From the NCBI GenBank assembly GCA_023267215.1, contig JAHFNS010000001.1:239507-303506 (forward strand): 64,000 nt of DNA. The letters run 5' to 3'. The position numbers were made by a program, and so were the translations under genes. The DNA is from Candidatus Nomurabacteria bacterium (lineage in GTDB: Bacteria > Patescibacteriota > Minisyncoccia > Phycocordibacterales > UBA9973). Each line of letters begins with the position of its first letter. Position 1 is the first letter of the stretch. This document shows, in pieces, positions 1 through 64,000 of this stretch. The notes under the pieces were generated by a model that had not been told where the DNA came from, ran no database searches, and worked only from the letters and a program-made list of their open reading frames with translations.

Positions 1-43
1 CAAAACCTAAAACACTCGACAATACAATTAATTTTTTCTTCAT
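1..43 (-). CDS. 5' end of a signal-peptide protein (probably another pilin), runs off the window
   Basis: ATG at 43 reads MKKKLIVLSSVLGF; it lies downstream of three pilin-like genes; TGaTATAAT-like promoter at ~111-119. Confidence 0.55.
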   Translation of the reverse strand, partial: MKKKLIVLSSVLGF

Positions 44-146
44 ATTTCTCTTATAAACTAATAATTAATAATAAAAAGCGACCTTATTTATAATACTTAA
101 TAATACTCAAATTATATCATAAAAAGAACAATAATAATACAAGTAT

Positions 147-860
147 CTACTGCTTTAAATGTGGAATTGCATACTCAATACCAAAAGTAGATCCTAATAT
201 CTTTACCAATCCCCAAACCCCAACCATCACCACCAAACCAATAATTCCCCAAATCATAAACTCTTTTCCCTTCTGTTTTTTTGCTTCTTCATCACTGTTG
301 ATGACATATTGTACAACTCCCCAGATAAACATAGCCACAGCCAAAGAAGCAATAAGAGGAATGATAGAACTATTTATAAGACAAGTCGCATAATTTAGTA
401 AGTCTCCTAGTTTTGGACTATTTGAGAGTATGCAACTAGCCGTATTAGTCGCCACGATCGAAGTGTTATTTTGCACAAAATTAGAAATAAGTATAGAACT
501 GTTAGGATCAAAACCAAAAGTATTAATAACAATCATTACAATACCTTCTAAAGCAAAGATAACAACAAAACCGATAATACCATATATCATTCTCATTTTT
601 CCTGCTTGTTTAGCTTCTTCTTCACTTGCAATAACATAAGTGACAATTCCCCAGATAAAATATACAACTCCCAAAACAATCATCACAGGAATAATTGTTT
701 TTAAAATAGAACCTATCTTACACAAAACATCTCCAATGGTCATAACTGTTGCACCACAAACTTTAGAAGTAGTATCCGGTGTCTGAGCAAAAGAGAATAA
801 AGGTAAAGTTAAAACAGTTAGAATAAAGATTATAAAAACAAATTTTTTAAAATATTTCAT
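147..860 (-). CDS. Pilin with two tandem TrbC/VirB2-like domains
   Basis: Signal peptide ending FSFAQ; two repeats of hydrophobic helix-FIWGxVxYVI-EEAK-GK-IxGIIG. Confidence 0.75.
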   Translation of the reverse strand: MKYFKKFVFIIFILTVLTLPLFSFAQTPDTTSKVCGATVMTIGDVLCKIGSILKTIIPVMIVLGVVYFIWGIVTYVIASEEEAKQAGKMRMIYGIIGFVVIFALEGIVMIVINTFGFDPNSSILISNFVQNNTSIVATNTASCILSNSPKLGDLLNYATCLINSSIIPLIASLAVAMFIWGVVQYVINSDEEAKKQKGKEFMIWGIIGLVVMVGVWGLVKILGSTFGIEYAIPHLKQ

Positions 861-875
861 AAACTGATTTTTAAT

Positions 876-1232
876 TTATAATGCTTTGACTGTATCCACT
901 ATTAATTGCGCAATAGCCCAAGAACCTAAGAGTATCCCCGCCCCTATCAAGGTATAAAGTAAAGCCTTCTTAGCCTCTCCTAATTTTTCTGAATTACCTT
1001 GCGCTGAGACAAAAAGAAAACCAGAATAGATGATAGCTAAAGTGATTATGGGCAAGCCTATCTTTAGAGCTCCTTCTAAAATGTTTTTAATAAGCTGATT
1101 TATTGTCTGTGAACTAATTGGGTTTACAACTTTTGTTTGTCCTGTAGCATCTTGTGCTAAAGAAACAACTGGTAAAATTAACATAAAAGCTATCAATACA
1201 ATAACAAACAGATTTTTACTCAAATTTTTCAT
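876..1232 (-). CDS. TrbC/VirB2-like pilin
   Basis: Signal peptide, NPI motif, IIYSGFLFVSAQGNSEKLGEAKK typical of CPR pilins. Confidence 0.8.
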   Translation of the reverse strand: MKNLSKNLFVIVLIAFMLILPVVSLAQDATGQTKVVNPISSQTINQLIKNILEGALKIGLPIITLAIIYSGFLFVSAQGNSEKLGEAKKALLYTLIGAGILLGSWAIAQLIVDTVKAL

Positions 1233-1241
1233 ATATTTATA

Positions 1242-2297
1242 TTATAACCCTTTTTCAAGTCCAAACCAATTCCAACCGACAGTATTATATTGAGCTATTA
1301 CCAATATGGTATGCACTATAACGAAAGCCCCTGCGACCAAAGCCAATCCAATAGCCACATTAACGAATATGCTTTTTGCTTTAGATTTCTTCTCAGTTGA
1401 ACCACCAGAAGTAAGAAGCTCAAAGCCAGCATAAGCAAACATTATGGCTGAAAGTGGCACAGCAATATTAACTAAAATAAATGTCACAATGTTGTTAATC
1501 AACTTTATGAAATCATCAAAACCACAAGGGTTTTTTATTACACCTTCCATATCTTTGCCATTTTTATCATGCATTTCTCCTTTTGCATATCTTAATGTCC
1601 CACATTGTACCAAATTAGAAGAACCTGATGTATCTGTATTATTTGCTGCATCAAGTTTGTCTATACATTCACCATCCACTAATACTTGAGTTGGTGTACA
1701 AGTAACTGGAACAGTTGTCGTTCCGTTTCCAGTACTAGCTGAAGAAGGCTTTTGTATCTCACAAGCACCTCCACTAGATAATGAGCAAGCAGGTGGTATA
1801 AGTGAAACAATTCCTCCATTCATCCCTCCTATATATGTATATGGGGTTATAAAATTTGATGTCATATCAAAACTTAATGTTTCGCCATAAAATTTCTCAT
1901 CTACCTTGTCGTTAAAATAACCAACTGCTCTAAAATAATAAGTCGAGAAAGCTTTAATTTCTTGACTAGTATAAAAAATAGCAGCTTCGTCTACTGTCGT
2001 TTTGAGTGTGCTAGGACGCTTGATTTCAATTGTCTTCTCTTTGCCAGCATCAAAATTATTATCATCTTTTCTATATTCAAAATAGGTAGTAAAATCTTTC
2101 TTATCAAAATTGTTAAAATAATCTCCTGTAAAAATAATTGTATTCAAATTTACAACAGAATATCCAAGTGTTTCAACAGTAATTATATTATCACTTGGAG
2201 TCTGGGCTAAAGTTTTGCTATGAGAACTAAAAAATAAAGTAAAACCAACAACCACAGCAAGCAAAATTAATAAATATTTTAAATTGAATTTTTTCAT
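1242..2297 (-). CDS. Pilin-like protein with N-terminal extracellular (FnIII-like) domain
   Basis: C-terminal YAGFELLTSGGSTEKKSKAK pilin motif; STYYFRAVG beta-rich N-terminal part; Cys-rich linker. Confidence 0.7.
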   Translation of the reverse strand: MKKFNLKYLLILLAVVVGFTLFFSSHSKTLAQTPSDNIITVETLGYSVVNLNTIIFTGDYFNNFDKKDFTTYFEYRKDDNNFDAGKEKTIEIKRPSTLKTTVDEAAIFYTSQEIKAFSTYYFRAVGYFNDKVDEKFYGETLSFDMTSNFITPYTYIGGMNGGIVSLIPPACSLSSGGACEIQKPSSASTGNGTTTVPVTCTPTQVLVDGECIDKLDAANNTDTSGSSNLVQCGTLRYAKGEMHDKNGKDMEGVIKNPCGFDDFIKLINNIVTFILVNIAVPLSAIMFAYAGFELLTSGGSTEKKSKAKSIFVNVAIGLALVAGAFVIVHTILVIAQYNTVGWNWFGLEKGL

Positions 2298-2319
2298 ATT
2301 TTTATAATTTAATCCCGAC

Positions 2320-3621
2320 CTATTGTGTCGGAATTAATAATAATCCCATTTTTGCATTTCCGTCACTCATTGCTTCTGTTTGAGACAGACTACCAGAGAG
2401 AACTTTTTCAACCATTCCGCGAAAAATATCATCACTCTCTTTTGGAGACGGATCAAGCCAACTTCTGGCATAAAAAGCAGAAGTATAAAAAGCTGGAGAA
2501 TATGCATCAGTGGGCATGGTTTTAATTAAATCTCGACGAGCTGGGGCTATACCTAAAGAAGTAGAAAACTTAGAGGCAAAATCACCGTTGGCTAAAAGAC
2601 CTGCTGTGGTGAAAGCTGTATTAAAATTTTTAGAAAAAGAAGAAATAGCAATACCAATCACGTGGGCAAAAGTAAGCTTTAAATTACTATCTTTAATCTG
2701 AGGCATAGAAGTAACTAAGAAATTTTGATTTGGATTTTTGTTAACTAAAGATTGGAGTTCACTGGCAAAACCAAAGTAAAATGCTAAATTCTCTGCTGAG
2801 AAAGCATCGCGAGAGCTAGAAAAAGATTTATTCCAAGAGTAAACATTCTTTAATGGATCAGCAAAATCTGTAAAAAATTTTAAGACTGAACTTAGATCAT
2901 ATTTTCCATTAGTTTGATTTAAAGATGAAGTAAAAAAACCATTTTTCTCTGTAACGATAGGACTTCCCGCTTGCATAAAAAGAGTGCTCAAAATATCTTT
3001 AGCATAAAAAACATTAGAAAATTGACCCATAGCCACAGCACTTTTTATAATAGCACCCTTATCATCTTTCTTAGTTAAAAGTGGAACGAGGTTGGAAAAT
3101 TCATTCCAATCAGCTGGAGGATAAGCAATTCCATTTGCATCAAGCATACTTCTGTTGTAATACATCATCAATGGATCAACAGCAATAGGAAGGGCCACGA
3201 TTCCCTTCTCTGTTAAAAATACTTCTCCGGCTCCAATAAAACTATTTTTGAAAGTATTAACTGGAAGACTTGCATAAGGAATAGTAAAAATTTTATTACT
3301 ATATTTAAAAGCTAAACTATCTGTTATAAAAAACATATCTGGACCCGTGCCTGAAGCTAGAGCTTCTAATAAATCATTATCAAAAGTATTTATCGGTTTT
3401 TCAACATATTTCAGAATAAGAGTTGGATTAGCACGGTTAAAGTCATCGATTAAAGGACCAAGGATCGAAGCTTTTTCTGTGCCCCATAAAACTACAGTCC
3501 CTTGGGCTCCTGGGTTAGAATTACCCCCAATAGGAATAACTCCTGAAAAAACTAAAACACCCAAAATAGCAGCAGCAACAAATATAATTAAAACTATAAC
3601 TTGAAAATTTCCCTTTTTCAT
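2320..3621 (-). CDS. Extracellular solute-binding protein (sugar-binding family 1)
   Basis: N-terminal TM, ALASGTGPD, ALPIAVDPLMMYYNRSML motifs. Confidence 0.8.
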   Translation of the reverse strand: MKKGNFQVIVLIIFVAAAILGVLVFSGVIPIGGNSNPGAQGTVVLWGTEKASILGPLIDDFNRANPTLILKYVEKPINTFDNDLLEALASGTGPDMFFITDSLAFKYSNKIFTIPYASLPVNTFKNSFIGAGEVFLTEKGIVALPIAVDPLMMYYNRSMLDANGIAYPPADWNEFSNLVPLLTKKDDKGAIIKSAVAMGQFSNVFYAKDILSTLFMQAGSPIVTEKNGFFTSSLNQTNGKYDLSSVLKFFTDFADPLKNVYSWNKSFSSSRDAFSAENLAFYFGFASELQSLVNKNPNQNFLVTSMPQIKDSNLKLTFAHVIGIAISSFSKNFNTAFTTAGLLANGDFASKFSTSLGIAPARRDLIKTMPTDAYSPAFYTSAFYARSWLDPSPKESDDIFRGMVEKVLSGSLSQTEAMSDGNAKMGLLLIPTQ

Positions 3622-4142
3622 TTCTTTTTAAATATTATACCATAATGATGCTTTCCTGCATCTATTTCTTTTTGCCAAATAAAACCTTTTTCTTCAAACA
3701 TTTCTTTAGCTTTATCATTTGAAATTATTTTATGAAAACTAGAAGAAACGGCAACAGAATTATCCATCCAATCAATAAGCAAGAGCTTGCCACTTGGTTT
3801 AAGAATTCTTTTTATTTCTTCTATAAATTTATCTTTATTTTCAACTTGAAAAAGAATATTTGAAGCAATGGCTACATCTACAATATTATCTTTCAACTTA
3901 GTTCCACCTATTTTTTCAACATCTCCACAAATACATTCTATATTCTCTAAATGATTTTCTCTAGCTTTATTTCTGATGGTAGTAATAAAATCTTTTTGTA
4001 TTTCAATAGCATACACTTTGCCTTTGGCAACCATCTTAGCAGCTGGAATAGAATAAAAACCAGATCCTGCACCCAAATCCGCCACAATCATATTTTCCCC
4101 TAAACCAAAGAATTTTAAATTTTTTACTGGATCAGTAAACAT
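3618..4142 (-). CDS. Class I SAM-dependent methyltransferase
   Basis: VADLGAGSG motif, RILKPSGKLLLIDW; start placed at MFTDP, 6 nt after TATAAT. Confidence 0.85.
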   Translation of the reverse strand: MFTDPVKNLKFFGLGENMIVADLGAGSGFYSIPAAKMVAKGKVYAIEIQKDFITTIRNKARENHLENIECICGDVEKIGGTKLKDNIVDVAIASNILFQVENKDKFIEEIKRILKPSGKLLLIDWMDNSVAVSSSFHKIISNDKAKEMFEEKGFIWQKEIDAGKHHYGIIFKKK

Positions 4143-4184
4143 GGATATATTATAGTATAAAAAAAACTTATCCACTACCCTTTC

Positions 4185-4205
4185 TGTCAAGGATGCCCCT
4201 TGACA
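4185..4205. repeat. REP-like hairpin copy 1
   Basis: TGTCAAGG-ATGCC-CCTTGACA immediately upstream of the RAYT gene. Confidence 0.85.
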
Positions 4206-4220
4206 TGCTATAATATCCTT

Positions 4221-4847
4221 ATGAAAAATAGAGACTATAAAGAATTTGCTTCTGGTAATATTCTGCATATTTATAACAGAGGCAATAATAAAGAAAAAAT
4301 ATTTTTTGATGAACAAGATTATAGAGCTTTTCTTTTTAGATTAGGACTTTGTTTGGGATTTACAGAAGAAGAATTAAATAAAGAAAAATTAATTGCTATG
4401 CCCTATTCAAGAATTAGGATTACTGATACAGATAAAAAAGATTTTACACTCCATGCTTTTTGTTTACTGCCAAACCATTTCCATTTATTAATAGAACAAA
4501 ATAAAGATATCCAAGTTTCAAAAATAATTTCTAAATTATGTACAAGTTATGCCATGTATTTGAATAAAAAACATAAAAGAGTTGGGCATGTTTTTCAAGA
4601 TCAATTTAAAGCAGTACTCGTCGAAGATGATCCACAACTGATGTGGACTTCTGCTTATATTCATATGAATCCAGTAAAAGATAAATTGGTAAAGAAACCT
4701 GAAGATTATAAATGGAGCAGTTATAATGATTTTGCATCTGATAGAAATTTACCAATAGTTAGTAAAGAACTATTAATAGAAACTTTTGGTGATCAAAAAA
4801 GTTTAATAAAAGAAACGTTAAATTTTAAGGTTAAAACAGAAATCTAG
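4221..4847 (+). mobile_element. REP-associated tyrosine transposase (RAYT, Y1/IS200-like HUH)
   Basis: HIYNRGNNKEKIF, NHFHLL (HUH), YIHMNPV, YKWSSY; flanked by inverted REP-like hairpins. Confidence 0.9.
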
Positions 4848-4866
4848 TCAAGGGGCATCCTTGACA
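4846..4866. repeat. REP-like hairpin copy 2 (inverted)
   Basis: AGTCAAGGGGCATCCTTGACA is the reverse complement of copy 1 at 20/21 nt and overlaps the RAYT stop. Confidence 0.85.
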
Positions 4867-4869
4867 TCT

Positions 4870-5781
4870 TTATTTTATCAAATTTATTGGCTTGTCTTTT
4901 AAATAAGCCTCAATATTATCTATCATCATTTTACTTCCCTTTCTGTCTGTTGTATCTGTATTATAAGAAATATGAGGTGTTGCCAAAACTTTTGGATGCT
5001 TGGCAAATTTCATATAAGATAAATCTAAAACATCACCATTCTGAATTGATCCACAATCATTGGCAACCCCTGCTAAAATATTTTTATCTAATGCTTCTAA
5101 AATTGCATTAGTATCATGCATTTGTATGCTCGTAATGGTTATAAAATAAGCACCTTTTTTAAAAGAATTAAAAAATTGTTTGTCTAAAAGTCCTGTCGTT
5201 TCTTTGTTTAAAGATAGAGTATTAACTACTACATCTGCATTTTTTATAGACTCTACCAAATCGTCATTTCTAATAAAATATTTAACATTCATCCCAAAAT
5301 CTTCACAAATTTTACCAACCTGTAAACCAATATTGCCTTTACCTAAAATGGTGATATTTTTACCAACCAAACCTTTGGTTCTTTCAGGAGTAACTCCTAC
5401 GGGTAAACTTAGATTATTAACATAATTTAGTAAATCTCTAAATAAATTAAGAACCATTGCTATTACCCATTCACTCACAGCTTCACTATTACAACCAGGA
5501 GCTCTTGCTACCAAAATATTTTTTTCTTTTAACTTTTCTAGGTTTAAAAAACCAACTCCAACAATCGGACAAGAAAAAAATTTATTTTCTAGTTCATATA
5601 ATTTTTCAGAAGCAAAACCAAAACGTCCAGTACAAATAATATCTGCATCTTTACACCTACTAAACCATTCATCCAACGTGGTAGATAAATTTTCATAATA
5701 AATAACTTCTCCTAATTTATTTAATCTTTCTCTTTCTTCTTTATTTAACCCCAAATCTTGTGTAACTACTATTTTAGACAT
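4870..5781 (-). CDS. D-isomer specific 2-hydroxyacid dehydrogenase
   Basis: NSEAVSE, GKNITILGKGNIG, ATPHISY. Confidence 0.85.
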   Translation of the reverse strand: MSKIVVTQDLGLNKEERERLNKLGEVIYYENLSTTLDEWFSRCKDADIICTGRFGFASEKLYELENKFFSCPIVGVGFLNLEKLKEKNILVARAPGCNSEAVSEWVIAMVLNLFRDLLNYVNNLSLPVGVTPERTKGLVGKNITILGKGNIGLQVGKICEDFGMNVKYFIRNDDLVESIKNADVVVNTLSLNKETTGLLDKQFFNSFKKGAYFITITSIQMHDTNAILEALDKNILAGVANDCGSIQNGDVLDLSYMKFAKHPKVLATPHISYNTDTTDRKGSKMMIDNIEAYLKDKPINLIK

Positions 5782-5804
5782 AAAAATATTTAAATCCTCT
5801 TAAA

Positions 5805-5825
5805 TGTCAAGGATGCCCCTTGACA
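5805..5825. repeat. REP-like hairpin copy 3
   Basis: Identical to 4185-4205; lies just after the gyrA stop. Confidence 0.85.
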
Positions 5826-5828
5826 TAT

Positions 5829-8282
5829 TTACATACAAGTCAGAGAAGCTATGCCGTCGCCAGCACGAAGACGCATTATTGTCACACCTTGAGTTTGTCT
5901 ACCAAGAGAGGAAATGTCTTTCAAAGCTGTCCTTATAACTTGACCTTTTTTGGACATTGCAATCAATTCTTCTTCTTCTCCTGTCACTACTTTCGCAACA
6001 ATAAGCTTACCCGTTTTAGGTGTTACTTTTGCCGTTTTAATACCAGAACCTCCTCTCTTTTGAACTTTGTATTCTTTAAGAGAAGTTTTCTTACCGAAGC
6101 CGTTTGCACTCATCGTCAAAAATGCACCATCTTTATTTTCTTTTTTCACAACATCCACACCGATAACAGCGTCTCCCTTACCGAGCTTAATTCCACGGAC
6201 ACCTCCTGCTGTTCTGCCCATTTCTCTAATATCAGATTCTTTAAATCTGATAGATTGTCCACCTTCTGTCGCCACCATCACTTCATCACCTTTCTCTATA
6301 ATGAGTGCTGAAACGAGACTGTCACCTTTATCTAGCCGAATAGCGATAATGCCACTTCTTCTGACATCTTTAAATCCTTCCCCAGACATTTTTTTAGCTG
6401 TGCCATCTTTAGTAGTTAAAATAAGGGAAATAGGAGATTTTTTCAATTCTTTTGGCATTGGTAAAATTGAAGTCACTTTCTCATCATTGTTGAGAGATAA
6501 GAAATTCATAATTGATTTACCTTTTGTCGCACGACGACCTTCTGGTATGTCATACATTTTCATTTGATATGCTTTTCCTAAGTTGGTGAAGAAAAGAAGA
6601 TCGCTGTGCGTAGAACCAGAAGCAAGCATCGTGACGAAATCTTCTTCTTTAGTTTCGAGGTCAACGACACCGACCCCCCCTCTTTTCTGAGAATGATATT
6701 CTGAAGGGTCAGTACGTTTGACATATCCACCTGCGGTGAAGACAAGCATCGTTTCTTTATCTGGAATTAAATCTTCATCAGAAATTTCTTTATTACCACC
6801 TTTGACAATTTTCGTCCTACGTTCGTCTGCATATTTTTCACGAATTTCTTTCAACTCAGAAGAAATAACACCTAAAATTTTCTTTGGTGATGCCAGAAGC
6901 TCCTTTGTTTCCTTGATGAATTTTTGTTTTTCGGCAAGTTCATTTTCTACTGCTTTTCTCTCAAGTCCGGCAAGTTTCTGTAATCTCATTTCCAAAATTG
7001 CTATCGTCTGCAATTCTGAAAACTTAAATTCTTTCATCAAATTAAACTTTGCGACTTGTCCATCTTTAGACCCACGGATGACAGTGATGACACGATCAAT
7101 TTTATCCAGTGCTTTTTTCAAGCCAAGTAAAATGTGTTCGCGTTCTTCTGCTTTTTTCAAATCATAAATATTTCTTCTTTTTACGACATCCTTTCTGTGT
7201 GTAATAAATAAAGCAAGAATTGATTTTAATGAGAGAGTCTCTGGGACACCATCTACTAGTGCCACAACATTAAAATTAAAATTGGATTCAAGTTGTGTAT
7301 TTTTATAAATATAATTTAAAATCTTTTCTGGTACAGCCGTATTTTTTAAATCAATGACTATTCTAATATCTTTGGTGGATTCGTCTCGCAAACCTTTTAT
7401 ACCATCAAGTTTTTTTTCTTGAACTAATTCTGCAATAGCCATTATTAAATTTGCTTTATTTACTCGATAAGGAATCGAAGTGATTATTATTTGAAATCCA
7501 CCTTTTTGTTCTATTATTTCAGCTTCACCACGACAAACAACCCCGCCCCGTCCTGTGCCATAAGCATGTAGCATGTCTTTGTAATTGTAGGCTATACCAC
7601 CAGTCGGAAAGTCAGGTCCTTTAACAAATTGCATCAAATCTTCGGTAGTAGCATCTTCATTTTCAATTAAATAATTAGTAGCATCTAACACTTCAGCTAG
7701 ATTGTGTGGAGGAATATTTGTGGCCATACCAACAGCAATACCAAGAGTACCGTTTAAAAGAAGAGATGGAACAGCTGAAGGTAAAACAACTGGTTCTGTT
7801 CTAGTCTGATCATAGTTGGGACGAAAGTCTACAGTTTCCTTTTCTAAATCTTGTAAAAGTAAAGAAGAAATTTTTGACATTTTTGCCTCTGTGTAACGCA
7901 TAGCAGCCGCACTATCTCCGTCAATTGAACCGAAATTTCCTTGTCCTAAAATTAAAGGATAACGATAAGAGAATTCTTGCGCCATACCAACCATGGTGTC
8001 ATAAACTGCCACATCTCCATGTGGATGATATTTTCCAAGCACATCTCCTACTATCGCTGCAGATTTTCGAAAACGAGCTGTTGAAGAGAGCCCCATTTCA
8101 TTCATACCAAATAAAATTTTACGATGCACTGGTTTCAATCCATCTCTAATATCTGGTAAAGCGCGCGAAGTAATGACAGACATAGCGTATGCCAAATAAG
8201 ATTCTTTCATTTCGGATACTACATCGACTGAAATTACTCCTTCTTTTCTTATTTCTATTATTTCCTTTTCTTTTTTTGCCAT
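5829..8282 (-). CDS. gyrA: DNA gyrase subunit A
   Basis: [28 protein letters not shown], GyrA-box QKRGGVG. Confidence 0.97.
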
Positions 8283-8488
8283 TATTTTGTGATACTATCT
8301 TTTAATACTGAAAATGGTTTTAAATCTTCTTTCATTTTTGTTTGTGTGTCGGAATCTGATAACTTTTTACTCAAACTAACAACCCATAAAATTATCATAA
8401 AAATAACCAGAATAAACATAACAATATACAAAACATGTCTTCTTGTTTCTTCAGGTTGTCTTCTTAAATTATGAATTATTTTCCTCAT
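8282..8488 (-). CDS. Small single-TM hypothetical protein
   Basis: Translationally coupled to gyrA; one TM helix. Confidence 0.65.
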
Positions 8489-8492
8489 CTTG

Positions 8493-9137
8493 TTATATCG
8501 TTTTTAATACAATAACTTCTCCTTCTTTGCCATCTAAATCTTTTAATTTAAGTGTTAACTTATCTACTTTTTCAGCCTTTTCTTCACCCATTTCTTTTAG
8601 GAATATTTGTAAAGATTTTTCATCATAACTCATAGGTATAATCAATTTTGATTCGAACAACAAGGCAAGCTTTGCAGCTTCTTTGGGATCAATTAAGCTT
8701 ACTTCTTTAGAATAATTTTTCCCACCAATTGGAACAAAAAGAATATCTGGACTATCTATCACCTCTTGGGCTTCTTTGGAAAGTTCAGGATTTGATAATG
8801 CACCCAAAAATGCAACTTTAATATTATCTAATGTAAACGAATAAATAGTATTAATATAATTTTCATTAGAAACTAAAGCATTTGACATCGCACCTTTAAT
8901 AAAAATTTCTTTCACTTCGTAATCTCCAGGACCAGAAATGACAAATGGCATGCGCTCACCATGAGAAAGCTGTTCTACTCCATTATACAAAGAATGATTG
9001 GTAGTCACCAATGCAATATCCGCACCAAAATGTGAAGAAACATCAGATTTTGCATTTTTACTAACAGGATTAAAAGCAAGGACCATGTCCCCTTGTGTCA
9101 TCTTAAAAAATTGTTCACCAAAATATGTGATTATCAT
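8493..9137 (-). CDS. Metallo-beta-lactamase-fold protein (degenerate metal motifs)
   Basis: MIITYFG start, ISGPGDYEVK, DILFVPIGG, IIPMSY. Confidence 0.75.
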   Translation of the reverse strand: MIITYFGEQFFKMTQGDMVLAFNPVSKNAKSDVSSHFGADIALVTTNHSLYNGVEQLSHGERMPFVISGPGDYEVKEIFIKGAMSNALVSNENYINTIYSFTLDNIKVAFLGALSNPELSKEAQEVIDSPDILFVPIGGKNYSKEVSLIDPKEAAKLALLFESKLIIPMSYDEKSLQIFLKEMGEEKAEKVDKLTLKLKDLDGKEGEVIVLKTI

Positions 9138-9176
9138 TGTATCTATTATACCAAATAAGGATAGAAAAACAAATAT

Positions 9177-9280
9177 CCTCACCCCTTAATCCCCTCTCCA
9201 AGCAAGCTTAGAGAGGGGAAAAATACGTGAGCACCCCCTCTCTAAAATTTTAATTTTGGAGAGGGGGCAGGGGGGTGAGG
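9177..9280. repeat. Inverted doublet of the GC-rich CCTCACCCC/CCCCTCTCC palindromic element
   Basis: CCTCACCCC..CCCCTCTC-loop-GAGAGGGG (9177-9219) and CCCCCTCTC-loop-GAGAGGGGGCAGGGGGGTGAGG (9234-9280). Confidence 0.8.
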
Positions 9281-9420
9281 AGGTTGCATTTTTTAATTTT
9301 TTGTATTAATATAAACCCTAATATATTAAAAGCATGGATTTAGGGTAACCTTTCGATTTCGGTCGAAAAACCTAAGCCTTATATCCGCTTTAGGGCGGAT
9401 TTTTAATTTTAAGTAACATT

Positions 9421-10500
9421 ATGAAAAAAGAAGAAATTATAGATGAAAATTTAGTTTTAAAATCTATTGTTGATCGCAGTAAAGATAAACCAGAAGTAGA
9501 TTCACTCGTAGAAGGCCCAGTTATTTTGGTTGAAAAATCATCAGTCTTTGTTGATTTATCTCCCTTTGGAACAGGTATTATTTACGGACGTGAATTTATT
9601 AATGCTAAAGATATTATCAAAAAGATAAGCCTTGGTGATATCATCAAAGCAAAAGTTGTTGAGAAAGAAAATGAAAATGGTTATACAGAACTTTCTCTTA
9701 AAGAAGCCAAACAAGCGCTCACTTGGAGTGAAGCTGAAAAAGCTATCAAGGCAAAAACTGTCTTGGATTTGGAAATAAAAGATGCAAATAAAGGAGGACT
9801 TATCCTAGAATGGCAAGGAATACAAGGATTTTTACCAGCTTCTCAACTTAAAGCTGATCACTATCCTCGAGTACTTGATTCAGATAAAGATAAAATATTA
9901 AAAGAATTGAAAAAACTTGTAGGTGAAAAAATTTCTGTCATGATTATTTCTACTCTTCCTAAAGAAGGTAAATTAATCTTCTCAGAGAAAGATAATAATC
10001 CTGAAGAGAAAAAAGAAATATTAAGCAAATATACTGTCGGCGATGAATTGAATTGTACTGTCGCTGGACTAGTTGATTTTGGAGTATTCTTGAAATTAGA
10101 AGATGGATTGGAAGGTCTTGTGCATATTTCTGAACTTGATTGGGGTCTAGTAGATGATCCTAGAACCATGTTTAAAGTAGGAGATGCTATAAAAGCTAAA
10201 GTAATCGAAATAAAAGATGGTAAAATTTCTCTTTCAATCAAAGCTCTTAAAGAAAATCCCTGGACAGAATTCGAAGGCAAATTGAAAAAGGGTGACATTA
10301 TCAAAGGTGTTGTTATTAAATACAACAAACATGGCGCTCTTATTTCTATCAAGGAAGGAGTGGCTGGACTTGTACATAATTCAACTTTTGGTGGAGAATT
10401 AAAACTACGTGAAAAACTAGAACTTGGAAAAACTTATAATTTCCAGATTACTCTCTTTGAACCTAAAGAGCATAAGATGACTTTGATACATCTAGAATAA
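9421..10500 (+). CDS. rpsA: 30S ribosomal protein S1 (four S1 domains)
   Basis: Repeated S1 motifs: GFLPASQL, DFGVFLKL, EGLVHISEL, KISLSIK. Confidence 0.9.
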   Translation: MKKEEIIDENLVLKSIVDRSKDKPEVDSLVEGPVILVEKSSVFVDLSPFGTGIIYGREFINAKDIIKKISLGDIIKAKVVEKENENGYTELSLKEAKQALTWSEAEKAIKAKTVLDLEIKDANKGGLILEWQGIQGFLPASQLKADHYPRVLDSDKDKILKELKKLVGEKISVMIISTLPKEGKLIFSEKDNNPEEKKEILSKYTVGDELNCTVAGLVDFGVFLKLEDGLEGLVHISELDWGLVDDPRTMFKVGDAIKAKVIEIKDGKISLSIKALKENPWTEFEGKLKKGDIIKGVVIKYNKHGALISIKEGVAGLVHNSTFGGELKLREKLELGKTYNFQITLFEPKEHKMTLIHLE

Positions 10501-10594
10501 AATAAAAAAGATACTTTTTTGGCATACGCAATATTAGTTTCGTGAACCATTGTCAGGTTCAAGTGCGAGCCGTGAAAAAGTATCTTTTTTATTT
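10501..10594. terminator. Long intergenic hairpin between convergent genes
   Basis: AAAAAAGATACTTTTT/AAAAAGTATCTTTTTT outer stem with inner GC-containing stems. Confidence 0.6.
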
Positions 10595-11221
10595 TTATGA
10601 AGTTATTGGTGCTGGAATAATTATATCTTCCGGACCAATGTCACTCATTATTTTCATCACTTGTTCAGCGTAACGAAGGACTATAGAAGGAGGATTGTAT
10701 GCGCGTAAAATTTGTTTGGTAGTTTTATCTGCATAATGTCTCTCAGTGTTAGGATTATTACCTCCTAAGTTTTTAGCTACTGTTTCAATAGCTTCTTCTA
10801 CAGTATCAAAACCTATCTTACAAGAACCCCATCCAAAAGGATTATTTTCTACTTTTATACAATCATTTCTACCTCCTGTAGATTCTCGAACAGCTATGGC
10901 GGGTATCAAACGCCAGTCAAGATCATTCTTTTCAGCTTCAATAACCATCTTTTCTCCTTGACCTGCTAAAGGCATACCATGATCTCTAAAATAAATATCA
11001 ATAGCATCAGCTTTTGCCTTCAGATCCTTAGCTTTTTGATCTAACTCCTGGTTAAAGGCTATTAAATCATGAGCTTCTATATTTTGTTTTTGTATAAATA
11101 CAGTTTGAACAGTATCTCTTGTAGTATTAGTTAAAATACTTCCCATTGGCACTGGAGTTCCAGCTACAAACGGTAAAAGAATAAGAGATTGAGCAAATCG
11201 TATTAAATTGTTTTTATTCAT
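10595..11221 (-). CDS. Secreted lysozyme/glucosaminidase-like protein
   Basis: RLIPAIAVRESTGG, NNPFGWG, YN..Y motifs. Confidence 0.65.
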   Translation of the reverse strand: MNKNNLIRFAQSLILLPFVAGTPVPMGSILTNTTRDTVQTVFIQKQNIEAHDLIAFNQELDQKAKDLKAKADAIDIYFRDHGMPLAGQGEKMVIEAEKNDLDWRLIPAIAVRESTGGRNDCIKVENNPFGWGSCKIGFDTVEEAIETVAKNLGGNNPNTERHYADKTTKQILRAYNPPSIVLRYAEQVMKIMSDIGPEDIIIPAPITS

Positions 11222-11324
11222 ATTTGAGCGGTATGTGCTCCGCCAACTTCATATAGCTTTTTAGCTTTTACTGAAAAATCCTTATTTAATAGTTGTTTAA
11301 CCTATTTAACAAAGACATACTTAT

Positions 11325-11353
11325 ATACTAGCATACTCCATATTAAAAGTCAA
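11325..11353 (-). promoter_or_regulatory. sigma70 promoter
   Basis: TTGACT-17 nt-TAGTAT with extended TG. Confidence 0.6.
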
Positions 11354-11473
11354 TAGCAAGACATCATTTTAGTCATATGTCAAACTCAAAAAAGCTTGTA
11401 AAATAAGGATATTTTACAAGGTCACCATTGACAAATAAGGCTAAAATATGAATAATTTAGCCTCTGGGGATAA

Positions 11474-11522
11474 AAAGAAGGGCCGGCCTTCTCTGGATTT
11501 TAGAGAAAGTCGGCCCTTCTTT
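11474..11522. repeat. Inverted doublet of AGG-N5-CCT hairpins downstream of murC
   Basis: AGAAGG-GCCGG-CCTTCT ... AGAAAG-TCGGC-CCTTCT. Confidence 0.7.
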
Positions 11523-12853
11523 TAGAATTTGAATAGTTTGTTGGCCACTTTATACGCCTCCCCGGCTCCCATTGTTACAAATACATCGTTTTCTCCAAGA
11601 TTTAGTTCCCTGATATAGGCTTCTGCTGATTCAAAGTCTGGGAAAGCCTTAGCTTTATCCCCCGCCAAGGTGATAGCAGAAGCCAGCTTCTCGCTTGAGA
11701 TACTCTCATCTTTAGCTTCTCTGGCAAAGAAAATAGGTAACAGGAAAATATTGTCTGCTCTCTTGAAACATTTAGCAAAGTCGTTAAATAGGGCTTTCGT
11801 CCTACTGTAGAGATGAGGCTGAAATAGAATTGTAATTTTTTTGGCTGGCTTGCCCTCCGAAGCTTTAGCGGAGGAGGGATAGATCTCTCGTAATGCTTCT
11901 AGGCTCGCCTTTATCTCTGTCGGATGATGAGCATAGTCATCATATACAATGGTACCTTCTTTGGTTTCCCCTCTTTTTTCCAATCTACGCCAAGTGCCAG
12001 AAAATTCGCTTAAAGCTTTCTTTGTAATTTCTTCATCAATATTTAAAAACTCTGCCACGGCCATAGCGGATGCCGCATTCATTCTGTTGTGTTCCCCTGG
12101 CACAGAAAGTTTCGGAACTTTATCTAAATATTTTGTGTAATCAATAACCTTTGCTTTATGTTCCTTTTTTAGAACATTAGAAACAGAAATACTGTTCGGG
12201 TCGCAAACTATAAAACTATCAGTTTGGTTTACCATTTCAGAAAAAGCAGATTCAATATCTTTTATATCTTTATAATAGTCCAAATGGTCTGCTTCAATAT
12301 TTGTGATAACCAAAATTTTAGGTTTTATATTTAAAAAAGATCTTTTGTATTCACAAGCTTCCACTACAAAAATATCACTTTCCCCTATTACTAAATTTGA
12401 ATTTGTTTCTTTTAGTAAAGACCCAACTATTACTGAAGGGTCTTTATCTGTATCAATTAAAATTTTTGAAATCATTGCAGTTGTTGTGGTTTTACCGTGA
12501 GTGCCAGAAACTGCTATTGTATTTTTATTTTCAGTTAAAATTCCAAGCATTTCTGGATAAGATTTTGATAATATTTTAGAATCTTTTATTTGTTTAAAAA
12601 TTTTAGAATCGTATTCTTCTATAGACCTAGTATAAACAATAAGCTCCGTATCAGCAGGTATATTTTCATAAGATTGACCTATCATAATTTTTGCTCCCAA
12701 TTTACTTAATTCATCAACCATTTTCCCCTCTTGCATATCCTGTCCAGTTACATCTTTACCCTCTGAAAGCATTAATCTGGCAACAGCTGAAATACCTATT
12801 CCCCCGATTCCAACGAAGTGTATATTTTTAATTTTTTGTAAATCTAGATTCAT
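11522..12853 (-). CDS. murC: UDP-N-acetylmuramate--L-alanine ligase
   Basis: GIGGIGISA, GTHGKTTT, DDYAHHPTE, FQPH. Confidence 0.95.
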   Translation of the reverse strand: MNLDLQKIKNIHFVGIGGIGISAVARLMLSEGKDVTGQDMQEGKMVDELSKLGAKIMIGQSYENIPADTELIVYTRSIEEYDSKIFKQIKDSKILSKSYPEMLGILTENKNTIAVSGTHGKTTTTAMISKILIDTDKDPSVIVGSLLKETNSNLVIGESDIFVVEACEYKRSFLNIKPKILVITNIEADHLDYYKDIKDIESAFSEMVNQTDSFIVCDPNSISVSNVLKKEHKAKVIDYTKYLDKVPKLSVPGEHNRMNAASAMAVAEFLNIDEEITKKALSEFSGTWRRLEKRGETKEGTIVYDDYAHHPTEIKASLEALREIYPSSAKASEGKPAKKITILFQPHLYSRTKALFNDFAKCFKRADNIFLLPIFFAREAKDESISSEKLASAITLAGDKAKAFPDFESAEAYIRELNLGENDVFVTMGAGEAYKVANKLFKF

Positions 12854-14217
12854 TTTAATTTTTTAACTATTTTCATAAACAAATCATTTCTTTCATATTC
12901 ATTATTAAATTGCCCGAAGGAGGCAAAAGCGGGAGAGAAAAGAATGACATCTCCTCGTGAGGCAAGACCTAACGCAGTTTTTACAGCTTCATTTAGATTT
13001 TTTACTTTTTTGTTTGGTATTTTTATTTTGTAATTTTTAAGTATCTTTTCTGTGCCACTGCCAGGAATAAAAACTACTGCCTTACAAAAAGTATTTACTA
13101 TATTTACAAAAAGATTCAAATCCAGATTTTTATCCGCACCGCCACAAATCAAAACTATTTTCCCTTCTTTGCCCGCTTGATAAAGAGCCTTAATGCCAGC
13201 AATAGTGGCTTCTAGCGTCGTCGCATTATTATCGTTATAAATTTTTACCCCTTTAACCATCTTTATGTATTGCAATCTTCCTTCTAACCCTTTAAATTTT
13301 TGAACCGTATTTTTTACTCTTGCTGTAGGAATATTGAAAAGTTTAGCTACTTCCACGGCGCAAGCGAGATTTTCTCTTTGATGCTCTCCAGGAACAATGA
13401 ATTTGTACCCTTCTGTTGTTTTTATATCAGCCACAATTAATTTTGATTTTATATTCTTATTTATGAGTTTTTTAACATGTGGTCGCACAATCAGATAATC
13501 TCCCTTTTTTTGATATTTAAAAATATTCGCTTTGTCGTCAAAATATTTTTCCATATTATCTTTATAATAATTCATATGGTCAGGCATGAAACTCGTAAAC
13601 ACAGCTATGTGTGGCGAAAAACCAGTATCACCAACTTGTCTGCCGAATTTTTGATGGCGGAAACCTTGCAGTTGCCAAGAATCAAGCTCGCAAATTAAAA
13701 TATCATTCTCTTTTACTTTTTTAAGAAGTGGAAGAGTTGCCACTCCTCTAACATTCCCTCCAATATATACTTTTCTTTTTAAGAATTTCTCATTTTTTTT
13801 CAGAATTTCATAGATAAGAGTCGTCACCATAGATTTACCTCTCGTCCCCGTCACACCCACTATCATCACTTCCGGTGCACATTTTGCGAAAAGCGACACA
13901 TCCATCTCTACAGGTATTTTGTTTTTTCTCGCTTCTTTTATATAAATAGAATCAAGTGGAACACCAGCAGCTTTTATAACCATGTCTCTGTTTCGAAAGT
14001 CTTCTAACCTGTGTTCTCCCAAAACAAACTTAATATCTTTATGTTTAGCCAGAGCTTTTACAGAAGTTGCCAATTGCTTTCTTGTTTTCAAATCCGTCAC
14101 GATCAAATTCGCCCCGCATTCCGCGAAAAATTTAGTGTACCCAAGCCCACGTCCCAAAAGCCCTAGCCCCATGACTGTGATTTTCTTTCCCTTAAATTGT
14201 TTTTTATAATCTTGCAT
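12850..14217 (-). CDS. murD: UDP-MurNAc-L-Ala--D-glutamate ligase
   Basis: VTGTRGKS, GGN, ELDSWQL, SPAFASFGQF. Confidence 0.93.
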   Translation of the reverse strand: MQDYKKQFKGKKITVMGLGLLGRGLGYTKFFAECGANLIVTDLKTRKQLATSVKALAKHKDIKFVLGEHRLEDFRNRDMVIKAAGVPLDSIYIKEARKNKIPVEMDVSLFAKCAPEVMIVGVTGTRGKSMVTTLIYEILKKNEKFLKRKVYIGGNVRGVATLPLLKKVKENDILICELDSWQLQGFRHQKFGRQVGDTGFSPHIAVFTSFMPDHMNYYKDNMEKYFDDKANIFKYQKKGDYLIVRPHVKKLINKNIKSKLIVADIKTTEGYKFIVPGEHQRENLACAVEVAKLFNIPTARVKNTVQKFKGLEGRLQYIKMVKGVKIYNDNNATTLEATIAGIKALYQAGKEGKIVLICGGADKNLDLNLFVNIVNTFCKAVVFIPGSGTEKILKNYKIKIPNKKVKNLNEAVKTALGLASRGDVILFSPAFASFGQFNNEYERNDLFMKIVKKLK

Positions 14218-14264
14218 AATTTTATACTTAACACTTTCTGACGATCGTTTAAAACTGTTAACAA

Positions 14265-15551
14265 TTATTTAAATATTTTCTTAAACTCTTCTATATCATC
14301 AAAATGCGACTTCACTCCTTTTATTTCTTGATAATCTTCATGCCCTTTACCAGCACAAAGAATCACATCTCCTTTGTTTGCTAATTCCACAGATTGCTCT
14401 ATGGCCAAGCGACGATCCACAATAGTTATCACTTTCTTATTTTCTTCGTGAGTCAAATCCCCTTTCATGTCATCAATTATTTTATCAGGGTTTTCACTCC
14501 TCGGATTGTCGGAAGTAAAAATGGCAATGTCTGACAAATCTGCTCCTATCTTCCCCATTTTAGAACGTTTTGATTTATCACGATCACCACCACAACCAAA
14601 AACAGAGATAATCCTTCCCGCCTCGGGCTTAATTTCTTTCACAGCTAAAAGAATTTTTTCCAACGCATCTGGCGAGTGAGCATAATCTACAACAACTAAG
14701 ACGCCTTCTCTAGAAGTGAAATGTTCAAATCTTCCTCTTGGAGGCTGTATTCTCTCTAAAACCTTATTAACCTTCCCCATATCAAAAAAAAGAAGTTTGG
14801 AAGCGCCCCAAACAGCAAGCAAATTGTAAGCATTAAATTTTCCTAAAAGTTTTGAATTTACTTTTTCTCCATTGAAATCAAGTTCTAGTCCATTAAAATC
14901 TGATTTTAAAATTTTGCCATAAAAGTTTTCTTCCCCAAAGACGGTCTTCGGGGAGTTTCCCCGAAGACCGTCTTTGGGGAATTCTATAAAACCATAAAAG
15001 AACTTTTCTGCCTTAATGTCATCAAGCATTCCATTACCATAATCATCATCCATATTTGAGAGAGCAAAAGCAGTCCTAGGCAACATTTCAAAAAATTTCT
15101 TTTTAGCCTTGAAATAATTTTCAAAATCTCTGTGGTAATCCAAATGGTCGTGCGTTAGATTAGTGAAAATTCCACCAGTGAAATTTATCCCCGTTACCCT
15201 ATTTTGATCGAGTGCATGAGAAGAAACCTCCATAAATACATATTCACAGCCTTTTTCTACCATTTCCTTAAAAATCTTCGTCAAAGAAACAGAATCTGGG
15301 GTGGTAGCCGGGATTGGTTTATTAGAGTTTAATTGTAACTTTTCTTTCCCTACCAATATTTCTACAGTACTAATAAGTCCAGCCTTGTAGCCCAATTCTA
15401 TTGCTACTTCATATAAAAGAGTCGCTGTCGTCGTCTTGCCATTTGTCCCCGTCACGCCAATTATCTTTAATTTTCTAGATGGGTTTCCATAACGAATTCT
15501 CGCTACAAAAAGTTTCCCCGCCCACCATATATTTTTTAATTTCTTTAACAT
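14265..15551 (-). CDS. murE: UDP-MurNAc-dipeptide--meso-DAP ligase
   Basis: TGTNGKTT, MEVSSHAL, DYAHSPDA, DNPR, GKGHE. Confidence 0.95.
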   Translation of the reverse strand: MLKKLKNIWWAGKLFVARIRYGNPSRKLKIIGVTGTNGKTTTATLLYEVAIELGYKAGLISTVEILVGKEKLQLNSNKPIPATTPDSVSLTKIFKEMVEKGCEYVFMEVSSHALDQNRVTGINFTGGIFTNLTHDHLDYHRDFENYFKAKKKFFEMLPRTAFALSNMDDDYGNGMLDDIKAEKFFYGFIEFPKDGLRGNSPKTVFGEENFYGKILKSDFNGLELDFNGEKVNSKLLGKFNAYNLLAVWGASKLLFFDMGKVNKVLERIQPPRGRFEHFTSREGVLVVVDYAHSPDALEKILLAVKEIKPEAGRIISVFGCGGDRDKSKRSKMGKIGADLSDIAIFTSDNPRSENPDKIIDDMKGDLTHEENKKVITIVDRRLAIEQSVELANKGDVILCAGKGHEDYQEIKGVKSHFDDIEEFKKIFK

Positions 15552-15552
15552 A

Positions 15553-15765
15553 TTATTTCATTTTTTTAAATCTATCAACTTTCTTCCCATCCACAACAGT
15601 TTTTTCTAAAAATATCTTGAGTGGTCTTATCCACAATCCTTTTTCTCCATAAAGTGCTTTATAAACAACAAAATCTTCCAGGGTTTCGCTATGCTTAGCT
15701 ACTCCAATCACCTTATATTTTCCTCCCTTGAAATGTTTATATTTCCCAAGTTCTACCTTTTTCAT
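15553..15765 (-). CDS. DUF1653 family protein
   Basis: GKYKHFKG..AKHSET..VVYKALY..WIRP. Confidence 0.9.
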   Translation of the reverse strand: MKKVELGKYKHFKGGKYKVIGVAKHSETLEDFVVYKALYGEKGLWIRPLKIFLEKTVVDGKKVDRFKKMK

Positions 15766-15813
15766 AAATTTTATAAACTTCTTAACCTAACATATATATT
15801 AGACTAATAATTT

Positions 15814-18378
15814 TTAATTTATTAAAGACTTACGATGCTGAGGGGCATTTATGAGTCCGCATTTTTTATATTTATAGACTTCCCCTGTGGCTGGATTGAT
15901 AGCCCCGCAAGGACAAGGATCATTCCTACCTACATTCATGTTATCTTCAATTGTTTTTTTGGTGTCTGAAAATTCGGGAGATTCGGTATGGCTTGTGATG
16001 AAGGCTTGCCCCGCCTGAGATAGGCGGGGTGAACTTTCGGCCTCACTTACTTCTGCTTCTACGTTTATCCTACTTTCAGTATTAATAGTCTCAACAAGCG
16101 AAAAAACCTGTTCCTTAAAGGCTTCTTCCATGCCTCGAAACATCATTAACCCTTCTTTTTTGTATTCTACTATCGGTTCCCTTTGTCCATAAGCACGTAA
16201 ATTTACAGAAGAACGTAAATAATCCATAGCTTCCAAATGTTCCATCCAGAGAGTGTCTGTGGTATAGAGAGCAATCCTACGAACAGTTTCAAAAAATGCC
16301 TCCTCGCCAAGTTTTTCTTTCTTTTCTTTTACTATTTTTCCAAATTTTTCTTTGTCTTCGTAATTTTCTTCAATCTGAATTAATAACTTTTCTATCTCCT
16401 CTTTATTAGAGCGCATCATTTTCTGTCGTCTTTCGTAAATAATTTTACGTTGATGGTTCATAACATCATCATATTCAAGGGTATTTTTACGAGCATCAAA
16501 ATGAAAACCTTCTATTTTAGCTTGAGCATTTTCAAGTGATCGACTGATAAAACCATTTTCTATCGGTACATCTTCTGGAATACCAAAACGACCCATCATG
16601 GTTTTTATCCGTTCTGATCCAAAGACTCTCATCAAATCATCTTCAAGTGAAACATAAAATTGAGTTTCTCCTGGATCTCCTTGTCTGCCTGCGCGACCTC
16701 GAAGTTGATTGTCTATTCTCCTCGCTTCATGACGTTCAGTGCCAAGCACAAATAAACCGCCAATATTTTTTACAAATTCATATTCTTCTTTTTTTATAGG
16801 ATTCCCTCCAAGTTTGATATCTATGCCACGACCAGCCATGTTTGTGGCAATAGTCACAGCACCTCTACGGCCCGCTTGTGCAATTATTTCTCCTTCTTTT
16901 TCGTGGTTCTTAGCATTCAAAATAACATGTGGAACACCTTCTTGTTTTAAATAAACAGATAAAAGTTCATTCTTCTCAATAGAAATAGTACCGATCAAAA
17001 CTGGCTGACCGTGTTCATTTAATTCTTTAACTTTTTTAGCGATAGCTTTGAACTTACCCTTTTCATTTTGAAAAATTAAGTCTGAATGATCTCCGCGAAT
17101 TACTGGTCGATTGGTTGGAATCACTATCACATCTAAGCCATAAACTTTTAAAAATTCTTCAGCAGAAGTAAGAGCTGTTCCTGTCATTCCTCCTAACTTT
17201 TTATAAAATCTAAAATAATTCTGGAAAGTAATAGAGCCACTGGACCTCGTCTCTTTTTCTATTTTTACACCTTCTTTGGCTTCAATCGCTTGGTGAATCC
17301 CTTCAGACCATCTTCGGCCAGGCTGAAGTCTACCAGTAAATGGATCAACAATAATAACTTCCCCTTCTTTTACTACGTAGTCTCGATCACGTTCGAAAAT
17401 TGCTTGAGCTTTCACAGCGGTTTCTAAATGATGCACATATTTTATACCTTTTTCAGTATAAATATTTTGTATTCCTAGTAAATTTTCAGCTTTTGTTATA
17501 CCTTCATCTGTTAAAGTAATCGCTTTTAATTTTTCATCTACTTTATAATCAGTATCTTTTTTTAATTGTTTGGCAATTTGGTAAAATTTAACATAAAAAT
17601 CTTCTGAATCACCAGAAGAAGAAGAAATAATAAGTGGAGTTCGAGCTTCATCTATTAAAATAGAGTCCACTTCGTCGACTATCGCAAAATAATGTCCTCT
17701 TTGCACAAGATCATTTATATTTGTTGCTAAATTGTCGCGCAAATAATCAAAACCATATTCATGATTTGTACCATAAGTGATATCTGCATTATAAGCTTCT
17801 TTGCGAGAACAAGGTTTTAAAAATTCATAAAGTATTTTAAATTCTGAAATTTTTTCTTCCTCTGTGTTTTCTTTGTGTGCTGGATCATAACGATAAGAAA
17901 CATTTTGAGAATTAATTACTCCTGTCAAAAGTCCTAAAAAATTATAGACTTGCCCCATAAGCACCGCGTCTCGACGAGCCAAATAATCATTCACAGTGAT
18001 CAAATGTACCCCTTCTCCAGTTAGAGCATTTAAATAAATCGGCAATGGAGCAACGTTGGTTTTTCCTTCACCAGTTTTCATTTCAGCGATCTTGCCCTTA
18101 TGAAGAGCAATACCTCCGACAAGCTGAACATCATAAAGCCTGATTCCTAGGGTTCTCTTTTGTGCTTCTCGAACAAGAGCAAAAGCTTCTGGTAAAATAT
18201 CATCTAGGCTTTCTTTTTTGGCTAATCTTTCTTTAAATTCTAAGGTCTTTTTTGGGAAATCCTCATCTAATAACTTTGAAATATCAGCTTCAAAAGCATT
18301 AATTTTGGCCACTATTTCTTTAGTGTCTTTTATGAACTTAGAACTTGTATCACCGAATATTTTGCTATATAAACTCAT
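15814..18378 (-). CDS. secA: Preprotein translocase SecA
   Basis: MKTGEGKT, DEVDSILIDEARTPLIIS, TNMAGRG, GRNDPCPCG. Confidence 0.97.
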   Translation of the reverse strand: MSLYSKIFGDTSSKFIKDTKEIVAKINAFEADISKLLDEDFPKKTLEFKERLAKKESLDDILPEAFALVREAQKRTLGIRLYDVQLVGGIALHKGKIAEMKTGEGKTNVAPLPIYLNALTGEGVHLITVNDYLARRDAVLMGQVYNFLGLLTGVINSQNVSYRYDPAHKENTEEEKISEFKILYEFLKPCSRKEAYNADITYGTNHEYGFDYLRDNLATNINDLVQRGHYFAIVDEVDSILIDEARTPLIISSSSGDSEDFYVKFYQIAKQLKKDTDYKVDEKLKAITLTDEGITKAENLLGIQNIYTEKGIKYVHHLETAVKAQAIFERDRDYVVKEGEVIIVDPFTGRLQPGRRWSEGIHQAIEAKEGVKIEKETRSSGSITFQNYFRFYKKLGGMTGTALTSAEEFLKVYGLDVIVIPTNRPVIRGDHSDLIFQNEKGKFKAIAKKVKELNEHGQPVLIGTISIEKNELLSVYLKQEGVPHVILNAKNHEKEGEIIAQAGRRGAVTIATNMAGRGIDIKLGGNPIKKEEYEFVKNIGGLFVLGTERHEARRIDNQLRGRAGRQGDPGETQFYVSLEDDLMRVFGSERIKTMMGRFGIPEDVPIENGFISRSLENAQAKIEGFHFDARKNTLEYDDVMNHQRKIIYERRQKMMRSNKEEIEKLLIQIEENYEDKEKFGKIVKEKKEKLGEEAFFETVRRIALYTTDTLWMEHLEAMDYLRSSVNLRAYGQREPIVEYKKEGLMMFRGMEEAFKEQVFSLVETINTESRINVEAEVSEAESSPRLSQAGQAFITSHTESPEFSDTKKTIEDNMNVGRNDPCPCGAINPATGEVYKYKKCGLINAPQHRKSLIN

Positions 18379-18406
18379 ATATATATCTTAACATATATAG
18401 GCACAA

Positions 18407-18445
18407 CTAAAAAATCCTCCTAACCTAAGTCGGAGAATTTTTTAG
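18407..18445 (-). terminator. Terminator after the small basic peptide gene
   Basis: Hairpin CTAAAAAAT.CTCC/GGAG.ATTTTTTAG. Confidence 0.5.
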
Positions 18446-18458
18446 AAGTAGGAAAAGA

Positions 18459-18524
18459 CTATGCTCGCTTCTTTGTTGTCTTTTTTGCTTTTGCCTTCTT
18501 TGCAACTTTCTTTTTTGCTGCCAT
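18459..18524 (-). CDS. 21-aa Lys/Ala-rich histone-H1-like peptide MAAKKKVAKKAKAKKTTKKRA
   Basis: Read manually, below the ORF-track cut-off; ATG..TAG, A-rich leader, terminator downstream. Confidence 0.65.
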   Translation of the reverse strand: MAAKKKVAKKAKAKKTTKKRA

Positions 18525-18868
18525 ATTATTTTTTGTGCTAGCTTCACTAGAAGTGAAATTCGCAAAATTATTTTTTAATTTAGTTTGCAATAATACGACC
18601 TCAAAATATTTTTCAATTAAAAAGAAAAATATTTTTAATTAATTACTGCTGAACAATTTAATTATCTCGCATATTAAAAAAGAACACAATACTTTTTTCA
18701 CAAAACTGTGGATAACTTTTTAAAAATAAAAAATCTGCAAAAATATTTTTGCAGATTTTTTATTTTATTATTTTCATTTGAAGCGGGTGATGGCGAAACT
18801 CCAACATATGTGCCTATGTGAGTGCGATCACCCGCTACAGATAAAAATAATTTGATAGTTAAATTATA

Positions 18869-19741
18869 TCATAATAATACGTTATCAAAAATATGCTCAA
18901 TGACTTGATGCATATTCGTACCCACTAAACCACAAACTTGTGAAAGATGTGACTCTGGTTTCAGATCTGGAATCATCTCAAAATTTAACAAATATACCTT
19001 ATTTCTTTTATCTAAAATAAAATCTAATTTTAGATAATGCCGAACTCCCATATTCATATGTAATTTTTGGGCAATATTAATTAACTTTTCTTTCTCAGAA
19101 GAAGTAAAAGTACCAAAAGTATTTCCAAATGGAAAAGTGTATAAATTTTCCCCTCTAAAAAATGGCACCAAATGAAGAGAGGCTACTTTCCCTTCTATAA
19201 ATTCTTCAACTAAAATGTTTTTTTGATCTCTTGTTGTATTATCAAACACTTCCACTAATTCAGGAAAAGTCTTTATTAATTTAATTTCATTATTAATTTT
19301 TACAACCCAAGGTGAAGAAAATCTTTTAAAAACTTCTTGTGCATTTTTGGGAGAGACTATACATCTAGGCATTTTTATTCCCATCTTTTTAATTTTTTCC
19401 TGAAATTTTTCTTTGCTAATTTCAAAAAAAGGAGAAAAAGCCGGAATCCCAATATTTTTTATAGAATGACTTTCAAGAATATTAGAAAATCTTTGATGGG
19501 ACAAATTCCAAACCATATCTACCTTATATAATAATTTCATTGGTTCTATGGGCAAACCATTTAAATGCCAATTCCCTTCTTTATCTATCAAAATATCAAA
19601 AGGTTTATATTTATGAGATAAGTTTTCCAAAATATAAGAAATTATCTCCCCTCCTTTACGTAAAGAAGATTCGTAATGTTCATAATCACCTCCCCGCAAG
19701 ATACCTATACGTATTTTATCTTTTTCTTTTTTTTCTGGCAT
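18869..19741 (-). CDS. D-Ala--D-Ala ligase-like ATP-grasp protein (degenerate)
   Basis: GILRGG..HYESSL.GG, ILVEEFIEG; canonical HG and EVNTxPG motifs altered. Confidence 0.7.
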   Translation of the reverse strand: MPEKKEKDKIRIGILRGGDYEHYESSLRKGGEIISYILENLSHKYKPFDILIDKEGNWHLNGLPIEPMKLLYKVDMVWNLSHQRFSNILESHSIKNIGIPAFSPFFEISKEKFQEKIKKMGIKMPRCIVSPKNAQEVFKRFSSPWVVKINNEIKLIKTFPELVEVFDNTTRDQKNILVEEFIEGKVASLHLVPFFRGENLYTFPFGNTFGTFTSSEKEKLINIAQKLHMNMGVRHYLKLDFILDKRNKVYLLNFEMIPDLKPESHLSQVCGLVGTNMHQVIEHIFDNVLL

Positions 19742-19800
19742 CTAAATATTATAACACAGCTCAGCATTCTCCAGATTACATTTCATAATTAATCTTTTAG

Positions 19801-19844
19801 GCACCTCACCCCCTTACCCCCTCTCCAGATTACTGGCGAGGGGG
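19801..19844. repeat. GC-rich palindromic element upstream of DUF559
   Basis: CACCTCACCCCC-TTA-CCCCCTCTCCAG-ATTA-CTGGCGAGGGGG. Confidence 0.85.
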
Positions 19845-19864
19845 TTTCGTTATATAATTATTTA

Positions 19865-20218
19865 GTGACTCAATTTAAAACAATAATTAAAACTATATAT
19901 CTAAGAAAAAAAGAAACAAAAGCAGAAAAAATACTCTGGCAGGAATTAAGAAATAGCAATCTTGGTATAAAGTTTAGAAGACAATATCCTATTGATATGT
20001 ATATTCTTGATTTTTATGCACCTAAAATAAGACTTTCTATAGAACTTGATGGTTCTATCCATAAGCTAAAAGAAACTAAAGAATATGACGTAGAAAGAAG
20101 AATGTATTTAGAATCTAAATATATTTATGAATTAAGGTTTTGGAATTCTGAAATAGAGAATAATTTAAATTCAGTTTTAAACAAAATTAAAACAAAAATT
20201 AAAGAATTACATCACTAA
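19865..20218 (+). CDS. DUF559 / Vsr-like endonuclease
   Basis: LRK.ETKAEKILWQELR, KFRRQYPI..YILDF, IELDGSIH, LRFWNSE. Confidence 0.92.
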   Translation: MTQFKTIIKTIYLRKKETKAEKILWQELRNSNLGIKFRRQYPIDMYILDFYAPKIRLSIELDGSIHKLKETKEYDVERRMYLESKYIYELRFWNSEIENNLNSVLNKIKTKIKELHH

Positions 20219-20220
20219 AA

Positions 20221-20343
20221 TGCACCTCACCCCTTCCCCGCTCCATTTTAATAAAATGGAGCGGGGTTGATGCGAAGCAGACGGGGTGAGGTGCATTTTT
20301 CTCCCCTCTCTGGTACTCCGGAGAGGGGGCAGGGGGTGAGGTG
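20221..20343. repeat. Two GC-rich palindromic elements downstream of DUF559
   Basis: 20221-20295 and 20302-20343, both ending GGGGTGAGGTG. Confidence 0.85.
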
Positions 20344-20349
20344 TATTAA

Positions 20350-20658
20350 CTATTTTTTCCTAAATTTGGAATCAATTAATTTATAAACAGTTATAATAAA
20401 ATAAGGAATTATAAGTGCAAATAAATATTCCTCAAGTGGCATTAAACCTATATGTACCCCAAGTATACCCCCCCCTGGAAAAGACCAATGGCCACGCCAA
20501 ATTGCAAATGAATCCCAAATAACACCAAAAAGAAAGAAGAACCCAACAATCTCAAATCTTTCTTTTCTAGATTTGTAAAGATGAATGTGTTTCTTGTTCT
20601 CTAAAAATAAAGCAATAAAAAGTAAAATAATAAGAATTGTTAAATATTCAAAAGACAT
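20350..20658 (-). CDS. Lycopene cyclase domain-containing membrane protein
   Basis: WD..AI.RG.W.F and PLEEYLF motifs; start at MSFEY after TGtTATAAT. Confidence 0.8.
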   Translation of the reverse strand: MSFEYLTILIILLFIALFLENKKHIHLYKSRKERFEIVGFFFLFGVIWDSFAIWRGHWSFPGGGILGVHIGLMPLEEYLFALIIPYFIITVYKLIDSKFRKK

Positions 20659-20671
20659 ACTTTTATTATAA

Positions 20672-20708
20672 CAAAAAACACCTCGTGTTTCCACGAGGTG
20701 TTTTTTTT
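20672..20708 (-). terminator. Intrinsic terminator ending the 16S transcript
   Basis: AAAAAACACCTCGTG-loop-CACGAGGTGTTTTTT. Confidence 0.85.
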
Positions 20709-20981
20709 GCTGTTCTATGTTTTGTTTCGTTCTATAAATCCACTAAAATTTTAAAAAATTTAGGCGGATAAACTTTTTTATTTATTTGTCTTTCCAAATT
20801 GTCTTAGATTTTTAAGTTGTCTTAAACTTCACTTTTCTAGATTGTTGTGATCAAACATTGTGTCGTCAATTGAGCGACACAATACCGACTCAATTAGTTC
20901 AACCTCTCCGAGGTCAGGATACTCCAGTGGAGCATCTCTCAGCTTTGTAAAATAAATTTTACAAAGCTGGAACGGTTTTCA

Positions 20982-22599
<1,618 letters not shown>

Positions 22600-22773
22600 A
22601 GTTTACCCAACACACTTAAATTAAGTGTATGGGTTTATATTAGAACGAAACAAAACAAAAAACAGCAATGTTTTTGTCTTACTTAATCCTAGCTCTAAAA
22701 ATTATTTATACTTACTCAAAAAAACTATTGAGACTTGCTCCCGACTATTCATCGGGGTTCTCAAGTTATTAAC

Positions 22774-22785
22774 TTGTCAAAGATT
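22774..22785 (-). promoter_or_regulatory. rrn boxA-like antitermination site
   Basis: AATCTTTGACAA in the 16S leader, resembling boxA TGCTCTTTAACA. Confidence 0.55.
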
Positions 22786-22827
22786 GAAACAAAAACGCCC
22801 TATCAAATTGGTAGAGACGCTGAGGAG

Positions 22828-22856
22828 AGTATATATCAAGCGATACGCGCTGTCAA
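22828..22856 (-). promoter_or_regulatory. 16S rRNA promoter
   Basis: TTGACA-17 nt-TATACT. Confidence 0.85.
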
Positions 22857-22894
22857 GCACAAAAAATACCCTTATTTGAGGGCATTTTTTGTGC
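22857..22894 (-). terminator. Intrinsic terminator
   Basis: GCACAAAAAATGCCCT-loop-AGGGTATTTTTTGTGC on the minus strand. Confidence 0.75.
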
Positions 22895-22908
22895 TAATCT
22901 ATCTAGTA

Positions 22909-22968
22909 CTATTTTTTAGCCTTTTTGGGTTTCTTTTTTTCTTTTCTATGTCCATCACCTTTTGCCAT
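22909..22968 (-). CDS. 19-aa basic peptide MAKGDGHRKEKKKPKKAKK
   Basis: Read manually; A-rich leader and terminator directly after the stop. Confidence 0.55.
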   Translation of the reverse strand: MAKGDGHRKEKKKPKKAKK

Positions 22969-22997
22969 AAAATTTTTTTGTTAATTGATAATATTTT

Positions 22998-25718
22998 TTA
23001 TTTTAATAAAGCTTTGCTAGTTGCAGGACCTAGCAATCCATCTACTGTAAGTCCATTTCCAGCCTGAAATTTTTTAAGAGCCATTTGAGTGGCATAACCA
23101 AAATATTCTGTCTCTTGGCCTACCTCCACTCCTTCGATTTTAAAACCTTTTTCATTTAATAATTTCTGAAGACATTTAACTTCAGAATCGTTTATCCCTT
23201 TACTTAAAATTTTAGTAAACTCAGAGCAACTTGATGCTTCTACATTTGTATTTATATTTGTTTGTGAATTTTTTTCATCATTATTTGTTGCACTACCGAA
23301 AGCATCTAACGCATTTGCTGTTAACGAACTAAAAATTGAATTTTTGCTTGCAGTTGTTCCGGATGTTGAATTTATTTTTACCGTCAAATTTATTTTTGGA
23401 CTTCCACTGTTGTTAGAACCTACTGCCATAAACGTCAGATTATATGTCCCAGCGGCAAAATATGAGTGAGTAAATATTGCTGTAGATTGAGTAGTACTCG
23501 ATGGCAAAATTAGACAAGAAGTATCTGTTGGACATTGAGCCCCAGCGTCTCCCCAATCGACTATATATGTAAGAGTTGCACCACTTGAACTAGAAGCATT
23601 TATTGTCCAAGTGCCTGTTTGATTTACATTTAAGGTTTGCGGACCAGAAATATTATAAATCGTTACGGTTCCACTAGAAACGACAGGAAGATTAATTGGA
23701 TTAGAAGGAGTTGTGATTGGAGTTGGAGTTGGAGAAGTAACAGTAAAGTAATTATCACTTGAATCTAAGATATCATAATTATATTTAAGAAGAATTTTTA
23801 CTTTATATTGACCAGGTGCTAAATTTTTCGATAAAGTAAAAGATTCTACTCCATCATTTGGTGTCCCGTCCGGACCAGTTAATTCATATCCATCAAAATA
23901 AATAGTATTCCCTGTATTGTTTAAAACGATTACAACTTTTTGATTGTCAGTTGAAATATTTGGTGAATTCCATTTCACAGTTATCATGTCTCCTGCTTTA
24001 TAAGTCTCTCCACCATTTGGCGAAAGAACATTTATAGAAGGAGTTGTTGTGGTCGTTGGAGTTGTGATAGGAGGAACAGTTCCACAAGACAATCCGTTTC
24101 TCTGCATCAAAAGTGAAGCATCGTAGGAAGAGACACTCCCGTTGCCATCTATATCTGCTCGTGATTTTTGATCAGTTGTGAGATTACCATTTACAGCTGC
24201 ATTTAAAATCATATTCACATCAGTGCAAGTGATAGAACCATCACCGTTTACGTCACCAAGCAAAGTTGAGACTGGTTTAACACATCTAAATGTATTACAT
24301 CCATCTGCTCCTGTGTAAGATTCTGGTGCTGTTCCAGCAGAACAACTGACAAAAATTTGTGGACAAGCTGGAGTTGAAGGAGTTGTTGCTCCACAAGTTA
24401 AACCATATCTTTGCATCAAGAGTGAAGAATCATATGCTTGTACACTCCCATTGCCATCTACATCTGCTCTTGATTTTTGGTCAACAGTTAAAGTTTTGTT
24501 CCCAACCACTGCATCTAAAATCATTTGATTATCTGTACAGGTAATAGAACCATCACCGTTTACATCACCAATTGATAAACTTGGAATTGGGGTCGTCCCA
24601 CCCACAGTCACAGTAAAATTACTTGAATTGATTCCACCTTTACAATCCGAAACTGTAACTTTTGCATTATATGTCCCTGCTTTATTCCAAACATGATTTG
24701 CATTATATGTCCAATTCTTTTTTTCTTGTAAATTTATATTTCCCATCGGACAAATCATACTGACGGCAGTTCCTTCACCCCAATCCGTTGACCAAATTAG
24801 ATTATCATTATCTGCGTCAGTAGCATTAAAAACAAAACTGACCGACTGACCAGTGTTTACATTTGAAGGGACTACAAAAGAACCAATAACAGGATTGTTA
24901 TTTGTTGGCACCGCTACACCAACTACATTTACCGTCAAACTCGTCTGTGCACTTCCTCCATTGCCAGGACATGGAGTTGTAATACATCTTATTGTATTTT
25001 CACTTGTCACTGTAAATACTGGCGTATATGTTCCTATTTGGGAATAAGTATGAGTGAAAGTTGCTGTTTGAGATTGCGGTTGTATTAAGGAATTTCCTTT
25101 TAAAATATCTGTAGAATAAACATCTCCCCAATTTACAGAATATGTAAGATTCCCGCCATTCGAGCTAGAAGCATTTATTGTCCACGTACCCATTTGATTT
25201 ACATTTAATGTTTGCGAACCAGAGACACTAGAAATAACTGGACCAGTTGAAGAAGTAGTACATTTATATGAAGTCGTACAATTATTTACACCTATGACTG
25301 GCTCTATTTTCCCATTAGGACAAAAATTTGGAGCTGGTTGTGTAATAGCTGGACAAATAATTGGAGTCACCCCACTACATCCACTCACACTTGATATTTT
25401 CGCTCTCGTTATTGGACCCACATATCCACTATTTAAAATACCAACTTTTGTTTGAAATGATTTCACAGCTATTTGAGTTAACAAACCAAAATAACCAGTT
25501 GGTTCTGAATTAAGATATCCTTGTGATTGTAAAAAATCTTGCAGAGTAGAAACATCTCCGCTGGTATTTATATCGCGGGAACGATATTGAAGATTGTGAG
25601 TAATAGAAGCACAAGATGAAGTTTGGTCTGGATTAACATCTCCAGTAATTTGTGCAAACGAAAAACCTGGAACTAATAGAACTCCAGCAAGAAACAAAAC
25701 GATAATATATTTCTTCAT
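22998..25718 (-). CDS. Large surface protein: peptidoglycan-binding domains at both ends, PKD-like repeats, two dockerin-like domains
   Basis: LQDFL..GYFG.LT..AV..FQ PG-binding motifs; WGD..HTY PKD motifs; two GDVNGDGSITCTD..D(V/I)DGNGSV..YD repeats; start at MKKYII. Confidence 0.8.
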   Translation of the reverse strand: MKKYIIVLFLAGVLLVPGFSFAQITGDVNPDQTSSCASITHNLQYRSRDINTSGDVSTLQDFLQSQGYLNSEPTGYFGLLTQIAVKSFQTKVGILNSGYVGPITRAKISSVSGCSGVTPIICPAITQPAPNFCPNGKIEPVIGVNNCTTSYKCTTSSTGPVISSVSGSQTLNVNQMGTWTINASSSNGGNLTYSVNWGDVYSTDILKGNSLIQPQSQTATFTHTYSQIGTYTPVFTVTSENTIRCITTPCPGNGGSAQTSLTVNVVGVAVPTNNNPVIGSFVVPSNVNTGQSVSFVFNATDADNDNLIWSTDWGEGTAVSMICPMGNINLQEKKNWTYNANHVWNKAGTYNAKVTVSDCKGGINSSNFTVTVGGTTPIPSLSIGDVNGDGSITCTDNQMILDAVVGNKTLTVDQKSRADVDGNGSVQAYDSSLLMQRYGLTCGATTPSTPACPQIFVSCSAGTAPESYTGADGCNTFRCVKPVSTLLGDVNGDGSITCTDVNMILNAAVNGNLTTDQKSRADIDGNGSVSSYDASLLMQRNGLSCGTVPPITTPTTTTTPSINVLSPNGGETYKAGDMITVKWNSPNISTDNQKVVIVLNNTGNTIYFDGYELTGPDGTPNDGVESFTLSKNLAPGQYKVKILLKYNYDILDSSDNYFTVTSPTPTPITTPSNPINLPVVSSGTVTIYNISGPQTLNVNQTGTWTINASSSSGATLTYIVDWGDAGAQCPTDTSCLILPSSTTQSTAIFTHSYFAAGTYNLTFMAVGSNNSGSPKINLTVKINSTSGTTASKNSIFSSLTANALDAFGSATNNDEKNSQTNINTNVEASSCSEFTKILSKGINDSEVKCLQKLLNEKGFKIEGVEVGQETEYFGYATQMALKKFQAGNGLTVDGLLGPATSKALLK

Positions 25719-25823
25719 ATTTTTATTCCCTAGTTTTTCTCTAGAGAAATTATTTAATAAACTTAATAATAAAAATTTAATAAAATTATACTTCTGTTGA
25801 TATATATCTGTCAAGAATAGTTT

Positions 25824-26936
25824 TTATTTCCCCAATATAATAGCTACGATATCTGGAAAATGTTCTGTATAGTCGCCAAATATTTGTTCTCCAAAAGCAT
25901 CTACTTCAAATTTCTCCCAAGTTATCTTTTCTTTAAACCCAGCTCCAGAATATGAACCGAAGCTCATTGGTGATGAATGTATTTCGATGAATCCTGCCCA
26001 TGAACGCACGACTTTCTCTTGCACTTCTTCTGTTTCTTCAAAAAGAAAATCTTTCTTAATGTGAGGAACGACACAAATAGGAAAATCTGCAGCGATACCT
26101 CCACCTAATTGCAAGAAGGCTAAACCTTTTTCTTTTGTATTGTCCATATACCATTCAGCAAGTCTATGCATGTAACGGAATGAATGATGAACGACATCAG
26201 GACTTATTGGTTTTTCTAATTTATATTTGGCCAGTAATGGATGATCACCATCGTAGCAAGCATGAGTGAAAATATTTCCCATGGTTGAATCTTCTGCTCC
26301 TGGAACAAAAACTGGAATTTTATTTAAGTACGCTTGATAGAGCCAGCATTCATCTGGATTGGCTGTCGGGTCAAACTTTATAAGTTTTCTTTCGAAAAGT
26401 TGGAAGAAATATTCATGCCACAAAAGAGGCTTGTTGTTTTCTTCTGCCTCACGCCACAATTTTTCTAATTCTGGTAGGACGACTCGGACTGATTCATCTT
26501 CTGGTAAAAATGTATCTGTGATTCTGCGAAGTCCTGCCCGAGCCAATTCTTTTTCTTCTTGTCTAGTGAGCTCGACATAGTCTGGAATGTAAGCATAATG
26601 ACTATTCGCCACGAGTCTATATAAACTTTCTTCCATATTTGCTCCTGTGACAGAAATGGCTGCTATCTTTCCAGCTCTGATGAGTTCAGATATCATGATA
26701 CCTTGTTGAAAAGAAGAACCTGCTCCAGACATAGTCAAAAATATTTTACCTCCGTTGTCTGTATGCTTCTTTAACCATAGTCCTGCATTGATGGTCTTTC
26801 CACCATTGCAATGTCTTTTCGTATCGACAAGCCAGTTTGTAATAGGTGTCTTAGGATCAGGCTTATAATCTCTCTCCCCCATAAAAATTTTAGCTTGTAA
26901 TTCCTTACTTAATGTAGATATTTTTTGTTGTGACAT
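25824..26936 (-). CDS. Deoxyhypusine synthase-like protein
   Basis: SVTGANMEES, PG.EDSTMGN, GGGIAADFPICVVP, GSYSGA..EKITW.K. Confidence 0.85.
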   Translation of the reverse strand: MSQQKISTLSKELQAKIFMGERDYKPDPKTPITNWLVDTKRHCNGGKTINAGLWLKKHTDNGGKIFLTMSGAGSSFQQGIMISELIRAGKIAAISVTGANMEESLYRLVANSHYAYIPDYVELTRQEEKELARAGLRRITDTFLPEDESVRVVLPELEKLWREAEENNKPLLWHEYFFQLFERKLIKFDPTANPDECWLYQAYLNKIPVFVPGAEDSTMGNIFTHACYDGDHPLLAKYKLEKPISPDVVHHSFRYMHRLAEWYMDNTKEKGLAFLQLGGGIAADFPICVVPHIKKDFLFEETEEVQEKVVRSWAGFIEIHSSPMSFGSYSGAGFKEKITWEKFEVDAFGEQIFGDYTEHFPDIVAIILGK

Positions 26937-26973
26937 AATTTAGTATTATACAAAATTAAAGATAATAAATACA

Positions 26974-27075
26974 ACCCCCGATATCCCCCTTGTCAGGGGG
27001 CTTTTTGTTAAAGTTTGTTCTGTATTGCATTTTCCACCTCTCCTTGTAAAGGAGAGGGGGCTAGGGGGTGAGGTG
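26974..27075. repeat. GC-rich palindromic element(s) between DHS and secG
   Basis: CCCCCTTGTCAGGGGG (degenerate) and CCTCTCCTTGTAAAGGAGAGGGGGCTAGGGGGTGAGGTG. Confidence 0.8.
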
Positions 27076-27112
27076 AATTGCTTTTTCTTCTATTTTATGT
27101 AATACTATCCCC

Positions 27113-27352
27113 ATGCAATTAGTAGCTAAAATATTGCCATATGCGCAAATAATACTTTCTGTAGTTTTAGTGACTGCTATATTACTTCAACAATCCGGCT
27201 CTGATACAGGAGGTGCCCTAGGAGGAAGTGGTGAATCTTTTCATCATACCCGTCGAGGCTTTGAAAGATTTCTTTTTTATCTATCTATAGTTTGTGGAAT
27301 TCTTTTTACTTTGTCCGCTTTCTTAGCTATAATAATAAAAGCAAAGAGCTAG
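27113..27352 (+). CDS. secG: Preprotein translocase SecG
   Basis: ILLQQSG..GGALGG..HTRRGFERFL, two TMs. Confidence 0.9.
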   Translation: MQLVAKILPYAQIILSVVLVTAILLQQSGSDTGGALGGSGESFHHTRRGFERFLFYLSIVCGILFTLSAFLAIIIKAKS

Positions 27353-27379
27353 ACCTACCTTCCTTTAAATTTAAGTTTT

Positions 27380-29131
27380 ATGGAAAATTTTTACAATCGT
27401 ATACGTAATTTATTGCCGTCAAAAAGCGAAATAAAGAAAGCCATCTCTCATTTTTCAAAAAGAGAGTATTTTGTTTTTCTCGGTCTAGTGATCATCTTTT
27501 GTATAAGCATATTGTTGATACTTGAAAGTGTAAACAAATCTTTTATGGTCTCCGTGCCTTTAAAAGGAGGTTCGATAACTGAAGGTATTGTGGGCACTCC
27601 TCGTTTTATTAATCCAATACTCGCCTATTCTGATGTAGATCAAGATTTGGTATCACTCATTTATTCTGGATTAATGAGAAAAAATACTGATGATACTCTT
27701 GCTCCTGATTTAGCTTTAAAATATGAAGTATCGAAAGATGGGCTTACTTATACTTTTACATTAAGAAATAATATATATTTTCACGACGGAAAAGAGATTA
27801 CAGCTGATGATGTAATTTTTACTATAAACAAAACAAAAGATGGAACTACTAAAAGTCCTAAAAAGGGAAATTGGGATGGGGTGAGTGTAGAAAAAATTGA
27901 TCAAAAAACAATTAAATTTATATTAAAACAACCCTATGCTTCATTTTTAGAAAACACAACTTTAGGCATAATGCCAGCTTATCTTTGGAATAGTTTACCA
28001 ATTGAATTGAATGATGCCAATACGCAACCAATCGGTTCCGGACCCTTTAAAGTTTCTAAGGTAAGCAAACAATCTGGAGGATTAATAGATTATTATGATT
28101 TAATACCTTTTGATAAATTTAATTTAGGTGAACCATATATTAAAACATTTACTTTACGTTTTTATTCAAATGAAGAAAATTTAATGTCAGCGCTTTTGAA
28201 AGGTGAAGTAGATCAAATAAGTTCTATCACCCCTCTTAATGCTGAAATTTTGAAAAATAAAAATTATCGAATAGAATCTCTCACCCTTCCTCGAGTTTTT
28301 GGACTCTTTTTTAACCAAAATCAAAATCAAATTTTTACCGATAAAAAAGTAATTGAAGCCATAAATTTAACTATCAATAAAGAACAAATCGTGAAAAATG
28401 TACTTTTAGGATACGGTGTCGTTATAAATGATCCGATACCCCCCAACATGATTAATTACCAAAAATTAAATAAAGAAAATAATACTTCTTATGAAGAAAA
28501 TATAAAAAAAGCTGAAGATATTTTAGACAAAGATGGATGGAAAAAAGGAGAAGATGGAATTTTGCAAAAAACTATCATTGACAAAAAAAAGAAAAAGACG
28601 ACAACTTACTTAGAATTTTCTATTTCTACGGGTAATGCCCCAGAACTCGCCAATACTGCTCTATTAATTAAAAAAGATTTAGAGAATATTGGAATGAGGA
28701 TAAATGTAAAAACTTTTGAGATCGGCAATCTAAATCAAGGAGTCATCCGTCCACGCAAATATGATGCTCTTCTTTTCGGACAAATAATAAATCATGAATC
28801 AGACTTGTTTGCCTTCTGGCATTCTTCTCAAAGAAAAGACCCAGGCCTTAATGTAGCTATGTATACTAACGCTAAAGTAGATAAAATATTAGAAGATGCT
28901 TTTATTACTATCGATGAACAATCTAGAGTTAAAAAATATGCAGAATTTGAAAATGAGATAAGGAAAGATATGCCTGCTATATTTTTATATAGTCCAGACT
29001 TTATTTATGTAATTTCTAAAAATATTCAAGGATTTTCAATCAATCATATAATCACCCCAGGAGACAGATTTTTAAATTCATACCTATGGTATACTAAAAT
29101 CGACAATGTTTGGAAAATATTTTCTAAATAA
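27380..29131 (+). CDS. ABC-type peptide-binding protein (family 5)
   Basis: LIYSGL, FHDGKEITADDV.FT, PIGSGPF. Confidence 0.88.
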   Translation: MENFYNRIRNLLPSKSEIKKAISHFSKREYFVFLGLVIIFCISILLILESVNKSFMVSVPLKGGSITEGIVGTPRFINPILAYSDVDQDLVSLIYSGLMRKNTDDTLAPDLALKYEVSKDGLTYTFTLRNNIYFHDGKEITADDVIFTINKTKDGTTKSPKKGNWDGVSVEKIDQKTIKFILKQPYASFLENTTLGIMPAYLWNSLPIELNDANTQPIGSGPFKVSKVSKQSGGLIDYYDLIPFDKFNLGEPYIKTFTLRFYSNEENLMSALLKGEVDQISSITPLNAEILKNKNYRIESLTLPRVFGLFFNQNQNQIFTDKKVIEAINLTINKEQIVKNVLLGYGVVINDPIPPNMINYQKLNKENNTSYEENIKKAEDILDKDGWKKGEDGILQKTIIDKKKKKTTTYLEFSISTGNAPELANTALLIKKDLENIGMRINVKTFEIGNLNQGVIRPRKYDALLFGQIINHESDLFAFWHSSQRKDPGLNVAMYTNAKVDKILEDAFITIDEQSRVKKYAEFENEIRKDMPAIFLYSPDFIYVISKNIQGFSINHIITPGDRFLNSYLWYTKIDNVWKIFSK

Positions 29132-29160
29132 TTAAACTAATTAAAAATAACCAAAAAACA

Positions 29161-31098
29161 ATGAGAAAAAACAGACTACCTTTCAGTGCTTTAAGCATAG
29201 AACCTGCACATAATAATGTGCATAACAATAATACAGGTTTGGTGAAAAAAGAATTACCAAATCAAAATTCTAGACATCACTCTACAAAAAAACCTATAAA
29301 AAGTTCTACTTATCAATATTCCAAAAAAAATTACGGACAATCTCGAAACAAAAATCATTCATTAAATGACAAAAATAAATACAAAGATATTAATGAAAAT
29401 AAAATTCCTAAAATAGAAGAAGGAGTCGTTCGTATTATTCCGCTCGGTGGCGTAGAAGAAATTGGAAAAAATATGACTGCCATTGAAATCGGTGATGATA
29501 TTATCGTCATTGATGCTGGTATGCATTTTTCCAACGAAGATACGCCAGGAGTAGATTACGTCATTCCAAATACAACATATCTCGAAGAACATAAAGATAA
29601 AATACGTGGACTTTTTATCACTCATGGACACTTGGACCACATAGGAGGAGTACCTTTGGTGCTTTCTCGTATTGGTAATCCACCTGTTTATTCTCGCCAG
29701 CTTTCAATGCTCTTGATGCGAAAACGTCAAGCAGAATTTCCTCAATTACCTCCCATGAAAGAAAATATTGTAGAAAAAGACGAAGTTATTACTTGTGGAA
29801 AAATAAAAATAAGATTTTTTGGTGTTATGCATACAATTCCTGATTCTATGGGAATAATTGTTGAGACAAAAAATGGTTGGATAGTAAATCCAGGAGACTA
29901 TAAATTGGACCAAATAGATGGAATCGTAACACAAATAGAAGAAAAAGAATATTCTATCTTCGATCGTGCAAAAGTTTTGCTCTTGATGACTGATTCCACA
30001 AATATAGAAAATGAGGGTTTTGCTTTGCCTGAAATAAAAGTACATCAAGGATTAGAAAACTTAATAAAAAAAATAAACGGTAGAATAATCATCGCCGCTT
30101 TCGCTTCTCATATCACTCGACTAGCTCATATAATAAAAGTTGCAGAGTCTCTCGGTAAAAAAGTAGCATTTGACGGTCGTTCAATGAAAACGAACATAGA
30201 TGTTGCAATAGAAACTGGATTTTTAACACTTAAAAAAGGTACTTTAATACCAATAGAAGAAGCTAAAGATTATCCACCAAATAAAATTGTTGCCCTTATG
30301 ACGGGCGCGCAAGGTGAAGAATTTGCCGCGTTAAATCGTGCTGCTAATAAATCTAATGCAAAATTTTCACTTCAAAAAGGAGACACGATAATACTTTCAG
30401 CTTCTGTTATTCCGGGCAATGAAAGAGCAGTAGTGAGAATGAAAGATGGTTTATCACGACAAGGTGTGAAAATTATTAGTTATCGTACAGCTGGAGAAGA
30501 TTTCGTACATGCTACAGGTCATGGCAACAAAGAAGATATAAAATGGCTTCATAAGAAAACTCATCCTAAATTTTTCATTGCTATTCACGGCAATCATTAT
30601 ATGTTAGAACTTCACAAAGAACTAGCTGTTGATCTTGGGATGTCAGAAAAAAATGTTATTGTACCAGACAATGGTTCAGTTATTGAAATTTCAGCTGATG
30701 GAGAAAAAATAAATATAAGAAAGGAAAAAGCACCAAGTGCTCCAATGATGGTAGATGGACTCTCAATTTCAGATCTACAAGACGTTGTAATTAGAGACAG
30801 ACAAATGCTCGCCCAAGATGGAATGTTTGTCATCATTGCACTCATTGATCAAAAAACAGGAAAATTAAAAAAATCCCCCGACCTTATATCTCGTGGTTTC
30901 GTTTATTTGAAAGAAAACCAAGAACTTTTACGCCAAGTACGAATCATTATTAAAAAAGGAGTGGAAGATGTAGCTGTAAAAAATAACGTAGTTGATCTTG
31001 ACCATATCAAAGCAAATCTAGGAGAGACTGTTTCAAAATTCTTATATCAAAAAACAGCCAAAAGACCATTAGTTATACCAGTAGTATTGAGTATATGA
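29161..31098 (+). CDS. rnj: Ribonuclease J
   Basis: PLGGVEEIGKNM, HGHLDHIG, TGAQGE, HATGHG. Confidence 0.95.
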   Translation: MRKNRLPFSALSIEPAHNNVHNNNTGLVKKELPNQNSRHHSTKKPIKSSTYQYSKKNYGQSRNKNHSLNDKNKYKDINENKIPKIEEGVVRIIPLGGVEEIGKNMTAIEIGDDIIVIDAGMHFSNEDTPGVDYVIPNTTYLEEHKDKIRGLFITHGHLDHIGGVPLVLSRIGNPPVYSRQLSMLLMRKRQAEFPQLPPMKENIVEKDEVITCGKIKIRFFGVMHTIPDSMGIIVETKNGWIVNPGDYKLDQIDGIVTQIEEKEYSIFDRAKVLLLMTDSTNIENEGFALPEIKVHQGLENLIKKINGRIIIAAFASHITRLAHIIKVAESLGKKVAFDGRSMKTNIDVAIETGFLTLKKGTLIPIEEAKDYPPNKIVALMTGAQGEEFAALNRAANKSNAKFSLQKGDTIILSASVIPGNERAVVRMKDGLSRQGVKIISYRTAGEDFVHATGHGNKEDIKWLHKKTHPKFFIAIHGNHYMLELHKELAVDLGMSEKNVIVPDNGSVIEISADGEKINIRKEKAPSAPMMVDGLSISDLQDVVIRDRQMLAQDGMFVIIALIDQKTGKLKKSPDLISRGFVYLKENQELLRQVRIIIKKGVEDVAVKNNVVDLDHIKANLGETVSKFLYQKTAKRPLVIPVVLSI

Positions 31099-32243
31099 AG
31101 CATAACAGAAAAATAATATATTTAGCAGGATTTTTATTTTCCATTCCCATAGCTCTCACCTCTTATATAAATTCTAGTTTTTTGGAAAATTACATTGATA
31201 AAAATTATATCGGTGTTATCTACATAATTGCATCAATTTTGACCATCTTGGGCTTACTAAAAATGCCCAAACTTTTAACCTACCTTGGAAATCGTTCAAC
31301 AATTATTTTGTTTTCTTTTTTAATCTTTCTTTCGCTTATTTTATTAGCATTTGGAAATACAGTTTTTACTATTCTCTCAGCTTTTATTGTCTATTTTATT
31401 TCTATCAATTTTGTTATTGCTTCTCTTGATATTTTTATTGAAGATTTCTCTAAAAATTCCCCCATCGGCTCACTTCGAGGATTTTATTTGACAGTTATAA
31501 ACCTTGCCTGGGTTATTGCTCAATTTATTTCTGGTTCAATTATTGATAAAAGTTCTTTTCTAGGTCTTTATCTATTTAGTTCATTGTTTATGGTTTTAGT
31601 TTTGTTTATTTTCATAGTATTTTTACATGATTTTAAAGATCCAGAATACAAAAAGATATCTACCTTGAAAACAATAAAAACTTTTATTCAGAGCAAACAT
31701 CTCTCAAAAATATATTTTATAAATTTTATTATAAAATTTTTTTACTCTTGGATGGTCGTTTATACACCTATTTATTTACATGAATATATGGGTTTTAATT
31801 GGGATAAAATTGGTATAATTTTTGGAATTATGCTTTTACCTTTTGTTATTTTAGATTTTCCTTTGGGTAAACTCTCAGATAAAATCGGTGAGAAAAAAAT
31901 GCTTTTTATTGGTTTTTTAATTATAATTTTTTCTGTTTTGATAATTCCTTTTATTAAAGAATCCATACTTTGGATTTGGGCTTCAATTCTTTTTGCGACA
32001 CGTATGGGTGCAGCCACGATTGAGGTAATGAGTGAAAGTTATTTTTTCAAAATAGTAAAAGAAGAAAACGCTGATGAAATCAGTTTCTTCAGAAACACTT
32101 ATCCCCTTTCTTATATCATCGCCCCACTTTTCGCTATCCCTATTTTGCTATTAGTACCTTCTTTTAAATATCTCTTCTTCGTTTTAGGTGCAGTATTACT
32201 CGTAGGATTCTTCATCACCCTACGAGTAAAAGATGTAAAATAA
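31095..32243 (+). CDS. MFS transporter
   Basis: About 12 TMs, PLGKLSDKIGEK motif A. Confidence 0.85.
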   Translation: MKHNRKIIYLAGFLFSIPIALTSYINSSFLENYIDKNYIGVIYIIASILTILGLLKMPKLLTYLGNRSTIILFSFLIFLSLILLAFGNTVFTILSAFIVYFISINFVIASLDIFIEDFSKNSPIGSLRGFYLTVINLAWVIAQFISGSIIDKSSFLGLYLFSSLFMVLVLFIFIVFLHDFKDPEYKKISTLKTIKTFIQSKHLSKIYFINFIIKFFYSWMVVYTPIYLHEYMGFNWDKIGIIFGIMLLPFVILDFPLGKLSDKIGEKKMLFIGFLIIIFSVLIIPFIKESILWIWASILFATRMGAATIEVMSESYFFKIVKEENADEISFFRNTYPLSYIIAPLFAIPILLLVPSFKYLFFVLGAVLLVGFFITLRVKDVK

Positions 32244-32246
32244 AAT

Positions 32247-33575
32247 TTAATTATCTTTGGCAGCTTCGAGGGTTACTGGTACTGTTTTTTCTACACCTTT
32301 ATGTAATATTTTTAGATTAATCACAGAGCCTATACTTTTTTGTCTAATGATAGAAGCGAGAGTATTGTTTTCATCCAATTTCACACCATCAACTTCTAAA
32401 ACTATATCATTTTCTACTATCCCCGCTTTGTCGGCAGGACTTCCTGGAACAACTGCTAATTCATTTTGATTAGCTCCAGCTTTAACAAGTACTCCGTAAT
32501 CAACTGTTAAATTATTTTTATCTTTCATTTCCGTATTAATAGCAACATAACGAATACCTAAATATGGTCTTACAATTTTACCAGTGGCCTTAACTGATTC
32601 TATGGCGCTTTTTATATTATTTATCGGTAAAGCAAAACCTATATTTTGAGATCCTTGTGCTATGGCCACGTTTACTCCGATTACTTCTCCAGATAAATCA
32701 AGCAATGGCCCACCAGAATTCCCAGGATTAATAGCTGCATCCGTTTGAATGACATGGTCGAGCGTTTCTGTATTTCCAGAAGAGTCCCCCGCTGTCACAG
32801 ATCTAGCGAGCCCTGACACAACACCTACAGAAACTGTATTTCTAAATTCTCCAAGTGCATTGCCAATAGCAATAACGCTCTGCCCTATTTGTAATGAATC
32901 AGAATTACCTAGTGAAAGAAATGGAAAATCAGATCCAACAATTTTTATAAGTGCAATATCAAGCACGGGATCTCGAGCAATGACTTTGGCTTCATGTTTT
33001 TTACCATCATTCGTAAAGACAGTGTACATCGCATCTTTCTCGGAAACAACATGCTTATTTGTAACAATCAATCCATCACTCGAGACAAAAAATCCTGAAC
33101 CTCCACCAATGTCTTTTTTCTCTGTGCCATTCTGACGATACTGGGGAACATTAAAAAAGAAACCAGGAAACAATCCACCAAATGGATCTTGTTGTTGGTT
33201 TGGATCAGTATAAAGCTCATATTTGGGAACATTTTTACTAATGATAATAGAAACGACAGCTGGATTAGTTTTCTTTACTGCATTAATTACAAAATGCTCT
33301 TCTGAAAAAATAGATTGTTTTTCTGTTTTATCAGTGATTAATTTCTGGTCATTTCCTAACTTACTATTTGGGTTTTGAACTTCTTGTAAATATTCTTTGG
33401 CAAAATAATCAAAAACATTTGCTCTATAATACCAAACAAGACCCACCCCAATAGCCAAAAGGATGACCAAAGAAACTAAACTTACCAAGAATGAATGTAG
33501 GAAGTTTTTATTTAAAAAAAATCTTTTTATTTGTTTTATTGTATCTAAGTTTTCCATATAATTTTGTAAAATCAT
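32247..33575 (-). CDS. HtrA/DegP serine protease with PDZ domain
   Basis: GSGF, TNKHVV, QTDAAINPGNSGGPL, GSPADKAGI. Confidence 0.93.
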   Translation of the reverse strand: MILQNYMENLDTIKQIKRFFLNKNFLHSFLVSLVSLVILLAIGVGLVWYYRANVFDYFAKEYLQEVQNPNSKLGNDQKLITDKTEKQSIFSEEHFVINAVKKTNPAVVSIIISKNVPKYELYTDPNQQQDPFGGLFPGFFFNVPQYRQNGTEKKDIGGGSGFFVSSDGLIVTNKHVVSEKDAMYTVFTNDGKKHEAKVIARDPVLDIALIKIVGSDFPFLSLGNSDSLQIGQSVIAIGNALGEFRNTVSVGVVSGLARSVTAGDSSGNTETLDHVIQTDAAINPGNSGGPLLDLSGEVIGVNVAIAQGSQNIGFALPINNIKSAIESVKATGKIVRPYLGIRYVAINTEMKDKNNLTVDYGVLVKAGANQNELAVVPGSPADKAGIVENDIVLEVDGVKLDENNTLASIIRQKSIGSVINLKILHKGVEKTVPVTLEAAKDN

Positions 33576-33618
33576 ATTGGGTATGATTTTAAATAAAAAA
33601 ATTATTGATAATATAAAA

Positions 33619-34059
33619 TTATATATGTCTTTTCTTATTTAGCAAGTGGCTTTTATATATATTTTGTTTATATGGCTTCAAACGTTTAATTTTTATTAAA
33701 AAGTTATTATTTTTTAAGTCTTTTCTTAGCTCCTTTACATATGCCTTCTGATCATAACCTAAAGCAATTATATTTGGTTTTTCTTTTTTAATATGAAAAA
33801 AATAATTTTTCAAACTACCTAAAACCACCTTATCAACCAACTTACTTTTTTTTACTAAATTCGTTCTTTTCTTTTCATTTAAAAATGGCTTTACGCCTTT
33901 TATTCTTTTAACATTCTTGTCTCTAGCTATAGATACGATTAAAAATGAATTTTGGTGCAATTTTTTTGCTTGTTTAAAAAAATTTAAGTGACCTTCGTGT
34001 AATCCATCAAAAGTACCAAAAATCATTATTTTCGTTTGTTCGTTATTTCTATTTAACAT
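33619..34059 (-). CDS. Cytidylyltransferase-family protein (archaeal-type FAD synthase RibL-like)
   Basis: FGTFDGLHEGH, ARD, IIALGYDQ. Confidence 0.8.
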   Translation of the reverse strand: MLNRNNEQTKIMIFGTFDGLHEGHLNFFKQAKKLHQNSFLIVSIARDKNVKRIKGVKPFLNEKKRTNLVKKSKLVDKVVLGSLKNYFFHIKKEKPNIIALGYDQKAYVKELRKDLKNNNFLIKIKRLKPYKQNIYKSHLLNKKRHI

Positions 34060-34096
34060 TGTTTTATTATAACAATTTTGTTATCCACAGTAAAAA

Positions 34097-34124
34097 TTGA
34101 CAGATACTAGAGAAAGCATAAAAT
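34097..34124 (+). promoter_or_regulatory. sigma70 promoter of the riboswitch operon
   Basis: TTGACA-16 nt-TAAAAT. Confidence 0.65.
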
Positions 34125-34131
34125 GAAAGAG

Positions 34132-34255
34132 TTCATTAAAAAGTTATAGTAAGTGATTGGGGAAACTGGTTAGATTCCAGTACAGTGCCGCTACGGTAAG
34201 TCCTGAACACCAATAGGTGGAAGGAACAAGTCCGATTACCAATCATTTTTATGAA
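34132..34255 (+). ncRNA. Cobalamin riboswitch
   Basis: GGGGAAACTGGTTAGATTCCAGTACAGTGCCGCTACGGTAAG...AAGTCCGATTACC resembles the B12-element core; closing stem TGATTGG/CCAATCA; DUF4430 genes downstream. Confidence 0.88.
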
Positions 34256-34287
34256 TCCCGAGCAGGACTAAGCCATTTTGAAGGCCC

Positions 34288-34313
34288 AAAATTCTGCTCA
34301 AGCAGAATTTTTT
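34288..34313 (+). terminator. Riboswitch expression-platform terminator
   Basis: AAAATTCTGCT-CA-AGCAGAATTTTTT just before the ATG. Confidence 0.75.
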
Positions 34314-34319
34314 CGTTTT

Positions 34320-34763
34320 ATGCAAGATAAAAACAACAAAAAAGTAATATGGTTCGGTCTTATTGTTTCTATTTTTTTCTTTCTAATTTTTATTTTCACA
34401 AAAGATCTTGGACAAAATACCACAAACAGGCAAGGCCTGTTAGAACAAGTCTTGCCTGGTGCTATTGAAACAGATCAAGCATTTCTAGAAATCAATGAGA
34501 AAAAAATTGGGACAAAAATAATAAAAAATGAAAATATTTATGATTTCATGCAAGAATTACAAAAAGAAAGAAAAATAAACTTCAAAGATACAACTTATAT
34601 CGGAATGGGAAAATTAATTGAAGAGATAAACGGAATTAAAAACAGTGGAGAAAGAAATTGGATTTATTATGTGAATGATGTTGAAGCACAAGTCGGTGTT
34701 TCAAATTATAAATTAAAAGTTGGAGACGTGGTGTCTTGGAAATATGAGCAAACAAATCATTAA
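34320..34763 (+). CDS. Membrane-anchored DUF4430 (transcobalamin C-terminal-like) protein
   Basis: GMG.LIEEINGI.N...WIYYVN....VGVS.YKLKVGDVV.WKY. Confidence 0.85.
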   Translation: MQDKNNKKVIWFGLIVSIFFFLIFIFTKDLGQNTTNRQGLLEQVLPGAIETDQAFLEINEKKIGTKIIKNENIYDFMQELQKERKINFKDTTYIGMGKLIEEINGIKNSGERNWIYYVNDVEAQVGVSNYKLKVGDVVSWKYEQTNH

Positions 34764-36309
34764 AATAATATTATTAAGTTTTATATCTCTTGGTTTTTTC
34801 AGTACTGTTTATGCAGATACTCCAATACATTTAAAGATAGCTACTCCAACAAATATAATTTATGATAAAGATATAACCGTCACCCCTTGTGATAGTGATA
34901 ATAATCCTCTAACCCCAGATATCATCACAGCCTACTGTGCAATCCTACAATCTGAAATATCAAATATCTGGGACTGGAGTTGGGCTCCTGGTGCATTCGT
35001 CACTTCTATAAATAATATTTCTGGTTTTACAAGCAAAGACAGAAACAATAATGATGTTTATCATTATTGGAGTTGGACTTTAAATGGAACAGAGGGGGCC
35101 ACTGGATTAAATCAATATACTTTACAGCCAAATGATTTAATTTCTCTTAATTTTATAGATCCAATAGATCTAACTCCTATCGTTTCAGCTGGTTCTCCAC
35201 AAATTGTCTCCCCAGAAATTAGTGCTACCCCCACCGCACTAGAACCAACAAGGGTACCAGTATCTACGCCTATAAAAATAAAACCTATATTTGATACAAA
35301 AAAGGCTTCTGATTTTATAGTATCACAACAAAAGGAGGATGGAACTTGGGGAAATGATCTTTACACAGACTGGATAGCTATCTCTCTGGCTTCTTTGAAA
35401 AAAGAAGATCAAAAAATAAATCCAATTATAGAATTAATAAAATATTTATCTTTAAATAAAATTTCTAGCACACTTTTAACCGATCATGAAAGACATACTA
35501 TGGCTCTATCAGCTCTCGGACTTAATCCATACAACATCAATGGAGAAAATTATATAAAAAAAATAACAGATAGTTTCGATGGGAAACAATTTGGTGATAT
35601 TGATAAAGATAATGATGATATTTTTGCTTTGATTGTTTTACAAAATGCTGGTTTTACTAAAGATGAAGATATTATTAAAAATGATATCTCTTACATATTA
35701 TCAAAACAAAAAGAAAATGGTTCTTGGGATAATAGTGTAGATATGACAGGAGCTGCTATGGAGTCTCTTTCTATATTTAGTAAACAAGACCCCTTCCTAA
35801 CCTCCCCCTTAGCAGAGGGAGGAACAATTCCAAATGCTATTAGTAAAGCAAAAGAGTATTTAAAACAAAACCAAAAAGATGATGGCGGTTTTGGCAATGT
35901 TTCTTCCACCTCTTGGGCTATAGAAGGTATCTTATCTCTCGGAGAAAAAGCAGAAGATTGGATAAAAAATGAACAATCCCCTATTGATTATTTAGCGACT
36001 ATGCAAAATGAAGATGGGAGTGTAAAAGAAGATAATTTAGACAACAAAATCTGGCAAACATCTTATGCTCTTTCAGCATTATCAGGGAAAACTTGGAATG
36101 AATTAATGCAAAAATTTGAAAAACCAAAAGAAATATTAGAAGAAAAAATAATTAAAAAATATACTCCAAAAATAAAAAACTCAAAAATTCAAAATAATGC
36201 AAACACCATAAATTCCATAATTAATTCTCCAATAAACACAGAAAAAGAAACAGCTCCTATAAAAAAGAGCTGGTTCAAAAACTTTTTAAATAAATTATTT
36301 GGAATTTAA
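34744..36309 (+). CDS. Secreted DUF4430 plus prenyltransferase/squalene-oxidase-repeat protein
   Basis: GAFVTSINN..YWSW.LNG; repeated Q..DG.W/F motifs. Confidence 0.8.
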   Translation: MSKQIIKIILLSFISLGFFSTVYADTPIHLKIATPTNIIYDKDITVTPCDSDNNPLTPDIITAYCAILQSEISNIWDWSWAPGAFVTSINNISGFTSKDRNNNDVYHYWSWTLNGTEGATGLNQYTLQPNDLISLNFIDPIDLTPIVSAGSPQIVSPEISATPTALEPTRVPVSTPIKIKPIFDTKKASDFIVSQQKEDGTWGNDLYTDWIAISLASLKKEDQKINPIIELIKYLSLNKISSTLLTDHERHTMALSALGLNPYNINGENYIKKITDSFDGKQFGDIDKDNDDIFALIVLQNAGFTKDEDIIKNDISYILSKQKENGSWDNSVDMTGAAMESLSIFSKQDPFLTSPLAEGGTIPNAISKAKEYLKQNQKDDGGFGNVSSTSWAIEGILSLGEKAEDWIKNEQSPIDYLATMQNEDGSVKEDNLDNKIWQTSYALSALSGKTWNELMQKFEKPKEILEEKIIKKYTPKIKNSKIQNNANTINSIINSPINTEKETAPIKKSWFKNFLNKLFGI

Positions 36310-36692
36310 AACAAAGACAAAATCCAAGGTGATGGGATAGCTAATAACATAAGGACTGCTCCTAAAAGAGCCATATTCTTTTTGAAATTTATTTCTTCCC
36401 CCATTCTTGTCATTTGATCAGAAACTTTCCAATATTGATGCATTTGTATAGATGTCACAAACAAGAAAACTGCAAGCAAGAGAACAGAAAGCTCAATATA
36501 AACTCCTAAAAGTATCCCCAAACCACCAATAATCATCATAAGACCCGTTAAAGACACAGCCAAACTTGGCATTGGTACTTTTTTAGATTGAGCATAGCCA
36601 GTCAACATTTTTAGATTTTTGAGATGACTAAAACCACTCAATATAAAATATCCCCCTAATAATATCCTTCCTAAAATAAATAAATATTCCAT
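36306..36692 (-). CDS. DoxX family membrane protein
   Basis: GRILLGGYF..G..H, H.YW, F.KN.ALLG. Confidence 0.88.
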   Translation of the reverse strand: MEYLFILGRILLGGYFILSGFSHLKNLKMLTGYAQSKKVPMPSLAVSLTGLMMIIGGLGILLGVYIELSVLLLAVFLFVTSIQMHQYWKVSDQMTRMGEEINFKKNMALLGAVLMLLAIPSPWILSLF

Positions 36693-36758
36693 ATACTTTT
36701 AAATCTCAGCCTGCGGCTGATCCGCCCTAGGCGGCAAATTAGATTAATAAGATTTATA

Positions 36759-37385
36759 TTATACTATTTTTCTTCTAGGAGACGCAAATTCCTCAATTTT
36801 ACCTATTTTTATTTCTATTTTGTCTACTTTTCTTAAATTTTTGATAGTTGTTTTTGATAAAATATCATAATGCTTTATATTATCTAATTCTTGATCTATT
36901 CCCCAAAGATCACCATCTTCCACCTCCCATCCCTTTTTGAATACATTTAAATTAAGAGGTTTAGAATAACTTCTTAATGTTTTTAATCCATTATCTAAAA
37001 AATATTCGTGAAAATAAGACATTACAAGTTCATGTATACTTTTATATACTGGTTCACGATATCTAAGCACTGCATGATTAGTTTTTGATAATGCACCCCA
37101 ATATCCTTTTATCTTAAATGGAGCCACTACGTGGTCATAATCCCCTTTGGTCGTCTTTAAATGAAGCACAAGAGGCGGAAAACCATGTAAAGAAAGAATA
37201 TAAGCACCCAAAATAGCTCCTTCAATACAATGGGCATTTTTTGCTCTTAAGGTTGAAATAGGAGATTTCAATGTTTCACCTTTTTCCTCAAAATTAAACT
37301 TTAAACTATTCAAAAAGTCCTGCACCTTCGGTGGTGTATTTAATTTATGCAATAATTCTTTTTCTTTTTCAGTAAAACAAAGCAT
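36759..37385 (-). CDS. Transglutaminase-like hypothetical protein
   Basis: AHCIEGA, DHVVA, WGALSKTNH..LRYREPVY. Confidence 0.7.
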   Translation of the reverse strand: MLCFTEKEKELLHKLNTPPKVQDFLNSLKFNFEEKGETLKSPISTLRAKNAHCIEGAILGAYILSLHGFPPLVLHLKTTKGDYDHVVAPFKIKGYWGALSKTNHAVLRYREPVYKSIHELVMSYFHEYFLDNGLKTLRSYSKPLNLNVFKKGWEVEDGDLWGIDQELDNIKHYDILSKTTIKNLRKVDKIEIKIGKIEEFASPRRKIV

Positions 37386-37598
37386 TTATATACCGAGCTC
37401 ACTACCACTTAAGGCACTTGTATAATTACTTAAAAATGATGGCAAAACAAACATTAATCCTATAAGGGGTATAACTACAGCAATTACTGTAATCCAAATT
37501 GTCATTAAAAAATATTTTCTGGTTTTTTCTACCGACTTATAAATAGCATCTATCTTTACTCCTTGCTCTTCTATTTTTTGTTTTAATTCTTGATCCAT
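37386..37598 (-). CDS. Small membrane protein
   Basis: Coiled coil plus one TM; TGaTATGAT 6 nt before the ATG. Confidence 0.7.
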   Translation of the reverse strand: MDQELKQKIEEQGVKIDAIYKSVEKTRKYFLMTIWITVIAVVIPLIGLMFVLPSFLSNYTSALSGSELGI

Positions 37599-37630
37599 GA
37601 TTTAATCATATCACAAACTAATTAAAAAAT

Positions 37631-38185
37631 TTATAAATTTTCTTTCTTGTAAAAGTAAGCAACCAACAAAAGAGTAATGAGAGCAAAAAATACTGTTAAA
37701 GAAAACATCGGAATAGAAATATATCCTCCGACTTCATCCACAAATTTTTGAACACAAGAAATACCAGAAGCATCACAAGCACCTACGCTTTCTGTAAAAT
37801 AATAAATAAAATTATGATAAAGTGAGATCAACAAACCTGAGAGGAGAAGTGGAAAAATATAACCTGTCACGTTCCTATCCTTTTTTAAATAGGCCATACC
37901 AAAAAGCACTGTCTGGGGAAATAAAAATATTCTTTGTAGCCAACACAAAAAGCATACAGCATAACCCGCCACTTCAGAATAGAAAAGTGACAAAACAGCG
38001 GTAAAAAATGAAATAATAAATCCGATTAACAAAAAATGTTCTGAAACAAAAGAAAGAAATTCATTTTTAAAACTGTTTTTATTAGGAACTGCAAAAAGAA
38101 GGATCAAAGTAAAAACACACAAGAATTGTAACGTAATTGCAAAGACACCGAGAATTAAATTAAGATAATGTATATATGTCATCAA
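37631..38185 (-). CDS. Disulfide bond formation protein DsbB family
   Basis: CFLCWLQRI, C.....SC, YISIP. Confidence 0.88.
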   Translation of the reverse strand: MMTYIHYLNLILGVFAITLQFLCVFTLILLFAVPNKNSFKNEFLSFVSEHFLLIGFIISFFTAVLSLFYSEVAGYAVCFLCWLQRIFLFPQTVLFGMAYLKKDRNVTGYIFPLLLSGLLISLYHNFIYYFTESVGACDASGISCVQKFVDEVGGYISIPMFSLTVFFALITLLLVAYFYKKENL

Positions 38186-38565
38186 AAGATTTTAGGTAAA
38201 AAAATAATAAATCCGATAATCACAGCTGTAAAGGCAGCTACCAAAACAGCAGCTGCAGCGACATCTTTGGTGTCTCGAGCAAAAGGATGATACTCTGGAG
38301 AGGTTAAATCTATATCTATCTCAATGGCTGTATTTATTGTCTCAGTTATTATAACTAATCCAATAGAAAAAATTAAAGCAATCCATTCAAGACTTGAAAT
38401 TTTTAAATAAAATCCTAAAATTATCACAACTAGTGCCACAAATATATGAAAATATAAATTTTTGGTCGTTCTACCAAAAACGTATAAACCACGAAAGGCA
38501 TTCAAAAATTTCTCACTTTTTTTAACTTCTCTCCAAGCTCTTATTTCTCTTTTAGAATCTGACAT
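38182..38565 (-). CDS. Diacylglycerol/undecaprenol kinase (DgkA family)
   Basis: E.INTAIE..ID, KDVAAAAVL. Confidence 0.9.
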   Translation of the reverse strand: MSDSKREIRAWREVKKSEKFLNAFRGLYVFGRTTKNLYFHIFVALVVIILGFYLKISSLEWIALIFSIGLVIITETINTAIEIDIDLTSPEYHPFARDTKDVAAAAVLVAAFTAVIIGFIIFLPKIF

Positions 38566-38582
38566 TTTATTTTTTATGATTT

Positions 38583-39212
38583 TTAATTTTTACTACGCCA
38601 CAAATCAATAAACCAAAAAATATGTTTAGTACTTTTTTCTAATAAATTAAATAAAATAGCGAGTGTGAATAGCAAGATAGCGAGACTAATACTGAAAAAC
38701 GATACAAAGATAGCAATAGCGGCAGCTACTACAGGAAATAAAATATGCATGTTGGCATGTTCATTCTCTTTCTTGGTAAATGATGTATTTTCAATAGTTT
38801 TAGAATTGATGATATACTGACGCATTTTAAATAAAGTGAAACCAATGAAGATAATATTCAAAGCAAAAAATATGATGGCTATCTGTGAATAACTGTATCT
38901 ACCGAGAAGATGTGAAGAAAATGGAACCAACCCTACGAAAAAGAAAAAGATGGCATTCAAGTTAGAAAATTTGGTATCAATATTTTTTGCTAAAATTGAT
39001 TCAATAAAATGATGCGAGCGCCAATAAGTAAAAAGCAGAGAAAAACTTAAAAGATAACTCAAAAATACTGGCAAAAGATTTATTAATGAATTTAAAAGTG
39101 TTTGTTCGTTTATTATCCCAACATAGTCTGGTATCCTTATTTCAAAAACCAAAATAGTCATTACTATGGCAAATATACTATCTGCTAATTGATCCAATCG
39201 TATTTGTTTCAT
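38583..39212 (-). CDS. TMEM175 (DUF1211) family potassium channel
   Basis: RL..LADSIFAIVMTILV, SY.LSF..L..YW..HH. Confidence 0.88.
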   Translation of the reverse strand: MKQIRLDQLADSIFAIVMTILVFEIRIPDYVGIINEQTLLNSLINLLPVFLSYLLSFSLLFTYWRSHHFIESILAKNIDTKFSNLNAIFFFFVGLVPFSSHLLGRYSYSQIAIIFFALNIIFIGFTLFKMRQYIINSKTIENTSFTKKENEHANMHILFPVVAAAIAIFVSFFSISLAILLFTLAILFNLLEKSTKHIFWFIDLWRSKN

Positions 39213-39242
39213 GGGTTTTATTATACTATAAAAATAAAAGCG

Positions 39243-39617
39243 TTAATTAGCTGGTAATACACAACCACTTATTTTTGCTAAATTATCCAATTCTTGTTCT
39301 CCAACATATTTTTGCCCTTTTTCATCTATCCAAGTTGGATAACTCTCTACTCCTTTGGCGATACATTCATCTGATTTTTCTGTACATTCAACGTAAGGCA
39401 CATATTTAAAAGAATCTCCGAAACGTTCTTTTTGTGCTTTACAGTGAGAACACCAAGAAGCACCATACATCGTCAAATTTTTTGAAGCGAGACATTGCGC
39501 AAAAGTATCATATTTACCAAGTGGAACATTTCCTCCTCCACCTTGTAATAAAACAGTCGCGACTGTGCCTAAAACCAAGAGAACAATTACTAAAAAGAAA
39601 ATATTTTTTTGTTTCAT
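39243..39617 (-). CDS. Membrane-anchored thioredoxin-like protein
   Basis: YGASWCSHC..QK..FG, YPTW. Confidence 0.88.
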   Translation of the reverse strand: MKQKNIFFLVIVLLVLGTVATVLLQGGGGNVPLGKYDTFAQCLASKNLTMYGASWCSHCKAQKERFGDSFKYVPYVECTEKSDECIAKGVESYPTWIDEKGQKYVGEQELDNLAKISGCVLPAN

Positions 39618-39623
39618 ATAATT

Positions 39624-40130
39624 TTATTCTTTACAACAATCTACTAATTTAGCCATAATATCATCATAAGTCATTGGTTTTTCATTCTCCAAAACATTTT
39701 TGATATGAGGCGCGCTGATAATTTTTAACCTAAGTCCAAAAAACAAATTAAAAATTTTGTAAGCAAAAGTAAACATTTGCTTTGCATCTTCTGTTTTGCC
39801 ATCACCTTGTAATTTTGTACCAACTTCCATGAGTCTCATCGTGGTGCCTAATAAATGCTTGGAAATACACCAACTTTCCGCTTCTGTTTTGTCTATCATT
39901 CGAGCCAAAAGTACTTTTCTCATTTCACGCACTTCATGCAACATATCATAATATTCATCTTTACCAGTTTTCGCACCAGAAAAAAAGAAATGCTCTTCCA
40001 AGCTTATCAAATTCATCACTGCTATACTTAAATCTTCTTCAGTTGATAAATCTACTCCCCTATTTTCTTTGAGAGTTGCTATCTTTTTTTGGAGTTCTTC
40101 AAAACTCATTAATTTTGGATCAGTTGTCAT
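39624..40130 (-). CDS. Conserved hypothetical protein
   Basis: Clean ORF in operon; WCISKHLL; C-terminal DCCKE. Confidence 0.7.
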   Translation of the reverse strand: MTTDPKLMSFEELQKKIATLKENRGVDLSTEEDLSIAVMNLISLEEHFFFSGAKTGKDEYYDMLHEVREMRKVLLARMIDKTEAESWCISKHLLGTTMRLMEVGTKLQGDGKTEDAKQMFTFAYKIFNLFFGLRLKIISAPHIKNVLENEKPMTYDDIMAKLVDCCKE

Positions 40131-40144
40131 AATGTTTTGTTCCC

Positions 40145-40237
40145 AAGTTTGCTAAGATTTGCTTTTTATAAGGTCCTCGGTTCTCTGGGTCCCCTACCCC
40201 AGCCAGACCATTCTAAAAAGTAAATCTTAGCAAACTT
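40145..40237. repeat. 93-bp inverted-repeat element
   Basis: 24-bp arms AAGTTTGCTAAGATTTGCTTTTTA / TAAAAAGTAAATCTTAGCAAACTT. Confidence 0.7.
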
Positions 40238-40245
40238 TTATAAAT

Positions 40246-40938
40246 TTATAATGTAAATATAATAATACCAAAAGCAAGCAAAATAAGCGACAAGACTACT
40301 CTTGCTCTCTTGGTTTCCAGTCTTCGTAACCTATCAATTTTTTCTGCCATAGCTTTATTAGTAGCAAAAATAAGTATAAGAATAAGAGGTAAAACAAAGA
40401 AAAGATTGTAAGCAATCAAATACCAAAACCCTGTCCAATAAGTGGCGTAATCATGAAGCAATGTCAAAACAAAAAGATATGGACCTCCGGTGCATGGAAA
40501 TTCAAACATCGCAACAAGAGCACCTAATAAAAAAAAAGCTGGAATAGAGCCCTTGCTGATTATCTTTGCAAGCGTTTTATGAGAGCTTTCTGGCATTTTC
40601 AATTTGATTGGGAAGCTTGGAAAGAATTCATTTATTAAATTAATTACAGCATAAATTATCAATATGGATGCTCCTATCTTCCCCATCACATTAGGTACAC
40701 TAAAAGCACCGAGGACTCGAAGAGCTCCCAACCCCACTAAAGTATAAATGAAGACAATTGCAAAGATATAAACACCTCCAGAAATTAAAACAAATTTCCT
40801 GTTTTTACCGAGGCTGAATAAAAAAGTGATAGTTAAAAAAAGGACGGATATAGCACAAGGATTTAAACTATCTATAATTGCCGAAGTCATAATGACTGGC
40901 AAAAAACTATGAATGCTAGTGGCTAAAGCGGGAGACAT
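40246..40938 (-). CDS. CcdA/DsbD-like thiol-redox membrane protein
   Basis: DSLNPCA and EFPCTGGPY; six TMs; start at MSPALA. Confidence 0.8.
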   Translation of the reverse strand: MSPALATSIHSFLPVIMTSAIIDSLNPCAISVLFLTITFLFSLGKNRKFVLISGGVYIFAIVFIYTLVGLGALRVLGAFSVPNVMGKIGASILIIYAVINLINEFFPSFPIKLKMPESSHKTLAKIISKGSIPAFFLLGALVAMFEFPCTGGPYLFVLTLLHDYATYWTGFWYLIAYNLFFVLPLILILIFATNKAMAEKIDRLRRLETKRARVVLSLILLAFGIIIFTL

Positions 40939-41010
40939 GTGGCTATAATAGCACAAAAAAATTTCAAAAACAAAAACTTCAAAAATGTTAAAAGCCGAGC
41001 TTTTAACATT

Positions 41011-41073
41011 ACCTCACCCCAGCTTGCTAGCTTTCCCCTCTCCTTATTAAGGAGAGGGGTCAGGGGTGAGGTG
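41011..41073. repeat. GC-rich palindromic element
   Basis: ACCTCACCCC-AGCTTGCTAGCT-TTCCCCTCTCCTTATTAAGGAGAGGGGTCAGGGGTGAGGTG. Confidence 0.9.
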
Positions 41074-41076
41074 AAT

Positions 41077-42264
41077 TTATTGGTATTGAATATAAATAGG
41101 TTTAGGATTTAGTTTCAATAGTTGGGCGGGAGTCATCATGACAGTGCCTTTTTCTAAAATATCATTTTTATAAAATAATTTAAAACCAGCAAATTGCACA
41201 GGTTCTGGATAAATAAAATTTTTATATGTGCCTATTTTTTTAGCTACTCCTCCCCAACCATCCATATCCATCACAATTTGTACATCTCTCAATGGTTTAA
41301 TTTCTTTATAATTTGTTACCATTTTTTGTGTATAACGATGTACAATCAATATTTTCGGTTGAAGATTATTCTCTTTCACAATTTTGGCTAAATAGTTTGC
41401 AGCAAAATTTATATCACTCGCATCGAGTGTGCCAACTATTTTACCCGGACGAATTCCACTCTTCATAGAAAATTCTGGATCAACACCGAGATGTACATTT
41501 GGCATTTTTAAATACTTTTCAAGAAGTGGCACTTCTGTTTGTAAATTACTAAAACCAACTTGAATATCTAAAAAAACAATTGCATTTATTTTCTGTGCTA
41601 TTTTCAAAACTTTATCTATTTCTGTATTCGGCATTCTGGCTCTATACTTCCCATCTGCCCCTGCACTTCCTTGGGCTACCACTGCAATATAGTGTAGAGC
41701 CGGGATCGCAGGTGTTTTTGGATCTGCTAGATTCCATTTTTCAACTTCATTTTGTAATTTAGCAATCATTTCTGCTTCAGGATATTGTCCGAGTACTCCC
41801 ATGTTTTTTGAATATAAGTTTCCATAATAAGCGATAATGCGATTAAATGGTAAAAGAGCTCCAGTATTAGGATAAGCTGTCTTCACTGGCCAAAGATGAG
41901 TCCGTACTGGTTGTGGGTCAAGTGGCACTTTTTCTGTCTTAATAATGTCCTTACCTTTTTTATCTTTGCCGATCACTGTTTTAACGGTTTTATAAACTAT
42001 CGGATCTGGAGGATTATTGGCCAACTCTTTCATCTTTTTATCATAAGTTATAGTATCAATCGGCAAAATATTAGAAACGGCAGGCGTTTCAACTGTTTTT
42101 TCTGTTTCATTCAATTCCACTTTTTCTCCATTAATTATTTGATCACTAAAAAATTCAGGGACCACAAAAAACAAAACCACACATAAAATCACCAAACCAA
42201 CAAAAAACCCCAAATGGGTCTCCGTAAACATTTTTTTAATTTTTGAAACTATAGCCTTGTTCAT
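41077..42264 (-). CDS. Conserved membrane-anchored hypothetical protein
   Basis: IAYYG, LD.Q.G, HLG.DPEF, MDGWG, GFKLFY. Confidence 0.75.
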   Translation of the reverse strand: MNKAIVSKIKKMFTETHLGFFVGLVILCVVLFFVVPEFFSDQIINGEKVELNETEKTVETPAVSNILPIDTITYDKKMKELANNPPDPIVYKTVKTVIGKDKKGKDIIKTEKVPLDPQPVRTHLWPVKTAYPNTGALLPFNRIIAYYGNLYSKNMGVLGQYPEAEMIAKLQNEVEKWNLADPKTPAIPALHYIAVVAQGSAGADGKYRARMPNTEIDKVLKIAQKINAIVFLDIQVGFSNLQTEVPLLEKYLKMPNVHLGVDPEFSMKSGIRPGKIVGTLDASDINFAANYLAKIVKENNLQPKILIVHRYTQKMVTNYKEIKPLRDVQIVMDMDGWGGVAKKIGTYKNFIYPEPVQFAGFKLFYKNDILEKGTVMMTPAQLLKLNPKPIYIQYQ

Positions 42265-43307
42265 TTAGGATTTTCAGACTTATTAATCACTTCCTCTATA
42301 GTACTACCTTTTTCGTAAATTATTAAATCGCCTTCGGAATTTTGCCAAGATTTTTGTAAATTATCTAAAATTCTCCAAGTTTCGAGTATCTCACCACTTG
42401 AGATAAATAAATCACGTCTTCCTTCTATGACGGCTTTAATGACCCTTTCATAAGCATCCGCTTCATGTTCAATATTAAAAACTTTTTTATTACCATCTTT
42501 ATATTTAATGACTATTTGCGTTAATTTTTCCGAAAGAGATTTGCCGGTAGATAAAATTATTGAAACACCCTTCCAAGTTTTATCATTTGAAACCATATTA
42601 ATGGAGACAAATGTTTCCGTCATACTTTTAGGATTATTCACTTCCTCTCGGTATCCTTTGTACTGTCCTCTCTTCACACATTTATGATCCCCGACATCAC
42701 AAACAATTTCTAAATTCTTTAGCGCCTCATATCGGTCATCCATTTTAAAAGATTGAGAAAGCACCACTGCCGCCATTTCCAAAAGATGACTTTGCACAAA
42801 ATCTTTCAGTGCTCCTGTTTGTTCATAGAAATTAACCCTGCCTTCTATATCTATTTTTTCACTAGCAAAAATTTCTATTTCCGCAATATTTTCTTTCTGC
42901 CACTTTTCATTTACAACATTCTGCATGGACTGTTTGGCTAAATAATGATCCACTCTATAAATTTGATGCTCGGAAAAATATTGGTCAACATGCTCTACTA
43001 GACTTTGTGCAGACTCCAAATCTTTACCGAAAGGTTTTTCCAACATTATTTTTATATTCTCTCTGTCAAAATCATCATTAATTATTTTCACGACATCTGA
43101 CACAGCTTCGGGTGGAATAGCCAAATGAAAAATTTTCTCTCCGTCACTTGTGATTAAATCTTTTAAATTTCCATAATCTTTACGAGAAATAGGAATAACA
43201 GCACCGACATAATTCATATCTTGCATGTTTTTTAATGCAGGCAACAAATAACGCCTTGAAAGGTCGCCAGAAGCTCCGAAAATTATAAATGTTGGTTTAT
43301 TATTCAT
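42261..43307 (-). CDS. zwf: Glucose-6-phosphate 1-dehydrogenase (shortened)
   Basis: FGASGDL, EKPFG, YRVDHYLAK, GALKDFVQSHL. Confidence 0.88.
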   Translation of the reverse strand: MNNKPTFIIFGASGDLSRRYLLPALKNMQDMNYVGAVIPISRKDYGNLKDLITSDGEKIFHLAIPPEAVSDVVKIINDDFDRENIKIMLEKPFGKDLESAQSLVEHVDQYFSEHQIYRVDHYLAKQSMQNVVNEKWQKENIAEIEIFASEKIDIEGRVNFYEQTGALKDFVQSHLLEMAAVVLSQSFKMDDRYEALKNLEIVCDVGDHKCVKRGQYKGYREEVNNPKSMTETFVSINMVSNDKTWKGVSIILSTGKSLSEKLTQIVIKYKDGNKKVFNIEHEADAYERVIKAVIEGRRDLFISSGEILETWRILDNLQKSWQNSEGDLIIYEKGSTIEEVINKSENPK

Positions 43308-44214
43308 TGTTTATTTTATGTCCACCGAAAGCATTACGCATGAGGGCAAGCAATTTGGTGGCAAAATTTACTTTCCCTTTTTGTGATTCTATTCTGACAT
43401 CAAAAGCAGATTGGATTGAAGGCATTTCTATTTGAAATTCTTTCCCGACTTCTAAGGCAAACCTCGCCTCGCCTGATTCTACGACAACTCCTTCCACTCC
43501 TTTCAATTCTGGATTTTCTTTCTGTATTTTTAGGGCATCCACAGTGAGCTCATTCAACCATGAAGTTATGACGCTTCTTTTTTGCCAAACTTCTCCAGCG
43601 GAAACTAAATCAAGATTTTTATAAGGCCCTTCTTTGAGTAGTCTATATCCTTCAGCAAGGCTCTCCATCATACCATACTCAATAGCGTTGTGGACCATTT
43701 TGACATAGTGCCCAGAACCCGGTTCTCCAAAATGGTGATACGCGCCAGTTGGTTTTTCTAGCGTTTGCAAAATCGGTTCAATAATTTTGAAAGTTCTTGC
43801 GTCCCCTCCCACCATCATAGAAAATCCGTTTTTATATCCCCAAACTCCCCCACTCGTCCCGACATCCATTAAAATAGAGCCCGCATTTGAAACTTTTTCT
43901 GCATGCTTTTTCGTCTGACGAAAATCAGAATTACCTCCATCAATTATGACGCTCCCTTTAGGAATTATTTTCAGCCATGCATCAATTTCTTGATCAACAA
44001 CATCTGCTGGCACCATCATCCAGACGATCATTTGCTCTTCATTAAATAAATTTACCACTTCTTCTTTAGTATAAGCAGGAATCATCCCCAGACTTTTCAT
44101 CTCATCTATTGAAACACTACTCCTATTATGAGCAACAACAATATGCCCACCTTCGTGAAGTTTCTTTGCTATCTGCGCCCCCATTTTTCCTAAACCTGAT
44201 ATTGCTATTTTCAT
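43300..44214 (-). CDS. gnd: 6-phosphogluconate dehydrogenase, decarboxylating (short type)
   Basis: GLGKMG, IDGGNS, GTSGGVWG, KMVHNAIEYG, RNAFGGH. Confidence 0.93.
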   Translation of the reverse strand: MKIAISGLGKMGAQIAKKLHEGGHIVVAHNRSSVSIDEMKSLGMIPAYTKEEVVNLFNEEQMIVWMMVPADVVDQEIDAWLKIIPKGSVIIDGGNSDFRQTKKHAEKVSNAGSILMDVGTSGGVWGYKNGFSMMVGGDARTFKIIEPILQTLEKPTGAYHHFGEPGSGHYVKMVHNAIEYGMMESLAEGYRLLKEGPYKNLDLVSAGEVWQKRSVITSWLNELTVDALKIQKENPELKGVEGVVVESGEARFALEVGKEFQIEMPSIQSAFDVRIESQKGKVNFATKLLALMRNAFGGHKINNE

Positions 44215-44255
44215 ATAATTTTTTATAAAACTTTAGAAACAAAAATTTTTGATTT

Positions 44256-44921
44256 TCAAGATTTTAAGTCGCTAAATATTGTTAATAATGGGACTTTTTT
44301 CAAAACTTGCGCCGGTTGCTTTAAAATATTTATATCTTCATTCAACAAATCTTTTATAACTGGCCATTTTTCTTCTCCCTGCATAAAAACCACCGCTTCA
44401 TTGAACTTTTCTATCGTTTTAGGAGTTATAGTAATTCGAGAAAATAAAGGAGTATTATAATTGGAAGCAAAATCCTGACAATCTACGGCCACACTCTCTG
44501 GTAAGATACCAGCAGTATGTCCATCAGCACCAACACCAAATAAACCGATTTTATAATTAGCTAAATTTAATTCTTTTGTAAGATTTTCATTAAATTTTTG
44601 AGTAGTAACATTTATATTTTCATTAATTAAAATTGGAATAATCTTTGCCTGTGATAGATTAAAACCTTTTTCTGAAAGTTGAAAAAAATTTGAATTGGAG
44701 TGATTGATCTCACCATACCTCTCATCTGTCAACATTATAGTTAGATTTTGAACTGAATTTCCTTTTAAAAGTTCTGATACTTTCACTCCTACAGCAATAG
44801 AAGAACCCCCAGTTACAAAAAATAAAACGCGTTTACCTTGATTTAGCTGACTTAAAATAGAGGCAACAATAAAATCCGCAACTTCTTCTATTTTAGTCGT
44901 TGTTTTTAAAGTAATACTCAT
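44256..44921 (-). CDS. 6-phosphogluconolactonase
   Basis: TGGSS, DERYG, G.GADGHTAGI; start at MSITLK. Confidence 0.82.
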   Translation of the reverse strand: MSITLKTTTKIEEVADFIVASILSQLNQGKRVLFFVTGGSSIAVGVKVSELLKGNSVQNLTIMLTDERYGEINHSNSNFFQLSEKGFNLSQAKIIPILINENINVTTQKFNENLTKELNLANYKIGLFGVGADGHTAGILPESVAVDCQDFASNYNTPLFSRITITPKTIEKFNEAVVFMQGEEKWPVIKDLLNEDINILKQPAQVLKKVPLLTIFSDLKS

Positions 44922-44961
44922 AAAGCCATTATACCAAAATTCCAACCATTTCGGCAGCTCA

Positions 44962-46203
44962 TTAAAACTGTGAAATATCTCTAGAAGAAAATAAATTAAT
45001 CGTCCAATCGACAGCAACTTTTACCTTTTTATGCCAAGAAATAAGTTTTGATAAATAAATGGTGCGCCAAACCCACCAAGCAAAATGTCCTGATAAATTA
45101 AAATTAAATATTTGCCCTACAGCCATCCATTTACCGAGCGAAACAAGTACACCATTACTATGATAAGTAAAAGATTTTAATGCCTGTTCATCAATTTGAT
45201 TTTTAATATTTCCTGCGACCGTCTCTGCTTCCCCTATAGCCACTTGTGCCAACATTGGAATAAAAGTACCATCTTTATTTTTTGCTCCAGCGATATCACC
45301 TATCGCATAGACAAAAGGATATTTTTCAAGCTGTAAATATTCATTTACTTTCATTTTACCATTTGGTTCTAAAGCAACCATTTCTTCAAACAAAATTTCG
45401 CTTGGTTTCACCCCAGCCACCCATACCACCGTTTTCGTTTCTAAAATTCTTCCATCTTCGAGCTCTACTGTATCTGCTGTTACTTTTTTTACAACAGAAT
45501 TAAGTAAAACTTTTACTCCTTTTTTCTCTATTATTTTTAAACTTTTTTCTTGTAATGGTTTCGGAAATTGAGAAAGAATTTCTTTACTTCTTTGAACAAT
45601 CACTATTGAAATATCGTTGATTATTTTTTTAGGATAATAATGTGAAAAAGTTTCTTTCAAAAACTCCTCTAGTTCGGAAGCAAGCTCCACACCAGTCGGA
45701 CCTCCACCTATTACAACAAACTGCAACATTTTTTTTCTTTCTGTTTCATCGATAATAAAAGAAGCTTGATCAATAATATTGATACAATGATTCTTTAATT
45801 TTATGGCATCTTCAAGTGATTTGAGAGTAAAAGAATTCTCTTTGGACCCCAAAATATCATAAAAATTGGTCTCTGCCCCGGGGGCTAAAATGAGATAATC
45901 ATAAGTCCAAGATCCAGCTGTCGTATCTAAAGTATGTCTATCTAAATTAACTTTAGTCACTTTGCCAACATGAAAAGTATGAAGACAACATCCCAAAATT
46001 TTCCTAATTGGTTCTATTATATTTATCGGATTTATACTTCCAGTCGCCACTTCGTGTAATAAAGGCGTAAAAAGAAAATAGTTTTTCTCGCTGATCAAGG
46101 TGATTTCTACTCTTCTATCTTGGTGAAAAATTTTATGTAATTTTTTTAAAACATACACTCCACCAAAGCCACCTCCAACAATTGTAATTCGGATAGATTT
46201 CAT
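44962..46203 (-). CDS. ndh: Type II NADH dehydrogenase
   Basis: GGGFGG, FTPLLHEVATG, GGGPTGVELA, AIGD, AQVA. Confidence 0.9.
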   Translation of the reverse strand: MKSIRITIVGGGFGGVYVLKKLHKIFHQDRRVEITLISEKNYFLFTPLLHEVATGSINPINIIEPIRKILGCCLHTFHVGKVTKVNLDRHTLDTTAGSWTYDYLILAPGAETNFYDILGSKENSFTLKSLEDAIKLKNHCINIIDQASFIIDETERKKMLQFVVIGGGPTGVELASELEEFLKETFSHYYPKKIINDISIVIVQRSKEILSQFPKPLQEKSLKIIEKKGVKVLLNSVVKKVTADTVELEDGRILETKTVVWVAGVKPSEILFEEMVALEPNGKMKVNEYLQLEKYPFVYAIGDIAGAKNKDGTFIPMLAQVAIGEAETVAGNIKNQIDEQALKSFTYHSNGVLVSLGKWMAVGQIFNFNLSGHFAWWVWRTIYLSKLISWHKKVKVAVDWTINLFSSRDISQF

Positions 46204-46299
46204 AAGTGAATTATAGCAAATTAAAAACAATTTCTATATTGTTGTTCTCTTAACCTTCAAAGGTGACACTGTGGATAACTCAAAATATCCTTGGTGAAG

Positions 46300-46324
46300 T
46301 TGGCGGAGGCAATGCCTCCGCCAA
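46300..46324. repeat. AGG-N5-CCT hairpin
   Basis: TTGGCGG-AGG-CAATG-CCT-CCGCCAA. Confidence 0.75.
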
Positions 46325-46360
46325 TAAAAAACATTTACGCCATGGCGTAGATGTTTTTTA
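46325..46360 (-). terminator. Intrinsic terminator
   Basis: AAAAAACATTTACGCC-AT-GGCGTAGATGTTTTTT. Confidence 0.7.
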
Positions 46361-46930
46361 TTTATTTACTAATTTCTTTCTCGCCTTTTTCCAATCCTCT
46401 TTTAAAAGGCCATACATATTTTGATCATGAATTATCCCTGTAGCCAAACATTTCTTTCTTTTCCTTAAAACACCCTCTAATACATACCCCATTTTCTTTT
46501 GAGTTGCATTTGAGGCTTTATTGTCTTTATAAACATAAGAATCTAATCTTCTTAATTTAAGTTTATCAAAAGCAAAATCATTTACAGCTATTTTTGCTTC
46601 TGTAATATATCCGTTTCTCCAATATTTTTTATTTATCCAAGAACCAGTTTAAGCAGTTCCAGAAAATTTACTTATATCACCAAATCCAATACCACCAATT
46701 ACTTTCTTTTCAGCTTTTAATTCAATAGAAAACTGCATACTTGTTATTATTTTTTGTTTACTCTCTTTGTCCGTTTTTTTAATGAAATCATACGCTTCTT
46801 TTTTTCTGTAAGGATGAGGCATGTATGACATCATTTTAGCAACATTAAAATCACCAAGCCCTTCCACAATATCTTTCCAATCGCTCTTTTTTGGTTTTCT
46901 TAATATTAGTCTTTTGGTTTCTAATTGCAT
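46358..46930 (-). pseudogene. RimJ/RimL GNAT acetyltransferase with one in-frame TAA
   Basis: LETKRLILR...GTA*TGSWINKKYWRNGYITEA...NKAS...KMGY..EG continues in frame past the stop at 46649-46651. Confidence 0.85.
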
Positions 46931-46937
46931 AGATTTA

Positions 46938-47312
46938 TTATATTCTTATATAATTTAATGTTTCTTCAAATAGTTTTTCCTCTACACCTTCTTCAATAAA
47001 TACATGACTAGCACCTTCAACTATCGCAAATTCATTAGCCACCTTTATTTTACCTAAAAATGGTTTCCAAGTTTCGAACTTATTATAGTTTCCAGCAAAA
47101 ATAAACTTACAAGGAACATTTATTTTCTCAGCTAATTTACCTATATCTATAGTTTTCCACTCATTAACTAATTCTTTATCAAAATAACCTTCTGCCCATT
47201 TTTTTCTTTTCTCAATTGATATTTCTCTCGTTTTTAAATAGTGTAAATAATCCTTTTTATTCCTAAAAGTCATTCCCCCGTGAATCATAAGTATTTGTGT
47301 TTTCTTTTTCAT
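46938..47312 (-). pseudogene. Internally deleted or chimeric alpha/beta hydrolase
   Basis: N-terminal IHGG strand and C-terminal EGASH.F present; nucleophile elbow absent; only 124 aa. Confidence 0.55.
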
Positions 47313-47335
47313 GTTTTTATTATAACAAATTTTAT

Positions 47336-47605
47336 TTATTTTTTGGGATAAATAATTAAAAATCTATCTTTATAAGATAAACCTTGAATCATAGAACCTA
47401 TCAATAGTCCAATGATTAATTCATTTCTAAAATTAAGAACTAGTATAACTATAAGTAACATCGAACACCAAATCCAATGGTGAATATGAATATAATTATT
47501 TTTTACAGAAAAACGTAGAGATTTTTCAATCTTATCTCCTTCATGTTTTCCAGAAAGTAATTTAGAAAACAAAAAACCAAGAATTATTCCAATTATTAAT
47601 ATCAT
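47336..47605 (-). CDS. Small membrane protein (HIHHW motif)
   Basis: TM segments; TATACT 6 nt before the ATG. Confidence 0.7.
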   Translation of the reverse strand: MILIIGIILGFLFSKLLSGKHEGDKIEKSLRFSVKNNYIHIHHWIWCSMLLIVILVLNFRNELIIGLLIGSMIQGLSYKDRFLIIYPKK

Positions 47606-47625
47606 TATAAAAGTATACTATATAT

Positions 47626-47649
47626 TGCTGGGACGCTCGGGCTGGAACC
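47626..47649 (-). other. Degenerate tRNA(Gln)-like 3' fragment, candidate att site
   Basis: GG-TTCCAGC-CCGAG-CGTCCCA-G-CA fits T-loop, T-stem, acceptor strand and discriminator. Confidence 0.65.
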
Positions 47650-47727
47650 ATTTGCCTCCTTACCCCATAATGTTATTTTTAACTTTTTTATTATACCAAA
47701 ACGACGCATCTCGAGCACTGTTTATTT

Positions 47728-49005
47728 TTAATCTTTTAGATTTAATACCAATGAACTCGAAAATAGCTCAAGGCTTTTTACATATCTTTCTAGTATCTCC
47801 CTATGTAATAATTGCCATTGTTCGCTTATATATAAATCTATTAACTTCTCTTTTTTTAGTGTTGGAATTAAATTTTCGTCTTCTTGGTGAGCCCCCAAAA
47901 GACTTACTATTCTTAATAAGTTTCTTATTCCAAATAAATCATTACTTACTGTAATTTTTTTTGAAAATAAATATAATTGTAATGAATTGACGCTCTTATT
48001 AATGCTTTGCGAATCAATTCCAGGTATTAATTTACTTGCTTCTTCAAATGTCATATTGTGATTTTTTGCCGATGATTCAATGTTTTGCATTATATCTCTA
48101 AGATTTGAACAGCATATTACCATTGAATTTTTATCTTTGGCTGTTTCTATTTGAGATATGAGCGTTTCATCATCAGGGAAAATTTTATGGTCAAATAGAG
48201 ATAAAGATTTTTCGTTTATTTTTTGTCTAAGTGTACTTATATTAGCAACCTGCTTACCATTAGAAAATTGTTCGGAGTCTTTTGTTTCTTTTTTTGTTAA
48301 TATTTCTTCCTCATTCTTATTCTTCTTTTCTATAAGTAGTTTTGAAGCGCTTGAACCTTCTTTTTTAATTTTTTCTATCAAAATATCAACCTTTCCTCCT
48401 TTCCATCCAAGGATTTCTCTTGTTAGTATTATTTCAGAATCTTTATTTTTTATGGTATCAAAATTATCAATAAAATATTGATAATTTGTTTTAGAATCAA
48501 TAATTAAAAAGAAATATAGAGCTACTTTTCTATCTTCTTTATCGAAGGAATTATTAAAAAATATATCTTTAAGTATTTCACTAAACTCTGCTAAAGCATT
48601 TGCTTTCTTTAAATAATCTAGTAGATTATAGAGCATTATATATTTTTCTGACTGTACATAATAGTTCGTAAAAATTATTTTTGCTCTTTCAACGACCTCT
48701 TCATCAAAGTCTGAAACTTTTATTAGATCATCCAGACAAGATATAAAATCATTTGATCCTGTGTTTTTTGATTTTGCTATCTCTTTAATTATCTCGTGCG
48801 CCTCTTTTGAGTCAATTTTTGATATTGAATCTAGAAATGCGTAGGACCAATAATGATCATTGTATTTTTTATATGAATCATAAATAGGATATAAAAAACA
48901 TACATTCGTAATTTCATTTATATCTTGCAAAATAGAATGTGCTTCTTCGGCATCTTTAGCTCTATATAAATCTGAAATTAATTTTGAATGATATGCTGTT
49001 GTCAT
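47728..49005 (-). CDS. Hypothetical helical protein
   Basis: 425-aa ORF with HEAT-like N-terminal half; no recognised family. Confidence 0.7.
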   Translation of the reverse strand: MTTAYHSKLISDLYRAKDAEEAHSILQDINEITNVCFLYPIYDSYKKYNDHYWSYAFLDSISKIDSKEAHEIIKEIAKSKNTGSNDFISCLDDLIKVSDFDEEVVERAKIIFTNYYVQSEKYIMLYNLLDYLKKANALAEFSEILKDIFFNNSFDKEDRKVALYFFLIIDSKTNYQYFIDNFDTIKNKDSEIILTREILGWKGGKVDILIEKIKKEGSSASKLLIEKKNKNEEEILTKKETKDSEQFSNGKQVANISTLRQKINEKSLSLFDHKIFPDDETLISQIETAKDKNSMVICCSNLRDIMQNIESSAKNHNMTFEEASKLIPGIDSQSINKSVNSLQLYLFSKKITVSNDLFGIRNLLRIVSLLGAHQEDENLIPTLKKEKLIDLYISEQWQLLHREILERYVKSLELFSSSLVLNLKD

Positions 49006-49205
49006 TTGTTTATTATTAACGCGTCTCGAGCGCGCGAACCTAGCTCAAACTGGCTGACAGTCATGGTCTCAAATATGTGAGACCAAACAACATAAGGATA
49101 TCTTACCACCCCTTCTACTCCTTGTACTAGGTGTCTCGGTCTATAGGGTCTTTTTGTGAATGCTACAGATGAGACACAAAACACCTGTCTCGGTCTCTGT
49201 CTCAA

Positions 49206-49652
49206 TTACAAAGGTTCGCCGTTCTTGTACCATTCTAGCGTTATAATTTCTCCTGCTTTTTCGGATACTCCAAAAACAATAAAGAGTCCAAGCTGATAAC
49301 CATACCCACCAAGCTCTTGAGTAAGACCTTCTAGTTTCCAAAGGTCATCACGTTTTGGGTTGTTGTTTGTTTCAAGTTCAATAGCAACAAGATTATTATT
49401 ATCAATACTGCGTTCATGGATAGCTATATCAATTTCTATCAAATCACCATTAAGTCTTTTTGATGCGTCTCCATGTTTATTATAGAAAGGATCAACAGTA
49501 ATATTTCCTGTTTCAAAAATCAACTTCAATTTATTAGCAAGGTCAGTTGTAAATGTACGTTCAACCCGACCTCTTTTTAGATGACTTATTTGTTCGTGAG
49601 CTGACTCACTGATTGCATGTTCTATTTTTTTAATAAGAGTTGTGTCGTCCAT
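49206..49652 (-). CDS. Putative PD-(D/E)xK-fold nuclease-like protein
   Basis: ER..T..LA, D..YNK, IDIAIH.R, LVAIELE, D..KL. Confidence 0.55.
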   Translation of the reverse strand: MDDTTLIKKIEHAISESAHEQISHLKRGRVERTFTTDLANKLKLIFETGNITVDPFYNKHGDASKRLNGDLIEIDIAIHERSIDNNNLVAIELETNNNPKRDDLWKLEGLTQELGGYGYQLGLFIVFGVSEKAGEIITLEWYKNGEPL

Positions 49653-49656
49653 ATTA

Positions 49657-50757
49657 TTAATCCTTAGATTCTTTTTTGAGTCTTCGCTTTGCTAATTCTA
49701 ACAAATCCTCCTCTCTTTCGTAAGCTCTTAAACGACCAGTCAGTATGCCCATACGATAAAAGATACCGTCACTCATTAAACGCCAGTTAGTATCATCAAT
49801 AGCTTTCTTTATTATCTTTTGTAAATCATGAGTACTAGCTAAATCAATCCTTTCAGGATTAGCATCATGTGCGGTAAATGGAAGTATTAAATCCTTACCC
49901 ATGTCAGGCGTTCCAAATTGGAACTTTACATATTTTGCTTTTTCACAAAGAGGTATTAATAATTCTTCTAAAGAAACAATCGTTAATTTTTTTAGTTTTT
50001 CAACTTCATCGTATTCATCTTTGTGTTTTTCCTTTTCTTCCCATTTCTCCATGAATTTAGCCACTGATTCAAGCTGAGATTTTTCAAGAAGATTTTTACT
50101 CAGAGCTTCTCCTGATAAACAAAATCGTTCTCTATCTTTTTCGTAATCAGGATCTGGTGGTTCTTCTTCTTTTAAAGTTAAATCAAACTCGTCGGTTTCC
50201 ATATGACCACAACTAGGGCAGGTTTCAGTAGTAATAACTTTCTTATTTTCAATCCTCTCGCTATTTCTCTCCAAGATTGATTTACATTTAGGGCATAAAT
50301 GAGGTTTTATTTTATACTCTTCACCATCATTAAAAAATGCTCTGTGTGGAACGCATTCATTTGGACAATCGTAGGTAAATAAAATTCTATCGCCTTTGTC
50401 TTCGTGGCTATCGTATAAAATTTTGCTAGTTTGAGTAGTGAGACTCTGACATTTAAGGCATCTTATACCCCTAGGTGCTTCAGCATTTTCATAAAGTTCA
50501 TCTTTCTGGGTATCTCTGCTGATCCATTCACTTATTTTGCTTTCTTTTCCTTCATGCCATTTAATAGTTGCATGGAGAAGATCATAATGAAGTGCCATTT
50601 CCGTAACACCTTCATAAAATTTCTCACTAACTTGCTTAGCTAATTCTTCACTTGGTTTTGAGTTCTTATGAAAGTTCTCTCGCCATCGACAATCCTTTAC
50701 TGTCAGTCGATCATAGAGGTCTATATATTCTTGCCTTGTTTTAAGATATTTACTCAT
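49657..50757 (-). CDS. Hypothetical zinc-ribbon protein
   Basis: CLKC, CPNEC, CPKC, CPSC. Confidence 0.75.
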   Translation of the reverse strand: MSKYLKTRQEYIDLYDRLTVKDCRWRENFHKNSKPSEELAKQVSEKFYEGVTEMALHYDLLHATIKWHEGKESKISEWISRDTQKDELYENAEAPRGIRCLKCQSLTTQTSKILYDSHEDKGDRILFTYDCPNECVPHRAFFNDGEEYKIKPHLCPKCKSILERNSERIENKKVITTETCPSCGHMETDEFDLTLKEEEPPDPDYEKDRERFCLSGEALSKNLLEKSQLESVAKFMEKWEEKEKHKDEYDEVEKLKKLTIVSLEELLIPLCEKAKYVKFQFGTPDMGKDLILPFTAHDANPERIDLASTHDLQKIIKKAIDDTNWRLMSDGIFYRMGILTGRLRAYEREEDLLELAKRRLKKESKD

Positions 50758-50772
50758 GCAATAGTACTAAAA

Positions 50773-51474
50773 TTATTTATTTTTTATTGCTTGTCCGATA
50801 TGCCACACCAATCGTTCGTATGACCAGCGATCTAACGCTCTCTGTCCACTTAGCATTGATGAGAAAAAGATGGGTATCTTTTTACTTCCTCTTGTAAACC
50901 AATGGAAGCCTCTACTCTCATCCCATAATAAATCATTCTTAATATGTTCCCGTAGTAGTTCAGAAGCAAATGCATTTCCAACTATTATGCATCGTGGGTC
51001 AACCTCAACAAGAATTTCTTCAAAAAGAACAATTTGGTCTAAAGCAAACTGATTTAATTTTTTACCATCTCTTATGCGTTCCATAAAATCTTTCTGGGAA
51101 GTTTCTTTGTATAAAAATAAATCTATGTGTTGCCAATCGACTCCGAGTTTCTTTGATATCTCAATTGGACGACCAAAATAGAGTGGATATTTTGCTTGTG
51201 CATAATTCTCTATTTTAATACAGTCATCAACTAGATTTAGGTTTAAAGATATATTACTCCACTTGAAGAAAACAGTAGGATCAAGATAAGTATATTCTGT
51301 ATCCTTCAAAATTGACTTGAACCCACGTGCACTAAAAGATGGGTTCATTCCGACAAAAAGAAGCGAGTCTTTCTTAAAATCCTCGTAAAAAAGTGGTGAA
51401 TACACGTCAGGATTATTTTTGAAATATTTATTCCACAGTTCTATTATTTTTTGATTGATTTTCTGATTTTTCAT
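50773..51474 (-). CDS. Putative uracil-DNA glycosylase-like fold protein
   Basis: LLFVGMNPS motif A-like; F.E.L..VDP..IIV.N. Confidence 0.55.
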   Translation of the reverse strand: MKNQKINQKIIELWNKYFKNNPDVYSPLFYEDFKKDSLLFVGMNPSFSARGFKSILKDTEYTYLDPTVFFKWSNISLNLNLVDDCIKIENYAQAKYPLYFGRPIEISKKLGVDWQHIDLFLYKETSQKDFMERIRDGKKLNQFALDQIVLFEEILVEVDPRCIIVGNAFASELLREHIKNDLLWDESRGFHWFTRGSKKIPIFFSSMLSGQRALDRWSYERLVWHIGQAIKNK

Positions 51475-51490
51475 AAACTTGTTTATGCTA

Positions 51491-54079
51491 TTAACCAAAG
51501 ATTTCTAATACTTCTTCGTAGTGTTCATTTTTCTTATCAATCACTTTCAGTAATTCTGTCTCTTTAACATCAAGCAATTCTCCAGTATCACTAAATGTAA
51601 GGAGATCACTATGTTCACTGATAAGGTATCTGGAAGCCCCACGAGAAAAACCAATATTTTGAAGTTCAATTACACGTTTGTCAGTCGTTCCATACTCAAT
51701 AAATTCTGACCAATCTTGGCCTGCATTTTCTTCACCCAAAACATATCTAGAAAGCAGGTAATAATTTAAGAAATATTTTTCAATTTTAAATCTCAAGCCA
51801 TTTTCAATATCACTCATTATTTGCTCAATAATAATATTAATTTGTTTCTGGTCACCAGTAAACTTTTCATTTATTGGGCGTCCATCTTCGTAGAACCAAA
51901 TATCTCCTTTTTCTTGATGATACTTCAAAGAAAAAGTTATTAACCTACTGATGGGTTCAGCTTTCGTCCAGTTTCTTATAAGCATAGCCCAATATCTTAA
52001 ACGAGACATACCATGACCTACTCCCACTAATCCTTTTGGAATTAATGGATCTCTTCCCCCTGATTCTTCAACGCCCCAGTTGTACATTTCATACAAAGTC
52101 TCAAGTGCGTGAACAATCACATCAATATTTTCATTATTTATAGTTAGCACTGCTTGCTGTTGATTTTTCTGAATGTATACAAGAACTTTATTTTGATAGA
52201 TAGGTTTTATTGTTGAAGAAGATCTAAGAATATCACTTGGGACATTATTATTTTTCTTAGTTTTTTCTAAGAGTTCAAAGGCTTGAGTATTCTTTTCAAA
52301 AAAGCCAGCTTTGAGAACCGAACCATCATTCTCAATATGGTGCAATAACATGATGGTAGAGTAATGGGTTAAATTTTCTTTTTCACCAACACGCAAACTA
52401 GTAGATAAATCTTCATTCAGTAAAGCCTTACCAATATTGATAAATTCTTTTTTCCTTCGTTTTTCTTTGTTTATCAAAAAACTATCAACTTTTTCTAAGT
52501 CTGTTTTCTTAAGCAGATCAGCACCTTCCTTCCATCGTCTGTCTTCGTCTCGAACACAAATAACATTACCAGAAACTTCTTTCATAAGACGACCAGCACG
52601 ACCAATTAAATTTTCAAAATCGATTTTTTCAAATGTATGTGACCCATGACCATCATTAAAGACAAATATGTTCTTCGCTGGAAGATTTATGCCTTCCAAT
52701 AATGTTGAGGTGCAAAAAACATACCTAAGTGACGAATCCTTGTCAGCAAAGAAATCTTCAATTTTACGTCTAACTGGTTGGGGCATTTTCCCATGGTGAA
52801 ATGCCACACCTTTTCTGAGACATTCAATAAGGTAATAATCTTTGTGGACATAATCAGCAATAAAAACAATTAGGTCACGAAGTTCTTGGGTATCTGGAAC
52901 TTTCTGTAGGGTTAAGGCAAATTCTTTCGCCCTTCGTACCGTCTCAGAAATTCCATTACAATAGATAATGTTATTAACATCCTTGCCTAGATTTTCAATT
53001 AACTTGTTTGAGCTAAGATTAAACTGAAAATTATCCAATTCATGTTTATCACCAAGATCAGAAAATAATGTGGCATGTTTTTCTTTAAAATCAACAAAGT
53101 ATCTATTCTGAGCAACTGTCTGTTCTGTAATAGCAAGCGAACCCTTTTCGTCCTTCTCAAACAATTTCAAGAAAATATCTGGGTTGGGTATATTAGGTGA
53201 TGCAAAAACTAATTTTGTGGCAAACCTTCGTGTAGTTTCATATATCGCATGATAGTAAAGAGAGCTACGAGAATCATTTTCGGCAATTACTTTCTGAGCC
53301 TCATCCACAAACAAATATTTTATAGTAAGACTATTGGTACTTACATAACTTAGTAATCTTTCAGGTGTAAAAACAAATACGTGGTGCTTGTATCGTTTCT
53401 GGGCATATGAGGACAACACTGGATGAGAAGCAATGTTAACTTCGCTGTCATCAATTTCATTTCTTAATTCAGCAACAACCTGACCAATCAACGCTCTAGT
53501 TGGAACAAGAATTACAACAGCCCCATTAGATATTTGATTTTGTTGCAATAGGTGCCTGATATAATCTTTCATAATAAAAGATTTTCCAATTGATGTTGGA
53601 CCAGAAAAACTAAAGTAATCGAACAAATCTAATTCTTTTCTAATTTGATATTGGGCATCCGTAAAAACATATTTACCATTAGATGTTTTCTGATTTTCAG
53701 ACTTCACTTGTTTTTCTATATCCCTTTCTAGTGGAAGCGTACTAATATATTCGTGGTTATCTCGGAGAAACTGCAATGCAGGAAAATTTCCTAATTTTGA
53801 AAGAATCGCACTTGCAAACAAATTGAAGCCCTCGGTGTGTCCGAAAACTTTAACCAAAAGAGCAATAATCTTGTATGCCAAATTTCTTGCATTTGAATCA
53901 GTTGAATGAGATAGTATGTCTGCAAATCTCATTAAATCCTTAAACTCTTTTTCGGATATTGATTCTTTCGTTGCAAGACTGAAACAATCACAAGCTGAAA
54001 TCACTTCTGCTTTCTGAAAAAGACTCAGAAAATAATCATCCTTCAATATGTCGTTTTTCAGAGTTTCAGCAATGGTCAT
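51491..54079 (-). CDS. hamB: Hachiman helicase HamB (Ski2-like DEAD/DEAH)
   Basis: SGPTSIGKS, VPTRAL, TPER, DEAQ, FHHG, TSTLLEGINLP, GRAGR; coupled to DUF1837. Confidence 0.88.
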   Translation of the reverse strand: MTIAETLKNDILKDDYFLSLFQKAEVISACDCFSLATKESISEKEFKDLMRFADILSHSTDSNARNLAYKIIALLVKVFGHTEGFNLFASAILSKLGNFPALQFLRDNHEYISTLPLERDIEKQVKSENQKTSNGKYVFTDAQYQIRKELDLFDYFSFSGPTSIGKSFIMKDYIRHLLQQNQISNGAVVILVPTRALIGQVVAELRNEIDDSEVNIASHPVLSSYAQKRYKHHVFVFTPERLLSYVSTNSLTIKYLFVDEAQKVIAENDSRSSLYYHAIYETTRRFATKLVFASPNIPNPDIFLKLFEKDEKGSLAITEQTVAQNRYFVDFKEKHATLFSDLGDKHELDNFQFNLSSNKLIENLGKDVNNIIYCNGISETVRRAKEFALTLQKVPDTQELRDLIVFIADYVHKDYYLIECLRKGVAFHHGKMPQPVRRKIEDFFADKDSSLRYVFCTSTLLEGINLPAKNIFVFNDGHGSHTFEKIDFENLIGRAGRLMKEVSGNVICVRDEDRRWKEGADLLKKTDLEKVDSFLINKEKRRKKEFINIGKALLNEDLSTSLRVGEKENLTHYSTIMLLHHIENDGSVLKAGFFEKNTQAFELLEKTKKNNNVPSDILRSSSTIKPIYQNKVLVYIQKNQQQAVLTINNENIDVIVHALETLYEMYNWGVEESGGRDPLIPKGLVGVGHGMSRLRYWAMLIRNWTKAEPISRLITFSLKYHQEKGDIWFYEDGRPINEKFTGDQKQINIIIEQIMSDIENGLRFKIEKYFLNYYLLSRYVLGEENAGQDWSEFIEYGTTDKRVIELQNIGFSRGASRYLISEHSDLLTFSDTGELLDVKETELLKVIDKKNEHYEEVLEIFG

Positions 54080-55005
54080 TGTATGTATTCAATTATTTTC
54101 TTTCTAGTAGAGTCTATACAAACATCGCCTTTCTTTATAAACGGTACGGCGTAGATATAAAAATGATAGCCAGATAAATTATAGGCTGTAATTTGTTCTT
54201 TTATATAGTCATATTTTTCCTCTACAGCTTTTTTAACTTCTTCTTTTATTTTCTTTTCAAAATCAGAGTCTGTTATATTTTGAAGATCCCAATCATTTAT
54301 ATCGATTTCAAATCCAACGAAAATACCAAAGGCATTCATTTTCGTAATTGTGGTATCGCGGGCAGATGGTTTAATAATCTTTTTCAAAAACTCAACTGTA
54401 GCTTCTGAATAAGATTCTTTCATGAGATTAGAATCAACGAGATTTAATTCACCACCGATACCCTCAGTTTCAACTTTCTTAATTGATTTAAAAGCATCAG
54501 CGATTGCCTTGCGGAAACTTGAACCTTTTTCAGTTGAATCACTGATCATTTTTGATTCTCCAAAAATTAGATGAAAATTTCCATCTCCTAAATCAAGTAA
54601 ATGAATTCCATCAGCTCCTTTTATATAATCATTACCAGCTGTTTTCAATTCCATTTTGGATAATATTTTTGGAGCATTCAAGTGTGTCTCTAAAAAACAA
54701 TACAGAAAAAGTTCTCCTCCTTCTCCGTCATTAACCTTAGAATTTCTAAAGGATTCCTGAACTCGCTTTATGTGTTCATGCATTTTACCTTCTTCAATTC
54801 CTTCAAATTTAGTACGAGAAAATACATAAGTAATCGCAGCGTTACCCAATTCTCGATTCATACTTTCATAATCGAAATGCCCACCGTCTATACGCAACAC
54901 ATACAAACTAACTTTAGTCTTCTGAGTTAATTCATGAGCATCAATCTCTGGTTTATAGAAGAGATCCAAAAATTGTTTTCCATTTTTTATACTTTGTTGC
55001 AACAT
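54076..55005 (-). CDS. hamA: Hachiman nuclease HamA (DUF1837)
   Basis: GEGGELFLY.FLE..L.APKILSKMELKT, GADGIH, FGESK. Confidence 0.88.
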   Translation of the reverse strand: MLQQSIKNGKQFLDLFYKPEIDAHELTQKTKVSLYVLRIDGGHFDYESMNRELGNAAITYVFSRTKFEGIEEGKMHEHIKRVQESFRNSKVNDGEGGELFLYCFLETHLNAPKILSKMELKTAGNDYIKGADGIHLLDLGDGNFHLIFGESKMISDSTEKGSSFRKAIADAFKSIKKVETEGIGGELNLVDSNLMKESYSEATVEFLKKIIKPSARDTTITKMNAFGIFVGFEIDINDWDLQNITDSDFEKKIKEEVKKAVEEKYDYIKEQITAYNLSGYHFYIYAVPFIKKGDVCIDSTRKKIIEYIQ

Positions 55006-55011
55006 ATAATT

Positions 55012-55353
55012 TTATTCTTTCCAACGTGTGACCACTTGTGGCACGTGCTGTAATTCTTTCCTGTAATGTGCTGGTTTAGCGTGAATATCTATTGGAAGTT
55101 TCCATAGCGGATCACGATCAGCAGAAACCTTTTCTAAAATGTTGTTTTTTGACAAGGCTCCTAAAATACCACCAATTGTTTTTCGGTATTCTGCCTCATC
55201 TTCAATAATCAAAAATTTCCTCATTGCTTTCGCAAAATCAGATGAGAAAAAAGGCTTATTTTTCTCATCATAAAGCTTGGTTAATACTACATAGAGCCCA
55301 ACCTGTTGTTTGGCGGAAAGCTCTTTTAAGTTCCTCTTTTGTCCTTTTTTCAT
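55012..55353 (-). CDS. Putative winged-helix DNA-binding protein
   Basis: IGGILGALSK..ILEK....P.W; start at MKKGQK after TGcTATACT. Confidence 0.6.
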   Translation of the reverse strand: MKKGQKRNLKELSAKQQVGLYVVLTKLYDEKNKPFFSSDFAKAMRKFLIIEDEAEYRKTIGGILGALSKNNILEKVSADRDPLWKLPIDIHAKPAHYRKELQHVPQVVTRWKE

Positions 55354-55393
55354 CGTCCTAGTATAGCATAGTACTCTATAGTATAATAACGAC

Positions 55394-55978
55394 ATGAAAG
55401 AAATGAAGAGCAAGTTTGTAAAAAGACTAAATGATCAAGAAATTATACTTCAATTTGGGCCTTTTCCTGTTACATCTCCAAATCCAAATGTTGAGTCATT
55501 CGAAGAATATCATTACCTTAGATCTCAAAAGCGGATTGTATATGAAAAGTATGAAACAGGTATACTTCCAAAAGATGTAACTCTTAGCACTCCAAATTTC
55601 AGACGGTTCATACAATCTCCCGACAAAGAAATAGCACTAAGAGATATTTCTTTTATTAAAGTAATTTTTGATTGCGATAAAAAGAAGAAAAAGTACAGTT
55701 TGACCATCATTGAATTTTTTGATTATAAAAAAATCAATTTGTCGTCAACTCCTATGAGAAAGATGATTGAAATTTTATGTAGCAAAGACGATTATGTAAA
55801 CACCAAAGAACTAGTGAGAAAAACCGGATTCAAAAATATAGATACTCTTAGAGCATCAAAACGGAGAATAAATGCTCAAATCAGAAAAAAATTTGGCACA
55901 AACAAGGACTTCTTAGAGGGAGATCAAGGAAACGGCTATCATATCTCGAAGTCTTTTCTTGTTTTAAAGAAATCATAG
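55394..55978 (+). CDS. Hypothetical protein with C-terminal OmpR-like wHTH
   Basis: LR..KRRIN..IR......GNGY.I; divergent from the previous gene. Confidence 0.6.
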   Translation: MKEMKSKFVKRLNDQEIILQFGPFPVTSPNPNVESFEEYHYLRSQKRIVYEKYETGILPKDVTLSTPNFRRFIQSPDKEIALRDISFIKVIFDCDKKKKKYSLTIIEFFDYKKINLSSTPMRKMIEILCSKDDYVNTKELVRKTGFKNIDTLRASKRRINAQIRKKFGTNKDFLEGDQGNGYHISKSFLVLKKS

Positions 55979-55997
55979 GTAGAACACTCAGTTATCC

Positions 55998-56025
55998 ACA
56001 GCGTCTCAAAAGACGCTGTTTTTTG
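55998..56025 (+). terminator. Intrinsic terminator
   Basis: ACAGCGTC-TCAAAA-GACGCTGT-TTTTT. Confidence 0.75.
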
Positions 56026-56147
56026 TTGCCTTATACGCCAAATCAAATTTTTTATCAATAAAATATTCGTCCTGCTTTTTCTTGTAGTTTTGGGAAAATT
56101 AAGGTGGGTCGATACTAAAAAGTATTAGTAATTTAATAAAAAATATT

Positions 56148-57434
56148 ATGAAAAAACAAAAATTAGTGTGGCGTACGGAAAAGCGAAAAGTAAATTCGCT
56201 AATTCCTTATGACAAAAATCCGAGGAGTATAACTAAAACACAAGAAGACCAATTAGATTCAAGTGTCGTTACTTACGGTTATGTGGAGTTGGTTGCAATA
56301 AATACAGATGGAGTGATTATTGCCGGACACAAAAGAGTCGAATCTCTTAAACGTCTAGGTTGTGGCGAAGAAGAAATAGAAGTGAGAATTCCGTGTCGTA
56401 AATTATCGGAAAAAGAATTCAGAGCATATTTGCTCATTAGCAATCGCTCTGGAGGAACATTCGATTTTGATAAGTTGGCGGCTGATTTTGACATCGATGA
56501 ACTTCTAACAGCAGGATTTGATTCACTGGATTTAAGCAATATCTTTGATGACAACTTGGATGTTGTTGACGATGAATTTGACGAAGAAAAAGAAATTGAA
56601 AAAGCAAAAAATACTGATATTAAGATTGGGGATTATTTTGCCCTGGGTCGGCATAGACTACTTTGTGCAGATAGCACAGATCCAGAGAATGTTAGGAAGT
56701 TAATGAATGGAGTAAAAGCAGACATGGTCAATACAGATTTACCATATAATATTTCTTACTCATACGACAGCGGGTTGTCTAACAAAAAAGGAAAATATGG
56801 TGGACGAACCAACGACAGTAAGACTGATGAAGAGTACGATAAATTTGTAAAATCAGTTATGCGAAATGCATTGTCTGTCACTAAGCCCGATGCACATATA
56901 ATGTTCTGGTGCGATGAACGGTTTGTCTGGCTTTTTCAGAACGCATATAGAGAACTTGGCATTGATTCCAAACGACTACTCATCTGGATCAAGGACAATG
57001 CGACACCGACAGATAAAATAGCGTGGAATAAAGTAACAGAATATTGTGTTTATGGAACGATAGGTCATCCTTGGCTAAATAGCAAGATAAAAAATCTAAA
57101 TGAAATACAGAATAAAGAGGTTTCTACAGGGAATAGACTTACTGATGACATCCTAGATTTATTTAATATCTGGCTCGTAAAGAGATTGCCTGCATCTGAA
57201 TATTTACATCCCACTCAAAAAAATCCTACTCTTCACGAAAAAGCATTAAGAAGATGCACTCGCCCCGGAGATGTAGTTCTAGATCTTGCCTCGGGGTCAG
57301 GAAGTATTCTTTCATCATGTGAGCAAATGAAACGCACCGCATACATGTGTGATTGTGAAAATGTCTTTTGCCAAGTAATTATTAACCGCTTTAAACAACT
57401 TAATCCCAATGAAAAAATTATCAAACTCAATTAA
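56148..57434 (+). CDS. ParB-like domain fused to N4/N6 DNA methyltransferase
   Basis: L.PY.KNPR, IIAGH.R; GRHRLLCADST, TDLPYN, HPTQK, LDLASGSGS. Confidence 0.88.
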   Translation: MKKQKLVWRTEKRKVNSLIPYDKNPRSITKTQEDQLDSSVVTYGYVELVAINTDGVIIAGHKRVESLKRLGCGEEEIEVRIPCRKLSEKEFRAYLLISNRSGGTFDFDKLAADFDIDELLTAGFDSLDLSNIFDDNLDVVDDEFDEEKEIEKAKNTDIKIGDYFALGRHRLLCADSTDPENVRKLMNGVKADMVNTDLPYNISYSYDSGLSNKKGKYGGRTNDSKTDEEYDKFVKSVMRNALSVTKPDAHIMFWCDERFVWLFQNAYRELGIDSKRLLIWIKDNATPTDKIAWNKVTEYCVYGTIGHPWLNSKIKNLNEIQNKEVSTGNRLTDDILDLFNIWLVKRLPASEYLHPTQKNPTLHEKALRRCTRPGDVVLDLASGSGSILSSCEQMKRTAYMCDCENVFCQVIINRFKQLNPNEKIIKLN

Positions 57435-58167
57435 ATACGGAGATGTTTTTCGCCTCGGAGATAATTTGCTTTTGTGTGCCGATTGCCGAGACAAAGAGCT
57501 GATTAAAAAATTAATCGGCGAGCATAAAATAAAAGCGGTAATAAGTGATCCTCCATACGGAGTAGCTGTGACTGAAAGTAAAGAAAACTTTCAAACACTC
57601 TCAAAGAACAAAGTAATAGCCAATGATCACCTCCAAACAGATGAGGAGTATAAGAAGTTCACAATGGACTGGATTGAGCCTATTAAGCCCCACCTAGAGC
57701 GTAAAAACGTCTTCTATATCTTCAATGCAGATAAGATGATATTTGCTCTACGTGAAGGAATGCTTGAGGCAGGACTCAAATTTGCCCAGCTCTTAATATG
57801 GGTCAAAACTCACGCTGTTATAGGACGTATGGACTATGCTCCCCAACACGAGTTAATCGCTTACGGTTGGTATGGGGTGCATGAATTAGTAAAGGCAAAA
57901 GACAAAAGTGTGTTGGTGTGTCCCAAGCCGAACAAAAGTAAAATGCATCCGACCACCAAGCCAATGGAACTAATTCGTAGATTGGTTTTGAACAGCACTC
58001 GAATTGGAGATGTAGTATACGATCCCTATCTCGGTTCAGGGACAACACTTTTAACATGTCAGCAAACAAAACGAATTTGTATTGGAGTTGAAATAGATCC
58101 GGAATATTGTGCAACAACAATTTTTAGGTTCGAAAAATTAGCAGGTCTAACCGCTAAAAAATTATGA
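57409..58167 (+). CDS. N4/N6 DNA methyltransferase
   Basis: SDPPYG, HPTTKP, DPYLGSGTT. Confidence 0.92.
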   Translation: MKKLSNSIKYGDVFRLGDNLLLCADCRDKELIKKLIGEHKIKAVISDPPYGVAVTESKENFQTLSKNKVIANDHLQTDEEYKKFTMDWIEPIKPHLERKNVFYIFNADKMIFALREGMLEAGLKFAQLLIWVKTHAVIGRMDYAPQHELIAYGWYGVHELVKAKDKSVLVCPKPNKSKMHPTTKPMELIRRLVLNSTRIGDVVYDPYLGSGTTLLTCQQTKRICIGVEIDPEYCATTIFRFEKLAGLTAKKL

Positions 58168-58598
58168 GCAGAAAAGACACAATTAAAATTAGGCAGAATA
58201 AATTAAAAGAAGCTTTTCTTGATCAGCTTAAAAGGACGCCGACGATAGAAACAGCGTGTCAGAAAGTTGGAGTATCTCGGGCAACTGTATATCGATGGAT
58301 CAAAGAAAGTAAAAAGTTTGAACAACAGGTCGATGAATCACTAATTGAAGGCAGAACCTTTATGTCCGACATTGCTGAAAACCAACTCTTCTCCCTAATT
58401 GGCGACAAAAAAATTGAAGCAATTAGATTGTATCTCTCAACGCATAATGCTCGCTACGGCAATAAGCTTGAATTATCTGGAAATCTATCAACAAAAAATA
58501 AACCAATACCGAAAGAAGACAGAAAAGATATTTTTAGAGCATTAAAAATGTCATCACTTAAAAATTATGAAAAAAAAGAAAAAGAAAAAAGAAAGTGA
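58164..58598 (+). CDS. HTH protein, probable terminase small subunit
   Basis: ACQKVGVSRATVYRW; directly before TerL. Confidence 0.72.
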   Translation: MSRKDTIKIRQNKLKEAFLDQLKRTPTIETACQKVGVSRATVYRWIKESKKFEQQVDESLIEGRTFMSDIAENQLFSLIGDKKIEAIRLYLSTHNARYGNKLELSGNLSTKNKPIPKEDRKDIFRALKMSSLKNYEKKEKEKRK

Positions 58599-60021
58599 AA
58601 AAGTATTTAAACGTATATTAAAGGATCAAAAATTTCGTCAGGAACTCGTTAAAAGAAGTTTAGAATTTTTCTTTCCAATATATCTCCACCAGTACATTAA
58701 ATACGATACGGCTCCTTTTCATAAGGAAATATTTAGTATTCTTCAAAATGAAAAGTATAAACTTGCTGTTATCGCCGCCTTCCGAGGTTCAGCCAAATCA
58801 ACCATAGTAACCACTGCCTATGTTCTGTGGTCAATCCTTGGTACACCACAGTGTAAATTTATCATCATCTGTTCGCAGACTGAAGTAAAATCTAGACAAC
58901 ACTTAAACAACATTAAAGATCAGCTTCTACAAAACGAATTACTCAAGAAAGATTTAGGGCCATTCGAAGAAGAGAGAAATAATCTAGGTAATGCTACAGC
59001 CCTCATTATCAAACGAATGAATGTGAAAATAATGATCTGTTCAGTTGAGCAGAGTATTCGCGGTATGCGTCATAACCAGTATCGCCCTGACCTCATTATT
59101 CTGGATGACATTGATGACTTGGACTCAGTTAAAACAAAAGAGGGTCGCAATAAAACCTTTGATTGGCTAACTGGCGATATCATTCCCGCAGGTACCAGCA
59201 AAACCCGTATTATCGCTATCGGTAACTTACTGCACGAAGATTGCGTATTGAAACGCTTAGAGAAAAAGATAGAGAATGGTGAACTGAAAAGAATGAATGG
59301 CATATACCGAGAATACCCAATTGTTGATAGTAAGGGTAACCCATTATGGCCCAGTAAATATCCAACCCTTGAGTCGATAGAAGAAGAGCATGAAAAAACT
59401 CTTGATGAAATTTCATGGCAACGAGAATTCATGCTGAAAATCATATCCAGCGATGAACAGATAGTAAAACCAGAATGGATTAAACTTTATGATGCTTTGC
59501 CTACAGGTAAACCACGTAATATATCTATTGGTATTGATTTGGCGATTAGTGAAAAAGATTCTGCAGATTATACCGCAATGGTTGTTGGGTATGTTTATGG
59601 ACTTGGAAAGAATATGAAAATATTCATAAAAAGAAATCCCATAAATACCAGAATTCCATTTCCCGTACAGGCAGAGTATGTAAAACAATTGGTTGCTACA
59701 GAAAAACTAGTATTCGAAAAAGTGAAGTTGTATATTGAAAATAACGGCTACCAAAAAGCACTGGTTCAAGTTCTGGATGCTCGGTTGTATGAGGTTGAAG
59801 GCGTACCGACAGGAAGAAACGATAAGGCTATGCGATTACGTATGACTACGTCCTTAATTAAAGAAGGGCGGGTATTGTTTGACAAAGAAGGATGCGAAGA
59901 ACTTCTTGATCAACTACTAGGATTCGGAAAAGAAAAACACGATGATTTAGTAGACGCTTTTTCTTTGATGGTAATTAAGGTGATTGAAAATAATCCCAAA
60001 AACGGATTTTTATTTGGATAA
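58567..60021 (+). CDS. Phage terminase large subunit
   Basis: AFRGSAKST, RG....RPDLIILDD, GIDLA, DYTA, IE, HDDLVDA. Confidence 0.88.
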   Translation: MKKKKKKKESEKVFKRILKDQKFRQELVKRSLEFFFPIYLHQYIKYDTAPFHKEIFSILQNEKYKLAVIAAFRGSAKSTIVTTAYVLWSILGTPQCKFIIICSQTEVKSRQHLNNIKDQLLQNELLKKDLGPFEEERNNLGNATALIIKRMNVKIMICSVEQSIRGMRHNQYRPDLIILDDIDDLDSVKTKEGRNKTFDWLTGDIIPAGTSKTRIIAIGNLLHEDCVLKRLEKKIENGELKRMNGIYREYPIVDSKGNPLWPSKYPTLESIEEEHEKTLDEISWQREFMLKIISSDEQIVKPEWIKLYDALPTGKPRNISIGIDLAISEKDSADYTAMVVGYVYGLGKNMKIFIKRNPINTRIPFPVQAEYVKQLVATEKLVFEKVKLYIENNGYQKALVQVLDARLYEVEGVPTGRNDKAMRLRMTTSLIKEGRVLFDKEGCEELLDQLLGFGKEKHDDLVDAFSLMVIKVIENNPKNGFLFG

Positions 60022-60024
60022 TAT

Positions 60025-60399
60025 CTATAGTAAGGCAATAAGATTAATCAAGATAAAAAATCCTATAGAAACTCCTACCGCAATGTATATTTTTTTCTTG
60101 AAATTACCACTTTTTTCCTCTTCCTTTTTACTTTTTGAAACAACTTCTTCTATTTCTTCTTTGGACATACTCTCATTCATGATCTTTTGAGCTCTTGGAG
60201 AATCTGCAGGGATAAGGTTTGGATTTTTACACTTAGGACAAACTGTATGCCTTGAGGAAGAACGCCAAGCTGAATAAATTAGACCCGGGATGATAAGTAA
60301 ACACCAAAGAAATATTTCAACCAACATACTTCCTTTAATAGCACCTTCTGCTTTTCCTACGTAACCACACTGAGTACAAACTAATATTTTTGACGACAT
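60025..60399 (-). CDS. Zinc-ribbon membrane protein
   Basis: CTQCG...TM...CPKC plus C-terminal TM. Confidence 0.75.
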   Translation of the reverse strand: MSSKILVCTQCGYVGKAEGAIKGSMLVEIFLWCLLIIPGLIYSAWRSSSRHTVCPKCKNPNLIPADSPRAQKIMNESMSKEEIEEVVSKSKKEEEKSGNFKKKIYIAVGVSIGFFILINLIALL

Positions 60400-60505
60400 A
60401 AATTATTTTGTTAATTATTAATAATGGTCGTGCCATCCTAGCTTAAACAAAAGGGTTTGTGTAGCTAGGTTACCAACAGTCTAAAATATCAAGCCCTTCA
60501 AGCCT

Positions 60506-61105
60506 TTATTCCTCATTTTCCAGCCTTTTCCTACGTTCATCTAATGTCTCGTCCTCATACATCCAATACAAAGTACCAGCCACGCTTTGCTTATATCCGA
60601 GCAGTTCCCGAGCAGATTCAGACAAGCTAGTTACTTTTCCTTTGAATTCTATTTTATTATTTTCCAAAACTTTGGCACTAATGGAATTATCTCTGGAATA
60701 TACAATCGTTGAACCAATAGGTACTTCGTATTTAACAAAATCAAATTTTGCTCTTTTTTCTTTTACTTCTTCTATCTCGTTTTGCTCCTCTTTTGTAACA
60801 TTTAAAAATTCTTTTGGAGTAATATCTTTTTTCTGAACTCGGCGAATAGCCGCAACAACACGCTCAGGATCAATTTTGAAAAATTCTCTTTCATCACGAA
60901 CTCGTCTATCAGAAAAAATAGAGTGAAGCCAAGTCTCTTCTGCTCGGGCATTATCTACTTCGCAAGCATAATAGCATTCAAAAGGTAGTGGAATATTTGT
61001 TCTGTCTAATTGCCTCATTCTTTCAAGAAGAGAATTATTCGTCATGCCGATTTTTACATATCCAGGCATCGCTTCGTTTGTTAAAATATAGACAATTTCA
61101 CTCAT
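60506..61105 (-). CDS. GIY-YIG (T5orf172-like) nuclease
   Basis: VYILTNEAMPGYVKIG.T, P.PF, E..LH, REFF. Confidence 0.88.
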   Translation of the reverse strand: MSEIVYILTNEAMPGYVKIGMTNNSLLERMRQLDRTNIPLPFECYYACEVDNARAEETWLHSIFSDRRVRDEREFFKIDPERVVAAIRRVQKKDITPKEFLNVTKEEQNEIEEVKEKRAKFDFVKYEVPIGSTIVYSRDNSISAKVLENNKIEFKGKVTSLSESARELLGYKQSVAGTLYWMYEDETLDERRKRLENEE

Positions 61106-61136
61106 AATATTTTATTAAATTAATAATTAGGCAAAC

Positions 61137-61238
61137 AAAAAGCCCACCACTTAGGTGAAGGCTTTCGCCTTCCATACCGGTTTCCCGATACGGTCTGTCA
61201 GACAACCCCAAATGATGGGTTTTTTATGTCTGACAGAA
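61137..61238 (-). ncRNA. Candidate structured leader RNA
   Basis: Multibranch fold with two GAAA tetraloop hairpins and an alternative 11-bp pairing. Confidence 0.55.
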
Positions 61239-61359
61239 CTTCATTCACCATGCCTTTATTTCTAAAGGTTTAGGCTACTTTTAATATATTTAATTGTGTT
61301 TACATCATAACGCATAAAAGCCCTTTTGTTAAGGGGAGCATGATCAAATCAACCAGTAT

Positions 61360-62115
61360 TTATTTATGAGTTTTAAAATAATTAACAAAACCACTTTTAA
61401 AAATACTTTCAATAAATTCAAAATTTATAGGTGAGTTAAAAATATAATTTTTTGATATTCTACTTAACATTGAGGATGCTATTGATTTTGAATCTAAAAA
61501 TACGTCAATAACTTTTGCTTTATGTATAAAAGAATTTCTAATTATTATTAAGCATTCAGAAAACTCATCTACATTTTTTATTTCTCTGAACTTTTCATCT
61601 CCACTTTTTTTAATCTTGAAGTGATTAAAGAGTGTTTGTCTTTGTCTCTCGCTCAAGTTTTCCCTCAAAAAAATTCTCATTTTTTCACTGCTTCCGTATT
61701 TATTTTTCCATTCTGTTTGAAGTTCTTTTAATATTTTTTCACTATCTCCATTAAATTCTTTTGTTTTTTCTTTAAGTCGTTTTGTATTAAGCCATGTAAA
61801 AAAATCTTGATATTCATCTTCCTCATATAAAGATTCTATGACGGAAAAGGAAACAATAATTTTTTGAGTTTGTTTATATGCCATTTTGGGTTTATTTCCC
61901 ATGATGTACCAAAATGCACTAAGCCAGATAAACTTATTTTTATTGTCTGGATTTAACGATGCAACAAATTCATTGAATTCCTTTCTGTCTTTAAAGTTTT
62001 CAGCTAAGAGTTTCCAAGAAAACTTTATCCAAATTCTATGTTGCTTATCTCTTAGTTCTTGCCTAATTTTATCTGCACTCTTAATCATTGATTTTTTATT
62101 ATTTTGTTTGGTCAT
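61360..62115 (-). CDS. Putative HEPN-domain protein
   Basis: RNSFIH (R-x4-H) motif with upstream VIESL. Confidence 0.6.
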   Translation of the reverse strand: MTKQNNKKSMIKSADKIRQELRDKQHRIWIKFSWKLLAENFKDRKEFNEFVASLNPDNKNKFIWLSAFWYIMGNKPKMAYKQTQKIIVSFSVIESLYEEDEYQDFFTWLNTKRLKEKTKEFNGDSEKILKELQTEWKNKYGSSEKMRIFLRENLSERQRQTLFNHFKIKKSGDEKFREIKNVDEFSECLIIIRNSFIHKAKVIDVFLDSKSIASSMLSRISKNYIFNSPINFEFIESIFKSGFVNYFKTHK

Positions 62116-63665
62116 TTTTGTCTACGTTCTTTTGCCATCATCGCCCGACGCTGGTGACGATTCATATTAGAAAATTCCTCTTTTTTGTGTTCTGAAACTG
62201 CAGGGTATTCCTCAACATGCCTATGTTCGAGGTTTATATTTTCTTCTTTCAATATATCAAGATCTTTTAAATCAGCTGCCAAATCAGCTTCTAGCTCGGG
62301 TGTCCATTCTGGAGGTTGTTCCGCAAAAACCATATCTTCAGATGACCCATTTAGTGCTCTTGGGTTTTCCATTGGTTCGGTTGCAACTCCGACAATTGTT
62401 TTTATATTTGGATATTTTTTTAACAATCCCAAACAATAAACTAAAAGCATGTCTGAACGCACCTTGCGATATTTTTCGTAACCTCCTTTCATTTCTCTGC
62501 TTGGGTGCTCCAATGTCATAAAGACGTAGCCAATTTTATCTTCTGGTCTTTCGGGCAATGGCAACATCGATCGAAATCTTCTATTTATTTTACGCTCCAC
62601 AGATGGAGTTTTTTCTTCGAGTACTTCAATAATTCCTTTGCCGAGCATACGGCGATGGAGTCTTGGTTCATTAGCCATAATACTAACACCAATTTCGTAT
62701 TTAGATACATCAAGTGGTTTTCCGTCTGGAACTATCGTAGTTCCTGCTAATAAATGATTAGTGAAAGCTTCAATCAAGCGATCCCAAATATAAGAGTTTT
62801 CATCTGCTTCCTTTTTTCTTTTATATTGAGAACTCTTTAACATTTCAGTATATCCTCCGTCTATGGCCAAATGATCTCGAGCTTCCCAAGGGCGACCATC
62901 TGGATGTGGAAATCCATGTATGTTTTCAGTTCCAGTCAAATGCTCTAGGTAATAAGCTAGTAAATCTTCTTCTCCACTAGCAAGACCTAGATATCCTGAT
63001 CTGATGAATTTCTCTTTTTTTTCTAGATAGTCTGTAAAATCGGTGATGGTATCTAGTTCCCGCATAACAACATCAAAAGCAAGATCATCCATAACATGAA
63101 TAAATGATCCATCAGGATCTACGTCACCAACTCGAAAAGGAAAAAAATCAGGAGAAGATGAATCGAAATGTTTGCCACCTTTTATATTCGGTTGAATCAT
63201 AAAACTACCACTATCGCCATTAAAAAATTCACTACTTGCTTTATAGGCACCTCGTGCAATAGCTATCGCTTTTATTTTTCTTTTTTCAATTGTTGGAAGT
63301 TCAATGGGAAGTCTTTGAGTACAAGCAGGGTCAATAAAAATACGATCTGGATGTTCATTTATCCATCTTTCAGCACCTCTTATTTGTTTAACCGATTTTT
63401 GTACTGCTCTTTTGTACCAACGAACCCAAGCGACATTAGTATCTTTATCTTCCGACCATCCATTTTCCTTATCACTAAAAATTATAATGTGTTTTCCACA
63501 CACAACAAGTAAATCACACAGTTCTTTTCCTGTTCTGTGTCCATTAACAATTTCATCTCTATAAACATTAGGATATGCCCATAGATTAAGAAAGGTGCGA
63601 TCGGCTAGTTTGGCTAGATATCTTTCAGACTTAGTTGTTCCTGAACTTCGAGTAATTTTAGTCAT
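62112..63665 (-). CDS. Hypothetical protein with N-terminal PD-(D/E)xK/NERD-like domain
   Basis: SE.YL, ELCDLLVV...IIIFSDK, Q..GAERW. Confidence 0.65.
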   Translation of the reverse strand: MTKITRSSGTTKSERYLAKLADRTFLNLWAYPNVYRDEIVNGHRTGKELCDLLVVCGKHIIIFSDKENGWSEDKDTNVAWVRWYKRAVQKSVKQIRGAERWINEHPDRIFIDPACTQRLPIELPTIEKRKIKAIAIARGAYKASSEFFNGDSGSFMIQPNIKGGKHFDSSSPDFFPFRVGDVDPDGSFIHVMDDLAFDVVMRELDTITDFTDYLEKKEKFIRSGYLGLASGEEDLLAYYLEHLTGTENIHGFPHPDGRPWEARDHLAIDGGYTEMLKSSQYKRKKEADENSYIWDRLIEAFTNHLLAGTTIVPDGKPLDVSKYEIGVSIMANEPRLHRRMLGKGIIEVLEEKTPSVERKINRRFRSMLPLPERPEDKIGYVFMTLEHPSREMKGGYEKYRKVRSDMLLVYCLGLLKKYPNIKTIVGVATEPMENPRALNGSSEDMVFAEQPPEWTPELEADLAADLKDLDILKEENINLEHRHVEEYPAVSEHKKEEFSNMNRHQRRAMMAKERRQK

Positions 63666-63695
63666 GTAGCCTTAGTTATCATTTCATACAAATAA

Positions 63696-64000
63696 CTATA
63701 GATCTTTAACCTTAGTAAGAATTTCTTCAATGTTTTTATTGTGTACCAAGAAAAAGTGCAATTTGCCTTTACCTAGTTTCTCCCAAATTTTTGCGATAAT
63801 TTCTTTATATTTAGTATCTTCATTGCTTACTCTATCTTCTCCCTTCCATTCCAACGCAACTAGATTTCCTTTTTTAGTAACAGCAACAAAGTCAGGATAA
63901 AACTTTCCTTTTTTCCAACCTTGTATATAGAACGGATCGACTTTCTCACGATTACGTACCCAGAATTCTATATTCTCTAAAGTACCGAGATCTATACGAT
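63696..64000 (-). CDS. 3' end of a type III restriction (Res)-like subunit, partial
   Basis: FWVRN...FYPDFVA....VALEWKG...K; stop at 63696-63698. Confidence 0.72.
   Translation of the reverse strand, partial: RIDLGTLENIEFWVRNREKVDPFYIQGWKKGKFYPDFVAVTKKGNLVALEWKGEDRVSNEDTKYKEIIAKIWEKLGKGKLHFFLVHNKNIEEILTKVKDL

Follow-up and report, generated by a model that had tools for sequence, protein, structure and literature searches.

A DUF559 nuclease gene between BoxC-type repeats in Candidatus Nomurabacteria, and its possible part in spreading them

In a genome of Candidatus Nomurabacteria, a short gene for a DUF559 nuclease lies between two outward-facing inverted repeats, and the same association of gene and repeat recurs in many bacterial phyla. 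We give a probability of roughly 0.6 to the reading that this cassette is a selfish element whose nuclease recognises and nicks its own type of end in transiently single-stranded DNA. The nuclease thus becomes a candidate for the enzyme that cuts or moves the repeat, a role that we infer from the distribution of the two partners.

The window, by which is meant the whole 64,000-nt stretch of DNA that was analysed (G000:C15:239507-303506), has a GC content of 33% and belongs to a CPR genome (G000) of 797 kb in 21 contigs. Its features relevant to the cassette and to the dispersed repeats are as follows.

9177..9280, no strand: inverted doublet without a gene, flanked by rpsA and a metallo-beta-lactamase-fold gene
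19757..19779, plus: degenerate left-end remnant, recognised by eye, marking the position at which the cassette starts in G128 and G103
19802..19844, plus: left cassette end, with C-rich tail (mirror third strand), short spacer and GC-rich hairpin with one mismatch
19853..19858, plus: putative TATAAT -10-like box, 6 nt ahead of the GTG start
19865..20218, plus: DUF559 (YcjD-like, Vsr/EDxHD fold) nuclease gene, 117 aa, GTG start
20223..20293, no strand: inner two-tailed unit (tail, hairpin, small palindrome, tail)
20303..20343, minus: right cassette end, inverted relative to the left end, tail outward
21361..21429, no strand: two-tailed unit in a variable 16S rRNA hairpin (16S gene 20982-22599)
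26974..27075, no strand: a short-stem unit (26974-27000) and a long-stem unit (27034-27075), of different subtypes
35790..35823, plus: degenerate unit within a 529-aa ORF, in frame and at a variable loop
41011..41073, no strand: two-tailed unit just past a stop codon

The original prediction placed one repeat unit upstream and two downstream of a DUF559/Vsr-like gene, with five further copies in the window, including one in 16S rRNA and one in a coding sequence; all of these are present. The ORF matches DUF559 at E 9e-30, is the sole match in the genome by tblastn and family search, and has its nearest named homologue (86%) in Candidatus Nomurabacteria. The tail of the left end is directed outward, and this end folds as DNA with z -4.95 and has a loop type also found at the left end of same-clade cassettes elsewhere. 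The outward arrangement, with the gene between two inverted repeats, is shared with G128, a relative that holds the minimal form of left end, gene and right end; the inner unit is present in G103, missing from G128, and has a counterpart with 11 nt of matching flank at G000:C20:117376-117447. A -10-like box stands 5-8 nt ahead of the start in 18 of 20 same-clade loci, a count made with a loose pattern and no background control, and the gene transcript is likely leaderless, judging by the position of this box. The G-rich end was ruled out as a ribosome-binding site, as it stops 20 nt ahead of the start. The cassette adjoins a D-ala-D-ala-ligase-like gene and a lycopene-cyclase-like gene, the latter a small membrane ORF (20350-20694, minus strand) that is found in G103 as two tblastn pieces and is missing from G128. 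As to a possible assembly artefact, contigs of sequencing runs X1 and X2, both of which may be the source sample, are identical to positions 19300-20886. RNA contigs at the locus cover the 16S side only, and run X4 offers a joint skipping the DUF559 gene that is weak (depth 2, 22-letter side).

Each unit consists of a C-rich tail, a spacer and a hairpin, and on the opposite strand the tail mirrors the purine arm; the 'CACCTCACCCC' part of the shared pattern is a mirror copy of the hairpin arm, i.e., a third strand. Judged from its sequence, the repeat has the intrastrand-triplex architecture of BoxC/PIT/TM repeats in class II layout and is not a REP, so that the DUF559 association and the REP/RAYT analogy of the original prediction hold, whereas the repeat itself is neither new nor a REP. 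The features shared with BoxC/PIT/TM repeats (PMC4666352) are a C-rich arm, loop, G-rich arm, short spacer and mirror G-rich third strand, occurrence as singles and inverted doublets, and a patchy distribution among relatives. Class II (Y-R-R) geometry, i.e., a hairpin plus mirror third strand with a stem of at least 8 and at most one mismatch, is found in the window once the first loop is relaxed, in 5 units with a first loop of up to 10 nt and 8 with 20 nt, and in none with the published limit of 6 nt. The strict TMECO consensus has no exact match in the genome and three at three substitutions, while the same pattern recovers 23 known copies in Escherichia coli K-12; compared with TMECO, the window repeats have longer loops and several coexisting subtypes. 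The GTAG head of REPs is absent from all nine window units, the inner unit having one incidental CGTC.

Changes in tail and arm are correlated in the manner that a purine-motif triplex demands. A mirror match of at least 7 under triplex rules occurs in 172 of 275 distinct units beside DUF559 genes (related units among them are not independent), a count above that of all 500 of 500 shuffles of tails between units (mean 60.5, maximum 76); plain duplication or inversion cannot produce a mirror match. In the available text of Holder et al. 2015 (PMC4666352), triplex formation by CD or NMR is documented for E. coli oligonucleotides only, as single strands in vitro, with no stable triplex in vivo. 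The same text describes the motif as solely intergenic, ties it to local instability, cites earlier work in which it had no promoter or terminator activity, and names no partner enzyme, the word 'endonuclease' having no occurrence in its main text. BoxC is also treated in PMC2267715.

A descriptor scan of the genome returned 43 units, one or two of them doubtful, and the same descriptor found no unit in any of five fourth-order Markov simulated genomes; a looser descriptor gave 44 clusters genome-wide with at least three subtypes. Chance origin is excluded by this simulation and by reversed-pattern controls. Six of seven window stretches folded as DNA gave z from -3.2 to -11.3, the copy at 35790 being weak (z -1.26) and closer to the second subtype than to that beside the gene. 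Units are often located at gene ends, and 14 lie in frame in long ORFs or housekeeping genes; those outside the window give Pro/Gly-rich peptides and comprise 13 further units, at G000:C15:135404, 197151, 201213 and 220653 and at G000:C20:72080, 169349, 226113, 226570, 237375, 253622, 258656, 315593 and 322320. Exact-pattern copies of the gene's own subtype number 8, against 37 of the general pattern, and most copies in G000 are of subtypes whose nuclease clade was not found there. The proposal that DUF559 may be the cognate enzyme of the family is supported in part: by these patterns, the window gene is cognate to a minority only of the genome's copies.

Other repeats and elements were seen in passing. 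Two further families of long hairpin repeats lie at gene ends, at 10490-10595 and near 40145-40235 of the window; each is found many times in relatives, and in G133 one copy occupies a site at which G000 has BoxC-type units. The window further holds a cobalamin riboswitch (34125-34261) upstream of a cobalamin-binding-like ORF, a LOOT RNA motif (61157-61276), and a gene (22998-25814, minus strand) that contains internal DNA repeats and encodes a 938-aa protein with PKD, dockerin and peptidoglycan-binding domains.

The linkage of repeat and gene extends well beyond this genome. In a GTDB scan of many phyla, 73 loci were evaluable among the best 79 of 588 DUF559 matches. Unit density at these loci, by a strict detector, was 3.75 and 4.03 per kb in the 250 nt next to DUF559 and 0.04-0.17 beyond 1 kb; 50 loci had a unit, 32 of them on both sides. 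At the same 73 loci from the best 79 of 588, a unit stood beside 82 of 146 DUF559 gene ends compared with 16 of 559 control gene ends, and of 24 detector-negative loci, the approximately 22 inspected by eye show short-stem or degenerate variants. The genus was sampled with 121 genomes, from which all 107 DUF559 matches were taken (99 evaluable, 97 strong); a unit lies within 300 nt in 94 of the 97 strong loci, on both sides in 61, and unit density is 4.74 per kb within 300 nt against 0.49 beyond 500 nt. Weak, distant PF04480 matches had units at 0 of 4 and 0 of 13 loci. The outermost units are inverted at 54 and on the same strand at 18 of 72 loci from many phyla. Genomes with DUF559 (n = 58, three without units) carry a median of 8 units and those without it (n = 61, 34 without units) a median of 0, with G000 and G075 excluded, and the excess persists when 2 or 3 units per gene are subtracted (p 2e-4 and 5e-3). 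Enrichment beside the gene and correlation of copy number with its presence were thus both found as the original prediction expected. Among the 62 genomes with no detected DUF559, 11 have at least 5 units and up to 29, these genomes being drafts of 74-98% completeness.

Some DUF559 genes are fused to other genes. In ten genomes of the genus (loci L026, L225, L229, L238, L265, L272, L281, L282, L228 and L236), DUF559 and its ends lie, with the reading frame kept, within a large gene that we take to be that of leucyl-tRNA synthetase (LeuRS), at the same site in all ten; similar fusions also occur in HisF, HisH, TrpA and Tgt-like genes of other phyla. Viral contigs of about 71% GC (L112-L130) carry DUF559 with two-armed GC-rich repeats, flanked in L119 (L119:2887-3372) by terminase and portal genes, an order that resembles a gene transfer agent cluster; in a Caulobacter preprint, terminase and portal likewise have genes between them, there named gtaQS. 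An earlier view of the small viral contigs as inoviruses was dropped in the light of their terminase and portal matches.

Different branches of the nuclease are associated with different ends. Clades were taken as identity clusters because a quick protein tree left many forks open, and one cluster of 33 pools several subclades. With end patterns defined after the flanks were inspected, each clade's own pattern was found in the window's clade at 18 of 20 loci, and in three others at 8/10, 8/8 and 10/13, and none occurred outside its own cluster. Copies more than 500 nt from any DUF559 gene, counted among DUF559-positive genomes only, were more numerous where the cognate clade was present than where it was absent in three pairings (2.88 versus 0.32, 3.62 versus 1.5 and 1.4 versus 1.0; p 3e-5, 1e-3 and 0.02), and six non-cognate pairings gave no significant enrichment. 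A host tree was built from SecA for 54 of these genomes, the other four having no SecA match; on it the window's clade required 15 changes against a shuffled mean of 13.9 and was not more clustered than shuffled labels. Of the independent pairs on this tree, 6.0 agreed with its cognate link and 0.1 went against it (median p 0.03, range 0.016-0.22). For the two remaining cognate links the tendency is similar but not significant (median p 0.125 and 0.25), as it is for one non-cognate pairing (4.0 pairs versus 0.7, p 0.375).

Relatives differ in whether they have the cassette at an orthologous site. In G000, G128 and G103 it occupies the spacer that separates the ligase-like gene from the 16S end, and it is missing there in 19 other relatives examined, which supplies the empty orthologous sites that the original prediction called for. 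The 104 genus loci fall into 25 site groups; the window's clade occupies six of these, several sites host different clades in different genomes, and DUF559 reaches six copies per genome, with pseudogenes present. No fixed target-site duplication or exact junction was readable in junctions compared at about 80% identity. Window copies are likewise missing from most relatives examined: the site of 26974-27075 has no unit in five relatives, two of them syntenic on both sides, and that of 41011-41073 has none in five of five, with the right flank aligned only. Among 24 relatives, the unit in 16S rRNA, which is backed by overlapping contigs of run X2 (possibly the source sample), is present as the same unit in two, as another subtype in one, and in none of the other 21. 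The surrounding 16S hairpin (window 21340-21450) is itself lengthened by 41-126 nt in 24 of 24 relatives, with varied, mostly AT-rich paired sequence.

Gene-less copies appear to have two origins. At the site of the 9177-9280 doublet, five relatives (G007, G013, G122, G095 and G089) hold full same-clade cassettes with similar left and right loops, G103 holds the doublet, and G128, G056, G133 and G042 have no unit; by this alignment the doublet is likely an emptied shell of a same-clade cassette, and relatives also hold a cassette with matching end types at the site of the gene-less cluster G000:C18:21504. Of the 43 gene-less clusters, five coincide with the site of a cassette in a relative; the subtype differs at three of these, which suggests that sites are reused. 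By contrast with such shells, a 74-nt gene-less unit is near-identical at six sites, mostly nested in a 140-nt composite; its orthologous places in five relatives have other repeats or nothing, and G056 has the composite elsewhere. This near-identity points to copying without the gene.

The 117-aa protein is a single domain whose predicted structure (pLDDT 84) matches 3hrl (E 1e-7), the catalytic domain of I-Bth0305I (3r3p, E 8e-5) and, weakly, Vsr; its family placement follows PMC3424549. The candidate catalytic residues E21, D49, E60, D62, H66 and D75, assigned to the published EDxHD residues by motif order (PMC3239194), are all intact in the window protein, which would thus carry an E-D-x-H-D active site on a Vsr fold; E21, D49, E60 and H66 are found in 184 of 184 DUF559 proteins, and D62 and D75 in 182 of 184. 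With dN/dS of 0.15 and 0.16 against its two closest relatives, and a median of 0.16 over the 129 of 190 clade pairs that are unsaturated, the gene is, on this estimate, under purifying selection. The window protein has no HUH motif (H-hydrophobic-H) of the IS200/IS605 fold, a family search returned no transposase match for the gene, and an Atlas search with the protein reached nothing past DUF559.

Among known systems, the closest analogue is that of REP-RAYT, REPtron and TIRtron elements (Nunvar et al. 2010, PMC2817692; Di Nocera et al. 2013, PMC3733652), in which a small nuclease gene is bounded by short palindromes, gene and repeat coevolve, cognate repeats are commoner with the gene, and doublets and mosaics occur. 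Coevolution and cognate abundance are also found here, with tree-controlled significance in one of three clades. The DUF559 cassette differs from these systems in its Vsr-type fold, its third strand, and the absence of an HUH motif and GTAG head. There is a further difference from RAYT genes as described: DUF559 occupies many sites, often several per genome and including in-frame insertions, it is scattered on the host tree, and some gene-less copies are apparently shells of lost cassettes. The fold and candidate active-site residues are shared with EDxHD homing endonucleases (I-Bth0305I; Taylor et al. 2011, PMC3239194) and Vsr, but, unlike the former, the window protein has no N-terminal DNA-binding region, no intron or intein, and no single conserved target gene, and, unlike Vsr, whose nicking of T:G mismatches is linked to a cytosine methyltransferase, its gene has no methyltransferase beside it in the window. 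In-frame insertion in genes (14 such units here) and two-armed doublets are shared with Rickettsia palindromic elements and Caulobacter CIR repeats, and the available text on these names no enzyme (PMC2229807, PMC3733652).

In E. coli K-12, a degenerate unit lies at the stop codon of the DUF559 gene ycjD (L031:1608-1961), and TM no. 9 is found some 170 nt from the gene. Two genomes with ycjD have 23 and 16 TMECO copies and two without it at the fabI site have 11 and 2, a comparison of four genomes only. The locus was rejected as a clean empty site, since both strains lacking ycjD carry a TetR gene next to fabI; the ycjD region is found in 3343 of 5426 complete E. coli genomes. A search of the openly accessible literature found nothing that links DUF559 or ycjD to BoxC/PIT/TM repeats, and the text covered of Holder et al. 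(PMC4666352) names neither. The repeat is thus already known, and its partnership with DUF559 is apparently unpublished.

Positions 19802-20343 thus hold an intact DUF559 gene between two inverted BoxC-type ends, each a hairpin with a mirror tail, and we propose that this cassette is a selfish element. The nuclease is likely the enzyme of a repeat-spreading element because the pairing recurs in many phyla, each nuclease branch with its own version of the repeat. To our knowledge, no strand-transfer chemistry has been described for Vsr-fold nucleases, and host break repair would for this reason be needed to finish the reaction. Such repair would bring new copies of the whole cassette, or of end units without the gene, to other sites; copies that lack the gene could arise by its loss from between the ends (as at 9177-9280) or by copying in trans (as for the 74-nt unit at six sites). 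Repeats would outlast their gene, which would account for copies of subtypes whose clade is not present in the genome. With somewhat less than even odds, DUF559 and BoxC-type ends may together form an unrecognised class of mobile element, in which a 117-residue Vsr-fold nuclease reads a three-stranded end, each clade its own, and relies on host repair, and on no DDE, HUH, serine or tyrosine recombinase or reverse transcriptase, to spread both its cassette and gene-less BoxC/PIT/TM repeats; YcjD of E. coli would then be the missing BoxC enzyme.

A narrower reading would keep mobility for the whole cassette, assisted by the nuclease, and treat gene-less repeats as scars of gene deletion homogenised by gene conversion, with no copying in trans. 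It fits the 9177-9280 doublet and G000:C18:21504, both at cassette sites of relatives with matching end types; the palindromic ends are, from their sequence, also direct repeats and would therefore collapse easily; and a correlation of dispersed copies with the cognate clade is predicted here too. We nevertheless consider it unlikely, since the 74-nt unit is near-identical at six sites at which the examined relatives have other repeats or nothing, 14 units lie in frame in housekeeping genes and one in 16S rRNA, and so few gene-less clusters map to cassette sites, the majority of these with a differing subtype.

Somewhat less probable again is the proposal that the ends are MITE-like and moved by another transposase, or by replication errors at folded DNA, and that DUF559 was captured once and serves an unrelated role in DNA repair. 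The repeats do remain in genomes without the gene, as in the E. coli strains lacking ycjD at fabI that keep 11 and 2 copies, and linkage alone would give clade-specific ends; a passenger would, however, not be expected to retain these ends at almost all strong loci of many phyla, or to do so as part of an in-frame fusion within LeuRS, HisF or Tgt. The least probable of the alternatives makes the nuclease a caretaker of the host that resolves replication-stalling hairpin or triplex DNA, such that repeat-rich genomes keep it and the flanking copies act as terminators or in autoregulation. Purifying selection on the gene, the frequent position of units at gene ends, and the local instability that Holder et al. 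(PMC4666352) connect with the motif all agree with it, whereas the gene is patchy on the host tree, varies up to six copies at many sites with pseudogenes among them, and the earlier work cited in the available text of that article detected neither promoter nor terminator activity.

If the nuclease does spread these repeats, two gaps would be addressed together: BoxC/PIT/TM repeats, described in the 1990s, have lacked both an origin and a partner enzyme, the widespread DUF559 family has lacked a substrate, and their pairing offers a candidate answer to both. The idea is testable in E. coli K-12, because ycjD adjoins BoxC copies there. If its recognition extends to the third strand, the nuclease would be a natural enzyme specific for triplex DNA, and evidence that such DNA exists in cells. 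The same reading would account for the GC-rich inserts in the rRNA of CPR bacteria, and for the short Pro/Gly-rich peptides and DUF559 domains found within housekeeping proteins.
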